From Bacteroidota bacterium (GTDB lineage: Bacteria; Bacteroidota; Bacteroidia; UBA4408), in the NCBI GenBank assembly GCA_037131955.1, contig JBAXQC010000001.1, positions 46,366 through 110,365 of the forward strand: DNA of 64,000 nt, in the 5' to 3' direction. Position 1 is the stretch's first letter, and each line of letters starts with the position of its first letter. A program made the translations under genes and the position numbers. The notes under the pieces are model-generated. The model worked only from the letters and a program-made list of their open reading frames with translations, was not told the origin of the DNA and ran no database searches. Of this stretch, positions 1 through 64,000 are shown piece by piece.

Positions 1-40
1 AAGAAAATCTGATTTATAACTTTGAGTTTTAAAGAAAAAA

Positions 41-778
41 ATGAAAAAACTTATCACGAGAAGTCTAGTTTTGTCCGCACTGCTGATTTCATTGTCATTT
101 TCAATTGCAGAGAATAAAACAGTCAAGTCTTTTATTCCAGAAAAATTTTCATATTGCGATGAATCAAAACAAGTTTCAATTGGAATAGATATCTCTCGCT
201 ATCAAAATGTTAACTTTAGTCTATTGGACTCCGGTATTAGTTTTATATTTTGCAAAGCAACTGAAGGCACTACGATAGTAGATAGAAAATTTTCAACACA
301 TTGGTCGCAGATTGGAGATAAATATTCTAAAGGTGCTTATCATTATTTTAGGCCATTGGTATCCGGTAAGGAGCAAGCAAAATTGTTTTTAAATACTGTC
401 AACTTCACTTCTGGTCACATGCTGCCAGTAATTGATGTGGAATTAGGGAGAGGATACAATTCAAAAAATTCAAAGATTTATGTTTCCAACCTCAAACAAA
501 TGATTAAGTACATTGAGGAGAAATTAGGTGTTAAACCTATTATTTATACAAACACACATTTTTGGAACCATCATTTTGCAGTTCATTTTAAAGATATGGT
601 AAAAGATTACCATTTATGGATTGCAGATTATAGAGATAGAGAAGAACCTAATATACCCGTAGGTTGGGAAAATTGGTCCATTTGGCAACACTCTTGCAAA
701 GGAAAACTCAAAGGTATTTCCAGTTCCGTTGATTTAAATGTTTGTAAAGTAGACATTACAAAATTATTAATTCCTTAA
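41..778 (+). CDS. GH25 family lysozyme/muramidase, secreted
   Basis: Signal peptide, GIDISRYQ, KATEG, GAYHYF, PVIDVE, PIIYT, WSIWQ and VDLN motifs of GH25. Confidence 0.9.
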   Translation: MKKLITRSLVLSALLISLSFSIAENKTVKSFIPEKFSYCDESKQVSIGIDISRYQNVNFSLLDSGISFIFCKATEGTTIVDRKFSTHWSQIGDKYSKGAYHYFRPLVSGKEQAKLFLNTVNFTSGHMLPVIDVELGRGYNSKNSKIYVSNLKQMIKYIEEKLGVKPIIYTNTHFWNHHFAVHFKDMVKDYHLWIADYRDREEPNIPVGWENWSIWQHSCKGKLKGISSSVDLNVCKVDITKLLIP

Positions 779-798
779 TTTCTATTCTACTAGTTTAA

Positions 799-1437
799 AT
801 GGAACAGATCCAAAATAAAAAAATATTGGTTCTTGCACCACACACAGACGATGGTGAGCTTGGCTGCGGCGGAACAATAGTAAGATTGCTAGAAGAAGGT
901 AACGAAGTATTTTACGCAGCTTTTTCCATATGCGAAGAATCAGTTCCCGAGGGATTCCCAAAAGATTCATTAGAGAAAGAAGTTAAACTTGCAACGGCTT
1001 CACTAGGAATAAAAAAAGAGAACCTAATTTTATTTAACTATCCAGTAAGAAAATTAAATAGTCGCAGACAAGATATTTTAGAACATATAATTGAAATGAG
1101 GTTAAATATTAACCCTGATGTAATTTTTATGCCTTGTTCTAATGCCTTGCACCAAGACCATAGAACTATTTACGAAGAAGGAATGAGGGCATTTAAATAC
1201 AAAACTATTTATGGTTACGACTTGCCATGGGACACCGTTGCATTTACCACAACTGCATTTTTTAAACTTACACAAGCTCAAATAAATAAAAAATGTATAG
1301 CCATGGAATTTTATGAAACTCAAAAGTTCAGAAAATTTGTTAATAAGGATTTCCTTATTGGTCTGGCAAGGGTTCGCGGCGTTCAAATTTCTGCAGAATA
1401 CGCCGAAGCATTCGAAATGCTGAGAATAATTCTTTGA
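799..1437 (+). CDS. PIG-L/LmbE family N-acetyl sugar deacetylase
   Basis: APHTDDGELGCGG and HQDH zinc motifs. Confidence 0.9.
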   Translation: MEQIQNKKILVLAPHTDDGELGCGGTIVRLLEEGNEVFYAAFSICEESVPEGFPKDSLEKEVKLATASLGIKKENLILFNYPVRKLNSRRQDILEHIIEMRLNINPDVIFMPCSNALHQDHRTIYEEGMRAFKYKTIYGYDLPWDTVAFTTTAFFKLTQAQINKKCIAMEFYETQKFRKFVNKDFLIGLARVRGVQISAEYAEAFEMLRIIL

Positions 1438-1515
1438 TTTTATCCTTAACATTTGTAAAAAAAACATCTACATTTATTTAATTGTATTATTGCAATAAAA
1501 TAAGTTAAATATAAA

Positions 1516-2799
1516 ATGAGCCAGCAAACTAAGAAAAAAATTCTTTTTGAGTTAGTTGCAAATTTTCCCTATTCCGTTGGAGAAACCTATTATGAAGATG
1601 AGATAAATGTTATTGAAAATTACCTTGATTCTATCTTTCTAGTAATAACAGATTACAACAAAAGAATCAAAGAAAAACCTTCAATTGAACTTAGTTCAAA
1701 AGTGGTAATATGTAATCCAAACACAGAAATTAATTTATTTAAAAAGTTTATTTCACTGCCACTATATTTCAACCCAATTGTATTAAATGAGTTTTTAGAT
1801 ATAAAAAACTTTCTTAAACAAAACATAAGTTTAATTTCAATAAAAACCTTGCTCGACTCCTATCTAAGAGCAAAAAGAGTTTATAATGCAATGGATAAAA
1901 TCATTTCCAAAATAGACTTCAAAAAAAATGATGTTTGGTTAAGAAGTTATTGGTGCACCGAATATATTTTGGCATTAATTTGGCTTAAAAAAAAATATCC
2001 TGTTATGGGTGTCTATTCTAAAATGCATGCTTGGGATATTTATTTTGAAAGGAACAAAGACAGCTATTTACCTTTTAGAAAGTATATTTACGATAATTGT
2101 GATAAGTTTTTTGTAATTTCTGATCAAGGAATTAATTATTTAAAGAATAAATTTCCAGAATATAATTTCTCTAAATTTTCTGTCTGTAGACTAGGAGTTC
2201 CTTGTGGTTTTTATAAAAAATCTAACAAGCAAAAAAATAAACTTATTTTGTTTTCATTGGCATTTATTTCTTTTGTAAAAAGATTAGAATTGATAATTGA
2301 AGCACTTGCATTAATAGAAGATTATGAAATAACCTGGGTACACATTGGCGATGGAAGGCAAAAAGATTTATCTGAAATTAAAAATTTTGCTGAAAACAAA
2401 CTGAAGAAAAAAAACAATATCGACTATAGATTTGAAGGTAAATTGAGTAAAACGCAGGTAATAAACTATCTTTCAAATACTAATTTAGACGTTTTAATAA
2501 ACACATCCCAAACAGAAGGACTACCTGTTTCTATGATGGAAGCCAGTTCTTTTGGTTATCCTATAATTGGAACAAATGTTGGCGGAGTAAGTGAAATATT
2601 GCACAACAATAAAAATGGCTTTTTGATGAACAAAAATCCAACCGCAAAAGAAATTGCTAACAACATCGAAAAATTTGCTGCAATGACCGAAGAAGATTTT
2701 GAATACTATAGAAAATCATCATTCAATAATTGGAAAAAGGATTTTGATGCCGAAATTAATTATACTCATCAATTAAAATTAATGAACGTAATACAATGA
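1516..2799 (+). CDS. Glycosyltransferase family 4
   Basis: EGLPVSMMEA...IIGTNVGG GT-B motif. Confidence 0.85.
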   Translation: MSQQTKKKILFELVANFPYSVGETYYEDEINVIENYLDSIFLVITDYNKRIKEKPSIELSSKVVICNPNTEINLFKKFISLPLYFNPIVLNEFLDIKNFLKQNISLISIKTLLDSYLRAKRVYNAMDKIISKIDFKKNDVWLRSYWCTEYILALIWLKKKYPVMGVYSKMHAWDIYFERNKDSYLPFRKYIYDNCDKFFVISDQGINYLKNKFPEYNFSKFSVCRLGVPCGFYKKSNKQKNKLILFSLAFISFVKRLELIIEALALIEDYEITWVHIGDGRQKDLSEIKNFAENKLKKKNNIDYRFEGKLSKTQVINYLSNTNLDVLINTSQTEGLPVSMMEASSFGYPIIGTNVGGVSEILHNNKNGFLMNKNPTAKEIANNIEKFAAMTEEDFEYYRKSSFNNWKKDFDAEINYTHQLKLMNVIQ

Positions 2800-3314
2800 A
2801 AGGAAAACTAACTCATTTAGTGAGCTTATCTATTGAACACCTGCCAATTGTAAGTAAATGGAATTTTGATCCAGAGGTGAATGAATTCTTTAGCGGTCGC
2901 TTTCCAAATAATTCTCAAGAACAAGAAATTTGGTTACAAAATCAATTAAATAAAGCCGATAAAAAAAAACTAATTATAATAGAAAATAGCACCAATTCAG
3001 CAATAGGAATGATTGGTATAATGAAAATTGACCATCTAAATAAAAACTGCGAAATTGGAATTACAATAGGAGAGAAAACTTTTTGGGGAAAAAATCATTC
3101 CCACGATGCCTTACATGTTTGTATAAATTTTCTATTTCATCAATTGCAAATGCACTGTGTTTATGCAACAGTTTTAAGCTCAAACCACAGAGCATTAAAA
3201 TTTTTTGCGAAAAATAATTTCGAGAATAACGGATTTTTAAGAGATGCTATCTTTAGAAATGGTAAGTTTGAAAATCTACAGTTTTTAAGCTTGATAAATA
3301 CAGATTACAAATGA
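2796..3314 (+). CDS. GNAT N-acetyltransferase (RimJ/RimL, PseH-like)
   Basis: CEIGITIGEKTFWGK and N-x-RA-x-KF motifs; ATGA overlap with the upstream gene. Confidence 0.8.
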   Translation: MKGKLTHLVSLSIEHLPIVSKWNFDPEVNEFFSGRFPNNSQEQEIWLQNQLNKADKKKLIIIENSTNSAIGMIGIMKIDHLNKNCEIGITIGEKTFWGKNHSHDALHVCINFLFHQLQMHCVYATVLSSNHRALKFFAKNNFENNGFLRDAIFRNGKFENLQFLSLINTDYK

Positions 3315-4006
3315 CATATGTTGCCATTCATCAGCCAAATTTTATACCTTGGATTGGATATTTTCATAAAATAAAACAAGTAGATCAATTTGTATTTTTA
3401 GACAATGTACAATACGTTAAACAAAGTCCTGCTTCAAGAAACTATATTAAAGATAAAAAAGGAGAAAAGTTTTTATTGGTACTTCCAATAAAAAAGAAAA
3501 ATTACACCACAAAAAATTATAACGAAATTGAGATAGATTATGCTCAAAATTGGCAAAAGAAGCACTTAAATAAAATAAAGGATTCATACTTTCACGCTCC
3601 CTCGTTTGAAGAAACTTTTAATTTTATAGATAATTTATATTCAATAAAATATGCAAATCTTGCGGAGCTAAACATTTATTTGATTAAAGAAATTTGCAAA
3701 CTAATTAACCTAAAAACTAATTTATTAATAAGCTCTTCGATAAACATAAATGCCAATGCAACAAAAAATCTGAGAAATATTGAAATTTGTAAGAATTTAA
3801 ATGCAACACACTATGTTTCGGGCATAGGTGCAAAAAAATACAATCAAGAAGAACTCTACAGTCAACATAAAATACAACTCACATATCAAAATTTTATGCC
3901 TGCTATTTATCCTCAAATTAATGGTAATTTTTTATCTAATCTTAGTATTTTAGATTATTTATTTAATGTTTCAAAAAGTGAATATGGTAAATTGTTTAAA
4001 CAATAA
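3311..4006 (+). CDS. WbqC family protein
   Basis: IHQPNFIPWIGYF...FVFLDNVQY start and NLSILDYLFN end. Confidence 0.9.
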   Translation: MTYVAIHQPNFIPWIGYFHKIKQVDQFVFLDNVQYVKQSPASRNYIKDKKGEKFLLVLPIKKKNYTTKNYNEIEIDYAQNWQKKHLNKIKDSYFHAPSFEETFNFIDNLYSIKYANLAELNIYLIKEICKLINLKTNLLISSSININANATKNLRNIEICKNLNATHYVSGIGAKKYNQEELYSQHKIQLTYQNFMPAIYPQINGNFLSNLSILDYLFNVSKSEYGKLFKQ

Positions 4007-4050
4007 TTCTTCAAATTTTTTTACCAAAAACTACATCTATCTAAAAAAAC

Positions 4051-4058
4051 TATATTTG
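4051..4058 (+). promoter_or_regulatory. Bacteroidota sigma-A -7 box (TATATTTG)
   Basis: Matches TAnnTTTG 17 nt upstream of the epimerase start. Confidence 0.5.
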
Positions 4059-4075
4059 CTAAATATAGATAAGAA

Positions 4076-5149
4076 GTGAAAAAAATAATTACTGTAGTTG
4101 GTGCAAGACCTCAGTTTATAAAGCTTGCTGCACTTTCGCCTCACATAAGAAAATATTTTACAGAAGTAATAGTTCACACAGGCCAACATTACGATTCTAA
4201 TTTATCTGATAATTTTTTTAAAGAACTTAATATTCCTCAACCTGATTATAACTTAGAAATAGGTTCCGGAACAGCTGGTTATCAGATTGGTAATATGATT
4301 TTAAAGTTAGAAGAAGTTTTTGTTAAGGAAAATCCGTGTTGCGTAATAGTATTTGGGGATACCAACAGCACTGCGGCTGCCTCCATTGTAGCAGCAAAAT
4401 TAAATATTAAACTAGCTCATATAGAAGCTGGATTAAGAGAATTTGACAAAAGTATTCCCGAAGAAACAAATAAACTAATAACAGATATTTTAACCGATTT
4501 TTATTTTTGCCCCACAGATACAGGTGTTTCTATTTTAAAAAGCATGGGAATAACTAATAACGTATTTAACGTTGGCGATGTAATGATTGACTTAATTGAG
4601 GAAAATAGAATTAGAATAGAGAGCGAAACAAAAATTTTAAGTGAGTTTAATTTAACAAAAAAAGATTATGTATTTGCAACTATACACAGAGCATCAAATA
4701 CTGATAACAGTGAGAATCTAAAAGAAATTTTAAATACTCTGTCTCAAATCAAACAAAAAATTGTTTTTCCAATTCATCCCAGAACATATTCAATTATTCA
4801 AAATTTAGGATTATCTGCAACTTTAAAATCAGATAATATAATAATCACAGAACCTTTGGGTTATTTTGATACACAAACATTGATACATTATGCTAAATTT
4901 ATTCTTACAGATTCTGGAGGGGTAACTAAAGAAGCATATTACCACAAAACACAGGCAATATTATTAGATAAGCAAACAGAATGGATAGAAACAGTAAATG
5001 AAGGATGGAATATTCAAGCAGGTCCCAGTGAAAAAAATATTTTAAATGCAATTCTGAGTTTAAAAATGCCAGAATCTCAATCATCTTTTTTAGGATCTGG
5101 CGATGCTTCAAAAAAAATTTCTTACATTTTACACGATAAGTTGTATTAA
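4076..5149 (+). CDS. wecB: UDP-N-acetylglucosamine 2-epimerase (non-hydrolysing)
   Basis: VGARPQFIK, HTGQHYD, GDTNST, HIEAGLR and TDSGG motifs; GTG start. Confidence 0.9.
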   Translation: MKKIITVVGARPQFIKLAALSPHIRKYFTEVIVHTGQHYDSNLSDNFFKELNIPQPDYNLEIGSGTAGYQIGNMILKLEEVFVKENPCCVIVFGDTNSTAAASIVAAKLNIKLAHIEAGLREFDKSIPEETNKLITDILTDFYFCPTDTGVSILKSMGITNNVFNVGDVMIDLIEENRIRIESETKILSEFNLTKKDYVFATIHRASNTDNSENLKEILNTLSQIKQKIVFPIHPRTYSIIQNLGLSATLKSDNIIITEPLGYFDTQTLIHYAKFILTDSGGVTKEAYYHKTQAILLDKQTEWIETVNEGWNIQAGPSEKNILNAILSLKMPESQSSFLGSGDASKKISYILHDKLY

Positions 5150-5155
5150 TAAATT

Positions 5156-6466
5156 ATGGAATTAAAAAAAGTAATAGTTCTTAGCTATTGGTTTCCTCCA
5201 TGCGAACTTACTGCGTCACAGCGTGCTTACAGCTGGGCACTGAATTTTAAAAAATTTGGATATCATCCTGTAATATTTACTAGGCATTGGGATAGAAAAA
5301 TAGAAAGTCCAAAAGATTTGCATTACAATGCCGGCAATAAAGTGGAACAAGAAGAATTCGATGGATATACAGTTATTAAAATTCCCTACAAACAAAATTT
5401 AAGGGATAAACTTTTTATCAGTGAGAAAAAGTTTCCATTCAAAAATATCATTCAAAAATTATTAACAATCACTGAATTAATCTTTCAGAATTTTTCTATA
5501 CGATTTATTCCATACGCAAATCAATATAAAATTTTAAAAGAGTATATTATAAAAAACAATGAAAATATTAGTGGATTATTGGTAACCGCTAATCCATTTA
5601 TTAATTTTAAATTAGCCTATCATTTAAACAAAGAAACACGTATTAAATGGATTGCAGATTACAGAGATGATTGGACAACTAGAGAATTTGGACAATGGTA
5701 TGAAAACATACCAGTTCTAAAATTTTTTGCAAGAAAATTAGAAACTTATTTTGAATACAAATGGCTGCAAACTGCAAGTATGTTTTTTTCTGTTTCTCCT
5801 AATTGTGTTCAAAAAATAAACAAATTAATAAAAATTAGAGGGGAAGTAATTTATAATGGCTTTGAGCCAAAAGATTTTGAAAAAAAAGAAAACTTTTTCC
5901 CAGATTTTACAATTTGTTATAATGGTACTTTATTGGATATTCAAGATTTAACCATTTTAAAAGAAGGATTAAAAATTCTAAATCTCAACTACAAAAATAA
6001 GATAAAAATAAAATTATTTTTTGCAGGAACTGGTTTCGACGACAATCAAAAAATTAGAGTTAAAGAAATATTTTCGGACCAATTAGAATTTATTGAAATC
6101 ACTAACAGATTGCCAAGAGAAGAAGTAATAAGAATTCAACAAAAATGCCACATACTACTATTAATAGCCTATAACAATGTTAAACCACTAGCGCCTTCTA
6201 AATTATTTGATTATATGGCTTTAAAAAAACCAGTTCTTTTATGCCCAAGTGATAACGATATAATGGAGGAAATGCTATTAAAAACCGGACAAATGATTTT
6301 AATATCAAAAACTGAAGAATTTGTGAATAAACTTTCCAGTATAATTGACGCATACCTTGTAACACACAAAATAGATTTCCAATTTAATCAAGACGAAGCT
6401 AACGTATATACAAGAGAAAATCAGGCTAAAAAACTTACACAGTTTATGGATGAGTATTTTAAATAA
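5156..6466 (+). CDS. Glycosyltransferase (GT4-like)
   Basis: YWFPP, WIADYRDDW, YNGF and PSKLFDYM motifs; resembles 53179..54486. Confidence 0.75.
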   Translation: MELKKVIVLSYWFPPCELTASQRAYSWALNFKKFGYHPVIFTRHWDRKIESPKDLHYNAGNKVEQEEFDGYTVIKIPYKQNLRDKLFISEKKFPFKNIIQKLLTITELIFQNFSIRFIPYANQYKILKEYIIKNNENISGLLVTANPFINFKLAYHLNKETRIKWIADYRDDWTTREFGQWYENIPVLKFFARKLETYFEYKWLQTASMFFSVSPNCVQKINKLIKIRGEVIYNGFEPKDFEKKENFFPDFTICYNGTLLDIQDLTILKEGLKILNLNYKNKIKIKLFFAGTGFDDNQKIRVKEIFSDQLEFIEITNRLPREEVIRIQQKCHILLLIAYNNVKPLAPSKLFDYMALKKPVLLCPSDNDIMEEMLLKTGQMILISKTEEFVNKLSSIIDAYLVTHKIDFQFNQDEANVYTRENQAKKLTQFMDEYFK

Positions 6467-6582
6467 ATAATTTAGAAATTATTGACGTTTAATCTTCTTG
6501 GTTAAAAACTATGTTGAAAAACAATATTTAAATTCACTGTTAACTTGGTTGCTTTACTTATGTTTGAAGAAACTAATCTAAT

Positions 6583-7908
6583 ATGGCCGACAAAATAAAA
6601 AAAATCTATGTTTTAGACACTTCCGTTATACTTTTTGACCATCAGGCAATGACAAGTTTTCAGGAAAATGATGTGGCAATTCCAATTACTGTTCTAGAAG
6701 AAGTTGATAGATTTAAAAAAGGTAACGATGTAATAAACTTCCAAGCAAGAGAATTTATTAGAATTTTAGATGAATTATCCAAGAAGAATTTGCTTATAGA
6801 TTGGATTCCTATAAACGGAAACAAAGGAAAACTAAAAATTTTAATGCATGAAAATAGCGACCCCGATGCAAATAAAATTTTTGGAGAAAATAAAGCTGAT
6901 CACAAAATAATAAATGCTGCCATAAGATTAAAATCAGAAAGAAAGGATGCAAGAGTAATTTTAGTTACAAAAGATATTAATCTTAGATTAAAAGCGAAAT
7001 CGCTGAATGTTCAGGCAGAAGATTTTGAAACAGGAAAGGTAAAAGATATTGAACACCTCTACAAAGGAAAATCAGAAATTACCAACATCAGCAGGAGAGC
7101 AATAGACAAACTTTATACAGAAGGATTTTGTTTGCCAAAAGATGTAAGAATTAAAGAAGCAATCTCCAATCATTATTACATTCTCTCTCATGATCAGGCA
7201 TCAGTTCTAGCCTTCTATAATCCACAAACTAAAAGAATAGAAAAAATACAAAGAGAAAATGTATTTGGAATTAAACCTAGAAATGCTGAGCAAAGTTTTG
7301 CTATTCATGCAATTTTAAATCCCGAAGTAAAACTAGTTTCTATTCAAGGAACTGCAGGAACAGGAAAAACACTTATTGCACTTGCTGGAGCAATTGCTCA
7401 AAAACAAAATTTTCACCAAATTTATTTAGCTCGACCAATCGTTCCTTTAAGCAACAAAGACATTGGATTCTTACCTGGTGATATAAAAGCAAAAATAAAT
7501 CCATACATGGAGCCTCTGTGGGACAATTTAAAATTGATTCAAAGTCAATTTAAAGAAACCGATAAAGATTTTATCAAAATAAAAGAAATGGTAGAGAAAG
7601 AAAAACTTCACATTGTTCCACTTGCATATATTAGAGGAAGAAGTTTAGCAAATATCTGTTTTATTGTTGATGAAGCTCAAAATTTAACTCCGCACGAAAT
7701 AAAGACAGTTATAACCAGAGCAGGAGAAAATACTAAAATAATTTTTACTGGTGATATTTTTCAAATTGATACGCCTTATCTTGATACACATTCTAATGGT
7801 TTGAGTTACTTAATAGATAAAATGAAAAATCATCCCCTCTACTCACATATAACTTTGGAAAAAGGAGAACGAAGCGAACTTGCAAATGCGGCAAGCAAAT
7901 TACTATAA
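6583..7908 (+). CDS. PhoH2-type PIN + PhoH ATPase
   Basis: N-terminal VLDTSV PIN domain; Walker A GTAGTGKT; RGRSL and DEAQN. Confidence 0.92.
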   Translation: MADKIKKIYVLDTSVILFDHQAMTSFQENDVAIPITVLEEVDRFKKGNDVINFQAREFIRILDELSKKNLLIDWIPINGNKGKLKILMHENSDPDANKIFGENKADHKIINAAIRLKSERKDARVILVTKDINLRLKAKSLNVQAEDFETGKVKDIEHLYKGKSEITNISRRAIDKLYTEGFCLPKDVRIKEAISNHYYILSHDQASVLAFYNPQTKRIEKIQRENVFGIKPRNAEQSFAIHAILNPEVKLVSIQGTAGTGKTLIALAGAIAQKQNFHQIYLARPIVPLSNKDIGFLPGDIKAKINPYMEPLWDNLKLIQSQFKETDKDFIKIKEMVEKEKLHIVPLAYIRGRSLANICFIVDEAQNLTPHEIKTVITRAGENTKIIFTGDIFQIDTPYLDTHSNGLSYLIDKMKNHPLYSHITLEKGERSELANAASKLL

Positions 7909-7918
7909 TTTCTTTTGA

Positions 7919-9130
7919 GTGAAAATTCTTCAAATTTGCAATAAGCCTCCATTCCCCTCTGTGGATGGAGGTACAATGGCCATGCAAAATTTGAGTGAAG
8001 CCTTATCCTTACAAAAGCATCAAGTAAAAATAATTGCATTAAATACTCCAAAACACTTTTCCAGAATTGAAAATATTGATAAAGAAATTCGAGAAAAATT
8101 CTCTTTAGAATATTTTTTTATTGATACAAAAATCACCTTTTTTAATACCTTATTCAATCTATTTACATCAAAATCTTTTCATGCTTCTAGATTCTATAAC
8201 AATGAAATTGCTGAGCAAATAAACTTAATCATTAAAAATGAAAAATTTGATGCGGTAATTCTAGATAGTGTATTTTGTGGAGTATATCTAAAATCAATAA
8301 AAGATATATTTAAGGGAAAGATAGTCTTAAGAGCACATAACATTGAATATAAATTATGGCATAGAATTAAAAACCAAGAGACAAATAAACTAAAAAAAAT
8401 ATACCTCAGTATTCAAATTAGTAGATTAGAGACATTTGAAAAAAATGTTGTTAATGAATCGGATGCAATTATAGCTATTACAAAAGATGACAAAGATTAC
8501 TTGCAAGAAAATTTTAATAAAAAAAATGTTTTTATTCTCCCATATTCTGTAAAAAGAATATTTACTTCGAACTCGCCCAAAAACAAAACATTAAACTTTT
8601 ACCATTTAGGCTCTATGGATTGGTTGCCAAATTTAAATGGACTTCAATGGTTTTTATCCAATGTTTGGAAAAAGTTTTTTATCAATAATACTACTATGTT
8701 TTTTAGAATGGCAGGAAGAAACATGCCAGAACAATTAATACAACAGAGCGAGAGAAATTTATTTATAGAGGGTGAAATATCAAAAGCAGAAAATTTTGTA
8801 AATTCTTGCGATGTAATGATTTGTCCACTATTTTCGGGAGGAGGAATAAGGATAAAAATTATTGAAGCACTTTCTTATGGCAAACCAATTATTGCAACAA
8901 AAATTGCTGCAGAAGGAATACCTTATCAAAATTACTCTCCAAGCCCTATTATCATTGCAGAAAATGAAAATGATTTTATCGAATCAATAAATAATTTTAA
9001 AGATTTAAATTTCTATTCATCAAGATCCTTAATGGCAATAAAATTAATTGAAGATAATTTTTTACTTGAGCCATTGTCAAAAAATTTAAGCGATTTTCTT
9101 ACCTTTGAAGTTAATAAATTAAGTAATTGA
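7919..9130 (+). CDS. Glycosyltransferase family 4
   Basis: PPFPSVDGG, HNIEY, GSMDWLPN and GGIRIKIIEA motifs. Confidence 0.85.
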   Translation: MKILQICNKPPFPSVDGGTMAMQNLSEALSLQKHQVKIIALNTPKHFSRIENIDKEIREKFSLEYFFIDTKITFFNTLFNLFTSKSFHASRFYNNEIAEQINLIIKNEKFDAVILDSVFCGVYLKSIKDIFKGKIVLRAHNIEYKLWHRIKNQETNKLKKIYLSIQISRLETFEKNVVNESDAIIAITKDDKDYLQENFNKKNVFILPYSVKRIFTSNSPKNKTLNFYHLGSMDWLPNLNGLQWFLSNVWKKFFINNTTMFFRMAGRNMPEQLIQQSERNLFIEGEISKAENFVNSCDVMICPLFSGGGIRIKIIEALSYGKPIIATKIAAEGIPYQNYSPSPIIIAENENDFIESINNFKDLNFYSSRSLMAIKLIEDNFLLEPLSKNLSDFLTFEVNKLSN

Positions 9131-10293
9131 AAATTTTATTTATTTCTTCAAGAGTGCCATTTCCACTTGATAAAGGTGATAAATTAAGGGCATATCATTT
9201 TATAAAACAATTAAATAAAAACCATGAGGTACTTTTGTTTTGTTTAAGCGAAGAGAAAATTAGTGAATTACAAACGCTTGAACTAAAAAAAATTGCATCA
9301 AAAGTTTACATTTTCCACCTTTCAAAAGCTAATATATTATTTAACTTATTTAAAGCCTTATTTAGCGGAAAACCGTTTCAGGTTGGGTACTTTTTTAGTG
9401 GAAATGCAAAGAGAGAAATTGAAATTTTAAACAGTATCCACCAACCCCAAGCAGTGTTTTGTCAGTTGATAAGAACAGCAGAGTATGCCCAAAATATTAA
9501 TCCTCAACTAAAATTAATTGATATAATGGATGCTTTATCAAAAGGAATTGAAAGAAGAATTCCAAATGAGAAATTTCTATTTAGACAAGTTTTAAAGTTA
9601 GAATTATGGAGATTAAAAAAATATGAAAACAATATCTCCTCAAAATTTGATAAATCATTTATTATTTCTCAACAAGATTTTAGCTATTTACCAAAATCTT
9701 TGCAAAATAATTGCAGTGTAATTGCCAATGGAGTTGATTACGATTTTTTTTATCCGTCAAAAAATAATTCAAAGAAGTATGATATAATTTTTGCCGGAAA
9801 TATGGCTTATCCGCCTAATGTTTTTGCAGTAAATTTTTTAGTAAAAGAAATTCTACCACTATTAAAAACTAGTTTCCCCAATATAAAATTACTAATTGCA
9901 GGTACCAATCCAACCTTGGATGTTTTAAATTTAAAATCAGAAAATACAGAGGTCTCAGGATGGATTGAGGATATAAGAGAAGCATATGATTCTTCTAAAA
10001 TATTTGTTGCGCCAATGTTAACAGGTTCTGGATTACAAAATAAAATTTTAGAATCTATGGCAATGCAACTGCCCTGCATTACAAGCCCCCTAGCGGCAAA
10101 AGCATTAACAAATATATCCAAAAACGTACCATTTATTTGCGAAAATCCAAATGAATATGTAAGTGTAATAAGTAATTTACTATTAGATGATGAACAACGT
10201 GTAAGGATTGGCGAACAAGGAAGAGAATATGTAATAAAATACTACAATTGGAGCAATATTGCTAAACAATTAGAATTCAATTTAAATGATTAA
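9127..10293 (+). CDS. Glycosyltransferase family 4
   Basis: PFPLDKGDKLR, GNMAYPPN and GSGLQNKILESMA motifs. Confidence 0.85.
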   Translation: MKILFISSRVPFPLDKGDKLRAYHFIKQLNKNHEVLLFCLSEEKISELQTLELKKIASKVYIFHLSKANILFNLFKALFSGKPFQVGYFFSGNAKREIEILNSIHQPQAVFCQLIRTAEYAQNINPQLKLIDIMDALSKGIERRIPNEKFLFRQVLKLELWRLKKYENNISSKFDKSFIISQQDFSYLPKSLQNNCSVIANGVDYDFFYPSKNNSKKYDIIFAGNMAYPPNVFAVNFLVKEILPLLKTSFPNIKLLIAGTNPTLDVLNLKSENTEVSGWIEDIREAYDSSKIFVAPMLTGSGLQNKILESMAMQLPCITSPLAAKALTNISKNVPFICENPNEYVSVISNLLLDDEQRVRIGEQGREYVIKYYNWSNIAKQLEFNLND

Positions 10294-10834
10294 AATAATA
10301 AGTGCCCCAACAAAGAATAACTGTATGGAGATTGGATTTGTGAAAAAAAAGTTCTCACATCAAGGTAAATTTATTCTACAGCTTAATAGTCCATTGTTTG
10401 AATTGAAAAGTTCCACTGAATTTGTTTTCTTTGAATATGAAAATTGTTTAATACCCTATAAAATAGTTGAACTAATTCAGAAAAACGATTTAGAATTTTT
10501 AGTACAATTAAAAAATATTGATAGCGAAAACGATTTAATACCATTTTTAGAAAGTGAAGTGTGGATAGAGAAAACAAAAATTAAAAAACTTAAAAACAAA
10601 GAATTTGATATAAGTCAACTTATTGGATTTTCTGTATTCGATAAAAACGCAGGTTTAATTGGAGTGTTAAATGAAATTCAAGAAAATAAATTTCAGCAAT
10701 TATTGAAAATTAAAAACTCGCAAAACAGAGAAATTCTTATTCCATTTGTTGAAGAATTTATAATTGAAATAAACTCAAAAAATAGATTAATTGAACTTGA
10801 TTTACCAGCAGGATTACTAGAAATGAATGATTAA
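10286..10834 (+). CDS. rimM: Ribosome maturation factor RimM
   Basis: IGFVKK...G start and EILIPFVEEFI...IELDLPAGLL PRC-barrel end; the true start may be slightly downstream. Confidence 0.8.
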   Translation: MIKIISAPTKNNCMEIGFVKKKFSHQGKFILQLNSPLFELKSSTEFVFFEYENCLIPYKIVELIQKNDLEFLVQLKNIDSENDLIPFLESEVWIEKTKIKKLKNKEFDISQLIGFSVFDKNAGLIGVLNEIQENKFQQLLKIKNSQNREILIPFVEEFIIEINSKNRLIELDLPAGLLEMND

Positions 10835-10837
10835 AAA

Positions 10838-11560
10838 ATGGATAGCTCTATCTTTCATTTCAAACAATTTTCGGTTAAACAAGAAAAATCCGGATTAAAA
10901 ATTGGAACAGATGCCGTAATTCTTGGAGCTTTATCAGAGGTAAACCCAAATGTGGAATTAATTTTAGATGTGGGTACTGGAACCGGAGTAATTGCCCTTA
11001 TGGTAGCTCAAAAGATAAATAACAACTCAAAAATTATTGGAGTAGAGATAAACAAAAGCGCTGCACAAGAAGCCACTGAAAACTTTTTAAACAGCAAATG
11101 GAATCTTAATTTGACATGCTTAAACATTTCATTTCAAGAATTTTCCAAACACTATTATAAAAACATTGATCTTATACTATCCAATCCACCTTATTTTAAT
11201 AATTCATTAAAAAGTAAATCAGCAGAAAAAAGTACTGCTAAACATACTAATGAATTAAATTTTTATGAACTTATTGAAAACTCCTCTCAACTACTTTCTC
11301 CCGAAGGAGAATTGCATGTTATAATTCCTGCCAATGAGTTTGAAAATTTCTGCTCCATAGCCAATAAAAACAGACTTTTTGTAAAGAAAGTTGTTTGGAT
11401 AAAATCTACTGAGCTATCAAAAATAATAAGGGTAGTAATTTTTTTTTCCATTGTAAATTCAATAAAAACTGAACGTACAATTGTTATAAGAAACTCAGAA
11501 GACAACAACTACACAGACCAATATAAAATACTTACAAAAGAGTATTATTTAAATCTTTAG
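10838..11560 (+). CDS. tRNA1(Val) A37 N6-methyltransferase (TrmN6/YfiC family)
   Basis: FHFKQF, KIGTDAV, LDVGTGTG and SNPPYF motifs. Confidence 0.85.
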   Translation: MDSSIFHFKQFSVKQEKSGLKIGTDAVILGALSEVNPNVELILDVGTGTGVIALMVAQKINNNSKIIGVEINKSAAQEATENFLNSKWNLNLTCLNISFQEFSKHYYKNIDLILSNPPYFNNSLKSKSAEKSTAKHTNELNFYELIENSSQLLSPEGELHVIIPANEFENFCSIANKNRLFVKKVVWIKSTELSKIIRVVIFFSIVNSIKTERTIVIRNSEDNNYTDQYKILTKEYYLNL

Positions 11561-12666
11561 TTGTAAACTCTTACATTAAACACAAACTCCTGCATTTTTT
11601 TAATTTGCTTTGGTCTTTTTATACCATTTAAAAATGAAGATTTACTGAGAATTGGTTTTTCTAGTGTAGAATCATTTTCAATTTTTGAAACTATATCCAA
11701 AAGCAAGGCTGTTTTTATGGCAAATCCGGTAGCATCTTTTTCTGTTTGTTTTCCGGAGATTATTCCAATAATGTTTCCATCATTGTCTAAAAGCGGACCA
11801 CCGCTATTTCCCGGATTAATAGGAATAGAAATTTGATAAGAAGTAGAATCTCCGTTAAATCCATTATTAGAACTTATTGCACCTTCGCCATAAACTACCT
11901 CATCTTTAGGATAACCCAACGTAAATACATTTTCTCCTAGATCTACTTTTTTTGTTTTTAAAAAAAATGGGATCTTTTCCCATGAATTAAAACTCGAATC
12001 ATCAACCTTTAATATTGCAATGTCGTTTTGAGGATCTACCATTAATACTTTTACTCTTAATTTTTGATAAACAGAATTCTCTACAAAAACAGAATCGCCA
12101 CCCTTTACAACGTGATAACTTGTAACAATATATCCGTTGTTACTAATTGCAAATCCAGAGCCTCCAAAACTACTGATGGTTGTACTTCCTTTTTTCTCTG
12201 ATTCAACCTCTAAGTTTTGTACCAAAATATTATGGCTCTTTTTTATTCTATCTAAATCTCTTCTTAATGATTTAAAAGCAGAGTTTTTTATTCCTCCGTT
12301 AATGGCTTGGAAAGTAAAAACAGCGCCTAAACTTATAATTAATGCAACACTTGCCGCAACAGATGCTATCTTCCAATAAGAAATTTTTATTTCTTTAATT
12401 TCTCCAACTTCAGAAAATGATTCATCCTCTTTTTCTTCCACTTTTTCGAAAGAGAAATTATGCAAATGAATTTTATCCATCGAATTTTTTAATTTTTGTC
12501 TGTCCTTCATGAGCATAAAAGACTCAATCATTTTTGCATGATTTTCTGTAAAAATTAAAAGTTCTTCATCCTGTTCAAGCAAATGTTCAAATGCCACAGC
12601 ATCTTCTGGGCTCATTTCTCCCATTAGGTACTTTTCTATCTGCTCTAATTTATCTTCGTTTTTCAT
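11557..12666 (-). CDS. Anti-sigma-like N-terminus + TM helix + trypsin-like (S1C) serine protease
   Basis: IEKYLMGEM...FE N-terminus, one hydrophobic helix, catalytic triad TSYHVV / NDIAIL / GNSGGP. Confidence 0.85.
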   Translation of the reverse strand: MKNEDKLEQIEKYLMGEMSPEDAVAFEHLLEQDEELLIFTENHAKMIESFMLMKDRQKLKNSMDKIHLHNFSFEKVEEKEDESFSEVGEIKEIKISYWKIASVAASVALIISLGAVFTFQAINGGIKNSAFKSLRRDLDRIKKSHNILVQNLEVESEKKGSTTISSFGGSGFAISNNGYIVTSYHVVKGGDSVFVENSVYQKLRVKVLMVDPQNDIAILKVDDSSFNSWEKIPFFLKTKKVDLGENVFTLGYPKDEVVYGEGAISSNNGFNGDSTSYQISIPINPGNSGGPLLDNDGNIIGIISGKQTEKDATGFAIKTALLLDIVSKIENDSTLEKPILSKSSFLNGIKRPKQIKKMQEFVFNVRVYN

Positions 12667-12671
12667 TTTTT

Positions 12672-13244
12672 TTATTTCGTTTCAGAAAAATAAAATCTTC
12701 TGAGTCTCATTAAACACTTATATTTTTGAGTTTTTGCTGTATCTGAATTACTGTATCCAAATTTTTCAGTAATCTCAATTAAAGACATTTCATTTAAGTA
12801 AAAATCTTCAATTAAGGATTTACATGGCTCACCTAAGAATCCTAATGCAAAATTCATTTTTTTTATTTCTTCGTCTTTTTCAAAAGCATCCTTTAAATCT
12901 TCGGCTACTTCAAAAGTGTCTTCAGCATCATTAATACTTATATTGCTAAAGCCTTTGCCGTTTAATTTCTTTAGCCATAATCTTTTGGCTATTGAATAAA
13001 AGAATGTTTTTAAACTACATTGCAGTGGTTCAGGATTTGACTTTATTTTTTCGTATACAATTATCATCGTTTCCTGAAAAATATCCTTTGCCTCATCTTG
13101 GCTGCCTGAATTTTTACACACTAGGTTTTTAATTATTGGAAAGAACTTTTTATAAATTTCCTCAAGAACAATTCTGTTTCCGGATTTTATTCCGTCAATC
13201 AATTCTTTGTCAATTTCAACAACTAATTTTTGTTCCTTGTACAT
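12672..13244 (-). CDS. ECF RNA polymerase sigma factor
   Basis: EAKDIFQE region 2 and region 4 HTH ending TAKTQKYKCLMRLR. Confidence 0.9.
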   Translation of the reverse strand: MYKEQKLVVEIDKELIDGIKSGNRIVLEEIYKKFFPIIKNLVCKNSGSQDEAKDIFQETMIIVYEKIKSNPEPLQCSLKTFFYSIAKRLWLKKLNGKGFSNISINDAEDTFEVAEDLKDAFEKDEEIKKMNFALGFLGEPCKSLIEDFYLNEMSLIEITEKFGYSNSDTAKTQKYKCLMRLRRFYFSETK

Positions 13245-13276
13245 ATTAATTCCAGAAAATTAAAAAAGTAACCCAT
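13245..13276 (-). promoter_or_regulatory. Putative ECF-dependent promoter for the sigma operon
   Basis: ATGGGTTAC-N17-ATTAAT on the minus strand, mirrored by a divergent copy at 13381-13413. Confidence 0.45.
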
Positions 13277-13380
13277 TTGTGGCAATCAAAAATCGACATT
13301 TATTACAAATAAATAAATTTTATTCTTTTACAAAATTTATTTATCTCATATTCAAACTCTTACGGCCAATGTATTATTTC

Positions 13381-13413
13381 ATGGGTTACCTTTATTCCCA
13401 AAATGGCATTAAT
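13381..13413 (+). promoter_or_regulatory. Putative ECF-dependent promoter for the small lipoprotein
   Basis: ATGGGTTAC-N18-ATTAAT about 30 nt upstream of the ATG at 13443. Confidence 0.45.
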
Positions 13414-13442
13414 GAGTATAAAACCTAAAAACAAAAAACAAA

Positions 13443-13649
13443 ATGAAAAACTTATTTAAATTTTTTTTCGTAGCTGCTGTTATCGTTGCTACAACTGCTT
13501 GTGGTGCTAAAAAAGAAGAAGCTACTGAAGCTACTGCTGACACTACACAAATGGCTGAGCCAGCTGAAGCTACTGAAGTTGCTGCAGATACTGCTGCTCA
13601 TGCAGAAGAAGGTCACACTGAAGAAGGTCACGCTGAAGAAGCAAAATAA
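13443..13649 (+). CDS. Small acidic Ala/Glu/His-rich lipoprotein
   Basis: Signal peptide with lipobox TTA-C, A-rich leader, followed by a terminator. Confidence 0.85.
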   Translation: MKNLFKFFFVAAVIVATTACGAKKEEATEATADTTQMAEPAEATEVAADTAAHAEEGHTEEGHAEEAK

Positions 13650-13669
13650 TCTGAAATTAATTTCTAAAG

Positions 13670-13703
13670 AAAGCCTTGCCAATTTTGGTGAGGCTTTTTT
13701 TTT
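13670..13703 (+). terminator. Rho-independent terminator
   Basis: AAAGCCTTGCCA-att-TTGGTGAGGCTTT followed by a T run. Confidence 0.8.
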
Positions 13704-13792
13704 ATCAAAATTTTTTGCGTTGCCATGACTGACATTTATAATAATTGTAAAACAAAAGTTTATTCTTATAATTGTTTTTGATAAGATAATTT

Positions 13793-15076
13793 ATGGAACA
13801 ATTTACCGGTTTATTGGGAATAGTGTTAATACTAGGTTTGGCATTTTTAATGTCCAACAATAAAAAAAGAATAAATTATCGCCTAGTCATTTCTGGATTA
13901 GCCATACAGCTGGCAATGGCAATTTTCATATTAAAAGTTCCTATTGGCCAAGCTATGTTTTCTAAACTTGGGTATATTGTTACAAAGGTTCTTGACTTTT
14001 CTAATGAGGGAGCAAATTTTGTTTTTGGAATTTTAGTAAATGGAAAAAAACTAGACGAAGTTTTTGGAATAGGTAGCGGGTTTATATTTATTTTTAAAAT
14101 ACTTCCCACAATAATTTTTGTTAGTGTTCTTGTAAGCATTGCCTATCAAATTGGATTGATGCAACGAGTTGTAAGTGTAATTGCAAAAATAGTTCATAAA
14201 TTAATGGGAGTTAGCGGTAGTGAAGCCCTGAGTAATGTTGCCAGTGCATTTGTTGGACAAGTAGAAGCACAAATCATGATAAAACCATACATTGGAACAA
14301 TGACAAGGTCTGAGTTATTGGCCTCTATGAGCGGCAGTATGGCCTGTATAGCCGGTGGAGTTATGGCAGTATATATTGCAATGGGAGTTCCAGCCCCTTA
14401 TTTAATTGCAGCAAGTTTAATGGCTGCGCCTGGTGCATTGGTTATTTCAAAAATTGTTTTTCCGGAAGTTGAAGAATCACAAACAAAAGGCTCTGTGAAA
14501 TTGGAGATAAAAAAACAACATACCAATTTACTGGATGCTATTTCTCACGGTGCAGGAGATGGTCTAAAAGTAAGTTTAAACGTACTTGCAATGTTAATAG
14601 GTTTTATTGCATTAATTGCAATGGTAGATTATACTTTAGGATGGATTGGCAGAGGTTTAAGTGGAGCAAATATTTCTTTAGCATCCATAGGGATTGACGT
14701 TCAAAAATTAAGCATGAAGGAAATTTTAGGTTCTTTATTTTCAGTATTTGCATTTGCTATGGGCGTGCCTTCAAAAGATTTGCACGCAGTGGGTGGATTA
14801 TTGGGGACCAAAATTGTAATAAATGAGTTCGTGGCGTATAGCGATTTATCATCAATCATAAAGAGTGGTGCATTAAGTGCAAAATCAATTACAATTGTAA
14901 GTTTTGCATTGTGTGGTTTTGCCAATTTTTCTTCCATAGCAATTCAGGTTGGTGGAATTGGTGAACTTGCTCCCGAAAGAAGGTCAGATTTAGCAAAACT
15001 TGGCTTTAAAGCTTTAATTTGCGGAACTTTAGCCTCCTATTTAAGTGCTACAATTGCCGGCATTTTAATTACCTAA
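13793..15076 (+). CDS. nupC: CNT family Na+/nucleoside cotransporter
   Basis: FVGQVEA, NEFVAY and CGFANFSS motifs. Confidence 0.9.
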   Translation: MEQFTGLLGIVLILGLAFLMSNNKKRINYRLVISGLAIQLAMAIFILKVPIGQAMFSKLGYIVTKVLDFSNEGANFVFGILVNGKKLDEVFGIGSGFIFIFKILPTIIFVSVLVSIAYQIGLMQRVVSVIAKIVHKLMGVSGSEALSNVASAFVGQVEAQIMIKPYIGTMTRSELLASMSGSMACIAGGVMAVYIAMGVPAPYLIAASLMAAPGALVISKIVFPEVEESQTKGSVKLEIKKQHTNLLDAISHGAGDGLKVSLNVLAMLIGFIALIAMVDYTLGWIGRGLSGANISLASIGIDVQKLSMKEILGSLFSVFAFAMGVPSKDLHAVGGLLGTKIVINEFVAYSDLSSIIKSGALSAKSITIVSFALCGFANFSSIAIQVGGIGELAPERRSDLAKLGFKALICGTLASYLSATIAGILIT

Positions 15077-15157
15077 CAAGTTGTAGTGAAAAAGTAATCA
15101 CTTTTACTTCTAAATTCTCCTTTTTTACTTGGTAATTTTATCCAGCAATTTTTAATA

Positions 15158-16141
15158 ATGGATAAAAAACTAAACATAGGAGTATTTGGAGTAGGTCATT
15201 TGGGAAAAATTCACTCTAAATTAATTAAAGAAATTGATGGATATAATTTAGTTGGATTTTATGATCCTAACAATGAAAATGCAATAGATGCAGAAAATAT
15301 TTTAGGAGTAAAGAGGTTCACTAATCAAGAAGAATTAATTGATTTATGTGATTGTATAGATATTGTTAGTCCAACGCTCTATCATTACGAAGGAGCAGTT
15401 AAAGTTATTAAAAAATCAAAGCATATTTTTATAGAAAAGCCGTTAACTACAACAACTGATGAGGCAAAATCCTTGATTTCTTTGTGCAAGGAAGCAAACG
15501 TTAAAGTACAAGTAGGGCATGTAGAGAGATTTAATCCTGCATTTGAAGCTGCTGTAAATTATTTTGATAATCCAATGTTTATAGAAACTCACCGTTTGGC
15601 TCTATTTAACCCCAGAGGAACAGATGTTTCGGTGGTGTTAGATTTGATGATTCATGATATTGATATTGTTTTGGCCACCGTAAAATCTACTGTAAAAAAA
15701 ATAAGCGCCAGTGGTGTTGCAGTAGTTAGTTCCACACCAGATATTGCCAATGCAAGAATAGAGTTTAACAACGGTTGTGTGGCTAATTTAACAGCTAGCA
15801 GAATTTCTATGAAAAACATGAGAAAATCTAGATTTTTTCAGAAAGATGCATACATATCTGTTGACTTTTTAGAAAAACAAGCAAGTGTTGTAAAACTAAA
15901 AATGCTAGAAGGAGAAGCAGGACCATTTGATGTAACTATAGACCTTGGCGAAGGCAAAGGAACCAAACAATTGTATTTTGAAAATCCGGAAGTTAAACCA
16001 AACAACGCAATTAAAAAAGAATTGGAATCTTTTTGGGATAGCATTGTAAATAATTCTCCTATTGCAGTGCCAATTGAAGATGGATACAAAGCACTTGACA
16101 TTGCTTATGAAATTATTGAAAAACTAAAATTAAACAACTAG
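15158..16141 (+). CDS. Gfo/Idh/MocA oxidoreductase
   Basis: GVGHLG, IEKP, VGHVERFNP and DLMIHD motifs. Confidence 0.9.
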   Translation: MDKKLNIGVFGVGHLGKIHSKLIKEIDGYNLVGFYDPNNENAIDAENILGVKRFTNQEELIDLCDCIDIVSPTLYHYEGAVKVIKKSKHIFIEKPLTTTTDEAKSLISLCKEANVKVQVGHVERFNPAFEAAVNYFDNPMFIETHRLALFNPRGTDVSVVLDLMIHDIDIVLATVKSTVKKISASGVAVVSSTPDIANARIEFNNGCVANLTASRISMKNMRKSRFFQKDAYISVDFLEKQASVVKLKMLEGEAGPFDVTIDLGEGKGTKQLYFENPEVKPNNAIKKELESFWDSIVNNSPIAVPIEDGYKALDIAYEIIEKLKLNN

Positions 16142-16187
16142 TATTTTATAGGAAATCAAATCCATAAAATACTTAATTCATTAAAAT

Positions 16188-18254
16188 TTAATTTAATGCT
16201 GTATTCCTGTAGAATATATGCATGATTAAAAAGTGTGGTAAGCTTATACACGCCAAAAAAATAAAAAAATATCCTATTACACCTTCAGAACTATCCAATT
16301 TAATTTTACCAGGCAAGAGAAGTATCACAAATACCAATAAAGCTCCAATTGTATAAGGCAATGCCTTTTTGTACAAAGAAACTGAACTCATAGAAAGTCC
16401 CACTTGTAAGTGCCTCCAAGCATTATAACTGTGCTGAAAAATAAAATAAAGGGCAAAGGCAACTATCAATGGCAACTTAAGTCCAATAAGAAGTATAAAA
16501 ATTAGTGCCACATAAGACTGTTTTTTTCTTAATTGAATTTGAGATAAAATATAAACAAATGACAAAACTGCAAAAACATAAGTAATATCGCTAAATTCTT
16601 TGCCAAATGATTTTGCAAACTGCAAACCATTAATACTTGAAACAATTTCTATTGCTTCATTAAAATGTGTGAATATAATAAACGAAAGTATTGAGAAGCC
16701 CAATAGAATTGCTTTTAAATAGTAGGCGGTTGAAACAATCTTTATACCCATTTCTTCTAACTCAGATTCCCCAAAATGAAAAGAAGAGTATGCAACAAAA
16801 AATAGCAGCGAGAACAATGGGAGAAATTGCCAAACAATAAAGTAAAATACAACTATTAATAAATAGTTAAGAACAAATGATAACAAGGCTATCTTTTTAT
16901 CTTTTTGTAATAAATGATCAACTGCACCATGAGGAATTCCTATAAGAAGTAATCCAATTAAAATTACAACATAGCTGATGTTAACCGCTGTATCATTTGG
17001 TAAAAAAACAAATAAGAAATAAATTAATGCACTAACTGCTGCAAGTGCAAATCTGTACCAGCTTAATTTACGAATGTAAACATACAAGGCTCTTAGAAAT
17101 GGAATTATTGGTAGAGTAGAAAATATTTTAATTTCTTGGGAAAGTGAAGTTTTTTCATCCAAAAAAGTAAATATTCTATGAATCTTTTGTCTTTTAAACA
17201 ATTGTGTAAATATTTTATATCCTTTACCCGGCCAAAGCAAGAGAATAATTAATAAAAGATTATCATAAAATCGAAATCGCTTTTTTCGTTTAAGAGATAT
17301 TTGATTAAACAGTTTGAAGTTTTCGTCTTTAATTCTTTCGGTAACAATTTTAGCAAATTCATACATGTTTTTAATACCATATCCGGTGCTTGGCTTAATT
17401 AAATTTGCACTTGCACCAGTATTTAAAACACCTTTAAATTTGTTGTTCGGATTAATAAAGGTTGTCATTGGAATACAACCTGCTTCATCAGAAAGAATTT
17501 CATAATCTCCGTAACTGTTTTTTAACTTATTGTCTAATATTTTTTTTGCATATTCTATTTCAATTTTTTCTACACCAAATCTGGTTAACTCTACCAATGA
17601 TTCTCGAGTTGAAAATGGAAGTGTATATAGAAATTGTGTGTATTCATCCTGATCAACATTAAAATCCATCATCTGAAAAGTTCTTGGATTAAACACCTCA
17701 TTCTTGCACCTAATGTGCAAACCATAAAATGATTGATTTAAATATATATCATCTTTACTTATTTGGTTTGCTTGTGGAGGTCTGCTGTCAAAAATAAATC
17801 TTGATTTAAATTCACCACCATCAGTTTTTATCGTGTATAAATCATCATCGTTGCAAACAAGCTCCAAAACAGCTTTTCTATAAATTGAAATATTTGATTT
17901 TAATAAAGTTTCTAATGTTTGATTATATAAATCAATACTTTTAATGTAATAGTAGGGTTGATTTTCGATATTTTGTAATACCGAACCGTTCACTTCAATA
18001 GAAGTATAAGTATAACTGATTATTTGGTTTAAATCTTTTACAATCAGATCATTGGGAAGTGCCCAAAAACAATATGTTTTGTCATTCTTATCCTTTAAAT
18101 CGGGCTCTATGATTGCAATTTTTTTATTTACAACACAAGCTTCTTTTATTAACGACAATAGAATTAAACTATTACCAGCACCCAAACCAATAAAAATAAA
18201 ATCATACAATATTCCTTTATTTGAATCAGGCTGCTTAGCTTTTTGATTTTCCAC
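16188..18254 (-). CDS. Fused lycopene beta-cyclase (CrtY-type) / beta-carotene 15,15'-dioxygenase (Blh/Brp)
   Basis: N-terminal GLGAG FAD motif, DKTYCFW, MMDF and KPSTGYG; C-terminal multi-TM region with GIPHGAVDH, FHFGESE, QHS and SLPH histidines. Confidence 0.88.
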   Translation of the reverse strand: MENQKAKQPDSNKGILYDFIFIGLGAGNSLILLSLIKEACVVNKKIAIIEPDLKDKNDKTYCFWALPNDLIVKDLNQIISYTYTSIEVNGSVLQNIENQPYYYIKSIDLYNQTLETLLKSNISIYRKAVLELVCNDDDLYTIKTDGGEFKSRFIFDSRPPQANQISKDDIYLNQSFYGLHIRCKNEVFNPRTFQMMDFNVDQDEYTQFLYTLPFSTRESLVELTRFGVEKIEIEYAKKILDNKLKNSYGDYEILSDEAGCIPMTTFINPNNKFKGVLNTGASANLIKPSTGYGIKNMYEFAKIVTERIKDENFKLFNQISLKRKKRFRFYDNLLLIILLLWPGKGYKIFTQLFKRQKIHRIFTFLDEKTSLSQEIKIFSTLPIIPFLRALYVYIRKLSWYRFALAAVSALIYFLFVFLPNDTAVNISYVVILIGLLLIGIPHGAVDHLLQKDKKIALLSFVLNYLLIVVFYFIVWQFLPLFSLLFFVAYSSFHFGESELEEMGIKIVSTAYYLKAILLGFSILSFIIFTHFNEAIEIVSSINGLQFAKSFGKEFSDITYVFAVLSFVYILSQIQLRKKQSYVALIFILLIGLKLPLIVAFALYFIFQHSYNAWRHLQVGLSMSSVSLYKKALPYTIGALLVFVILLLPGKIKLDSSEGVIGYFFIFLACISLPHFLIMHIFYRNTALN

Positions 18255-18279
18255 TTTTTATAAATAAAGAAAGTTTAAT

Positions 18280-18324
18280 AAAAAAAGGAGGCTTTCAAGA
18301 AAATCTTGAGAGCCTCCTTTTTTT
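18280..18324. terminator. Bidirectional intrinsic terminator after the rhodopsin gene
   Basis: A7-GGAGGCTTTCAAGA-aaa-TCTTGAGAGCCTCC-T7. Confidence 0.85.
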
Positions 18325-18342
18325 AGAGCCACAATAGGAAAT

Positions 18343-19062
18343 TTAATCTTCGCTATTTCTGCTTAATGAATAAATCACTAAACCAAAGCCAATTTTGTTT
18401 ATTGCATCAGCAATATTATATACTATGTCCATTGCTTTTAAGGCCGTTGTAGTGTCGGACACTAATTGTATTCCAAACAATCCGCCTGGTGTACCTAAAA
18501 TGTAACCTAAAGGATAAATTGCCCATCCTACCAAAACAAACCATCCTAGGATTTTGGTTGCTTTCGCTACTTGAGTGCCTGCATTTTGAGCTAATTTAGC
18601 AACTTCACCAAACCACACTAGGTAAACTATGTAAAAATAAGCAGCACCAGAAATTACACCCCACAACACACTACCTTCTCTATCTAATACTTCGCCTATG
18701 TAACCTGTTACTAACATCACTAATGAGGCAAAAATTAGTTTCCATAACAATCCAATTTTTGCACCTGCTTTTTTGGTGATCAAGTAAAACTCTACACACA
18801 TCAATGGAACAGTAAGAATCCAGTCTACGTATCTAAAAAATGTTGGAGAATCTCCGGTTTCTAGGTTGTAACCTCTCATGTAGTAGTAGTGCACTGCAGC
18901 AATAAAAGTAATTAATCCTGACACCAAAACAGATGTTCTCCATTTTTGAGAGGTGTTGTTCAATTCAAAGAAGAAGAAAACTGATGCAGCCATCATGGCC
19001 ATAGTTCCGATGAAGAAGGTAAACGCAACGTAATTGTCGCTTGCAATTTTTAGATGTTCCAT
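18343..19062 (-). CDS. Proteorhodopsin (DTE proton pump, Met at the tuning site, green-absorbing type)
   Basis: Seven TM helices; RYVDWILTVPLMCVEF in helix C; AAVH; DAINKIGFG retinal Lys. Confidence 0.95.
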   Translation of the reverse strand: MEHLKIASDNYVAFTFFIGTMAMMAASVFFFFELNNTSQKWRTSVLVSGLITFIAAVHYYYMRGYNLETGDSPTFFRYVDWILTVPLMCVEFYLITKKAGAKIGLLWKLIFASLVMLVTGYIGEVLDREGSVLWGVISGAAYFYIVYLVWFGEVAKLAQNAGTQVAKATKILGWFVLVGWAIYPLGYILGTPGGLFGIQLVSDTTTALKAMDIVYNIADAINKIGFGLVIYSLSRNSED

Positions 19063-19484
19063 TTTTTGTTTTTTTAATTGTTAATGATTTTGTTTGATTT
19101 GTGTTAAATGATTTGTGTTAATCTTTTGCAAGAATAAATATTTAATTTTAAAAAACAACAAAATTTTAATTTTGTTTTGGCAATGTAAAAATTTTTTGTG
19201 ATTTAAATGAAAAGTATTAGTTATCAAAAATTTATTTTTTTACGATGGAAAAAGTAAATATTGCAATTGCTAAAAATGTTTTCTTTCAATTTAGTTTTCT
19301 TTTGTTTGACTTTTATTTAGGAAATAAATTTCTCTCCCTAATTCGTATAAATTTATTTGAAGTAAGTTCATTTATTGCCGTCTCTGTTTTAATTGCATTT
19401 TGTTGTTTACCTAATTCACGAAAAACAACTAAACACAAGTTGAAGAAAAATTTGAACTATTAAAACAAAAAAAAAGATATGTAT

Positions 19485-21410
19485 CTATTTTATTTCAAAA
19501 ATATGTAATTGACAAATTTTAGGATTCAACTCCACATAATTCCATTCTTTATCCCAAACATATTTTTCTCCGGAGATTAAATCTTTTACTTCTACACCAG
19601 CATCTTTCAGAGATAATTGATTTTTTGGTAATTTACAAAATCCAGATTGCGTGTGTTCGGGATCGAGGTTAATAATTATGTATAATTTATTGTCTCCCTC
19701 TGTTTTTATAAAACTTAATAGTTGAGGATTATCGTTTTCGCAAAAGTTAATGTTATTTGTTTTTTGCAATGCAGGATTTTCTTTTCTAATCGTATTTATT
19801 TGCGAAATTAATTTTCTAAAAGGAGTAATTGTTTGCCAATCCCAATTACGAATTTCGTATTTTTCTGAATTAAGATATTCTTCCTTTCCAGGCATAGGTA
19901 AGGTTTCCAATAAATCATAAACCGGCCCGTACATTCCATAATTTGAAGAAAGAGTTGCTGCTAAAACAAATCTAACTGCAGATAGTTCTAATCCCTTGTT
20001 TTGGATGTAATACGGTAAAATATCTGGTGTATTGGGCCAGAAATTTGGTCTAAAATAATCTTTCAATTCTCCCATGGTAAGTTCGTTCATGTAGTCCGTT
20101 AGCTCCTGCTTGCTGTATCGCCAAGTAAAATATGTATAAGATTGCGTAAAACCTAGCTTGGCTAAACGTGCCATAATTTTAGGACGTGTAAATGCTTCAC
20201 TCAAAAAAATTGTTTCAGGAAATTTTTTCTTTACCTCATTTATTACATATTCCCAAAAAATAAATGGTTTGGTGTGAGGATTGTCGACTCTAAAAATTTT
20301 AACTCCTTTTTCTGACCAAAATAAAAATACCGACTTTAATTCTTCCCATAAACTTTCCCATGCATTTGTTTCAAAATTAAATGGCAAAACATCTTGGTAT
20401 TTTTTTGGAGGATTCTCTGCATACTGAACAGTTCCATCTGGTCTCCACTTAAACCATTCTGGATGTTGTTTTACGTATGGGTGATCTGGCGAAGCCTGAA
20501 ATGCAATATCTAATGCAATATCTATATTTTTTTTTGTAGCATACTTTATAAGTTCCTCAAAATCTTGCATTGTGCCTAAATCTGGATGAATTGCTTTGTG
20601 ACCTCCCAGCTCATTGCCAATAGCCCAAGGTGAACCGGGTTCACCAGGCAAAGACGTGGTTGAATTATTTTTTCCCTTTCTATGGCTGTTTCCAATTGGG
20701 TGGATTGGTGGAAAATAAATAACATCAAATCCTAATTTGTGTACAAAGTCAACAGCTTTTTTGCAATCTTTAAATGTGCCATGTTTGCCAATTTCACTGG
20801 ATGTTGATCTTGGAAAAAATTCGTACCATGAACTAAATTCAGTTTTTTTGTGTTCAACTTTTACTTCTTGCGTAACTCCGTAAACCGTTGAATGTTCAAT
20901 TATAGGATACAATTTGATTATTTCTAATAAATCCTTTTCTTGCAATATTTCAATAGCTTGGTTATATTTTTTAGAATCACTAAAAATTAAAATAATTTCT
21001 TTTACTTTTTTTAGATGTTCCCCTTTTGCTTTCTTAGCTATTTTCAATAAATGTTCCTTGCCAATTAAAATCTCAACTGTTATGCTTTCCTCTGCCGCAA
21101 TTTTTTTGATTGTAGATTTATACCAATCCAAAGGATGATCTACCCATGCTTCCACAGTAAAAAAATAACTTCCAATTTCTTCCACTAAAAAACTACCTTC
21201 CCATTCATCATTTGATTTGTGATATAAAGCAGAAAATCTCCACGTTTTTTGCTTTCCATATTTGTACAATATTCTTGCATTTATTTCATCGTGCCCATCT
21301 CCAAAAATGTGAGATTTAATTTCGATTTTATCGCCAATTACTTTTTTTAAATAGAATTTTCCATCGTTTACCGTTGGAAATACAAATTCAATAAGTGCTC
21401 TGTTTTTCAT
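19485..21410 (-). CDS. glgE: Alpha-1,4-glucan:maltose-1-phosphate maltosyltransferase
   Basis: WYEFFPRS, YAENPPKKYQD, FRVDNPHTKP, EAFTRP and NTPDIL motifs. Confidence 0.93.
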   Translation of the reverse strand: MKNRALIEFVFPTVNDGKFYLKKVIGDKIEIKSHIFGDGHDEINARILYKYGKQKTWRFSALYHKSNDEWEGSFLVEEIGSYFFTVEAWVDHPLDWYKSTIKKIAAEESITVEILIGKEHLLKIAKKAKGEHLKKVKEIILIFSDSKKYNQAIEILQEKDLLEIIKLYPIIEHSTVYGVTQEVKVEHKKTEFSSWYEFFPRSTSSEIGKHGTFKDCKKAVDFVHKLGFDVIYFPPIHPIGNSHRKGKNNSTTSLPGEPGSPWAIGNELGGHKAIHPDLGTMQDFEELIKYATKKNIDIALDIAFQASPDHPYVKQHPEWFKWRPDGTVQYAENPPKKYQDVLPFNFETNAWESLWEELKSVFLFWSEKGVKIFRVDNPHTKPFIFWEYVINEVKKKFPETIFLSEAFTRPKIMARLAKLGFTQSYTYFTWRYSKQELTDYMNELTMGELKDYFRPNFWPNTPDILPYYIQNKGLELSAVRFVLAATLSSNYGMYGPVYDLLETLPMPGKEEYLNSEKYEIRNWDWQTITPFRKLISQINTIRKENPALQKTNNINFCENDNPQLLSFIKTEGDNKLYIIINLDPEHTQSGFCKLPKNQLSLKDAGVEVKDLISGEKYVWDKEWNYVELNPKICQLHIFEIK

Positions 21411-21456
21411 ATTTTTATTCTTGGTGTTAAAATTACACTATGATTTTAATAATTCC

Positions 21457-21485
21457 AAAAAAAAGGGAAAGATTTCTCTTTCCCT
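21457..21485 (-). terminator. Rho-independent terminator after the giant gene
   Basis: AGGGAAAGA-gaaa-TCTTTCCCT-T run on the minus strand. Confidence 0.75.
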
Positions 21486-21511
21486 AATTCCATAACAAGT
21501 AAACAATTTTC

Positions 21512-24500
21512 TTAATTGCCGAATACTACCTTTTCATTTTTAACTTCTCCATTGGTAGTAAGTTGAACAACATAGGCTCCACTAAGGTTTTCTAAATTTA
21601 ATTGAGCTTTACTTCCATTGCTGCTGCTCATATTTTTGTATTCTACCAATTGTCCTAGGCTATTATAGATTCTCAGTTCGCTGTTGCCTGTACTTTTTGT
21701 TAAATCTAAAAACAGATTCCTTTGGCTAGAGTAAATAATACCTTGTGTTTCAGTATTTGAAGCACCTAATAACGCTTTTTTACTAAAATGTACAAAAAAC
21801 CTATTTCCGCTGTTGCCTTCAGTTAGGTTCACCTCGTATTTACTGTTGGCCCTCATGTCTTGAAACTTGCCTAGTGAGGCATCTTCTAAGTAAACATTGA
21901 TACTTGGGTCTATTGAGCTTAGTTCATTAAATTCTAGTTCTTTGCTTCCGCTGGTTTTTGAATTAATACTAACGGGAACAACTTTATCATGCTCAAAATC
22001 CTTGAACGTATTTATTGCCAAAGGATAATTATCAGTAGATAAGCTGTAGATTGAACTACTGTATATTGGCTCATTCAATAGCTTTTTTGCATCTGTTTGT
22101 AAATCGTATTCATCGTTACTTTCTCCATCGGTTCTAATTAATAATTCATCTCTTTCTGCACCATCATTTAGTTGTATTCTGCACTCATTTTGAGGTGTTG
22201 CAAAATAAACATACGATTGGTTAGTAGTTCTCATGCTATTGTTCATTAAAATATTTGTTGAACCTGGAACATTAGATATTACAAAAAACCCCTGACTGTG
22301 TGCCAATCTATCATTAGTTCCTGCTCCTATATTGTTTACCCATATTCCAGGGCCTGAGCTGTAAACTGCATAGTTTGTTTTATTCCAAATATAAACAAAA
22401 GGTAAAATCGTAGAACTGTTGGCTGCTACCATAGCATTTAAGCTAATTGGAGAAGGATATGGATTTCCTATTAAATTTAAACCATCATCAGTTCTCGTTA
22501 CAGGAATATTGTATAAGCCTGTATTAGCAGTTCCAACTACATCTATTAACCTGTTTTGCGGTATGGTTGCCATTATACCTAAGCCGGGTGACATTACTTT
22601 GGCAATACCGTTTACCCATCCTGGTGTTACAGCAGCAGTTAGTGTTTCATTAAACCACCAAGTACTAGGAAATTGAGTAGGTTGCGTTACATTAGGGTTG
22701 GTATTGTATACATAACCAACGGGTGATCCGTTTACAACAAAATTATCATTGTAATTTTGATAGACTGTACTGCCATTTGTAACAGGAGAAGCAATAGTAT
22801 GTGATGCAGGCAATGGATTACTTACAAAGCGTTGAACTCGAGTTCCGCCTGAAATACTACCTGAATAACCTCCACTAAAATCGTTGATAAATCCTGCTGT
22901 AGATCCGCTTGAAGTAATTACTAAATTATTGGAATTGGTGGTTAGTACTCCATTTTTTAATGCTAATTCTCTAGAAATACTCAAATTGCCAAGTGGAGCT
23001 ATTGAAACGCCAGAACTGTTGTTAATATCAATATTTACTGCAGAAACAATACCACTTACATTTTGAGGGAAAACTGAATTAAATTCAACAATTCCTGAAC
23101 CTGTAAAATTCCCATTTCCTTCTATATCTCCCTCCACTGTTAACTTTCTTCCTGATGCGATTGTAACTGTTGGGTTAATTGCGCCATTTGGAACAAATTT
23201 AATTTTTCTACAATTTGCATCCACGCTACTTAAGTTGGGCTGCGGGCTTGTTACTGCTCTTATTAGAATATCACGTGCGGAGTTTGGTAAAACTCCACCT
23301 GTCCAATTGCCAGGAGTATTCCAATTATTTGAAACCAAACCTAGCCATTGGTATAAAATAGGAGTATAGTTGTTTTCATAAGCACCAATATCAGTAGCAG
23401 TACCAATTCCTGCATATCCAACTGCTCCAAATCTTGGAACACCTATAGCATCTGTTGTAATACCCAAATTGCTAATTGTTCCACCACTTTCTATTCTTGT
23501 TTCGGTAACAGTATTTATTTTTAAGAAATTAGAATTAGAACCATCAACAGAAAGGAAACTTACATTTTCTGCAAAAGAACTATTTTCAAAACCAACAAAA
23601 TTTCTGTAGGCATTAAAACTTTGATAGTTGTTGGTTCCATCGCTGAAAATAAAGTTATTTGAAATTGTGGAATCAGAAACAAAATAGGCATTATTATTAG
23701 AAGTGTTTAACAATCCACCACTTGCTCCATTTCTTGTAAGTACTCTTACTCCACCGCCACTGGCTGCATTAGATCTGTTGATAAAAATATTGTTTCTCAA
23801 ATCTACAGGAACACTTGAATTAAAAGCAAAAGCACTTGAACCAAATGAACCGCCGCTACTTGAAGCCTGCAAATAAACGGAGTTGTAATAGAATTTAATA
23901 GAGGTGGCAGTAGTTCCATTTATGTTTATTCCTGAAATTGCATCACTTGAATTACTTGAAACTGTTGTAAAATCTCCAATTACAGAGTTAGAAACTACGC
24001 CTAGCAATCCCGCTTGTGTGGAAGTAATATTTATACCCTCCACTTTGCCAGAAACAGTTGCAAATTTTACAATTCTATTATTCTCCAAATTTAGGGAGTC
24101 AACGGTTACAATTCTAATTCCCTCAATTGAATCGGACGCTGAAGAGAAATTTGATAATGTATTTCCGGATATTCTGGCTTTGTTAGGTCCTCCACTTCCA
24201 CTACCAGTATGAAGAATTCCAAAGCAAGCTCCTGTACCAGTTGATGTGGATAAATTGCTTATTGTATTGTTTCTTGTAATTCCAATATTTGGACCACCCG
24301 AACCTGAACCAGTATGCAGTATTCCGTATGCATTACCGCTTCCAGAATTGGTTACATTTGAAATTGTATTGGATACTCTAGAAAAATTATTTGGACCGCC
24401 AGAACCAGAGCCTGTATGCAATATTCCAAAGGCATTTCCATTGGAAGAATTTGAAATATTATTAATTATGTTGCTCGAATTAGCGAAATTATTAGGGCCT

Positions 24501-27500
24501 CCAGAGCCTGAGCCTGTGTGTAAAATACCAAATGCTGAACCTGTTCCGTTACTGCTAACATTTTCAATAGTGTTAGTTGAACAATTTACAATATTCGGTC
24601 CACCTGAACCAGAGCCTGTATGTAAAATACCAAAAGCAGCTCCACCTCCAGTGTTTGTTATATTGGAAATTCCATTTCCAGTAATTGTTCTTGCTTGATT
24701 TAATCCTGGAGTAGTTGCGCTAGATTCGCTGTAAATACCGTAAGCCTCTCCGCCAGAACTATTAATAATAGCATTAATTGTATTTCCTAAATCAGTAAAA
24801 TGATTTGGACCTCCACTGCCACTTCCAGTATGCAATATTCCGTAAGATGAACCTGCTCCAGAATTTGAAATATTTACAATATTGTTGGTTGTAAAATAAT
24901 AGTTATTCGGACCTCCACTTCCACTTCCTGTATGCAGTATTCCATAAGACGAACCTGATCCGCTGCTAGTTATATTGTCTATATCATTTGAAGTGTTGTT
25001 TATATTGTTTGGACCTCCACTTCCACTGCCCGTATGCAAAATCCCATAAGCTGCACCTGCTCCACTGTTATTTATATCATCAATAAAATTATCATTTGTG
25101 GTCATAGAAGTACTTCCATTTCCAGATTCTTCATGAGCTATTGCATACACGTCGCCGGTTGAGGTGGTTTTTGAAATATTAAAAATATCGTTATTTTTTA
25201 TATTTTTAGTGTGTCCTCCACTTGAAGTTGTTGTATGTAAAATTCCATAGGCATTACCCGCGCCAGTTTGGGTAATATTAAAAATAGAATCGTTGTCTAC
25301 ACTTAAAATAACCCCATTAATTGCCTCTAGGGCATAGATAGAAGAATTTGATGTGTAATTATCCAAAGTATTTGTATTTGCAGAAATATCATTACCGTCG
25401 GCTATTGTTATACCCTTAATTGTTCCACCAAAAGCGGTAAAAGTTTTTATTTTATTTTGATTTACAATTTTATCAAAAGTAGTTCTGCCCGTAGTTAAAA
25501 TACCTCTTACATTAGAAACTCCAAAACCTGTTACATTTTTTATATAGTTTTTAACGATTCTTTCTACTCCAGCACCAGCTTGTATTTGAACTCCTCCGTT
25601 ATTACCTTGACTTGCCATTGCTACAAAACCTGCAACTGCATCATTGTAATAGACTGCCAATGTTCCGCCCGATCCAGTTTTTGAAATGTTGGTTATTGTA
25701 TTTTCTGATACAACAACAGAATCTGCACCTGAAGGATTGTAAATTACAAACATATCTGCAGGAGTTGATGAAGTAAAATTACGAACAGTATCTTTTAATA
25801 TATACACCCTTTCTGTTTCTGAAGTATTGTATATTCCATAAACATTGGCAGAGGTATTTATATTAACGTTGTTAACAATTCTGTTGGAATCTATTTGCAG
25901 TTTATAAATTTCTGGTTGAACATTTCTAATGGCAAAAAACTCTCCACTAGAACCTGCAGTTACCAGTGAATTTTGAATTACATTCTTTTTAATTCTTAAA
26001 AATGCAGAAGTTGAATTTAAACCGTTGTTGATAACCATCATTGGTTTATTTGTAATTGCTTGTTTAAGTGATAAAGTGTTTGATGCAATTACTGAATTAC
26101 CGCTCGTGTTTCCAATTACTGAAATACCACTTATATCTCCTTGTGTATTTTGACCGCCATTAGCAGTATTGTCAATTGAATTATTTCCAATCACAAAACT
26201 TGCTACGTTGTTTAATTGAACTCCAATGGTAGGCGTTGTATTTCCACCTAGGTTATTGAGAATATTACCATTTTGGCTTACAGCCGAATCTCCAACAAAA
26301 ATATTTCTTTCTAATAAATTAGATGAAGCAGAAGAAAAACCTCTTAAAATTACGCCCTTATTGACTTTTGTGATGGTATTTCCCCAAATTCTTATTTGAT
26401 CGAAGTTACCTGTTGGAAGTGTTGGTGTATAACTTTGTGTAGGATCAAAAGCATGATTACCCAAATAAATACCTGTAGAAGCGGTGTCAGCATTTTGTAA
26501 AAATATTCTACAATTTCTAATTGTAACATTTTGGCTTGCATCGTTATTTGTTTTTTTGAGAATTGCAATACCCCACTCCATTCTCTCAAAATTGTCGTCG
26601 TTTATTGGAGGATCCACAAAAATAATGTTTTGAATGGTAACGAAACTAGTTCCTACAATTCTTACCACACCATCGCGGTCTATTGTTCCACCTGGTCTTG
26701 CGTTAAAGGTGGGAAGATTGTTTGGATCACCTTGAAAAATTAATGGGTTTGCTGCGGATGGAGGATTGTTTTGCACATCAATTAAAATGTTTCCAAGAGA
26801 ACCAATATATCCTGGAGTAATATTGACTGTAACACCTCCAGCTCCCACTCCATTGGCATTTATGTTGTTTACAATTTCTTCTAGTGTTGAAACATCTGCC
26901 GGAAAATTAATTATTCCTGAAAGTGGAACAGCTGTTATGCTAGCAGCTGTAAAGAAATTGGAACCTGCTATAAAGTTTATATTGGTTGGAGAATTGAGTT
27001 GCAATGTTCCAATTTGCGTTGGTGTAACATAATTATAGTTTCCTCCAACGTTAAAATTGGCAATACCATTTGTATTGAACAATTGAAATAAGCCTTGTAC
27101 TTCGGAATTTCCATTTAATTCTGAAGCATTGTTTAAATAATCTATGGTTGCATTGGCGGTAATTGCAGATGGAGTTATTACTTCATAGACTCTTTTGATA
27201 CTTGATGTTGTTCCAACACCAACAATTGGCAAGGAGTAACGTCTTACTGCAACGTTGCCAATGTTTCCTGTAGTACTTTGTAATTCGATACCTAAATTTG
27301 AACCATCACTTAGGGTTGACGATAAAACATTTTGGGTATAACCAACATAACCTTGCCCATAAACAGGACTAGCTGATGTATTTATTATTTTAGAATCATT
27401 GTCCTCATTTACAATCAAGCCAGAGCCTGAAAGAGTAAGATTAAAATTATTTAAGTCTAAATCACCGTTAGAAGAATTGCTAAATTCAAGGTCATTGGCT

Positions 27501-30500
27501 ACGTTAATGTTAGAAAACAACTTGGCACCACCAGCACCTGCAAGTTTCAAAGCGTAGAAATTTCCTGAACCTAAAAAAGTAATGTTTTGTTCGGCTGCCC
27601 CCGTAAAAGTTATTTTTGATGAATTTGGAGTGAAAGTTGAACCTGCATTTAAAGTATAATTACCACCTAACTTTAGCTCTTGATCACCTGAATTTGATAA
27701 TACTATCGTTCCGTTGCCGGAATTTCCTATTGTTAAATTTCCAACTATCTGTAAAGTAGAAAAAAATTGATTTCCTCCGGTGTTTAAATCAACGGTGCTA
27801 CCTCCTTCTATGGTAAAATTATTGGTAACTTTTATTGGTGTGTTATCATTTACATCAAATGAAGCAAATTGCAATTGAGAATTGGTTCTTACAATTACAT
27901 TTTGAGGGCAACCTGGTCCAGATAAGGCAGACCACTCTGTGCCTCTTGAAATTGAACCATTTCCGGAATAAATTAAATAAGAACTTGCCCCATAAGAAGG
28001 TGCAATTGAACTATTATCAAAGGAAGAGGCATTTTTTAAAACTAAAGAATCACTAATGGTGTAGGCAGAATTTGTAAAAACTGCTGTTGCGTTATCTAAT
28101 GAAACCTTTTTAAATGAAATTGGGGTGGATCCATCAAAAGTAACATTTCCATTTTTAAATTCTAAATACCCTGTTCCAAGAAAACTTAAACTTCCGTTTT
28201 TTATAATGTTTCCAAAGGATGGCGGTAGACCAGTATATAAATTTACATCTACAATTAGTTTTAGATCATTTTGCACTACAAAATTTGATCCAGCTCCAAT
28301 GGTCATTTCACAAACAGAAATATCTACAGGGTGAACAGCGGCAACTCCTGTTCTATTGTATATTAATTTACTAAATTTTGCATTAGTTCCTGAAATTATT
28401 CCATTGGTAGTTCCTTGAATTATAAAATCGTTTCCATTTTGATTGAGAGTTCCATTCAGAGTAACATTACCGTTGTTTACGGTAAAACTCCCGCCAGACG
28501 ATGCTGAAAGATTTAATGTGCCATTAAGAATTAATGACGTAACTTGAGTATTGGCGGTCATATTTGAAGGGCTATTCATGTTTACAGATGCCCCACTTTG
28601 CACAATTAGTGTACCTGCAATGGCGGTGCTGGTAGCTACGCTTACACCATAATTAAGTGTAACACCAGAAGATATAGTAACATTAAAAGGGTAACCATAT
28701 CCTGAGGTTGCACTCCATTCTGCACCACGAGTTAATGTTCCTGAATTATAAAATAAAGTTGTACTGCCAGAATAGGCTGGTCCATTATTAACTACCGATC
28801 CGCCTGTATTTATGCTTAAATTGTTCGTAATGGTTGAAAGACTGTTCCCAAAATCAATTTGGGAAAAAGCTCCCACCCCAGTTAGATTTATTTGAGAAGC
28901 TCCCGATGTTGTAATAGTTAAGCTACCTGGTCCAAATGCATTTAAACTATTTAACGTTCTAGTTCCACTTACCCCTATATTTATGTTTTTGGCTGCTGTA
29001 TTGCCAAATCTAAGGGCTGTTCCTCCACCCATTGTGATATTTCCGTTGGTAAGAGCTAAAATATTTGCAGAAGAACCTCCTATCAATCTTAAATAAGAAG
29101 ATGAAGTACTAGTGCAGGTGACACTTCCTGCTGTTTTATCAATTTCTATAGCATGAATATCTGTAACAGTTGGCCAAGTAAAGGTTTGAACATTGGTGCC
29201 AATAAAAAATACTGTTCTGCTGTTTGATGCAATGTGATTGGTTCCAGTTCCGGTATATGTAAGGTTTCCGGCAATTTTTAAATCTCCTCCTGCCACAGTA
29301 GAAAGAGTAAGAATATCTCCGGCGGAAGCAAATGATAAGTTTCCTATTATTGCTCTATATAACGAACTTGCACCAAAATTAAGTGAGGTGTTATTTGTAA
29401 TATTTACATTAAATGGAACACCCACACCAGAAGTAGCATTGGTTGCCCATTCTGCGCCAGCAACATAGGCACCACCTGGCTGATAATTTAAGGTAGAAGT
29501 ATTGCTATAAATTGGAGGATTTGTATCTACATAGCCTCCTGTTCCTATACTTAAAAACCCATTTACTGTAGAAACATTTGCACCAAAGTTTATTCCACCT
29601 GTTGTAATTATTGAAACATTTGAAGCAAAATTTAACAAGGTAGTACCAGCAGCAACTACTGTTTTTACGCCACCATTTATGGAGAAGCTACCACCAGCAT
29701 TTGTACTATTTATATTTTTGGTAACGTTACCACTAATGTTGATGTTAGACGTTCCATTCATTGTTAGTGTTTGCCCATTCAAATCAAGTTGAATGGTATT
29801 AGTACCACTTAATGTAAGGTCATTATTTATTAGAACATTGGTAGCATCAGGTGCGGTATTATATAACTGAACTGTGCCAATAGTTTTATCAATAATCAAG
29901 TAATCGAACGTAACTGTTCCTGAACCAAATTTTATTATTTGTTGTGTTGCTTGAGTACCTGTAAATGTAACAGCTCTCCCATTTGGAGTAAAAGTAGCAG
30001 TAGAATATTGCCAAAAATTACCTGTTAATTGCAAATCACCACCAACGGCAGAAGATAATATTAGATTACCTTCCATTCTTAATCTACCACATTTTAGGAA
30101 ATTAGTCATTACACTACCTACTTGATTCATGTTAACAGAAGCTCCTGGATAGATATAAAAATCTTTGGCACATGTATGAGAGTTTGCAGGGTCAGCTCCA
30201 CCTAAATTCAATGTACCAGATTTTACAAATACATCATTTTGCGGATAACCTGGTACAGCGGTAATAGCGCTATTCCATTCTGTACCTCTATTATATAAAC
30301 CTCCAGTATTATATGACAATGTTGAAGTAGTTGAATAAATTGGAGGATTTACAGACACAAAGCCACCTGAGTTTATTTCCATTAGTCCGGTTACTGTCGT
30401 ATTTGATCCAAAATTGACACCCGTAGAGAGAAATACATTTCTAAGTGAACTTGTGCCAGAAATCGTATGTGTAGCCGCTCCACTAAAAACTAATTTACTT

Positions 30501-30961
30501 GCCGCAGCACTAGTTGCCCAAGTGCCATTGTTAACAAGTGTTGTGCCACTTGTAGCATTGTTTATGGTAAGGGTTCTTATTGTAGCATCACCTAAAGTAA
30601 ATGTTTTGCCTGGATTTATTGTTAAACTTGATACTGTTGCATCTTGGTTCAACACTACGTTGTGATTGATTACAATATCAGCCCCTGCTGGAGGCACGGT
30701 ACCTCCAACCCAAGTTGCGCCTATATTCCAATCGCCATTGGCAACGGTTGTGTATCCCGATTGTAAGGTATTGCTATTGCCGCCCATCAGCAAACCCACA
30801 CCCGAAGCCGGGAAGTTGCCCACAAGTGGTTCGCCAATAGCAAAACTCAGTAAACTTGTATTGCCGTTGTTGTTACTAAAAGTTTGCATTTGCAAACTTT
30901 GTGCTACAAGCTGTAAACTGAATGTTACTGCTAAAACAAGCATTGTAATTAATTTATTCAT
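21512..30961 (-). CDS. Giant (3149 aa) secreted beta-helix-rich surface protein with probable T9SS C-terminal domain
   Basis: Signal peptide; Asn/Thr/Gly/Ser-rich beta-solenoid repeats; NLIGNPYPS motif; C-terminus IYNSLGQLV...LSGAYVVQL...KVV. Confidence 0.85.
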   Translation of the reverse strand: MNKLITMLVLAVTFSLQLVAQSLQMQTFSNNNGNTSLLSFAIGEPLVGNFPASGVGLLMGGNSNTLQSGYTTVANGDWNIGATWVGGTVPPAGADIVINHNVVLNQDATVSSLTINPGKTFTLGDATIRTLTINNATSGTTLVNNGTWATSAAASKLVFSGAATHTISGTSSLRNVFLSTGVNFGSNTTVTGLMEINSGGFVSVNPPIYSTTSTLSYNTGGLYNRGTEWNSAITAVPGYPQNDVFVKSGTLNLGGADPANSHTCAKDFYIYPGASVNMNQVGSVMTNFLKCGRLRMEGNLILSSAVGGDLQLTGNFWQYSTATFTPNGRAVTFTGTQATQQIIKFGSGTVTFDYLIIDKTIGTVQLYNTAPDATNVLINNDLTLSGTNTIQLDLNGQTLTMNGTSNINISGNVTKNINSTNAGGSFSINGGVKTVVAAGTTLLNFASNVSIITTGGINFGANVSTVNGFLSIGTGGYVDTNPPIYSNTSTLNYQPGGAYVAGAEWATNATSGVGVPFNVNITNNTSLNFGASSLYRAIIGNLSFASAGDILTLSTVAGGDLKIAGNLTYTGTGTNHIASNSRTVFFIGTNVQTFTWPTVTDIHAIEIDKTAGSVTCTSTSSSYLRLIGGSSANILALTNGNITMGGGTALRFGNTAAKNINIGVSGTRTLNSLNAFGPGSLTITTSGASQINLTGVGAFSQIDFGNSLSTITNNLSINTGGSVVNNGPAYSGSTTLFYNSGTLTRGAEWSATSGYGYPFNVTISSGVTLNYGVSVATSTAIAGTLIVQSGASVNMNSPSNMTANTQVTSLILNGTLNLSASSGGSFTVNNGNVTLNGTLNQNGNDFIIQGTTNGIISGTNAKFSKLIYNRTGVAAVHPVDISVCEMTIGAGSNFVVQNDLKLIVDVNLYTGLPPSFGNIIKNGSLSFLGTGYLEFKNGNVTFDGSTPISFKKVSLDNATAVFTNSAYTISDSLVLKNASSFDNSSIAPSYGASSYLIYSGNGSISRGTEWSALSGPGCPQNVIVRTNSQLQFASFDVNDNTPIKVTNNFTIEGGSTVDLNTGGNQFFSTLQIVGNLTIGNSGNGTIVLSNSGDQELKLGGNYTLNAGSTFTPNSSKITFTGAAEQNITFLGSGNFYALKLAGAGGAKLFSNINVANDLEFSNSSNGDLDLNNFNLTLSGSGLIVNEDNDSKIINTSASPVYGQGYVGYTQNVLSSTLSDGSNLGIELQSTTGNIGNVAVRRYSLPIVGVGTTSSIKRVYEVITPSAITANATIDYLNNASELNGNSEVQGLFQLFNTNGIANFNVGGNYNYVTPTQIGTLQLNSPTNINFIAGSNFFTAASITAVPLSGIINFPADVSTLEEIVNNINANGVGAGGVTVNITPGYIGSLGNILIDVQNNPPSAANPLIFQGDPNNLPTFNARPGGTIDRDGVVRIVGTSFVTIQNIIFVDPPINDDNFERMEWGIAILKKTNNDASQNVTIRNCRIFLQNADTASTGIYLGNHAFDPTQSYTPTLPTGNFDQIRIWGNTITKVNKGVILRGFSSASSNLLERNIFVGDSAVSQNGNILNNLGGNTTPTIGVQLNNVASFVIGNNSIDNTANGGQNTQGDISGISVIGNTSGNSVIASNTLSLKQAITNKPMMVINNGLNSTSAFLRIKKNVIQNSLVTAGSSGEFFAIRNVQPEIYKLQIDSNRIVNNVNINTSANVYGIYNTSETERVYILKDTVRNFTSSTPADMFVIYNPSGADSVVVSENTITNISKTGSGGTLAVYYNDAVAGFVAMASQGNNGGVQIQAGAGVERIVKNYIKNVTGFGVSNVRGILTTGRTTFDKIVNQNKIKTFTAFGGTIKGITIADGNDISANTNTLDNYTSNSSIYALEAINGVILSVDNDSIFNITQTGAGNAYGILHTTTSSGGHTKNIKNNDIFNISKTTSTGDVYAIAHEESGNGSTSMTTNDNFIDDINNSGAGAAYGILHTGSGSGGPNNINNTSNDIDNITSSGSGSSYGILHTGSGSGGPNNYYFTTNNIVNISNSGAGSSYGILHTGSGSGGPNHFTDLGNTINAIINSSGGEAYGIYSESSATTPGLNQARTITGNGISNITNTGGGAAFGILHTGSGSGGPNIVNCSTNTIENVSSNGTGSAFGILHTGSGSGGPNNFANSSNIINNISNSSNGNAFGILHTGSGSGGPNNFSRVSNTISNVTNSGSGNAYGILHTGSGSGGPNIGITRNNTISNLSTSTGTGACFGILHTGSGSGGPNKARISGNTLSNFSSASDSIEGIRIVTVDSLNLENNRIVKFATVSGKVEGINITSTQAGLLGVVSNSVIGDFTTVSSNSSDAISGININGTTATSIKFYYNSVYLQASSSGGSFGSSAFAFNSSVPVDLRNNIFINRSNAASGGGVRVLTRNGASGGLLNTSNNNAYFVSDSTISNNFIFSDGTNNYQSFNAYRNFVGFENSSFAENVSFLSVDGSNSNFLKINTVTETRIESGGTISNLGITTDAIGVPRFGAVGYAGIGTATDIGAYENNYTPILYQWLGLVSNNWNTPGNWTGGVLPNSARDILIRAVTSPQPNLSSVDANCRKIKFVPNGAINPTVTIASGRKLTVEGDIEGNGNFTGSGIVEFNSVFPQNVSGIVSAVNIDINNSSGVSIAPLGNLSISRELALKNGVLTTNSNNLVITSSGSTAGFINDFSGGYSGSISGGTRVQRFVSNPLPASHTIASPVTNGSTVYQNYNDNFVVNGSPVGYVYNTNPNVTQPTQFPSTWWFNETLTAAVTPGWVNGIAKVMSPGLGIMATIPQNRLIDVVGTANTGLYNIPVTRTDDGLNLIGNPYPSPISLNAMVAANSSTILPFVYIWNKTNYAVYSSGPGIWVNNIGAGTNDRLAHSQGFFVISNVPGSTNILMNNSMRTTNQSYVYFATPQNECRIQLNDGAERDELLIRTDGESNDEYDLQTDAKKLLNEPIYSSSIYSLSTDNYPLAINTFKDFEHDKVVPVSINSKTSGSKELEFNELSSIDPSINVYLEDASLGKFQDMRANSKYEVNLTEGNSGNRFFVHFSKKALLGASNTETQGIIYSSQRNLFLDLTKSTGNSELRIYNSLGQLVEYKNMSSSNGSKAQLNLENLSGAYVVQLTTNGEVKNEKVVFGN
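24182..25045 (-). repeat. Intragenic 34-aa period repeat with eight invariant GILHTGSGSGGPN motifs
   Basis: Counted in the translation; about 102-nt spacing; one degenerate unit in the middle. Confidence 0.95.
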
Positions 30962-30984
30962 GGTATTTTATTTAAATCTTTTTT

Positions 30985-31108
30985 TTTTCTATTCTCTTTT
31001 TATTGATAGTATTCTCTTACTATTATTATTCTTGAACCTAATCTGTTTTGTCAATCTAAGATTGACTTTTAGCAGTCCGTAGTCTGGAGACTACGGACAA
31101 CTGGGTTA
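30985..31108. repeat. Double-hairpin intergenic repeat, copy A1
   Basis: GTCAATC-taa-GATTGAC (31050-31066) plus GTCCGTAGTCT-gg-AGACTACGGAC (31075-31098); about 120 nt similar to 32921-33044. Confidence 0.93.
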
Positions 31109-31264
31109 CTTTTTGTTTTGTTTACTTAAATACTTACGCTCTTCTTCATAGGTTAAGTTCATTATTTCTAAACTAATTTTATCTCTAATTTTTCTCATTG
31201 TTTTAATAGCGTCAAAACCATCTACTATTTGAATTGCTTTTTTCTTTTTGCGTGTAGTTACCAT
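31106..31264 (-). CDS. 52-aa basic protein, putative antitoxin/partner of the PIN protein (absent from the ORF track)
   Basis: Translated by hand: MVTTRKKKKAIQIVDGFDAIKTMRKIRDKISLEIMNLTYEEERKYLSKQNKK; starts 1 nt after the PIN stop. Confidence 0.75.
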   Translation of the reverse strand: MVTTRKKKKAIQIVDGFDAIKTMRKIRDKISLEIMNLTYEEERKYLSKQNKK

Positions 31265-31265
31265 T

Positions 31266-31715
31266 TTATACAATTTCTTTGGGTGTTCTTATTTCTATTG
31301 TTGGAAATCCTAATCTCATATTTACTGAATTGTAACCTCTTATTCTATCAAGGTTAACAATATGTTTAAAATTCCAGCTTACTAAAACTTCGGCATTTGA
31401 TAGCGTTGCCATAGCTATATGCTGACAATCGGCCCTACTTGTTTTACCAACAACTTTAGCTTTTATATATTCATCTGCCAATTCAGTAGCTTGTTTAGAT
31501 AATTGAATATTTATAATTTGTTTTTGAGGCAATTTTTTGAAAAAGTCCTTTACAAAAATAGGGGCAAGTTCTAATTCTTTGACCAGCAAATCAGAAACTA
31601 TTAATGTTGTTTTACCTGCATTTACATTTTCAAAAAGCGGCATCGTAGATTCGGCAAATTCCTTATCGAAATAACCTCCTACTACCGATGTGTCTATGTA
31701 AACTTTTTTAATCAT
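31266..31715 (-). CDS. PIN-domain (VapC-like) nuclease
   Basis: VYIDTSV, E, D-x-x-HIA and VSWNFKHIVN motifs. Confidence 0.88.
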   Translation of the reverse strand: MIKKVYIDTSVVGGYFDKEFAESTMPLFENVNAGKTTLIVSDLLVKELELAPIFVKDFFKKLPQKQIINIQLSKQATELADEYIKAKVVGKTSRADCQHIAMATLSNAEVLVSWNFKHIVNLDRIRGYNSVNMRLGFPTIEIRTPKEIV

Positions 31716-31734
31716 TTTTATTTTTAAGTCATTT

Positions 31735-31797
31735 TTGTTTTGTCAATTAAAAATTGACTTTTAGCAGTCCGTAGTCAGAGACTGCGGACAACTGGGA
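31735..31797. repeat. Double-hairpin intergenic repeat, copy A2
   Basis: GTCAATT-aaa-AATTGAC (31742-31758) plus GTCCGTAGTC-aga-GACTGCGGAC (31767-31789). Confidence 0.9.
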
Positions 31798-31813
31798 GTT
31801 AGTGGATACCAGA

Positions 31814-32233
31814 TTATTTCATTTTTAGTTGCGCAAAATTTGGGTGTTCGGGATTCACAATCAACTCTTGACGCAAAGGATGAATCAATACATCCATTTC
31901 TTCCATCGGAATTGCACCTAACAATGGCTCACTGTCGCCAGGCAAAACAAGGGCATTACAAGCTGTATCCCTGTTTTTAAACCTAACTTCAATTGGACCC
32001 ACAACATCATACTCAACTACAGAACTATCAGCCATTTGTGCTTTACGCTTACCAGTTGGTGTAAGGTTTAGCTGTTGGCAAATAGTTTCATTAATAGCCA
32101 TCATATAAGCGCCACTATCCACTAACATGTTTATACGAATGCTATTAACTTCATCATCGCCAATTAAATGACGCTTTGCCATTACCTTTTCGGCTGCATT
32201 TATTAATTCTATATCTGCGTAAACTAGTCCCAT
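31814..32233 (-). CDS. Clan AA (retropepsin-like) aspartic protease
   Basis: LVDSGA catalytic motif and PLLGAIPMEEMD. Confidence 0.85.
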   Translation of the reverse strand: MGLVYADIELINAAEKVMAKRHLIGDDEVNSIRINMLVDSGAYMMAINETICQQLNLTPTGKRKAQMADSSVVEYDVVGPIEVRFKNRDTACNALVLPGDSEPLLGAIPMEEMDVLIHPLRQELIVNPEHPNFAQLKMK

Positions 32234-32326
32234 GTTTCTTAATTTTTATTTTCTATTTTTACTATTCTGTTACTATTATTCTTTAACCTTTTGTTTCTTT
32301 GCTAAAGCAAGGTTTTTGCCTTGTGG

Positions 32327-32422
32327 TTTTTATTTTGGTACTTACCATTTTTATTTCTATTTGTACTTAGTCCCTTTGCTCCGCCGAGGCGGATTCCCTT
32401 GCTTCAGACTAAGGACAGATTG
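32327..32422. repeat. Hairpin repeat, copy B1 (expanded loop)
   Basis: Arms GTACTTAGTC (32363-72) and GACTAAGGAC (32407-16) enclosing TCCGCC-ga-GGCGGA; shared with 34207-34278. Confidence 0.85.
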
Positions 32423-32431
32423 TTTGTAAAT

Positions 32432-32638
32432 TTAGACTGCCTTTGAATAATTAATTGGAAACAAAGCCTCCAAATTAATATGCTTGGAAGCATCCATTAT
32501 TTCTATTCCAACTATTTTGTCATTTTCACCCATATCGAGTACAATATCGTCGGTAACACGCTTGTTTGTTACCGTTTGTTGCTGTTGCTCTAATCTTAAA
32601 TAAAGCATATCGGTGTTTGAGTCGTAGTGTATTGTCAT
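32432..32638 (-). CDS. DUF2283-like small protein (putative antitoxin)
   Basis: IHYDSNTDMLYLRL...IVLD...IVGIEIMDAS. Confidence 0.85.
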   Translation of the reverse strand: MTIHYDSNTDMLYLRLEQQQQTVTNKRVTDDIVLDMGENDKIVGIEIMDASKHINLEALFPINYSKAV

Positions 32639-32659
32639 TGTTTTAATTATTAAATTTAT

Positions 32660-32920
32660 TTATTCAAATATTCCGTAAAAAACATAAACTGTTACTGTTA
32701 TTATTTTATCATTTTCTATGATGTAAAAAACATCAATTCTTTTTTGTTCATAGTATTTATTGTTTCTTAATTGTTGAAACAAAAATGCCTTTGATTTTGC
32801 TAATCTTCCTTGTTTTGCATCTACCTCTATACCATTTGTAAGCACATCAATAATTTCGCTTTCATCTGCACCACGCTCAACAGCACGCTGCAATGTATGT
32901 GGCTCTATTATTATTTGCAT
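32660..32920 (-). CDS. DUF4258-like small protein (RelE-like putative toxin)
   Basis: HTLQRAVERG...EI.DVL..G and IITVTVY; paired with the DUF2283-like gene. Confidence 0.75.
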   Translation of the reverse strand: MQIIIEPHTLQRAVERGADESEIIDVLTNGIEVDAKQGRLAKSKAFLFQQLRNNKYYEQKRIDVFYIIENDKIITVTVYVFYGIFE

Positions 32921-33044
32921 TTCTATTTTCTCTTTTTACTGCTAATATTCTGTTACTATTATTATTTCTGAACCTAATCTGTTTGTCAATCAGAGATTGA
33001 CTTTTAGCAGTCCGTAGTCTGGAGACTACGGACAACTTGGGTTA
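32921..33044. repeat. Double-hairpin intergenic repeat, copy A3
   Basis: GTCAATC-aga-GATTGAC (32985-33001) plus GTCCGTAGTCT-gg-AGACTACGGAC (33010-33033). Confidence 0.93.
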
Positions 33045-33050
33045 ATTCAA

Positions 33051-34031
33051 TCAATGTTTAATAATATAATTTACATAAACATTTTTTGGGCGGGTTTCGT
33101 TACCACCCGCATTTGTAGTTGTACCAAATTGAGGTGTATTCAAATTGCCTTGGGGAGGAAAAGCAAAAGCACCAGTAGAAGTTGTTGTGGCATATTGGAC
33201 GTGTTGATGGGTATGACTTTTAAGTTCATCTACTTGCAAACTACCAACATTATTACCTGTATTACCGCCACTATTACTTGATGTTCGTGTAGCTTTATCA
33301 GGGTCGTTATTGGCAGTGCCATCTACACCTCTAACAAAACGGCCTCTTAAATCAGGCAGATGAAAAGTTGTGCTACCATCACCAGCCCCATAGGCGGTGC
33401 CAATTACGGCAAAAAGAGCTGCATAAGTTGTTCTGGAAACTTGAGATCCATCGCACAATAACCAACCTGTTGGAGCAGTTGTTCCGGTAAAAGCTATTAA
33501 ACCACCAGCAGGGCCCCCATTGTCATCCGTACCTGCCACCCAAGTAGTTCCGTTGTGTTTTAGTACTTGGCCGTTTGCACCAGTAGTTTTTAACTCTTCG
33601 GCTGTTCTTGCAGAAAAGGCATAAAAAGAAGCAGAAGCTTGTGAATTGCTAATTAGCGTAAAAGCATCTACTAAGTTTGGCCTAAACTCTACTCTCAGCC
33701 ATTTGTCTCCGGTGCTCCAATTTATATTGTTAAATGTGGTTGGCCCGCTAGAAGAACTTGCATCTCCTTCGCTAAGGCTTAATGTAAATTGTCCGTATGC
33801 ATCGGTTGTTTTTTGGAAGGTTAATGCCCTAAGTGTTGCACCTCCGTTGCCTTGCGTAATGGTAATACGGGCTTCTATGGTGGTGTTTGCCACTATTTGG
33901 TTGCTGGCATTACGTGCCACTGCCTGAAAGTTTACTGCACTGGGAATGTTTTGTGCCTGACAATTGATAGTTGACAATTGATAATTGATAACTAACAATA
34001 GTGCGATGATTTTGTAGAAGTGCTTTTTCAT
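33051..34031 (-). CDS. Secreted protein with C-terminal phage tail-collar/fibre domain
   Basis: Signal peptide; NFQAVARN N-domain; APTGWLLCDG...DGSTTFHLPDLRGRF collar motif; GGNETRPKN...YIIK end. Confidence 0.85.
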   Translation of the reverse strand: MKKHFYKIIALLLVINYQLSTINCQAQNIPSAVNFQAVARNASNQIVANTTIEARITITQGNGGATLRALTFQKTTDAYGQFTLSLSEGDASSSSGPTTFNNINWSTGDKWLRVEFRPNLVDAFTLISNSQASASFYAFSARTAEELKTTGANGQVLKHNGTTWVAGTDDNGGPAGGLIAFTGTTAPTGWLLCDGSQVSRTTYAALFAVIGTAYGAGDGSTTFHLPDLRGRFVRGVDGTANNDPDKATRTSSNSGGNTGNNVGSLQVDELKSHTHQHVQYATTTSTGAFAFPPQGNLNTPQFGTTTNAGGNETRPKNVYVNYIIKH

Positions 34032-34087
34032 TTTTTAGCTTAGTTTTTATTGTTTACTTTTTAAATTATTTCGTTTTTCTTTTAATC

Positions 34088-34278
34088 CTTAGTTCCCTTT
34101 GCTCCGCCGCGGCGGATTCCTTTGCTTCTCTGCTACCGCAAGGCTCTTGCCTTGTGGTTTTCCTTTACTTCATGCTGCCACAAGCGGGACGCTTGCGGTA
34201 GCGGGGTACTTACCTTTTTTATTTCTATTTGTCCTTAGTCCCTTTGCTTTGCCTTTGCTTCAGACTAAGGACAGATTG
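34088..34278. repeat. Cluster of REP-like palindromes including hairpin copy B2 and a REPIN-like doublet
   Basis: TCCGCC-gc-GGCGGA; inverted GCTACCGCAAG (34132-42) / CTTGCGGTAGC (34192-202); arms GTCCTTAGTC (34231-40) / GACTAAGGAC (34263-72). Confidence 0.85.
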
Positions 34279-34309
34279 GTGTTAATCCCATTTTATTTTT
34301 AATTTCTTT

Positions 34310-35455
34310 TTATTGATAATATTCTTTGACTATTATGACACCAGAACCACCTACACCTGTTGAACTAGAACCGCCAGCACCAATTGAATAGGTATATGTT
34401 GCATTTGGTGAAGTTATAAGTGCTTTAATATAGCCTCCGGCGCCACCTCCACCTCCTGGGCCTGAAGCTGATTTACCACCTCCACCACTACCAGAGTTTG
34501 CAATTCCATTTTTTTGAGCCGATTCTGGGTCAGCTGTAGTTCCGCCTCCGCCTGCACCACCAAAAGGAGTGGCTCCTCCATTGCCTGAATGGTCACTTGT
34601 AGAGTTTCTTGAACCTGCTCCTCCAGCGCTACCTGTAATTGCAACCAAGGTAATTGCTGGTGCATTTACTGTTGTTGTTCCACCTACTCCACCAGTACGA
34701 CCATTTATATTAGCAGCAGCACCTGCACCGCCGTTTGCAGTTAATAAACTTGTTCCAAAAGTAGTAGAACTGCCAGAACCTCCAGCAAATGAGGCTGTTG
34801 AACCTCCTCCACCTCCACCAACTAACTCAACTTCTATATATAACACTCCAGCAGACCTTGCATAAGTTCCGCTACCTGAAGTAAAACGTTGCACTGTTGG
34901 CGCAATAAAAGTAGAGCCAGCATCCGTCCCCGCCACCCAAGTAGTTCCGTTGTGTTTTAGCACTTGGCCGTTTGTGCCTGTTATATTAACCTTTTCAGCG
35001 GTTTTTGCACCAAAGGCATAAAAACTTGCGGTGGCTTGTGTGTTGCTAATGAGTGTGTAATTATTATCTGCCAATGGGCTAAGGCTTACCTTTATAAATT
35101 TGGCACTGCTTGCCCAATCAATGGCTGCAAAGTTAGCTACTGTACCAGCGGTAACTACTGGCGAGCCTGCACCTATGGCAAAGTTAAATTGTCCGTAAGC
35201 ATCGGTAGTGGGTGTGTAAACCAAGGTAACCATAACAGGGCCACTGCTGCTGCCATCAAGCACTTCTATTTTTACCTGCACATTGGAATTGGTAATAAGC
35301 GAGCCTACTGCATTGCGTGCAATGGCTTGGAAGTTAACAGCGTTGGGGATGGTTTGAGCAACAGCCCCACCCCAACCCTCCCCTAAAGGGAGGGAGAAAA
35401 CACCTAAATTATAAATTAGAATTGCTGCAATAATTTTGTTGAGTTTACTTTTCAT
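34310..35455 (-). CDS. Secreted paralogue of 33051..34031 with Gly-rich C-terminal domain
   Basis: Same NFQAIARN N-domain and GQVLKHNGTTWVAGTD hinge; VELVGGGGGG...GGSGVIIVKEY Gly-rich fibre-type domain. Confidence 0.85.
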   Translation of the reverse strand: MKSKLNKIIAAILIYNLGVFSLPLGEGWGGAVAQTIPNAVNFQAIARNAVGSLITNSNVQVKIEVLDGSSSGPVMVTLVYTPTTDAYGQFNFAIGAGSPVVTAGTVANFAAIDWASSAKFIKVSLSPLADNNYTLISNTQATASFYAFGAKTAEKVNITGTNGQVLKHNGTTWVAGTDAGSTFIAPTVQRFTSGSGTYARSAGVLYIEVELVGGGGGGSTASFAGGSGSSTTFGTSLLTANGGAGAAANINGRTGGVGGTTTVNAPAITLVAITGSAGGAGSRNSTSDHSGNGGATPFGGAGGGGTTADPESAQKNGIANSGSGGGGKSASGPGGGGGAGGYIKALITSPNATYTYSIGAGGSSSTGVGGSGVIIVKEYYQ

Positions 35456-35620
35456 GCTATTGTTTATTTGTTTACTAGAATATTTTGTTATTTGAATTTA
35501 TTTTTTTGTTCGTTTATACTGATTGCAAATTGTAATGTTTAAAGCTAATTTAATTGTATGATGCTATTCATGTTTGCTTTGATTTAAAATTTATTACCAA
35601 ATTTATTATTTATTTTAATT

Positions 35621-35726
35621 TGCACTGTTATTATTCTGTTAATTTTATTATACTTGAGTCTAATCAGTTTGTCAATCTGAGATTGACTTGTGGCAGTTCG
35701 TAGTCAGAGACTACGAACAACTTAGG
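35621..35726. repeat. Double-hairpin intergenic repeat, copy A4
   Basis: GTCAATC-tga-GATTGAC (35671-35687) plus GTTCGTAGTC-aga-GACTACGAAC (35696-35718). Confidence 0.9.
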
Positions 35727-36054
35727 CAAAGCTTGTTCCATCGTAATTAAAACCTACGTTGGTTCCATCTGCATCAATACCTCCATTTACAGGTATTTGA
35801 GGATCTTTATCGAGGTAAAATACTAAAGCGTTTGATGGGTTAGAACCAGATAAAGCTATATATAAATTATTTGCATCCCAAGTTAGATAAGTAATACCGC
35901 CGCCACTTGATTGCTGGTTTTGCCCGTCGGTATGCACACCGTATTCGTTGGCAGCTATGATACCATTAATACTTGGAGTATTAAACTGGGCAAATGCAAC
36001 TTGCACCATAACAGAAAACGTAATTGCAATAAATAGTTTGAAATTTGTTTTCAT
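35722..36054 (-). pseudogene. N-terminal fragment of a secreted protein, apparently truncated at repeat A4
   Basis: Signal peptide plus start of a beta-rich domain (YLTWDANNLYIA, FYLDKDP); the TAA stop lies within the repeat edge. Confidence 0.6.
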
Positions 36055-36257
36055 AAATTTTTAATCTTATTACAAAGTTATAATTTTATATGTAATTAAA
36101 AACTAATGGTTAAAATTTTTCGATGAATAGTGCTATTAACAAGACTAAATTTTAAACATTTTAATAATTGAACTGCACCGTTAAATTATACTGGTAAGAA
36201 AAAATGAAAACTAATATCCTCAAAATATCGTTAAACTTGGATGTGTAAAAAGAGATG

Positions 36258-37310
36258 TTATACCAATACTATTCCACCATTTTCTTGTTGCAATTGAAAT
36301 TCTCCAATCACCGATAAGCACTTTTTGTCAATATCAAACTTTGCCATTAACTCTACTACAACTTCTATTTTATTTGGTTCAATGGCAAGCAAAAGTCCCC
36401 CGTTGGTTTGTGGGTCGCATAGCGAAATAAAATCCAAGCCTTCTAAACCGCTAACATTTTCTTTGTAATTGTTGTAGTTTTTGGTAGTAATATCAGGATA
36501 AACAAATTGATTGCAATAATTTTGAGCCGATTGGAGAATTGGTATTTTACTTTTTTCTATCGCAACAGAAACACCCGAAGCCTTTGTTATTTCGAGCAAA
36601 TGTCCTAAAAAACCAAAACCTGTTACATCAGTCATTGCTGTTACTCCTTCTATTTTTGCAAGTTCAGCGCCAATGCTATTGAGTTGGGTAGAATAATGTA
36701 AAAATTCAGCATATTCTATTTCAGAAATCAACCCTCTTTTTATAGCAGCACTTAATATTCCTAAGCCAAGTGGTTTTGTTAGTAGTAATAAATTTCCAGG
36801 TTTTGCACCAGCATTGGTTTTTAAGTTTTTTTTATTGACTAAACCATTTACAGCAAGGCCAAAAAAAGGCTCGGAGCTTTCTATAGTATGACCACCAGCC
36901 AAAGGTATACCTGCAATTTTGCATACCTCAATTGCACCGTTTAAAATTTCTGTGGCGATATTGGGTTCAATTTTTGAAATGGGCCAACCTAAAATACCAA
37001 TTGCTAAAATAGGATTACCTCCCATTGCATAAACATCACTGATAGAATTTGCTGCTGCAATTCTTCCAAAGTCAAACGGATCGTCAACAATTGGAGTAAA
37101 AAAATCGGTAGTAGAAATTAAGAAATTTTGTTCGTCCAATGCAATAACAGCAGCATCGTCGTTTGAAGAATTGCCAACAATTAAATTTGAGAAGGTAGAA
37201 TTTTGTAGACTGGTATTTTTAATAATTTCTTTTAAAATAGAATTATCTATTTTGCAACCACAACCGGAAGCCTTGCTAAATTGAGTAAGTTTAATAATTG
37301 AATGTTTCAA
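36258..37310 (-). CDS. selD: Selenide, water dikinase (Cys form)
   Basis: KLTQ...GCGCK, DDAAV, TTDFFTP, AGGHT, TDVTGFG and DPQTNGGLL; TTG start overlapping the upstream gene. Confidence 0.93.
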   Translation of the reverse strand: MKHSIIKLTQFSKASGCGCKIDNSILKEIIKNTSLQNSTFSNLIVGNSSNDDAAVIALDEQNFLISTTDFFTPIVDDPFDFGRIAAANSISDVYAMGGNPILAIGILGWPISKIEPNIATEILNGAIEVCKIAGIPLAGGHTIESSEPFFGLAVNGLVNKKNLKTNAGAKPGNLLLLTKPLGLGILSAAIKRGLISEIEYAEFLHYSTQLNSIGAELAKIEGVTAMTDVTGFGFLGHLLEITKASGVSVAIEKSKIPILQSAQNYCNQFVYPDITTKNYNNYKENVSGLEGLDFISLCDPQTNGGLLLAIEPNKIEVVVELMAKFDIDKKCLSVIGEFQLQQENGGIVLV

Positions 37311-37650
37311 CTTTTAATTTTAAATCTTCAAAGCTAACAGGTTTAATTAGAAAAGTAGAATTAGAAATTGCTTCCATTTTAGCAACAAAAGATTTATCGG
37401 AATTTCCTGTTAGAAAAAAGATTGGTATAGCAGAAAATTTTCTAATTTCTTCTGCCGCATCAATGCCATTTTTTGGCCCAATTAAATTTATATCCATTAA
37501 AATTAAATCGCTTGGATTATTTTTTACAGCATCAATAGTTTCATCAAAAGAGCTAGCAATTGCAGTACAATTACAGCTCATTTTTTCGATGTATTTTTTT
37601 ACAACAAAGGCAAGAATTGAATCGTCTTCAACAAGAATAATATTTTTCAT
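37291..37650 (-). CDS. Single-domain response regulator (receiver)
   Basis: VEDD, DLILMDI, FLTG and KP motifs. Confidence 0.9.
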   Translation of the reverse strand: MKNIILVEDDSILAFVVKKYIEKMSCNCTAIASSFDETIDAVKNNPSDLILMDINLIGPKNGIDAAEEIRKFSAIPIFFLTGNSDKSFVAKMEAISNSTFLIKPVSFEDLKLKVETFNY

Positions 37651-37745
37651 TTACGTATAATTTAAAGAATAGACAAAAGCAAAAAACTATATTTTGAGCA
37701 TGTTTTTGTCTGCGAAAGATAGGAATATTTCATGTTGTAAATATA

Positions 37746-39860
37746 TTAAGAAATTGGATTGCAATTAATTTGGAAATATGCTCCATTTTCATTTTTAAAA
37801 CTCATGGTGCCCCTAAGTTGTAAAATTAATGCATTTATCAATTCTAAGCCAATGGAATTACCTTTGTTAAGGGCACTTTCCCAATTAAAACCAATGCCGT
37901 TATCCTTGTATATTAAAACGTGGTTTCCATCTAGTTCTTGCCAAGAGATAAAAATCACAGGTTGTTTTACAGCAGCAAAAGCATATTTTAGAGAATTTGT
38001 AATTAACTCATTTAATATTAACCCATAAGTTAAACCAACGTTCATGGACATTTCTTTGTCCTCAATTTCAAAATCAACCAAAACATTTTGCACAAATTGA
38101 TAAGAAGCTAAAATACTTTGCCAAAGATCTCTAAAATAATCGCTTACTTTGATGGCAGAAAAATTATCGGTGTTGTATAATTTTTCATGAATTAATGCCA
38201 TTGATTTAATTCTGGTTTCGCTTTCTTTAAACAATTGTTTTGTTGGTTCATCCTTAATAGCTTCGGATTGTAAAAAAAGTAAGCCTGACACAACTGCTAA
38301 ATTATTTTTTACACGGTGGTGAATTTCTGAAAGCAGTACCTCTTTTTCGTTGAGCGATTTTAACAATTCAGAATTGGCATGCACCGCTTCTGTGTTGTCT
38401 AAAACCATGGAAGCAACGCCTAAAATATTTCCTTCTGCATCACTTAATTGAGAGTTATACCATTCGCAATGAATAACCTGTCCATTTTTATTTATATTGA
38501 TATTTGTACTTCTGCTGCCTCCCGTTTTATTTAACAATTCTTTCCATACGCTTTCAATTATTTGGGGCTGAACTTTTTTAGGAATAATTATTGAGGCGTG
38601 CTTACCCATTATTTCCTCCTTAGTATATCCAAAAATTCTTTCGGAAGACTGATTCCACTCCATTACTTCAAAATTTAAGTTCCATTCTATGTAGCCCAGA
38701 GGAGTTTGTTTTTGGTAAAGTTGTTGTCTTTGTTCCCCCAACCTAATAATTGTTTCAAAACTTTTTACTCTGGAAATATCTGTAATCCTTTTTAATTCAT
38801 AATCTGTTCCTAAAATATTAATTTTTTTAATAGTAACGGAAGCCCAAAAACAGTTGCCATTGTTATCTAACCACTCTAGCTCTTCGCTATATTCCTGGCC
38901 ACTTTCGTATATTCTAGAATATTTATCTAAATCTTCTGATGATACTGGTTTCTTTCTGAAGGAAGAGGTATTTCTACCAATTATTTGACTTGGGTGCTTA
39001 AATCCTAATACCTCAACTGCCTTTTTGTTGCAGTTTACAATTTTTCTATCGCTAATTGTGCTTAAGAAAACTAAATCAGGCGAAGCATCGTAAAGATTTC
39101 TAAAAAATTCTAAATCGTACGTTAGTTTATTTTCTTTTTCTTTAAAATTGCTAATATCTATTCCGGTAATTAAGTACTTATAGGTTGAATTGGAATTGGA
39201 AATGGAATGAATTTTACAAATAAAGGTTAGGTATTTTCCTAGTTTTGATCTTAAAACTATTTCAGATTCATTAAACAAATTATCAGCTTTTAACTGAGAT
39301 AATAAATCTCTTGCGGCTCTTTTGCTTTCTGGATGCATCAAATCTAAACAAGAAAGTCCAAGCACATCAAAATCTCTGTATCCAAGAATTTTTTTAAATG
39401 AATTGCTTACAAAGGAATAGTTAAATTTTTCGTCAAGAAATACTATTATTTCCATAGTATAATCCAGCGAAATAGAAGTTATCTGATGATTAGAACGATA
39501 AAAGTTTTCTTCTGATTTTAAAGAATACAAGAATAAGATTTCATTTTTATTGTCGTCTTTTAAAAAAAGCAAAGAATAAACAATCCAATACCTGTTTCCA
39601 TTAAAACTTAATTCAAGGGGTTGTTGAAAAACAGTTGTTTGTTCAGCAATTTTTGTTTCAATAGAACTTATTTGTTCACTATTCAGGTGAATTTTTAGAT
39701 TAGAGCTATTCCCAAATTTTTCTTTTGCTGTGGGCGACAATCTAATAATATCTAATTTGGAATTTATAACAAGATAAGCTTCTGCAATTGCCTCCAAAAG
39801 TTTTTGAAAAGAATTTGTAGAAATTGAAGAAAGTAAATTATTATCTAATTTATTTTCCAT
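37746..39860 (-). CDS. Cytoplasmic multi-PAS sensor histidine kinase (HisKA_2 type)
   Basis: PAS repeats; EIHHRVKNNL H-box; NELITNSLKYAF, DNGIG and SIGL; no TM segment. Confidence 0.9.
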   Translation of the reverse strand: MENKLDNNLLSSISTNSFQKLLEAIAEAYLVINSKLDIIRLSPTAKEKFGNSSNLKIHLNSEQISSIETKIAEQTTVFQQPLELSFNGNRYWIVYSLLFLKDDNKNEILFLYSLKSEENFYRSNHQITSISLDYTMEIIVFLDEKFNYSFVSNSFKKILGYRDFDVLGLSCLDLMHPESKRAARDLLSQLKADNLFNESEIVLRSKLGKYLTFICKIHSISNSNSTYKYLITGIDISNFKEKENKLTYDLEFFRNLYDASPDLVFLSTISDRKIVNCNKKAVEVLGFKHPSQIIGRNTSSFRKKPVSSEDLDKYSRIYESGQEYSEELEWLDNNGNCFWASVTIKKINILGTDYELKRITDISRVKSFETIIRLGEQRQQLYQKQTPLGYIEWNLNFEVMEWNQSSERIFGYTKEEIMGKHASIIIPKKVQPQIIESVWKELLNKTGGSRSTNININKNGQVIHCEWYNSQLSDAEGNILGVASMVLDNTEAVHANSELLKSLNEKEVLLSEIHHRVKNNLAVVSGLLFLQSEAIKDEPTKQLFKESETRIKSMALIHEKLYNTDNFSAIKVSDYFRDLWQSILASYQFVQNVLVDFEIEDKEMSMNVGLTYGLILNELITNSLKYAFAAVKQPVIFISWQELDGNHVLIYKDNGIGFNWESALNKGNSIGLELINALILQLRGTMSFKNENGAYFQINCNPIS

Positions 39861-40034
39861 TTAGGATAAAATTATTTGGATAAATTTATTAAAATATTTA
39901 CAAATCCCAAAAATTTATTGATTTATCCATTTAGTTCGCAAATTATCAATTTTTATTTAATACTTAGGGGCTTTACCACAAACCCCATTTACTATGATAT
40001 CTTGCACATGTTTTTTTAATGGTTAATTCATTAA

Positions 40035-41798
40035 TTAATTATTACTGCTCCAAATTGTGTGGTTGTTTTTTTGAAAATCTGAAACCCCCACTTTTCTTGA
40101 AATAATAGCACGAGAATAATAATCTGTTTGTGATAATTTTAAATTTACCTCTTTAAATTTAGATTTCGAAAATAGTTGAAGTGTTAAATTTTTATCGTTG
40201 CATAAGTTAAAGCAATCGTTCCAGTCAGATTTTAATTCAATACCATTCATGGCAATAATTTTGTCGCCAATTGCTATGCCGGCCATATCGGCTTTAGAAT
40301 TTGGATAAATAGCATTTACAATATAGCTGCCATTGGCATTTATATCCGCTTTAATTCCTAATGTGCTTTCATAGGCATTAGAGGAGGGAATAAAGTGTAA
40401 ATCGTATCCCAAAAAATCAAAAGAAGACTCTAACCGAGAAATCATTGATTCTGTACCAAAAATAAAATTGTTGCAAAAGTCATCCCACTTTTCATTAGAA
40501 ATTTTCTCCAAAATATTTTTAAATGAATTAAAATCATAACCTCTGTTTTTGAGTCCAAATTCAGAATATAATGTTCTCATTACATCATCGAGTGAATGTT
40601 TATTGTGGGTACTTTTTCTTATACTAATATCCATCAAAAAAGCAATTAAACAACCTTCGGTATAAATGCTAACTTTTCTATCTGGAATACCTTTTACATA
40701 TCCGTCTAACCAAGTATCATAAGAAGATTCTGCCACCGAATAATTTTTTCTTCCAAAGTTATCGGAGTGTTTCTGAATCTGTTCTTGTAAGGTAGTAAGA
40801 TAATCGTGCTCAGAAAAAACACCTGAACGATACAACAAATAATCTCCGTAATAAGTAGTTATTCCTTCGTAAATAAAACCAAGTTTACTGTAATTTTCTT
40901 GCGTAAAATCATAAGGAAGCATATCTGTTGGACGTATTTTTTTTACATTCCATACGTGAAATAATTCATGACAAGAAACTCCTAAAAGCTCGTCGTAAAT
41001 TTCTTTCTTCATTAGTTTATTTCCGGGGCCTAGAGCAATGATGGTAGAATTTAAATGTTCTACGCCATGATAAAATGGAGTTGGCAGAATTTGAAAAATA
41101 AAATGATACTCTTTGCCGGGGAATGATTTAAACAAATTTAATTGTTCATTTGTAAACACATAAAAATCTCTTAGTAGCAAATTCCAATCTAGATTTGCAA
41201 TTCCCTGAAACCACAAATGAAATTTTATAGAATTTATTTCATAAAAATTATGTTGCAAAGTATCACTGCAAATGAAAGGTGAATCCGCTAATTCATCAAA
41301 GTTTGAATGAGAAAATTTAATAGAGCATAACTCAGTATCAATAAATGTTTTATTGAATGTAAATGAGGAAGCAATTTCATACTTCATAGGTAAAACTAAT
41401 TCAACTTCTAATTCGCTTTTAAAGAGATGAACAGGATAAGCAAAACAATTTACAGGGTTTATGTAAATCTGTGATTCATCTAAGTATGTTGAACCAGCGT
41501 TGATTTCTGAGGCATAATATTCATAAGAAACAATTACTTTATTTGTTGATGGACAATCAATCTCCCAAAGGTCTTTGTTAAGTTTATTAAACATTAAGCT
41601 ATTTCCATTTTTGTCTGTGCAACTAAAATTTCTAATATTTTTTGCAAAGTTTCCAAGCTCATATCTTCCGGGTCGCCAGGAGGGCAATTGAATGTGAGCG
41701 GTTGAAATTTCCTTAGAGTCAAATTCAAGTGATATAGAAATAAATTGACGGTGAGGATTATTGCACGTTAGTTGGTATTTTAAATTATGAAAAGACAT
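40035..41798 (-). CDS. M61 glycyl aminopeptidase with PDZ domain
   Basis: PSWRPGRY, GVEH, HELFHVWN and EGITTYY motifs. Confidence 0.9.
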   Translation of the reverse strand: MSFHNLKYQLTCNNPHRQFISISLEFDSKEISTAHIQLPSWRPGRYELGNFAKNIRNFSCTDKNGNSLMFNKLNKDLWEIDCPSTNKVIVSYEYYASEINAGSTYLDESQIYINPVNCFAYPVHLFKSELEVELVLPMKYEIASSFTFNKTFIDTELCSIKFSHSNFDELADSPFICSDTLQHNFYEINSIKFHLWFQGIANLDWNLLLRDFYVFTNEQLNLFKSFPGKEYHFIFQILPTPFYHGVEHLNSTIIALGPGNKLMKKEIYDELLGVSCHELFHVWNVKKIRPTDMLPYDFTQENYSKLGFIYEGITTYYGDYLLYRSGVFSEHDYLTTLQEQIQKHSDNFGRKNYSVAESSYDTWLDGYVKGIPDRKVSIYTEGCLIAFLMDISIRKSTHNKHSLDDVMRTLYSEFGLKNRGYDFNSFKNILEKISNEKWDDFCNNFIFGTESMISRLESSFDFLGYDLHFIPSSNAYESTLGIKADINANGSYIVNAIYPNSKADMAGIAIGDKIIAMNGIELKSDWNDCFNLCNDKNLTLQLFSKSKFKEVNLKLSQTDYYSRAIISRKVGVSDFQKNNHTIWSSNN

Positions 41799-41804
41799 AT
41801 AAAT

Positions 41805-43364
41805 TTAATTAGGTCTGTACTCACCAAAAACATTTCTAAATGTATCGGCAATTTCACCAAGTGTAGCATACTGTTCGCATGCTTCTAAAATACCAGGCAT
41901 AAGGTTAACATTTGCCCTTGCATCTGCATCTAATTTTTGCAAAAGCAGTGTAATTTTTTGATTGTCTCTTTCTGATTTAAGTTGATTTAATTTAGCAATT
42001 TGTTGTACCCTTATGTTATCGTCAACAACAAAAATATTTTCAATAGGATTTTCTTTAGCAGTAAATTTATTTACACCAACAATAATTTTTTCGCCACTTT
42101 CTATGTCATTTTGATAACGGTATGCCGAGCCTGCAATTTCATCTTGAATGTATCCTTCTTCAATTGCTTGAACTGAGCCGCCCATTGCATCTATTTTATT
42201 GATGTATTCCCATGCTTTTTCTTCAATTTCGTTGGTTAAATTTTCAACAAAGTAAGAACCTGCCAATGGGTCAACGGTTTCGGAAACTCCACTTTCAAAA
42301 GCAATAAGTTGTTGTGTTCTTAAAGCTATTCGAGCAGCCTCTTCTGTTGGAAGTGCAATGGCTTCATCAAATCCGTTTGTATGCAAAGATTGAGTGCCGC
42401 CTAATACTGCAGATAATGCTTGAATGGTAACTCTGATGATGTTGTTTTGCGGCTGTTGAGCAGTAAGAGTGGAACCACCAGTTTGAGTATGAAATCTTAG
42501 CATCATACTTTTAGGATCTTTGGCACCTAAATCTTTTGTAATTTTAGCCCACATTCTTCTAGCTGCTCTAAATTTTGCAACTTCTTCGAACAAATTGTTG
42601 TGTGCATTAAAAAAGAAGGATAATCGTTTTGCAAAGACATCTATGTCTAATCCTTTGTCTAGAGCGGCCAATAAATATGACTTACCGTTTGAAAGGGTGA
42701 AAGCAAGTTCTTGAACAGCATTTGCCCCTGCTTCTCTAATGTGGTAACCGCTTATAGAAATTGTATTCCATTTTGGAACTTCTTTGCTACAGTATTCAAA
42801 AATATCAGTAATTAGTCGCATCGAAGGCTTTGGAGGATAAATGTAAGTACCTCTTGCAGCGTATTCTTTAAGGATATCGTTTTGAATTGTGCCTGAAATT
42901 TTTTTGATATCAGCTCCTTGCTTCTTTGCTAAGGCAACATACATTGCCAACAAAGTTGAAGCAGTAGAATTAATGGTCATTGAAGTTGTGATTTTTTCTA
43001 ATTCAATTCCATCAAACAAAACTTCCATGTCTCTTAAAGAATCAATTGCAACACCTGCTTTACCTACTTCGCCATCTGCAAACTCATGATCAGAATCGTA
43101 CCCGATTTGGGTAGGTAAGTCAAACGCAACGGAAAGCCCTGTTGTTCCATTGTTTAGCAAATAATGGTATCTTTTGTTAGACTCTTCGGCAGTGGAAAAA
43201 CCAGCATATTGCCTCATTGTCCATAATTTACTCCTGTACATATCAGCCTGAACACCTCGTGTAAAGGGATATTCGCCGGCCTTTTCTATTAAAGGTTCTG
43301 TGGGAGGATATGTCTGTTTTATTTCAATTCCCGAATCAGTAAAAATTTTTTTTGAGTTTTCCAT
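41805..43364 (-). CDS. Methylmalonyl-CoA mutase family, substrate-binding (large) subunit
   Basis: [19 protein letters not shown] and RFHTQT; no B12-binding domain. Confidence 0.92.
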
Positions 43365-43450
43365 ACAAAAAGCAATTTCAATTGTTTATCAAGCAAATTT
43401 ATACAAAGAAATTAGAGTAAAGCACGACAATTATTAGATTTGCAAAAAAT

Positions 43451-44473
43451 ATGGAAAACCAAAACAACAAAACTGGAGTATTGCTAATAAATTTAGGAAC
43501 TCCAGATAGTCCTTCAACATCAGATGTAAGAAAATACTTATTTGATTTTTTAAACGATGGAAGAGTAATAGATATTAATCCAATTGCAAGAGCGCTTTTA
43601 GTAAACTTAATTATTGTTCCGTTTAGAGCTCCAAAATCTGCAAAACTTTACAAAGAAATTTGGTCAGAAAAAGGATCTCCACTTTTGTATCATGGCAAGA
43701 ATTTAACATATAAACTAAGGGAATCGCTAGGTGCTGATTACGAAGTTTATTTTGCAATGAGGTATCAAAATCCAAACATGCGATTGGTTTTGGATGAGAT
43801 GAAAAATAAATATTTTAAAAAATTAATTGTACTGCCCTTGTATCCGCAATATGCAGGATCAACAACTGGTTCTACCATAGAATTATTGATGAAAGAAATT
43901 GGGAAATGGCAAGTAATGCCTCAAATAAAAATTATTACAAAATTTTACCAGAATCCAGATTACATAAGTTGTGTTGCCAAAAGCTCAGAAAAATACAATT
44001 GGAAAGATTACGACCATGTATTGTTTAGCTTTCATGGAATTCCGGAAAGACAAATAAAAAGAACAGATTTTACTGACTGCTGTTTAAAAGAAAATTGTTG
44101 TGGAAAAATTACAGCTGCAAATGAATATTGCTACAAAGCAGGTTGCTACGAAACTGCAAGAAATGTAGCCAAAGAGATAGGAATTCCGTTGGAAAAATAC
44201 TCAGTGAGTTTTCAAAGTAGATTAGGAAGAGACCCATGGATTAAACCCTACTCCGATAAAGTAATTGAAGAATTTGCAAACAAAGGCATGAAGAAATTAT
44301 TAGTTTTTTCTCCTGCTTTTGTTGCAGACTGTCTGGAAACAATTCATGAGATTGGTGCAGAATACGACGAGTTGTTTAAGGAGCACGGTGGCGAAAAAAT
44401 ACAATTAGTAGAAAGCTTAAATAGTAATGATTACTGGGTGGAGACGGTAAAAAAAATGATTCTAGAAAACTAA
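43451..44473 (+). CDS. hemH: Ferrochelatase
   Basis: NLGTP, PLYPQY, FSFHGIP, FQSRLG and FVADCLET; Cys-rich insert. Confidence 0.95.
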   Translation: MENQNNKTGVLLINLGTPDSPSTSDVRKYLFDFLNDGRVIDINPIARALLVNLIIVPFRAPKSAKLYKEIWSEKGSPLLYHGKNLTYKLRESLGADYEVYFAMRYQNPNMRLVLDEMKNKYFKKLIVLPLYPQYAGSTTGSTIELLMKEIGKWQVMPQIKIITKFYQNPDYISCVAKSSEKYNWKDYDHVLFSFHGIPERQIKRTDFTDCCLKENCCGKITAANEYCYKAGCYETARNVAKEIGIPLEKYSVSFQSRLGRDPWIKPYSDKVIEEFANKGMKKLLVFSPAFVADCLETIHEIGAEYDELFKEHGGEKIQLVESLNSNDYWVETVKKMILEN

Positions 44474-44477
44474 AATT

Positions 44478-45134
44478 TTGGTTTCGAAACTAAAGTATTT
44501 TTTAAGTTTTATATTCGACGTTAAAATAGAAACTACTGAAAGTATTTTAAACCCATTTCTGCAAGTTGTGATTAGAAATGGTAGATTGTTGTTAAACACA
44601 TATAATGCCAACTATTCTTATGGTAGCCTGCAAGATGCCTTTAGATTTGTGTTTAAGAAAATAAAAATTGAAGATAAGAAAATAAAAGACATTCTTGTTT
44701 TAGGTTTTGGTTGTGGTAGCGTTGCAGCCTTGTTTAATGGCTATAAAAACGTTGAAATTACTGGAGTTGAAGCAGATGAAAAGGTGCTAGCGTTGTATGA
44801 AAAATATTTTATTGAAGAGATTACATCAGAGTTAAATTTAGTTGAAGCGTTCGCCGAAGATTATGTAACAACTATAACTAAAACCTACGATTTAATTATT
44901 GTTGATGTATTTATCGACATTGAAGTTCCAAGTAGTATTAAAGAATCCTCGTTTTATAAACCTTTACAAAACAGATTAAATAAAAATGGAATTTTGATTT
45001 TTAATTTTATTGTTTTGAATGAAAAAGAACAAATTGAATTTGAAAAAATTGAAGATTATTTTAAGTTAAATTATAGAAGAGTAGAAACAATAGAATTTAT
45101 GAAATTTAATAAGATTCTAGTGGCAGAAAAATAA
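44478..45134 (+). CDS. Spermidine synthase-like SAM-dependent methyltransferase
   Basis: ANYSYGSL, LVLGFGCGS and DLIIVDVF motifs. Confidence 0.75.
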   Translation: MVSKLKYFLSFIFDVKIETTESILNPFLQVVIRNGRLLLNTYNANYSYGSLQDAFRFVFKKIKIEDKKIKDILVLGFGCGSVAALFNGYKNVEITGVEADEKVLALYEKYFIEEITSELNLVEAFAEDYVTTITKTYDLIIVDVFIDIEVPSSIKESSFYKPLQNRLNKNGILIFNFIVLNEKEQIEFEKIEDYFKLNYRRVETIEFMKFNKILVAEK

Positions 45135-45845
45135 TTATTCTAGGTCACACAATTTTTTGTTGCACTCCCCTATTACTTTGCAATCATTGCATACAACAAA
45201 AATATTCTCTGCCAATTTATTTGAAATTGTTATTGTTTTTTTTTCTACCAATATATTCATAGAGAGATCAAATGGTTGAATTTTAACAACTTTAAGTGAT
45301 TTGTTTATTCCCAAACCTAATTCAAATAAATGCTTTAAAAGAACATCAGAATTTTCTTTCATGGCAACCATTTTTACAGCTTTACCCACTTTAGCACTTG
45401 AAAGAGTTTTTTTGAAATGTATTTTAATCTCTCCTTTAGAATTTGGAATTACATCGCCGTGGGGATCAAATTGAGGATAATTTAAAAATTCATCTAATCG
45501 TTCAATTAATTTAGGGTTGTTTACATGCTCTAGTAATTCTGCAATTTCATGTATTTCATCCCAAGTAAATTTTAGTTTATCAAACAAAAATGTTTCCCAT
45601 AATCTATGTCTTCTAATTATTTCGATTCCTGATTTTTTGCCAGATTTAGTAATTTTTATTTTCCCGTATTTTTCGTAATCAATAAGCTTTTTATCTTTTA
45701 ATCTTTTAAGCATATCATTTACTGTTGCAGGTTTTACACCTAAATCTAAAGCTAATTCATTTGTACCCACTTTTCCGTCAATTGAATTTTTTTCAGAAAT
45801 TTTAATTAAGGCTTTTAGATAATTCTCTTCAGTGGCAGATAACAT
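45135..45845 (-). CDS. DtxR/MntR family metal-dependent regulator with FeoA-like domain
   Basis: EENYLK, RRHRLWETFL, LEH and DPHG motifs. Confidence 0.92.
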   Translation of the reverse strand: MLSATEENYLKALIKISEKNSIDGKVGTNELALDLGVKPATVNDMLKRLKDKKLIDYEKYGKIKITKSGKKSGIEIIRRHRLWETFLFDKLKFTWDEIHEIAELLEHVNNPKLIERLDEFLNYPQFDPHGDVIPNSKGEIKIHFKKTLSSAKVGKAVKMVAMKENSDVLLKHLFELGLGINKSLKVVKIQPFDLSMNILVEKKTITISNKLAENIFVVCNDCKVIGECNKKLCDLE

Positions 45846-45876
45846 GTTGCAAAAATAAAAAAATGTTTGAATTTAA

Positions 45877-45991
45877 TTTAGATTAACCAAACAAAATAAA
45901 TCAGTTGCAAAGACCTAATATTTAATGTGAAAATTAATAAACTTTAATTAAAAATAAATATTTTGTTTAATTTTTGTTAGATTAACCTAAC
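45877..45991. promoter_or_regulatory. Two DtxR/MntR-type operator boxes in the divergent promoter
   Basis: TTAGATTAACCAAA (45878-91) and GTTAGATTAACCTAAC (45976-91), near-palindromes resembling TTAGGTTAACCTAA. Confidence 0.7.
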
Positions 45992-46016
45992 TTTTATACT
46001 TTTGTGGTCATAACAA

Positions 46017-48302
46017 ATGAAAAAAAATAAACTATTTATTGTTGTTGTAATTTATCTATCTTTTCCTTTATTAATAAAAAGCCAAAGCATAGAGGGAAAA
46101 ATTACTGACGGGGAAAATGCCCTAGAAATGGTTGACGTTTATTTAAAAGGCCATAATTATTCTTGTAAGTCAGATTCAGTGGGCAATTACTCGTTAAAAA
46201 AAGTTCCATTTGGAACTTATATTTTAGAAACATCTATTGTTGGCTACACCAAATTTTCAAAAAAAATAAAAATAGATTCGAAACAGAACTACAAAATTGA
46301 TGTCAACCTAAGAGGTAATAAAATAGTGTTGAAAGAATTGGTTGTGAGTGGAACACTAAAACAGGTGAACAGAATGGAAAGTCTTGTTCCGGTTGAAGTA
46401 TACAACAGCAAATTCTTAAACAAAAATCCTAGTTCATGTTTGTTTGATGCCTTGCAAACAGTAAACGGAATAAGACCTCAGGTAAACTGTAATATTTGTA
46501 ACACGGGCGATATAAGGATTAATGGTTTACCAGGGCCATACACCATGGTTTTGATTGATGGGATGCCAATAGTAAGCAGTTTATCCACTGTTTATGGTTT
46601 ATCTGGAATTCCTAATGCAATGATAGATAAGATTGAAGTTGTAAAAGGACCGGCATCTTCCATTTATGGCAGTGAGGCAATTGGTGGATTGATAAACATA
46701 ATTACCAAAAAGAATAGTTCCTCGCCACAATTCTCATTCGATTCCTATGCCACTTCCTGGAGTGAGCTGAATACCGATGTGAGTGCAAAATTTAATATTG
46801 GGAATAAAATTAGCGTACTTACAGGCGTAAATAATTTTTATTTTAATAACGCAGTAGATAAAAATAAAGATGGGTTTACTGACATTAGTTTACAAAAAAG
46901 AATTTCTATTTTTCAAAAATGGAACATCGAAAGAAAAAACAACAAACAATTTTCTTTAGCAGCCAGATATTTTAATGAAGAAAGATGGGGCGGCGAAACC
47001 AATTGGCGAAAAGAATTTAGAGGAGGAGATAGTATTTACGGTGAAAGTATTTATACAAAACGATTAGAAATTTTTGGGAATTATCAATTACCAACAAAAG
47101 AAAAATTATTCCTAAGTTTTTCGTTAAACAACCACCATCAAGACAGCAGATATGGAACAAGTTCATACATAGCAAATCAATCTGTTGGATTTGCACAATT
47201 GGTATGGGATAAAAAAATAAATAAAAATGATTTTTTAGTTGGAGCAGCAATAAGAAATACAGTATATGACGACAATACTACAGCTACTTCATTAGAATTT
47301 GGTGGGTTAAACAATCCAAGTAAGATTTTTTTGCCAGGTATATTTGTGCAAAATGAGTACAAAATAGATTCTGCGCAATCTATCTTAACAGGAATAAGAT
47401 ACGATTACAACTCAGTTCATAAAAATATTGTTACACCAAGACTTGCCTATAAAATTATATTAAAAAATAAATCAATTATAAGGTTAAATTCGGGCACTGG
47501 TTTTAGGGCAGTAAATTTATTTACCGAAGACCATGCAGCACTTACGGGAGCAAGAAAAGTGGTAATTTTAGAAAATTTAAATCCAGAAAAATCTTTCAAT
47601 ACAAATCTCAACTACACTAAAAAATTTAGTTTTAACAATAAAAAAGAGCTAACCTTTGATTTATCTGCGTTTTACACCTATTTCAACAACAGAATAATAC
47701 CCGATTATCTCACCGACCCCAATCTTATAATCTATAAAAATATCAACGGATATGGAGTAAGCAGAGGACTATCCATGAATGTAGATTTTGATTTTAATGA
47801 AACCACCGATATTATTTTGGGCGGTACTTTTTTAGATGTGTTTATTAAAGAAAATCAACAAAAAAACCAACAGATTTTAACCGAAAATTTTTCTGCAAGT
47901 TGGACAATTTCTCATAAAATTGAAAAATATGATTTAAGAATAGACTATACCGGCAATTTATTTAGCCCAATGCAATTGCCTTTAATTGGAGAGCTTGATC
48001 CAAGAAATGAAAAGTCGCCGTGGTGGAGTATTCAAAATATTCAACTGGTTTTTTTCGGAATAAGAAACTTCGAGATCTATGGTGGTATAAAAAACTTATT
48101 TGATTTTTTACCCGGAAAAAACAATCCATTTTTAATTGCAAGAGCCAACGACCCATTTGATAAAAACATAAAAAAAGATTCAAACGGAAATGTAATTGTA
48201 ACACCAGATAATCCCTATGCATTAAGCTTTGACCCTACTTATGTATTTGCTCCAAACCAAGGAAGAAGATATTTTTTAGGATTGAGGTATAGTTTATTTT
48301 AG
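46017..48302 (+). CDS. TonB-dependent receptor (probably metal uptake)
   Basis: Carboxypeptidase-like N-domain; plug CNICNTGDIRING...IEVVKGPASSIYG; aromatic C-terminus. Confidence 0.92.
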   Translation: MKKNKLFIVVVIYLSFPLLIKSQSIEGKITDGENALEMVDVYLKGHNYSCKSDSVGNYSLKKVPFGTYILETSIVGYTKFSKKIKIDSKQNYKIDVNLRGNKIVLKELVVSGTLKQVNRMESLVPVEVYNSKFLNKNPSSCLFDALQTVNGIRPQVNCNICNTGDIRINGLPGPYTMVLIDGMPIVSSLSTVYGLSGIPNAMIDKIEVVKGPASSIYGSEAIGGLINIITKKNSSSPQFSFDSYATSWSELNTDVSAKFNIGNKISVLTGVNNFYFNNAVDKNKDGFTDISLQKRISIFQKWNIERKNNKQFSLAARYFNEERWGGETNWRKEFRGGDSIYGESIYTKRLEIFGNYQLPTKEKLFLSFSLNNHHQDSRYGTSSYIANQSVGFAQLVWDKKINKNDFLVGAAIRNTVYDDNTTATSLEFGGLNNPSKIFLPGIFVQNEYKIDSAQSILTGIRYDYNSVHKNIVTPRLAYKIILKNKSIIRLNSGTGFRAVNLFTEDHAALTGARKVVILENLNPEKSFNTNLNYTKKFSFNNKKELTFDLSAFYTYFNNRIIPDYLTDPNLIIYKNINGYGVSRGLSMNVDFDFNETTDIILGGTFLDVFIKENQQKNQQILTENFSASWTISHKIEKYDLRIDYTGNLFSPMQLPLIGELDPRNEKSPWWSIQNIQLVFFGIRNFEIYGGIKNLFDFLPGKNNPFLIARANDPFDKNIKKDSNGNVIVTPDNPYALSFDPTYVFAPNQGRRYFLGLRYSLF

Positions 48303-48338
48303 AATTCTTACTTTTATTAAAATTTATTCTCTGAATTC

Positions 48339-49028
48339 ATGAAATCATATTTTAAGATTTTTAAATTATTATTCATCATTAATCTTATTGGTTCAGGGTT
48401 TGTTTTTTCTCAAGAAAAAAAAATTCTGTTGCTTCCATTATCAAAAAAAATGATTGAGCTAGACAGAGGAACCAGAGAAATGTTTAAGTACAACAAAATG
48501 AATTTAGACTCGGTGAACACAAAGATTTCAGAATTGGTTACGGAACGATTCATAAGAAACTTTAATGAGTATAAAATAGAAAATATTTACGATAAACCTG
48601 AACTAAAATATTTAAACGATAGCTTGGTATTTTTTCAAAAATGGAACTCATTTAGAGTACAAGAATTTGAAAATTCAGGTAAATTAGGTAAGACGGTTAT
48701 TAGCAATGTTCCAAATGAAAACAAAAATTATATCGGAAGGTACATCGCTCAAAAGTTTGAAGATTCCATTAAGAATATTGTATTAAAAAACAACTACATA
48801 AATTTTGTATTGATTAATAAACTGGAAGTAAAGAATCAATTAAATTCAAACAAAAAAATAATAATACACTTTGAGTTTTATGATAAAAATGCAAAAAGAG
48901 TTTACGGTGGCAAACAAAGCACAACTATTTCAATAACAAAAAGAACTTACGGAAACGTATTTTTCTATTTTTTAAAAAATTGTTTAGACAGCCATTTCCA
49001 AAATACAAAACAAAACTATTTCCACTAA
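48339..49028 (+). CDS. Hypothetical secreted protein
   Basis: 229-aa ORF with signal-peptide-like N-terminus. Confidence 0.6.
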   Translation: MKSYFKIFKLLFIINLIGSGFVFSQEKKILLLPLSKKMIELDRGTREMFKYNKMNLDSVNTKISELVTERFIRNFNEYKIENIYDKPELKYLNDSLVFFQKWNSFRVQEFENSGKLGKTVISNVPNENKNYIGRYIAQKFEDSIKNIVLKNNYINFVLINKLEVKNQLNSNKKIIIHFEFYDKNAKRVYGGKQSTTISITKRTYGNVFFYFLKNCLDSHFQNTKQNYFH

Positions 49029-49081
49029 AGTTTTAATTCGTTATCACATTTAAACATCTTGATGGTGGATGTGTTCTTTGT

Positions 49082-49831
49082 GTGATGAACAAAAAAAAAC
49101 AGTCCATTTTTTTATCTGCCTCATGGGAAAATCTAATCATGATAAATTATGAAGTGAATTCAGAGATTCTAAAAAAATATTTACCAATACATACGGAACT
49201 AGATTTATATAAAGGAAAAGCAATAGTTAGTATAGTTGGATTTATGTTTAAGAACACTAAAGTTTTTGGATTAAAATGGCCCTTTCATACCAATTTTGAA
49301 GAAGTAAATTTAAGATTTTATATAAAACATTTTGATGGAGAAAAATGGAACAGAGGTGTTGCATTTATATCTGAAATTGTTCCTAAGCCAGCCATATCAA
49401 TTATTGCAAACGCTCTGTATAACGAACATTACAGCACTGCAAAAATGAAAAATTTACTCATAGAAAACGATGAAAATTTAGAGATAGAATACCATTGGAA
49501 AAGAGGCTCTAATTTTTGGAATTACATGAAAGTTGTTGCAAACAAAAAATTAAGTAAAATACCAGAAAATAGCGAAGAAGAATTTATTTTTGAGCATTAC
49601 AAGGGATACAATCAACTTGATGATAAAACAACCATAGAATATTGTTTGGAGCACCCCAGTTGGATGACTTATAAAGTAGAAAAATTTGAACTAAATTGTA
49701 ACGTTCAAAATTTATATGGAAAAGAATTTGTTCCTTTTATAAACCCATCACACCTAAGTTCAGTTTTCTTGGCTAAAGGCTCAGATGTAATTGTAAGAAA
49801 ACCAACCTATATAAGCATAAAAGAGCTTTAA
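49082..49831 (+). CDS. YqjF/DUF2071 family protein
   Basis: FLSASW, FEEVNLRFY and EFIFEHY motifs. Confidence 0.85.
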   Translation: MMNKKKQSIFLSASWENLIMINYEVNSEILKKYLPIHTELDLYKGKAIVSIVGFMFKNTKVFGLKWPFHTNFEEVNLRFYIKHFDGEKWNRGVAFISEIVPKPAISIIANALYNEHYSTAKMKNLLIENDENLEIEYHWKRGSNFWNYMKVVANKKLSKIPENSEEEFIFEHYKGYNQLDDKTTIEYCLEHPSWMTYKVEKFELNCNVQNLYGKEFVPFINPSHLSSVFLAKGSDVIVRKPTYISIKEL

Positions 49832-50516
49832 AGAGTTTAATGAAATTCCTAAATTTTACATTTTAAACAATCTAAATAGACGTTAATCAAAAAGTTATTT
49901 TATCTTTTTTTAATTGTGTCTTACCCAATTTTCTCAGCGCAGCTAAACCCACTCACTTTTTTACTCATATTTAATTTTTTCTTTATGGAATTCATGAGAA
50001 CGCTTCGCCTAGTGGACTTGATCAAAAAAGCAAACAAAAAATTCGCCTTAGCGAACAAGGCTTAATTTTGTATTTCCCTCCTCCGCAGAGGAGGAGGTAG
50101 GAATTGTTTTCATTTGCAAAATTGCCACCTTTTGGTTGATATCTGCCACGGCAGAGAACCGAGCTCTCAACTTCCCAAAGAAGCTGATTGGAAACATGCA
50201 GCAACATTTTGCTTCATAAAAATAAACAGATAAAATGAGGCCATTTGAAACTCCGAAAAAACACTTGTTTATAATACATTCAACAATTTACAGCAGAAAA
50301 AAAACCACTAAAACGCCTTGAATTAGTTCATTTTAATGGATTCTAAAGAATTTGAGGATCCACTAAATAATTGGTGTAAATGCATTACGCAGGTTTGCAT
50401 TTTTTTGAAAGTTGACTTTACTATTTATTAATAATTATAGTACTTTTGGCAAGTTATACCATTTATAATAACTTTGAAATGCCAAGCTTGATTTTACTAA
50501 AAAAAATAAATAAAAA

Positions 50517-51299
50517 ATGGAATTAATAAATTTTGATAGTTTAAATAAAAGAAAGGAAGAAATAAAAAAAGACTACCAATCGAAAAAACCTTTTAGGTAT
50601 GTAATGTTTGAAAATTTCTTCTTTGAAGAAAAAGCAGAGTTAATCTATCAAAATTATCCAGCAATTGAAAATGATGTTTGGGACGGAACAACTTATTTAG
50701 ATCAAAAAAATAAATTTCAAAAAACAAAATTTGAATCGGGTTCAATTTTGGAGAAAGTGTTTCAAGAATTAAACTCTACTGAATTTTTAAAATGGATACA
50801 AGATGTGTCTGGAATTGAGGAGCCATTAATTGCCGACGAAGAGCTTTTTGGCGGAGGATTACATCAATCAACCAACGGAGCTTTTTTAAATGTACATGTA
50901 GATTATAATTTTCATCCCACAACAAAATATCACAGAAGATTAAATGTTTTGGTTTATATGAACAAAGATTGGAAGGAAGAATACCAAGGACATGTTGAGT
51001 TATGGGATTTATCCAATGGAGATAAAGTTCAGTTAGGTAGATATGCTCCGCATTATAATAGATGTGTAATTTTTGAAACAAATGAAATTTCATTTCATGG
51101 GCACCCTAAACCATTGAATACCCCTAAAGGTGTGAACCGAAAATCTCTTGCTACCTATTATTACTCAAAAAGTAGACCTGAAAATGAGATAGCAAGTAAT
51201 CACAATACCCTTTACGTTAATACTGAAGGATTAGAGGGGCAAGTAAAAAGATTTACATCTGGAGTAAAGGCATTTTTAGAAAGAATAAATAAGAAATAA
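50517..51299 (+). CDS. 2OG-Fe(II) oxygenase
   Basis: GGGLH, HVD, SFHGHP and RKSLA motifs. Confidence 0.88.
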   Translation: MELINFDSLNKRKEEIKKDYQSKKPFRYVMFENFFFEEKAELIYQNYPAIENDVWDGTTYLDQKNKFQKTKFESGSILEKVFQELNSTEFLKWIQDVSGIEEPLIADEELFGGGLHQSTNGAFLNVHVDYNFHPTTKYHRRLNVLVYMNKDWKEEYQGHVELWDLSNGDKVQLGRYAPHYNRCVIFETNEISFHGHPKPLNTPKGVNRKSLATYYYSKSRPENEIASNHNTLYVNTEGLEGQVKRFTSGVKAFLERINKK

Positions 51300-51330
51300 T
51301 AACTTTTATAATTTTGGTTGAAGCTTAACA

Positions 51331-53175
51331 TCACTTCAACGATTCTAAGCTTCCACCTTTCTCAAACAATCTATCAACTCTTTTCTCTACCTCAGCGTCC
51401 TTTATTAATTCAGGGGCGTGATGTGGCTTTTTCCTGGCATCAATAATTAAATTTTCACAACTCCAATGCTTATTTTCAGTCGTTTCATTTACTCCGTAAA
51501 TATCATGCGAAGGATTACTTCTGGTAAAAGCAACCCAAAGAAAATTGTTTAAAGTGTCTGCAACAAATTTTGCATCATCTGCTATTATTATAAGGGGGAA
51601 ATTATTTATTTCTTGCTTAATGTTTTCTATCAAAAACTTCTTTATACTTTCAATTTCTACTTTTGCTTTTGAATAATTTTCAAATGGATTTAATTCAAGA
51701 ACTAAAACGCCGGGAATGGCTATAGTAATTTTTGAAATAAGAGGTGTGGAGGAGTTAAAAGCAGGCAATGATTTACCTAAAGTTCTGATAGGATTTCCTA
51801 TCGCAGCAAAAACAACTTTTGAACCGGTATTTAATCCATCTCCGCTGTAATCTAAAGTATCAATTGATGTATTGGTATAAAAATGTACATCTCTTTGTAA
51901 GTTTATTCTTTCTAAAATATGAATAAGAAAATCATCCTCGGGATGTGTATTAAGTTTAGGATTATCGCCTTCACTTGCAATAAATAAAAACTTTGCCAGT
52001 GAAAGTTGTCCTTTGCCTAAAATATGATTGGCAATAGTAAGCAATTCGCTTGGTCTTGGATTGTGTTGGTATGGAGTATATCTTTCATTACCTATTGCAA
52101 ACAACAACGGATGAACACCAGCTGCATCTACTGCATTTAATTGTTTAAGGCCGGGAATTTCTGAAGGCAAAACAGGACCCGTAATTTCATGTATTAATGC
52201 TCCAAAACTTGTGTCTTCTTGAGGCGGACGACCTACTACTGTAAATGGCCAAATTGCATTTTTTCGGTGATAAACATTCTGAACTTTTAGTAAAGGAAAA
52301 TCATGTTTAAGGCTATAATATCCTAAATGATCTCCAAAAGGGCCTTCAGATTTATTTTCGTTCGGAAATGCATAACCCGTTATAACAAAATCTGCATCAG
52401 AAGAAATACAGAAACCTTCTTTATCATAAAAATATCTAAAATTTCTATTGGCTAGTACACCCCCAAAAATCACTTCACTTAATCCCTCAGGCAAAGGCAT
52501 AACTGCCGCTACAGCATGAGCCGGAGGGCCACCAATAAAAATACTTACCTTCATTGGTTTGCCTAACTTATTCCATTTAGTTTGATGAACGCCAATGCCT
52601 CTGTGCAATTGGTAATGCAATCCAATTTCTTTGTCTAGTTCGTAATCGTTTCCATTGAGTTGAATTCTATACATCCCCAAATTAGAATTCATAATTCCGG
52701 GTTTGTCGGCATCCTCTGTATAAACAATTGGAAGTGTTACAAAAGCACCACCGTCCATGGGCCAATTTTTAATTAATGGCAATTCAGAAATTTTTGCTCT
52801 ACCAAAATCTACAGGCCTGGACAAAACAGATTTAATTGGCAAGGCAGATATGGCAGCAGCCCCTGCACCAAATGCAGAAATTGGATTTTTAATTATTGCC
52901 ATTGGATTACGCTTTGCCTCAACCAATGTTTCAACTTTTTTTATAGAATCTCTAAAAATAAATTTACTCCTGTCTAAGGTTCCAAACAAATTAGAAACAG
53001 CCCTAAATTTAGTGCCTTTTACATTTTCAAAAAATAATGCAGGACCTTGCAAATCATAAACCCTGCAATGTATTGAAGCCATTTCTAAATTAGGGTCAAC
53101 TTCCTCTTTAATTCTAATTAGGTGACCGTTTTTTTCTAGGTCATAAATACATTCTTCGGTGCTTTTGTAACTCAT
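51331..53175 (-). CDS. UbiD family decarboxylase
   Basis: NLGMYR, EGPFGDHLGYY, VGRPPQED and DTLDYS motifs. Confidence 0.9.
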   Translation of the reverse strand: MSYKSTEECIYDLEKNGHLIRIKEEVDPNLEMASIHCRVYDLQGPALFFENVKGTKFRAVSNLFGTLDRSKFIFRDSIKKVETLVEAKRNPMAIIKNPISAFGAGAAAISALPIKSVLSRPVDFGRAKISELPLIKNWPMDGGAFVTLPIVYTEDADKPGIMNSNLGMYRIQLNGNDYELDKEIGLHYQLHRGIGVHQTKWNKLGKPMKVSIFIGGPPAHAVAAVMPLPEGLSEVIFGGVLANRNFRYFYDKEGFCISSDADFVITGYAFPNENKSEGPFGDHLGYYSLKHDFPLLKVQNVYHRKNAIWPFTVVGRPPQEDTSFGALIHEITGPVLPSEIPGLKQLNAVDAAGVHPLLFAIGNERYTPYQHNPRPSELLTIANHILGKGQLSLAKFLFIASEGDNPKLNTHPEDDFLIHILERINLQRDVHFYTNTSIDTLDYSGDGLNTGSKVVFAAIGNPIRTLGKSLPAFNSSTPLISKITIAIPGVLVLELNPFENYSKAKVEIESIKKFLIENIKQEINNFPLIIIADDAKFVADTLNNFLWVAFTRSNPSHDIYGVNETTENKHWSCENLIIDARKKPHHAPELIKDAEVEKRVDRLFEKGGSLESLK

Positions 53176-53178
53176 AAA

Positions 53179-54486
53179 TTAATCTGCTAAACCAATAATA
53201 TCTGCTAATTGTTTAGCTTGATGAGTTCGGCTATACTTTTTTATTAGAGTATCTATATGATAGGTTTCAACTTTACCTAGTTCTAGAAATTGAGAAAATA
53301 TTTCATTTAAATAATTAAAAAGGCCATTTAAATCGGTATAATCGAACATTTTTCCTGCACCACATTGCTCAATTATTTCAGCGGCATCGCCATCTGCGGG
53401 ACCAATGGCAACAATAGTTTTTTTAGCAGCAAGGTATTCAAATAATTTACCCGTTAAAATTCCTTTATTATTTTTTGCTTGAGGAATTATCAAAAGTAAC
53501 ACCTCTGAATTTAATAATTCAGAAATGGATTGGCTGTGCGAAACATGAGGATGAAATTTAATTTTTAAATTAGGTATCACATTAAATTTTTCCTGAATTG
53601 ACAAGCTTGCATTCCCAAAAAAATCTAATGCAAACATCTCTTGAAATTTAGAAATACTAGAAAGATTTGTTAAAGCCTTAATCATTAAACTTATGGGATA
53701 ATCATTGGATAAGGTTCCCGTATAAACCAATCTAAAGCCATTATTTTTTGACATTGGAATATTTTCAAAATCATTTTGATCGTAGCCGTTAGGGATTACA
53801 AAAGTTTTGTTGGAGATGGGTTTTAACGATTTAGAAACAAATCTCTCTTTAATAAAATCACTGACCGTAATTATTGAATCACTTTTTTCTAAAACAGTTT
53901 TCTCAAATAATGCATCTTTTTTTTTTGCCCAGTTTGTATGATTAAATTCTTTGTAATAAAAGATTTCAGTCCATGGGTCACGTAAATCGGCAATCCAATT
54001 TATGTTTAATACTTTCTTTAATTCCAAACCAATTAACTGCGAAGAATGCGGTGGACTTGTAGTGATTACCGTTTTTATATTGTGAGCTAAAATTATTTCT
54101 TTCGCTTTTTCTAATGCATACTTATTCCATCCTATTCTGGCATCGGGAATAAAAAAATTACCTCTTACAAACTTTGAAATTTTTTGAATTAAACCACTTT
54201 TATTTTCATTAGTGAAACCAGCGTATGGAATCTGTTTTTTGGGACTCAATCGCTTGTACAAATTTAAAATCTCAAAAGACTTTGTTCTGTATACAATAAC
54301 ATTTGGCGACAATTCTTTTTCTAGCGAATAATCATAGAGCGGATAAGATGCCACCTTTTCATCCACAGTTATTACAATTGGTTGAATATTATTCTCCAGT
54401 AAATAATTGCAAAGCTTTAACCATCTTTGCACTCCTGCCCCACCCGCTGGTGGCCAATAATAAGTGATGATTAATACTTTTTTCAA
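53179..54486 (-). CDS. Glycosyltransferase (GT4-like)
   Basis: YYWPPAGGAGVQRW, PDARIGW, WIADLRDPW and GKLFEYL motifs. Confidence 0.88.
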   Translation of the reverse strand: MKKVLIITYYWPPAGGAGVQRWLKLCNYLLENNIQPIVITVDEKVASYPLYDYSLEKELSPNVIVYRTKSFEILNLYKRLSPKKQIPYAGFTNENKSGLIQKISKFVRGNFFIPDARIGWNKYALEKAKEIILAHNIKTVITTSPPHSSQLIGLELKKVLNINWIADLRDPWTEIFYYKEFNHTNWAKKKDALFEKTVLEKSDSIITVSDFIKERFVSKSLKPISNKTFVIPNGYDQNDFENIPMSKNNGFRLVYTGTLSNDYPISLMIKALTNLSSISKFQEMFALDFFGNASLSIQEKFNVIPNLKIKFHPHVSHSQSISELLNSEVLLLIIPQAKNNKGILTGKLFEYLAAKKTIVAIGPADGDAAEIIEQCGAGKMFDYTDLNGLFNYLNEIFSQFLELGKVETYHIDTLIKKYSRTHQAKQLADIIGLAD

Positions 54487-54495
54487 TGCTAATTA

Positions 54496-55116
54496 TTACT
54501 TTTTTAAGATTTCTATTTTATAATCTTCCATACCCAATTCAATCACTTTTAAAGCTTCTTCACGCCCATAAACTTGTACAATTTCGCAAACGTGTTCTTC
54601 AATTCCTGGCATATTCTTATAGGTTAAAAAATAATGTTTTAGTCGTTGTAAAATAGAGCTGGGAATATCTGAAATATCTTTAAAGCCTGTATAAAATTCA
54701 TCTTTAGCCATAACTGCAACAATTTTATCATCTGCCTCACCTTTGTCTATTAACCTGAAACCTCCAATTGGAATTGCCTTTAAAATTATATCTCCATGTG
54801 TAATATTTCTTTCTGATAATACGCAAATATCCAAAGGGTCACTGTCGCCATTTAAACTTTCTCTTTCGCTTTGTTGTGCAGAATAGGATCCAGACTTTTT
54901 TCCGCTGTAGGTTTGAGGGATAAATCCATACAAAGCAGGAATAATATTAGAAAATTTTTGAGGACGATCGACTTTCAAATAACCTGATTGCTTATCTATT
55001 TCATACTTTACCGTATCGGTAGGAACAATTTCAATAAATGCAGTTACAAAGTTAGGTGCTTCGTTACCTATAGATATTCCGTGCCAAGGATGAGCTTTAA
55101 ATTGAAGTGGTTCCAT
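54496..55116 (-). CDS. ppa: Inorganic pyrophosphatase (family I)
   Basis: HPWH, KYEIDK, YGFIPQT, DSDPLD and DDKIVAV motifs. Confidence 0.93.
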   Translation of the reverse strand: MEPLQFKAHPWHGISIGNEAPNFVTAFIEIVPTDTVKYEIDKQSGYLKVDRPQKFSNIIPALYGFIPQTYSGKKSGSYSAQQSERESLNGDSDPLDICVLSERNITHGDIILKAIPIGGFRLIDKGEADDKIVAVMAKDEFYTGFKDISDIPSSILQRLKHYFLTYKNMPGIEEHVCEIVQVYGREEALKVIELGMEDYKIEILKK

Positions 55117-55231
55117 TTTATTAATTTTAAATAGTTGTAAAATGTAAATACATTTGCGTCAAATTTAAGTAAGGGATTTAATCTTTCAAGAAAAATTTTA
55201 TTTGAATAAAAATAATTTAAAATATTATATC

Positions 55232-55957
55232 ATGACAAAATTTGGAAAATGGTTGGGTGGTGGACTTGGTTGGGCTTTTGGTGGTCCTATTGGGGCAATT
55301 ATTGGCTTTGCCATTGGAACAGTACTAGACGATACTAAAGTTGTTTCGGAAGCAGCTGGTGTTAGTGAACAAAACAGAATTAGCGACTTTGCTTCAAGTT
55401 TACTTGTGCTTGCAGCTGCAGTTATTAAAGCCGATGGTTCGGTTTTGAAAAGTGAGGTTGAATATGTAAAACAATTTTTTGTGAAACATTTTGGTGTTGA
55501 CCATACCAAACAGCAAATGTTATTGTTCAAAGAAATTCTAAACAAAGATATTCCGGTTGCAGATGTTTGTCAGCAGATAAAAAGCAATATGGAATTGGCT
55601 TCTAGAATTCAGTTGGTATATTTTTTATTTGGAATTGCATTAGCAGATGGAAGAATTGAAAAAAATGAATTAGATTCTATACATTATATTTCTCAAAAAT
55701 TAGGAATATCTGAGCTTGATTTCAATTCCATTAAAAGTATGTACATCAAACATACAGACAGCGATTATACCATTTTAGAAATATCCAAAGACGCAAGTGA
55801 CGAAGAAGTAAAAAAAGCCTACAGAAAAATGGCCGTTAAATTTCATCCGGATAAAGTTTCTCACCTTGGCGAAGAATATCAGGCAGATGCTAAAGTAAAA
55901 TTTCAAAAGGTACAGGAGGCTTATGATAATATCAAAAAAAGTAGAGGAATAAACTAA
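55232..55957 (+). CDS. DjlA-like co-chaperone (TerB + J domain)
   Basis: GKWLGGGLGW TM, KADG and HPDK; ATG at 55232 preferred over TTG at 55202. Confidence 0.88.
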   Translation: MTKFGKWLGGGLGWAFGGPIGAIIGFAIGTVLDDTKVVSEAAGVSEQNRISDFASSLLVLAAAVIKADGSVLKSEVEYVKQFFVKHFGVDHTKQQMLLFKEILNKDIPVADVCQQIKSNMELASRIQLVYFLFGIALADGRIEKNELDSIHYISQKLGISELDFNSIKSMYIKHTDSDYTILEISKDASDEEVKKAYRKMAVKFHPDKVSHLGEEYQADAKVKFQKVQEAYDNIKKSRGIN

Positions 55958-56745
55958 AAAGCAGCATCCAGTTTACTATTTACGCCAATTCCAAATAAAG
56001 AGAAATCATATTTTATAGGATCTTCCAAGCAAAATTCTCTCAACCTAAACGTTAATTCTTCTGCGGCCTTCCAATCGTTTTGTTTACGGCCCAATATTCC
56101 CAATTGCCTTGCAACATTTCCAGAATGAACATCTAAAGGACAATACAATTGAGATGGGTTGAGCTTCTGCCAAATTCCAAAGTCAACTCCTCTCCTATCC
56201 TGTCTTACCATCCACCTTAAAAACATGTTTAGCCTTTTGCAAGCAGAATTTTCATTGGGATTTGAAACGTGTTTAAAACTCCTATTTAGTTTATTTCCCA
56301 AGAACTCATTTCTAAAAAAATTAATCCCTTCTTTTATTGCATGTTCACTTGTATTAAACTTTGAAAATAATGTTTCTAAGCCTTTATGTTTTGTATATAT
56401 TTTTTGAAGAGATTTAAAAAAAAAGAGCAAATCTTTAGCATTAAATGTTCTGTGCACAAAGGAATTAATGGCTTTAGAATTTAGTTTTTCAAAATTAGTT
56501 TCCACAATAAATTCATACGGAGAATTATCCATAATTTTCATCAGAGTATCTCCATTTTTTAAAATACTTTTTCTTTGTCCCCAGGAAATTGTTGCCATTA
56601 AAAAAGCGCTTATTTCAATGTCTTCTTTTGTATTAAATCTGTGTGGAATAGAAATTGGGTCTAGTTCAATAAAATTAACGGTGTTGTATTTATCATGAGC
56701 CTCGTCTAAAATACTTTTTATCTCGGCAATTTTTAGAGGTGTCAT
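55954..56745 (-). CDS. TIGR02757/DUF2400 family protein
   Basis: DPISIPH, SACKRLNMFLRWMVR, PLDVH and DPIKYDFSLFG motifs. Confidence 0.9.
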   Translation of the reverse strand: MTPLKIAEIKSILDEAHDKYNTVNFIELDPISIPHRFNTKEDIEISAFLMATISWGQRKSILKNGDTLMKIMDNSPYEFIVETNFEKLNSKAINSFVHRTFNAKDLLFFFKSLQKIYTKHKGLETLFSKFNTSEHAIKEGINFFRNEFLGNKLNRSFKHVSNPNENSACKRLNMFLRWMVRQDRRGVDFGIWQKLNPSQLYCPLDVHSGNVARQLGILGRKQNDWKAAEELTFRLREFCLEDPIKYDFSLFGIGVNSKLDAAF

Positions 56746-58364
56746 TTTATTTTTACTGTTTTTAATTGCAATAGATTTAGAGAATTAAATTGCAGCCCAG
56801 ATAAATTATTGTGATAAAATACAACAGCTTCATCATAATACAAACTAATAACAGGACATTCTTGGGCAATTATACTGTCTAATTTAGAATACAATTTTAT
56901 TCTTTCATTAGCGTCTATTGTGGAGATAGATTGTGCGTAAATACTGTCGAAAACAGCATTAGAGAATCTTGCATAGTTTGGGCCTTGAGGAGGAATTTTT
57001 GAGCTGCAAAAAACCGATAAAAAATTTTCGGCGTCAGGAAAATCTGCCACCCAAGATTTTCTAAAAAAATCTATTTCACCTTTTGCAATAGATTCAGAAT
57101 TTACAGCTGAAGGTAAGACCTGAATCTTAGAAGGAATTCCACATTCGTTTAATTGTTGTTGCACAAACTCGCAAACATCAGCATATACGGATGTAGTAGT
57201 GATAACAATGGGGTTGTTTACATTTAAAACAATACCAGATTCTTTTATTAATTGCTTTGCATATTCAGGATTGTATTGATAATGTTTTGGATTGTATTTG
57301 TTTGGCAAATTTAATCCATCTGCCACAAAGCTCCCCTGCGATGGTATTCCAATTCCATTTCGTAAAAAGGTAATTAGTTTTCTTCTGTCAATGCTGGCAG
57401 AAATTGCTTGCCTAATTTTTAAATTTTGTAGAGGATTTACATTTTTATTGTTTAGTAATATTCCAAAATAATCTGTTTTTAAAAACGGCATCCTGTGCAT
57501 TAAAAATTTACCCTTGTGTTTACCTTTTAAGCTTCCATTAAAATTCAGTAAATCATCTTTGTAACTCCCATCTAAGCCACTCATAAAATCGAATTTGTTT
57601 TTTAAAAAAGCCAGGTATGCTGTTTGTTTATCTTTTATAAATGAAAGTGCAATTGCATCGATAAACGGTAGTTTTTTACCATTTACAGATTCAAAATATT
57701 TTTTGTTTTTTAGCAGAACTAATTTCTCTCCCTCTAACCATCTTTTAAAACAAAAAGGTCCTGTTCCAACAGGATTTGCTCTAAAATTTGAAGCATAAAA
57801 ATCAATTGCTTCTTTGGGAACTACGCTACAATATTGATGACTGAGTAAATTTAAAAAAGGAGAAAATGCTTGCTTTAGATAAATTACAAAAACAGAATCA
57901 TTTTCGGCAACAAAACCGTTTTCTCTAACATTTCTAAACACCCAAGAGCCAGGAGAAGATAAGGATTCATCTAAAATTCTATTGTAACTAAATACAAAGT
58001 CGTTTGCTATTACTCTCCTAGTTTTTAATTTTCCGAAACACTCATTTTCATGAAAAAACACATCACTTCTTAACGTAAACCTATATTCTAAACCATTTTC
58101 AGAAACTTGCCATTTTTTTGCAATACTTGGAATTAGCTGCAAATTGCTATCCAATTGAAGCAATCCATTGTAAAGTTGGTTCAACACCCAAATATTTTCT
58201 GTAGTTCTTGCAAAGGCGGGGTCTAAGCTAGTTATGCCTGCAGATTCATTGTATCTAAAAACTTTTAAACTAGAATTGTTCTGTTTATTTTGGTTGCACC
58301 CACTAAAAAATAATAGAGTAACTACCGTAATTAAGAGATAAAATCTGTATAAATTTGTAGGCAT
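56742..58364 (-). CDS. ABC transporter substrate-binding lipoprotein (family 5)
   Basis: Lipobox FSGC; SLDPAFA, PVGTGPF and WVADFPDAENFL. Confidence 0.9.
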   Translation of the reverse strand: MPTNLYRFYLLITVVTLLFFSGCNQNKQNNSSLKVFRYNESAGITSLDPAFARTTENIWVLNQLYNGLLQLDSNLQLIPSIAKKWQVSENGLEYRFTLRSDVFFHENECFGKLKTRRVIANDFVFSYNRILDESLSSPGSWVFRNVRENGFVAENDSVFVIYLKQAFSPFLNLLSHQYCSVVPKEAIDFYASNFRANPVGTGPFCFKRWLEGEKLVLLKNKKYFESVNGKKLPFIDAIALSFIKDKQTAYLAFLKNKFDFMSGLDGSYKDDLLNFNGSLKGKHKGKFLMHRMPFLKTDYFGILLNNKNVNPLQNLKIRQAISASIDRRKLITFLRNGIGIPSQGSFVADGLNLPNKYNPKHYQYNPEYAKQLIKESGIVLNVNNPIVITTTSVYADVCEFVQQQLNECGIPSKIQVLPSAVNSESIAKGEIDFFRKSWVADFPDAENFLSVFCSSKIPPQGPNYARFSNAVFDSIYAQSISTIDANERIKLYSKLDSIIAQECPVISLYYDEAVVFYHNNLSGLQFNSLNLLQLKTVKIK

Positions 58365-58388
58365 CGTGATAAAATTCTATTTCTTTTT

Positions 58389-58396
58389 TATATTTG
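58389..58396 (+). promoter_or_regulatory. Bacteroidota -7 box immediately upstream of mtaB
   Basis: TATATTTG only 5 nt before the ATG, implying a very short or absent leader. Confidence 0.5.
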
Positions 58397-58401
58397 CATA
58401 A

Positions 58402-59748
58402 ATGGAACAAAAGCCAAAAGTAGCTTTTTACACCTTAGGATGTAAACTAAATTTTTCTGAAACTTCTACAATATCTAGGAACTTTGAACAAGAAGGTTTT
58501 GAGAAGGTAGGTTTTGAAAAATTTGCAGATGTTTATGTTATAAACACGTGTTCAGTTACAGAAAATGCAGACAAGGAATGTAAGAGAATTGTAAAATCTG
58601 CCTTAAAAATAAACCCAGAAGGTTATGTATGTGTGGTGGGATGTTATGCACAACTTAAACCAGAAGAAATTTCAAAAATAGAGGGAGTTGATTTGGTTTT
58701 AGGAGCAACAGAAAAATTTAAAATTTCGCAATACATTGGAAATTTAGAGAAAAAACAAACCACCGAAATTCATAGTTGCGAAATTGAAGATGCCAATTTT
58801 TTTACAGGAAGTTTTAGCATTGGCGATAGAACAAGATCCTTTCTAAAAGTGCAAGACGGTTGCGACTATCCTTGTACCTATTGTACCATTCCCTTAGCAA
58901 GAGGAATTAGCCGAAGTGATAGTTTGGAAAATGTTGTTGAAAACGCAAAAAAAATTGCACAACAAGGAATAAAAGAAATTGTGCTAACAGGAGTTAACAT
59001 AGGCGATTATGGCAAAGGAGAATTAGGCAACAAAAAACACCAGCATACTTTTTTAGATTTAGTAAAAGAACTAGATGAAGTTGAGGATATAGAAAGGATA
59101 AGAATTTCTTCTATTGAACCCAATTTACTAAAAAATGAAACCATAGAATTTGTATCGCAATCAAAAAGATTTGTTCCTCATTTTCATGTTCCGCTGCAAT
59201 CTGGAAGTGACACTGTTTTAAAGGCAATGAAAAGAAGGTATTTAACTGCTCTGTACAAAGAGAAAGTGGAACAGATTAAAGAATCTATTCCCCACGCAGC
59301 AATTGGAGTTGATGTTATTGTTGGTTTTCCGGGAGAATCTAATTTAGACTTTGAAGAAACGTATAACTTTTTAAATTCTCTAGATATAAGCTACCTTCAC
59401 GTGTTTACATATTCTAAAAGAGACAACACATCAGCATCTTTGATGGAAAATCAGGTAGATGAAAAAACAAAAAACGAAAGGAATAAAAGGTTAAGAATTC
59501 TATCGATAAAAAAAAGATTACATTTTTATGAAAAGAATCTAAATAAAATTTATCCCGTACTTTTTGAAGCAGAAAACAAAGATGGATTTATCTATGGATT
59601 TACGCCAAACTATGTAAAAACTAAAGTTGCTTTTGATAAAAATTTAATTAACAAAGTTTTAGAAGTTAAATTAAAAGAATTAGATAAAGATGGAAATATA
59701 GTGGGAGAAATAATAAAAATCAATGAACCAAATCATATTCTGCAATAA
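58402..59748 (+). CDS. mtaB: tRNA t6A37 methylthiotransferase
   Basis: TLGCKLNFSE, NTCSVT, GCYAQ and radical SAM CDYPCTYC. Confidence 0.93.
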   Translation: MEQKPKVAFYTLGCKLNFSETSTISRNFEQEGFEKVGFEKFADVYVINTCSVTENADKECKRIVKSALKINPEGYVCVVGCYAQLKPEEISKIEGVDLVLGATEKFKISQYIGNLEKKQTTEIHSCEIEDANFFTGSFSIGDRTRSFLKVQDGCDYPCTYCTIPLARGISRSDSLENVVENAKKIAQQGIKEIVLTGVNIGDYGKGELGNKKHQHTFLDLVKELDEVEDIERIRISSIEPNLLKNETIEFVSQSKRFVPHFHVPLQSGSDTVLKAMKRRYLTALYKEKVEQIKESIPHAAIGVDVIVGFPGESNLDFEETYNFLNSLDISYLHVFTYSKRDNTSASLMENQVDEKTKNERNKRLRILSIKKRLHFYEKNLNKIYPVLFEAENKDGFIYGFTPNYVKTKVAFDKNLINKVLEVKLKELDKDGNIVGEIIKINEPNHILQ

Positions 59749-59751
59749 AAC

Positions 59752-60012
59752 ATGGGAGATAAATACAGCATTTCTTCTAGTTCTGGAAGATTAAGAAAAA
59801 AGGTACGAGTAAAAAAAGCAAAAAAGAAAAAAAGTGTTTTCACCCTTTTGATTAACTACGCAAAAAATCCTTGGGTAGTTTTAATTTTTGTGGTGTTATT
59901 TGGTTTAACAATATATTATTTATTGGGAGAAACAGGAACAAAATCCGGAAGATCGCCAGTAGAAAACGCAAAAAATGTTAATCAATCTGTAAAAGAAAAA
60001 AAAGGGAAATAG
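59752..60012 (+). CDS. Small basic single-TM protein
   Basis: In-operon ORF; KYSISSSSGRLRKK followed by a TM helix. Confidence 0.7.
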   Translation: MGDKYSISSSSGRLRKKVRVKKAKKKKSVFTLLINYAKNPWVVLIFVVLFGLTIYYLLGETGTKSGRSPVENAKNVNQSVKEKKGK

Positions 60013-60015
60013 TTT

Positions 60016-60240
60016 ATGAAAGACTCCACAAAATACAGTATTTCTCCTAGAAGCGGGAGGCTCAGAAAAAAAATTAAACTAAACGATTTTAAGAATAGAG
60101 ACGATTTTGACAACAGTAAAAGAAATCATAGAATTGTTGTTGTAAGCATTATTTTGATTATGATAATTGCACTATATTTTTTCTATGATTTTATGTCAAG
60201 TAGTACACATCAACAAAAAATAATTAACACAAAAAACTAA
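60016..60240 (+). CDS. Small basic single-TM protein, paralogue of the previous gene
   Basis: KYSISPRSGRLRKK followed by a TM helix; stop abuts the next ATG. Confidence 0.7.
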   Translation: MKDSTKYSISPRSGRLRKKIKLNDFKNRDDFDNSKRNHRIVVVSIILIMIIALYFFYDFMSSSTHQQKIINTKN

Positions 60241-61404
60241 ATGTACCCTACAATAACAGATTTAATAAAAGACTTATTCGGACTAAATATTCCGCTTCCT
60301 ATTCAAACATTCGGTTTTTTTGTAATGATAGCATTTATTGTTTCGGGATATTTTTTGGGCGAAGAACTAAAACGAAAACATACCTTAGGTTTATTGCCTG
60401 CTATACGGGCAAAGCAAAAAATTCAGGAAAAAGCAAACTTAGTTTCGTATTTTGTTCCTGCTGCAATTGGATTTCTTATTGGCTTTAAAATAATTGAAGG
60501 TTTTATGCACTACTCAGATTTAGTTGCAAATCCGCAAGAATTTATACTATCGCTGAGGGGTAACGTTATAGGTGGTATTTTAGTTATGATCTATTCTGTT
60601 TGGAGTAAATACAAAGAAGACAAAGCGGCATTAGAAAATCCAAACAAAAATACCGAACCCGTTTTTATTTTGCCACAACATCACGTTGGAAATATTGTAA
60701 TAATTTCTGTTGTTGCTGGATTTTTAGGTGCTAAAATTTTTCATAATCTCGAAAATTTAAACGAGTTTTTAAGCGACCCACTAGGTTCCTTTGTATCGTT
60801 TAGCGGACTTACGTTTTATGGCGGATTAATAGTAACTACAATAGCTTTGTATGTTTACAGTACAAAAAATCAAATGTATTTTCCGCATGTGATGGATTCT
60901 GCAGCACCTGCACTAATAATTGGTTATTCTATTGGAAGAATTGGATGCCAATTGAGCGGAGATGGAGATTGGGGAATAAATAATTTAGCTCCAAAACCAA
61001 ATTGGATGAGCTTTCTGCCCGATTGGATGTGGGCATTTAGATTTCCTCATAATGTTATTGGTGATGGAATTCCTATTCCTGGTTGCGAAGGACCTCATTG
61101 CAATCAGTTACAATTTCCTGTTTATCCTACTGCTTTCTACGAAACAATAATGGCATTTTTAATCTTTTTGTTCTTGTGGGCTATAAGAAAAAAAATAAAC
61201 AAACCATTGGTAATGTTTTCTATTTATCTTTTTTTAAACGGCAGCGAAAGATTTTTAATTGAGCAAATTAGAGTAAACACAGAGTACAATATTTTAGGTG
61301 GTATTACGCAAGCAGAAATTATTTCTTTTATTTTTATAATTTCTGGGGCTGTTGGTTTTTTCTACTTTAGAAGTAAAGAATTAAAACCGCCAATGATGGT
61401 TTAG
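60241..61404 (+). CDS. lgt: Prolipoprotein diacylglyceryl transferase family protein
   Basis: [24 protein letters not shown] and ERFLIEQIR motifs. Confidence 0.8.
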
Positions 61405-61406
61405 AA

Positions 61407-63524
61407 ATGGAAAAACTAAATCAATTTCCGTTTGTAAAAATAGTTATCCCTTTTTGCACTGGAATCTATTTAGGAATATTTCAAAATTTCTACGTTTCGT
61501 TTTTATTTTTTTTAATACCCTTATTGCTGTTTTTAATTTCATTATTAAAAAAATTCAAAAACAAAAGAACATGGCAAGGCTCATCTTGCTTTGTGTTTTT
61601 TTTAATGTTAGGAAACATTCTTTCATTTTATAACAATGAACTTTTTAGATCCAATCATTTTTCAAAAATTGCAATTAGCAACCAAGATTATTTAATTGGG
61701 TATTTAAATGAAAGTCCAACAATAAAAGGAGAAAGTTATAAATCAGTTTTAAAAATAAATTCCGTCATAAAAGATAAAAAAAAAGTAGCTGCTGTTGGAA
61801 ATTTGTTGGTGTATTTTAAAAAAGTAGATTTAAACGAAAAAATTAAATACGGTCAAAATATCATTATAAAGGCCAACTTTAATGAATTTACTCCACCTCC
61901 AAATCCATTTCAATTCTCTGCAAAAGATTATTATTATTTTAAAAATATCTACCATGTTCAGTTTTCGGATTTTGGAGATTTTAGATTTTTAAATAGTTAT
62001 TCTGGCAATCCTTTTCAAAAATTTGCACTAGAAACAAGAGACAATTTGATAGAATTATACAATAAATTTAATATACCAGAAGATGAATTATCAGTTTTAA
62101 AAGCTTTGGTTTTAGGTTATGACGATGATGTAAGCGACGAAGTAATTCTTACATATTCTGCAACAGGTGTTATGCATATTTTGTCTGTTTCGGGGTTACA
62201 TATTGGTGTGGTATATTTAGTATTAAAGTATCTTTTGTCATTTCTGAACGGCACTAGAAAAAAAGAATTGTTAAAGCTAATTTTATTAATAGTTTTTCTT
62301 TGGGTTTATTCGCTTGTTACTGGCTTTTCGTCATCAGTAGTAAGAGCAGCATTGATGTTCAGCTTTTTTTCTATGGGTACTTACTTTAAATTGTTTAATA
62401 ACATTTTTAATATTCTTTCATTTTCTGCCCTCGTACTTTTGGTTATTGATCCTTTTTATTTGGCTAATGTTGGATTTCAACTTTCCTATTTTGCATTGCT
62501 GGGCATATTATTATTACAACCATTATTTGCACAATGGTATTCAAGCGAAAACTATATAGTAAACTTTATATACTCTACAAGCACAGTTTCAATTGCAGCT
62601 ACCATTGGCACATTAGCTTTTAATCTATATTATTACCATCAATTTCCATTGTATTTTATACCCGCAAATATTATTGCAATTCCCTTATCAACACTAATTA
62701 TTTATGGCGGTTTTGTATTGATTCCGCTTTATCTTCTTGGCTATATTGGGAAATTATTCTCCTTACTGCTAACAAAAATAATTACACTTTTAAATTACTC
62801 TTTAAATTTTATCGATTCACTTCCTTATTCAAATCTTCAACCTATTTCATTTACAAAACTTGAAGGCTTTATTTTAATTGTTGCAACATTTTTTCTTACC
62901 ATGTTTTTTTACCATAAATCAAATAAATTACTGTATGCATTTGCAACAGTAAGTTTTATTTTTATTTTCTACAATAGCTACTTATTTTATCAAAAATCAA
63001 ATACTTCGCAACTTTTAGTTTATAAAATTAAAAATCACACAGCAATTGAAATATCCTCCAGAACAGAATCTATTTTTATTTCAAAAAAAGAGTTGTATGA
63101 AAATCAGTGGATGCAGAAATTTCATTGTCAACCTTACCGCTCAAGTTTATACATTTCTAGCACGAAATGGATAAATGATAGTATTAGTGTAAACAGAAAT
63201 TATAGAACACCTAATTTTGCAATACAAGAAAATATAATTGCATTAGGAAAGGATAAATTTTTATTGTTAAATCAATCAAATTATCATCTATTGCACGAAC
63301 ATAAATTCATTAACAATTTTAAAGGAATTATTTTAAGCGGAACATTCAAATTTTTAAACCTTAAAATGAAGGTAAAACCAATTTTAATTTTCGACTCCAC
63401 CTTTAATAATCCCTTTAAAAGCAGCTTATTAGCAAAACTCAAAAGAAACGATCAAAATTTTTGGGATGTAACTTCTATGGGAGCATTTTTTTATGAACAA
63501 AAAAGCGATTTGATAAATAGTTAA
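61407..63524 (+). CDS. comEC: ComEC/Rec2 family competence protein
   Basis: HILSVSGLHIG, SVVRA and GFQLSY motifs; many TM helices. Confidence 0.88.
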   Translation: MEKLNQFPFVKIVIPFCTGIYLGIFQNFYVSFLFFLIPLLLFLISLLKKFKNKRTWQGSSCFVFFLMLGNILSFYNNELFRSNHFSKIAISNQDYLIGYLNESPTIKGESYKSVLKINSVIKDKKKVAAVGNLLVYFKKVDLNEKIKYGQNIIIKANFNEFTPPPNPFQFSAKDYYYFKNIYHVQFSDFGDFRFLNSYSGNPFQKFALETRDNLIELYNKFNIPEDELSVLKALVLGYDDDVSDEVILTYSATGVMHILSVSGLHIGVVYLVLKYLLSFLNGTRKKELLKLILLIVFLWVYSLVTGFSSSVVRAALMFSFFSMGTYFKLFNNIFNILSFSALVLLVIDPFYLANVGFQLSYFALLGILLLQPLFAQWYSSENYIVNFIYSTSTVSIAATIGTLAFNLYYYHQFPLYFIPANIIAIPLSTLIIYGGFVLIPLYLLGYIGKLFSLLLTKIITLLNYSLNFIDSLPYSNLQPISFTKLEGFILIVATFFLTMFFYHKSNKLLYAFATVSFIFIFYNSYLFYQKSNTSQLLVYKIKNHTAIEISSRTESIFISKKELYENQWMQKFHCQPYRSSLYISSTKWINDSISVNRNYRTPNFAIQENIIALGKDKFLLLNQSNYHLLHEHKFINNFKGIILSGTFKFLNLKMKVKPILIFDSTFNNPFKSSLLAKLKRNDQNFWDVTSMGAFFYEQKSDLINS

Positions 63525-63561
63525 AATAAATTAGTTTCGCAATCTAATTAAACAAACTATT

Positions 63562-64000
63562 ATGATTGATTTAGCAGGATTCATTGCAATTTCGGGATAT
63601 CCCGGATTATTTAAAGTTGTTGCACAAACTAAAAATGGCGTTATTGTAGAAGGCGTTGCCGATAAAAAAAGACTTGTAGCTCATTCTCATTTTAAAATAA
63701 GTGCTCTAGAAGATATAAGCATTTATACAACCCAAGAGGATACATTACTTTCTAACGTTTTTAAAAGTATTTTTGATAAAGAAAATGGTGGTCAGGCAAT
63801 ATCATCTAAAGAAACACCTGCAGAGCAAGGCAAATATTTAGAATCTGTTCTCCCCAATTACGACAAAGAAAGAGTGCATAATTCCGACATAAAAAAATTA
63901 TTTTCCTGGTACAATATTCTTCAAGAAAATAACCTATTAAAGGTAAAAGAAGAATCAAATGAAAGCGATGACAAAAAACCAACTGTTGATCTAGATAAAC
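63562..64000 (+). CDS. DUF5606-like conserved Bacteroidota protein (runs off the window end)
   Basis: Translated by hand: MIDLAGFIAISGYPGLFKVVAQ...ISALEDISIYT...PNYDKERVHNSDIKKLFSWYN. Confidence 0.75.
   Translation, partial: MIDLAGFIAISGYPGLFKVVAQTKNGVIVEGVADKKRLVAHSHFKISALEDISIYTTQEDTLLSNVFKSIFDKENGGQAISSKETPAEQGKYLESVLPNYDKERVHNSDIKKLFSWYNILQENNLLKVKEESNESDDKKPTVDLDK

Follow-up and report, generated by a model that had tools for sequence, protein, structure and literature searches.

Do hairpins that recur between small, co-oriented genes mark a dedicated machinery for moving those genes, or are they dispersed repeats at which an acquired island has recombined? The question is raised by an island of about 5 kb in the window (the whole 64,000-nucleotide stretch analysed here), which lies on a 134.6-kb contig (C1) of a 2.97-Mb genome (G000). 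The first-pass annotation had proposed a non-integron system of cassette capture or shuffling. The exchangeable units and the absence of an integron stand, but the hairpin proved not to be cassette-specific, and a dedicated mobilisation is only possible. Instead, the hairpins are probably REP-type repeats punctuating an island that is a mosaic, was acquired horizontally and recombines where the repeats lie.

The island comprises six co-oriented minus-strand units with a hairpin between each, and re-reading the ORFs and their Pfam domains confirmed the units as originally described. They are a 110-aa ORF (35722..36054), which by alignment to the giant ORF of the congener G001 is the 5' stub of a giant adhesin gene; a 381-aa Gly-rich secreted protein (34310..35455) that gave no Pfam match; a 326-aa secreted protein with a Phage Tail Collar domain (33051..34031; PF07484, E 1.2e-25), to which the N-terminal 178 aa of the Gly-rich protein are 44% identical; a toxin-antitoxin-like pair of DUF4258 and DUF2283 genes (32432..32920), in which the DUF4258 match, at 24.1 bits, falls slightly below the 25-bit cut-off; a 139-aa retropepsin-like aspartyl protease (31814..32233; PF13975/PF13650); and a 149-aa PIN-domain protein with a 52/55-aa partner (31106..31715), where the Pfam assignment is weak (PIN_3, 22.7 bits vs a cut-off of 27). 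All six hairpins were found where they had been reported (31075-31098, 31767-31789, 32363-32416, 33010-33033, 34231-34272 and 35696-35718). None of them interrupts either of the two-gene toxin-antitoxin-like pairs, and there is no copy outside the array in the 64-kb window or on the 134.6-kb contig. The array is not an assembly artefact: run X2, which belongs to another study than the possible source, covers the entire stretch with the order unchanged.

The six hairpins had been regarded as one family. All are real, with perfectly paired arms in four and one mismatch each in 31767-789 and 32363-416, and the hairpin pattern gave eight forward and seven reverse matches in the 2.97-Mb genome while a backwards control pattern gave none; only four of them, however, belong to copies of a junction module, the other two being long-loop variants. 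The module, which we call A, is 85-120 nt long (nhmmer E 4e-20 to 6e-33 for its four copies) and reads, on the minus (coding) strand, as an NGTT foot, a covarying 10-bp hairpin (hairpin 1), GCTAAAAG, a palindrome GTCAAT-N5-ATTGAC and an A-rich leader that reaches the next start codon. The 3' arm of the palindrome provides a TTGACA, with (T/A)ATAAT 17-18 nt beyond it.

All copies lie on the minus strand, and all four have stable predicted ssDNA folds (z -4.5 to -5.7). Copy 4 (35612..35723; nhmmer E 2e-29; 76.3 bits with R1, a covariance model of the repeat) has hairpin 1 at 35696-35718, the palindrome at 35671-35687 and TTGACA-17-TATAAT from 35675 to 35647, and folds at -14.4 kcal/mol (z -4.66). 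Copy 3 (32923..33040; E 5.7e-33; 83.7 bits) has these elements at 33010-33033, 32985-33001 and, as TTGACA-17-AATAAT, 32989 to 32961 (-16.0 kcal/mol, z -5.3). Copy 2 (31713..31796; E 4e-20; 81.2 bits) is a short-leader form with hairpin 1 at 31767-31789 and the palindrome at 31742-31758. Copy 1 (30988..31105; E 6e-32; 82.1 bits), which immediately precedes the giant gene, has hairpin 1 at 31075-31098, the palindrome at 31050-31066 and TTGACA-18-AATAAT from 31054 to 31025 (-15.8 kcal/mol, z -5.71). The two long-loop hairpins (type B) sit in composite repeat spacers of the same strand, one at 34032..34309 (hairpin 34231-34272, together with other REP-like hairpins) and one at 32234..32431 (hairpin 32363-32416, with small hairpins and an A-rich leader at its end), the latter with a weak fold (z -1.96).

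In a 16-copy alignment of the core, six of the ten base pairs in hairpin 1 vary on both sides (22 cells), none of 500 shuffles reached the observed covariation score, and 87% of its cells are paired in the real structure vs 22-39% in slid controls. The palindrome, taken as hairpin 2, is paired in 95.8% of cells, with two of its six pairs never varying and none changing on both sides. At the foot, all 16 copies have the G and first T of GTT, while conservation of the second T is at least 90%; the loop of hairpin 1 is 3-4 nt, and the foot tag is NGTT rather than GT[AG]G. This is a concrete two-hairpin consensus, with covariation, for a Bacteroidota REP group. The curated families of Rfam gave no match in the 64-kb window at their gathering scores.

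As to what the island does to its surroundings, the suggestion that it diversifies a secreted-adhesin operon has to be abandoned: the array breaks up one giant adhesin gene, about 5 kb of which it has replaced. The congener G001 has, after selD, an uninterrupted giant ORF of at least 1813 aa. The 110-aa ORF corresponds from end to end to residues 12-121 of that ORF (53% identity, E 9e-41), and its stop codon falls within the opening bases of the first junction module. On the other side, the 3149-aa giant protein of the window corresponds from residue 59 onwards to the G001 ORF from about residue 1799 (residues 59-650 are 78.8% identical to residues 128-721 of G001:C332), and the nucleotide match begins at position 30722 and runs downward. 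The new 58-codon 5' end of this gene, a signal peptide (30788..30961, minus strand), has no counterpart in G001, whereas the rest of the secreted adhesin-like gene (21512..30787, minus strand) has its orthologue in the distal part of the one G001 ORF. About 5 kb of giant-gene coding sequence has been replaced by the array in G000, and on its right side the island ends within an ORF and away from any hairpin.

A comparison of relatives for unit content and order had been suggested; the array is missing from G001, and in G012, a metagenome-assembled genome (MAG) of another genus, three of the units reappear, 90-94% identical in nucleotide sequence but differently ordered and located elsewhere, in agreement with the idea of exchangeable modules. 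Against G012:C88, the DUF4258+DUF2283 unit is 94.1% identical over 598 nt, its upstream module included, the aspartyl protease unit 90.3% over 554 nt, and the 5' part of the PIN gene 90.2% over 215 nt, up to the end of the C88 contig, where the same short-leader variant of the module stands ahead of the same PIN gene. Core DNA of the two genomes is 68-74% identical, and the remainder of C88 shows 72.8-77.2% identity to G000. A caveat is that this MAG has 7% contamination, although outside the shared units its array contig matches G000 at 73-77%. Judged from these identities, the units of the island are of foreign (horizontal) origin. The blocks common to the window and G012 end in or beside modules.

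Further evidence comes from metagenome contigs, the common units being known from only two genomes and four such contigs. Three of these (L027, L029 and L030) differ in the units that lie between flanks common to them, and L028 lacks 2.6 kb that L030 has between two modules, leaving exactly one hybrid module. This is the only indel that was mapped, and it provides the gain or loss of a segment with a junction at the hairpin that had been anticipated, as the switch can be placed within the 6 nt TACGCC, at the foot of hairpin 1 on its 3' side. These 6 nt are an identity block beside an identical block of 18 nt, so the switch is not where a plain RecA-type exchange would be most expected, which hints at a site-specific cut. 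At five junctions the module begins at CC(C)AGTT or TAAGTT beside unrelated left partners, all different (...TTTGCC, ...AAAAAGAAA, ...GTCAATTT, ...GCTAAATG and ...GAAGTTTC). Such discrete start points show that the repeat itself is mobile; they do not show the same for the units between repeats. No excision or circle junctions were seen.

If the hairpin were a cassette-specific recombination site, it should not be found behind ordinary genes, and here the first-pass proposal is not supported. When R1 was scanned over 27 genomes of the order, it gave four hits in G000, all within the array, none in the congener G001, one or two marginal hits in each of three further genomes, and 36 hits, spread over more than 20 contigs, in G012; such counts are lower bounds in MAGs because repeats are located at contig ends. 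The G012 copies that were examined sit among ordinary genes, for example those of an AraC regulator and a DUF983 protein, and some form inverted pairs. G012 therefore displays part of what the annotation had itself named as adverse, namely scatter after ordinary genes, while in the source genome the four R1 copies are confined to the array.

The array resembles integron arrays and CALINs in its small co-oriented units, with a structured repeat between them and toxin-antitoxin pairs as cargo, and in a unit order that varies among genomes; like CALINs, it has no adjacent integrase. Unlike attC sites, however, its hairpin has an almost perfectly paired 10-bp stem and lacks the bulged R/L-box architecture, and unlike in integron arrays single copies of the repeat are also present behind ordinary genes. 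No attC R'' (RYYYAAC)/R' (GTTRRRY) pair was present in any of the six spacers (with 30 nt of flank, both strands), and none of three genomes (G000, G001, G012) encodes an IntI above the 265-bit cut-off of TIGR02249. The best match, a protein of G000 C16, covers only profile positions 2-178 and 231-315 and reaches 199.6 bits over the whole protein. We therefore reject an integron or CALIN, as the annotation had done, since the repeat also lies outside array boundaries and there are neither attC cores nor IntI.

Closer parallels are found among REPs, BIMEs and REPtrons, in particular those of TnpA-REP subclass 2.6 (RAYT group 5, Bacteroidetes), as described by Quentin et al. 2018 (PMC6006769). 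Both kinds of repeat are short hairpins (about 20-65 nt for REPs) with a conserved short sequence at the 5' foot, where REPs carry a guide tetranucleotide, and both are intergenic, single or clustered. The many copies per genome typical of REPs are seen in G012 but not in G000 or G001. Subclass 2.6 repeats are there said to have 'atypical secondary structures' and no GT[AG]G tag, which the array repeat lacks as well. In G014 the only two R1 hits flank a RAYT-like gene, both within about 75 nt, although that gene is frameshifted. Differences from REPs as presented in the passages used here are that the array hairpin is part of a two-hairpin core of 66 nt, expanded in arrays to a 120-nt module with promoter-like motif and leader, that the four G000 copies are restricted to a single 5-kb island, and that the copies delimit exchangeable gene units. 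The earlier suggestion of a RAYT/HUH enzyme has substance, as RAYT genes exist in G000, G012 and G014, but no enzyme could be tied to the array. A 182-aa RAYT on G000 C92 has NHIH, WQ and YIHQNP motifs that agree with the subclass 2.6 signature tabulated in PMC6006769. The repeats on either side of it follow the same plan as the module, combining CCAGTT and a 10-bp stem, AGTC/GACT at its apex, with an A-rich spacer and another small palindrome. What R1 picks up in them is the hairpin-1 half alone (E 7e-4 to 3e-3, search within 8.5 kb); the G000 RAYTs are flanked by stem sequences different from those of the array, and none flanked by the array's own hairpin sequence was found in that genome. 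The hairpin at 34177-34206, in the first composite spacer, has exactly the sequence of the REP that flanks a RAYT gene of G012:C43 (100% 30-nt matches at 2319-2348 and 1667-1692).

On the reading that we favour, the hairpins would be REP-type intergenic repeats of the Bacteroidota RAYT/TnpA-REP kind, similar to subclass 2.6, and the island would derive by horizontal transfer from a lineage rich in this repeat, bringing two toxin-antitoxin-like pairs, a small aspartyl protease and two paralogous secreted tail-collar-type proteins. Each module would supply its unit with an insulating hairpin, a promoter and a leader. Against the promoter role, housekeeping promoters of Bacteroidota are of the TTTG / TAnnTTTG type, and the TTGACA/TATAAT-type match may for this reason not be functional in this host. 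Units may be gained, lost and reordered by recombination between modules of 60-120 nt, probably mainly homology-driven and perhaps aided by hairpin extrusion or RAYT nicking. One may also consider a dedicated system, PATE-like and analogous to integrons, in which units bounded by co-oriented hairpins are moved as ssDNA by a Y1 HUH enzyme acting in trans (a RAYT or an IS200/IS605-like TnpA). We regard this as rather unlikely, even though all hairpins point the same way on one strand, as do IS200/IS605 ends (PMC6006769), the GTT is conserved where that paper places the guide tetranucleotide of REPs and could guide cleavage, and the discrete module starts, the 6-nt switch, the RAYT genes and the high similarity of units between genera, far above that of core DNA, all fit it. 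Against it speak the dispersed G012 copies, which show that the repeat is not cassette-specific, the G000 RAYT genes lacking the array's hairpin, an island boundary away from any hairpin, and the fact that a single indel was mapped. Compared with IS200/IS605 elements and PATEs, the units contain neither tnpA nor tnpB and are chained head to tail, and the five left junctions show no fixed target or cleavage tetranucleotide. A more specific version makes the two-hairpin module the site at which a gene-capture platform of REPtron origin works: a HUH enzyme of RAYT type, provided in trans, would cut at the foot of hairpin 1 and move units as ssDNA, to be chained head to tail behind a portable promoter. 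We judge this unlikely; if true, it would be a Bacteroidota analogue of the integron that uses a different enzyme class.

An explanation without any exchange at the repeats is that the modules are only expression punctuation, i.e. a terminator or mRNA-stabilising hairpin with a promoter and a leader that are copied together with the genes, and that differences in order are independent indels. In its favour, the top three sigma-70-like matches in 5.7 kb are module copies (12/12 for copy 4, then 11/12 and 11/12), the leader reaches start codons, three of four dispersed copies on C25 of G012 sit 18-40 nt past the ends of co-oriented genes, an RNA-library contig runs through module copy 2 (31699-31890; DNA carry-over is possible), and roles of REPs in mRNA stability and termination are reported (PMC6006769). 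Yet our scan detected no T-run terminator at hairpin 1, and neither the ends of the blocks common with G012 nor the single hybrid module left by the indel is expected from punctuation, which makes this account quite improbable. Finally, a tyrosine recombinase might act in trans on the palindrome as a dif/lox-like core, the conserved palindrome with differing outer flanks being reminiscent of a recombinase core site, in the manner of rAID-1 or Xer-dependent modules. The Bacteroidales rAID-1 clusters, as described by Ross et al. (bioRxiv 10.1101/471110), belong to the same phylum and pair a conserved XerD-family recombinase at their head with arrays of small accessory genes, immunity genes among them, and repetitive intergenic sequences; they were likened to integrons and, like our array, bear signs of horizontal acquisition. 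The array differs in its cargo of toxin-antitoxin-like pairs, protease and secreted proteins and has no XerD-family recombinase at its head. Indeed, the four PF00589 matches of G000 are on C7, C16, C27 and C89, with none on C1, and although the C16 gene encodes a 359-aa Xer/integron-like recombinase (NF040815, 221 bits), it has an orthologue in G001, which is without the array. The central 5 nt of the palindrome also differ between neighbouring copies, many G012 copies have other small palindromes in its place, and the sole mapped switch is at hairpin 1, and we consider this possibility very remote.

REPs and RAYT enzymes are widespread and their function is still debated; at this locus such a repeat marks the borders of accessory-gene units that are exchanged between genera and reordered. 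Should the exchange be enzyme-driven, cassette arrays would have a second origin besides integrons. If it occurs by homologous recombination only, the locus would still illustrate clearly how small repeats can structure a toxin-antitoxin island, one that splits a giant adhesin gene and gives its distal part a new signal peptide.

Some components of the island have relatives elsewhere in G000: long-loop hairpins occur at C48:8-51, C64:263-304 and C64:329-372, and paralogues of the PIN unit are encoded on C152 and C18 (56-57% at the amino-acid level).

All six hairpins that the first-pass annotation had placed between gene units are present in the window, at 31075-098, 31767-789, 32363-416, 33010-033, 34231-272 and 35696-718, and the statement that the window holds no other copy extends to the whole 134.6-kb contig, where these six are the only matches to the arm pattern. 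Across the 2.97-Mb assembly the pattern has 8 forward and 7 reverse matches, against none for the same pattern written backwards, and contigs C48 and C64 hold, close to their starts, three extra copies of the long-loop kind of hairpin. The units themselves are also as described, namely a 110-aa ORF, a 381-aa Gly-rich protein without a Pfam match, a 326-aa protein with a Phage Tail Collar domain, a DUF4258 and DUF2283 pair, a retropepsin-like aspartyl protease, and a PIN gene (a weak match) with a 52/55-aa partner, so that the proposed layout of gene units and hairpins was right. Paralogues of the PIN gene exist elsewhere in this genome, on C152 (a 1919-nt contig; 57% aa identity) and at C18:18008-18448 (56% aa), and C152 also encodes a paralogue of its small partner (49% aa).

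The hairpin is only one part of a module of 85-120 nt that is common to four of the spacers (nhmmer E 4e-20 to 6e-33), with no further copy in the whole genome at E below 0.1. Read on the minus (coding) strand, its 5' part runs from CC(C)AGTT through a 10-bp hairpin with a 3-4 nt loop (hairpin 1) to (C/T)TGCTAAAAG, and its 3' part consists of the palindrome GTCAAT-N5-ATTGAC (hairpin 2), AAAC, and an A-rich leader of about 55 nt that reaches up to or near the next ATG. The long-loop spacers (32234-32431 and 34032-34309) share with the module the outer arms GTCCTTAGTC...GACTAAGGAC, which stand there among other small hairpins; one of these, at 34177-34206, is identical to a RAYT-flanking repeat on contig C43 of G012, a metagenome-assembled genome (MAG) of another genus. 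In an alignment of 16 core copies (four from the window, six from G012 contig C88 and six from metagenome contigs), six of the ten pairs of hairpin 1 show two-sided changes (22 cells), a covariation score that was matched by none of 500 shuffles; pairing is 87% and falls to 22-39% when the partner is slid. Some stems are wholly different (e.g. CATCGAAGTT/AACTTCGATG) within an unchanged frame of conserved flanks. Hairpin 2 has no covariation at all in this alignment and is a conserved sequence. The anatomy of the repeat, a hairpin that covaries followed by a palindrome that does not vary, is thus well established. Predicted single-stranded DNA folding of the four window copies gives z-scores of -4.5 to -5.7. 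Module copies also supply the three best sigma-70-like predicted promoters in the 5.7 kb scanned (12, 11 and 11 of 12 positions), the 3' arm of hairpin 2 providing TTGACA, with (T/A)ATAAT 17-18 nt further on. That hairpin 1 might be an intrinsic terminator was dropped, because a terminator scan showed no T-run behind it.

The array had been called a non-integron system, correctly so: none of the six spacers has R''/R' core sites, no integron integrase exceeds the cut-off in this genome (G000), its congener G001 or G012, and the window's contig has no tyrosine recombinase. Integron parts are therefore absent. A 359-aa recombinase on C16 of this genome was set aside, as it adjoins a transposase-like ORF, has no hairpins nearby and has an orthologue in the array-less congener.

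In the congener, where the flanks of the locus are 92-94% identical to ours and no module was found by R1, a covariance model of the 66-nt two-hairpin core, a single giant ORF comes after selD. The 110-aa ORF of the window aligns over its full length with residues 12-121 of that ORF, and residues 128-721 on congener contig C332, which overlaps C103, align at 78.8% with residues 59-650 of the 3149-aa giant protein of the window. These alignments indicate that, relative to the congener, about 1,680 codons of one adhesin gene have been replaced by the array together with a new 58-codon 5' end that carries a signal peptide. The island's left junction coincides with a module's first base, and this module also provides the stop codon of the remaining stub; the right junction falls within an ORF, away from any module. 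The array thus splits a single adhesin gene, and the earlier suggestion that it diversifies an adhesin operon is not borne out. The middle part of the giant protein (21512-30961) contains many repeats of the G(I/L)LHTGSGSGGPN type.

Several of the same units are found in G012, where contig C88 carries six modules at a spacing of 500-1040 nt. The units there are, in turn, the aspartyl protease of the window array; a 51-aa and PIN pair; the DUF4258 and DUF2283 pair of the window; DUF433 and DUF5615, with a DUF2442 gene ahead of the next module; a second aspartyl protease; and the PIN gene of the window, behind the same short-leader variant of the module. Three blocks common to both arrays are 94.1% (598 nt), 90.3% (554 nt) and 90.2% (215 nt) identical, compared with 72.8-77.2% between the remainder of C88 and other contigs of our genome and 68-74% between G012 and the DNA flanking the window array, so the units must be much younger than the split of the two genomes. 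Their order and locus differ as well. The units are of foreign origin and have been re-ordered.

Rfam gave no match in the window at gathering scores, and the exact pattern GCTAAAAGTCAAT-N5-ATTGACAAA occurs among species-representative genomes only on G012 contig C88, and in metagenomes on four contigs; a relaxed pattern had two matches in viral contigs, both within ORFs and lacking hairpin 1, that we take as chance. When run on 27 genomes of the order, R1 found four matches in our genome (all within the array), none in the congener, one or two marginal ones in each of three other genomes, and 36 in G012, spread over more than 20 contigs. The G012 copies that were inspected lie between ordinary genes, some forming inverted pairs, and many have another small palindrome in place of the second one. 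This is the behavior of a REP family, and REP-like dispersal in G012 is clear; it argues against the hairpin being a site specific to cassettes. At least three more low-copy REP-like families exist in our genome (AGTCCTCGTT..AACGAGGACT, CCGCAAGCG..CGCTTGTGG and CTTTAAGTC..GACTTAAAG), mostly at contig ends (C51, C66, C74, C91, C122 and C150), so repeat counts in this MAG are lower bounds.

The earlier proposal that a RAYT/HUH enzyme acts in trans pointed to a well-chosen lead. In G014, a further genome of the order, the only two R1 matches flank one RAYT-like gene (contig C1, 741350-742025), with AGCGTAGTT-N4-AACTACGCT on either side, a layout that is unambiguous; the gene has one frameshift ahead of its YIHQNP motif and could be a pseudogene or reflect a sequencing error. 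Contig C92 of our own genome encodes a 182-aa RAYT with NHIH, WQ and YIHQNP, the signature of TnpA-Y1 subclass 2.6, which Quentin et al. (PMC6006769) describe as mostly Bacteroidetes, 'flanked by atypical secondary structures' and without GT[AG]G. The repeats that flank it are built like the module, with CCAGTT, a 10-bp stem whose apex is AGTC/GACT, a spacer rich in A and another small palindrome. In 8.5 kb of selected sequence R1 matches only their hairpin-1 half (E 7e-4 to 3e-3), so that the tie between this RAYT and the module is a lead that falls short of proof. The end of the window's contig (C1:134365-134630, outside the window) bears a cluster of CTTTAAGTC-N4-GACTTAAAG repeats and overlaps the start of C92 (C92:1-900), so C92 appears to continue from that end and its RAYT gene probably lies just beyond it, some 52 kb from the array.

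Four metagenome contigs (L027-L030), related to a second locus of G012 (C29) where an ABC-F gene has its 3' end, bear on how units move. Over 937 nt L028 and L030 agree at 98.9% identity, after which L028 jumps to sequence that lies 2.6 kb further on in L030; one hybrid module is kept at this difference, and the parental module types switch within the 6 nt TACGCC at the 3' foot of hairpin 1. Between the end of the ABC-F gene and one and the same module, L027, L029 and L030 differ in their units, and three units in L029 have duplicates of the ABC-F 3' end between them. Module copies start at CC(C)AGTT, or in the window at TAAGTT, at five junctions whose left partners are unrelated (three of them being truncated module copies), which shows that the repeat itself was inserted as a discrete piece. 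In our favored reading, units would move mainly by recombination between these repeats of 60-120 nt, because the repeat is not cassette-specific, the right edge of the island is away from any repeat and the array has no enzyme linked to it. The same three observations speak against an enzyme-driven, single-strand mechanism, although the one mapped switch at a hairpin foot and the discrete module starts are in its favor; we consider it improbable, but worth keeping in mind beside repeat recombination.

The 3' end of the ABC-F (EttA-like) gene is a hot spot in its own right (L029:1-1330, G012:C29 4780-6900 and L030:3100-5340). Its units are toxin-antitoxin-like (DUF4258/DUF2283, antitoxin/RelE-like, DUF4160/DUF2442 and DUF433/DUF5615) and are separated by 70-105 nt duplicates of the gene's 3' end, one of which is joined straight to a module (AAAAAGAAA to CCCCAGTT). 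This layout looks like serial site-specific integration at the gene end.

REPs, RAYTs, toxin-antitoxin islands and integron-like arrays in Bacteroidales are already known, the last from the rAID-1 preprint (bioRxiv 10.1101/471110). Searches for REP-bounded or integron-like toxin-antitoxin arrays in Flavobacteria or Bacteroidota yielded integron reviews, this preprint and REP/RAYT surveys, whose accessible portions do not describe the present layout. Nor did the literature, to the extent that it was accessible, contain a defined two-hairpin consensus for RAYT-associated repeats of Bacteroidota, such repeats as unit boundaries of a transferable, re-ordered island, or an island of this kind dividing a giant adhesin gene.

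Sequencing run X2, from an independent study, tiles the whole stretch in the same order, and the possibility that the array is an assembly chimera was therefore rejected. X2 contigs break at 31073-31088 and 33008-33023, at identical module copies, which we read as repeat-induced assembly breaks. Runs with small shares were left aside, and the four used are contig-level data, with no joints reported in any; since contigs drop rare variants, this absence is silent on excision. Loose ends at 31710 and 34311 in run X6 and at 33085 in X2 (one low-depth contig each, with 30 nt visible) suggest other contexts for module-adjacent sequence. Contigs of X11, an RNA library from the possible source sample in which DNA carry-over is possible, cover 30784-30937, 31105-31415, 31699-31890 and 31865-32219; the third crosses the module that separates the protease gene from the PIN gene, a result that, with the same proviso of DNA carry-over, is compatible with read-through. 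A palindrome of about 33 nt (35363-35395) encodes PLGEGWGG in frame in the part of the Gly-rich gene that specifies its signal-peptide region. It also appears in unrelated run contigs, several loose ends gather round it, and an ORF on G012 contig C43 holds a similar stretch. Possibly this is a small repeat able to enter ORFs without disturbing the frame. Directly upstream of the start of the tail-collar gene lies a 32-nt AT-rich stretch (34041-34072) that three runs also show inside an unrelated contig of 5 kb.
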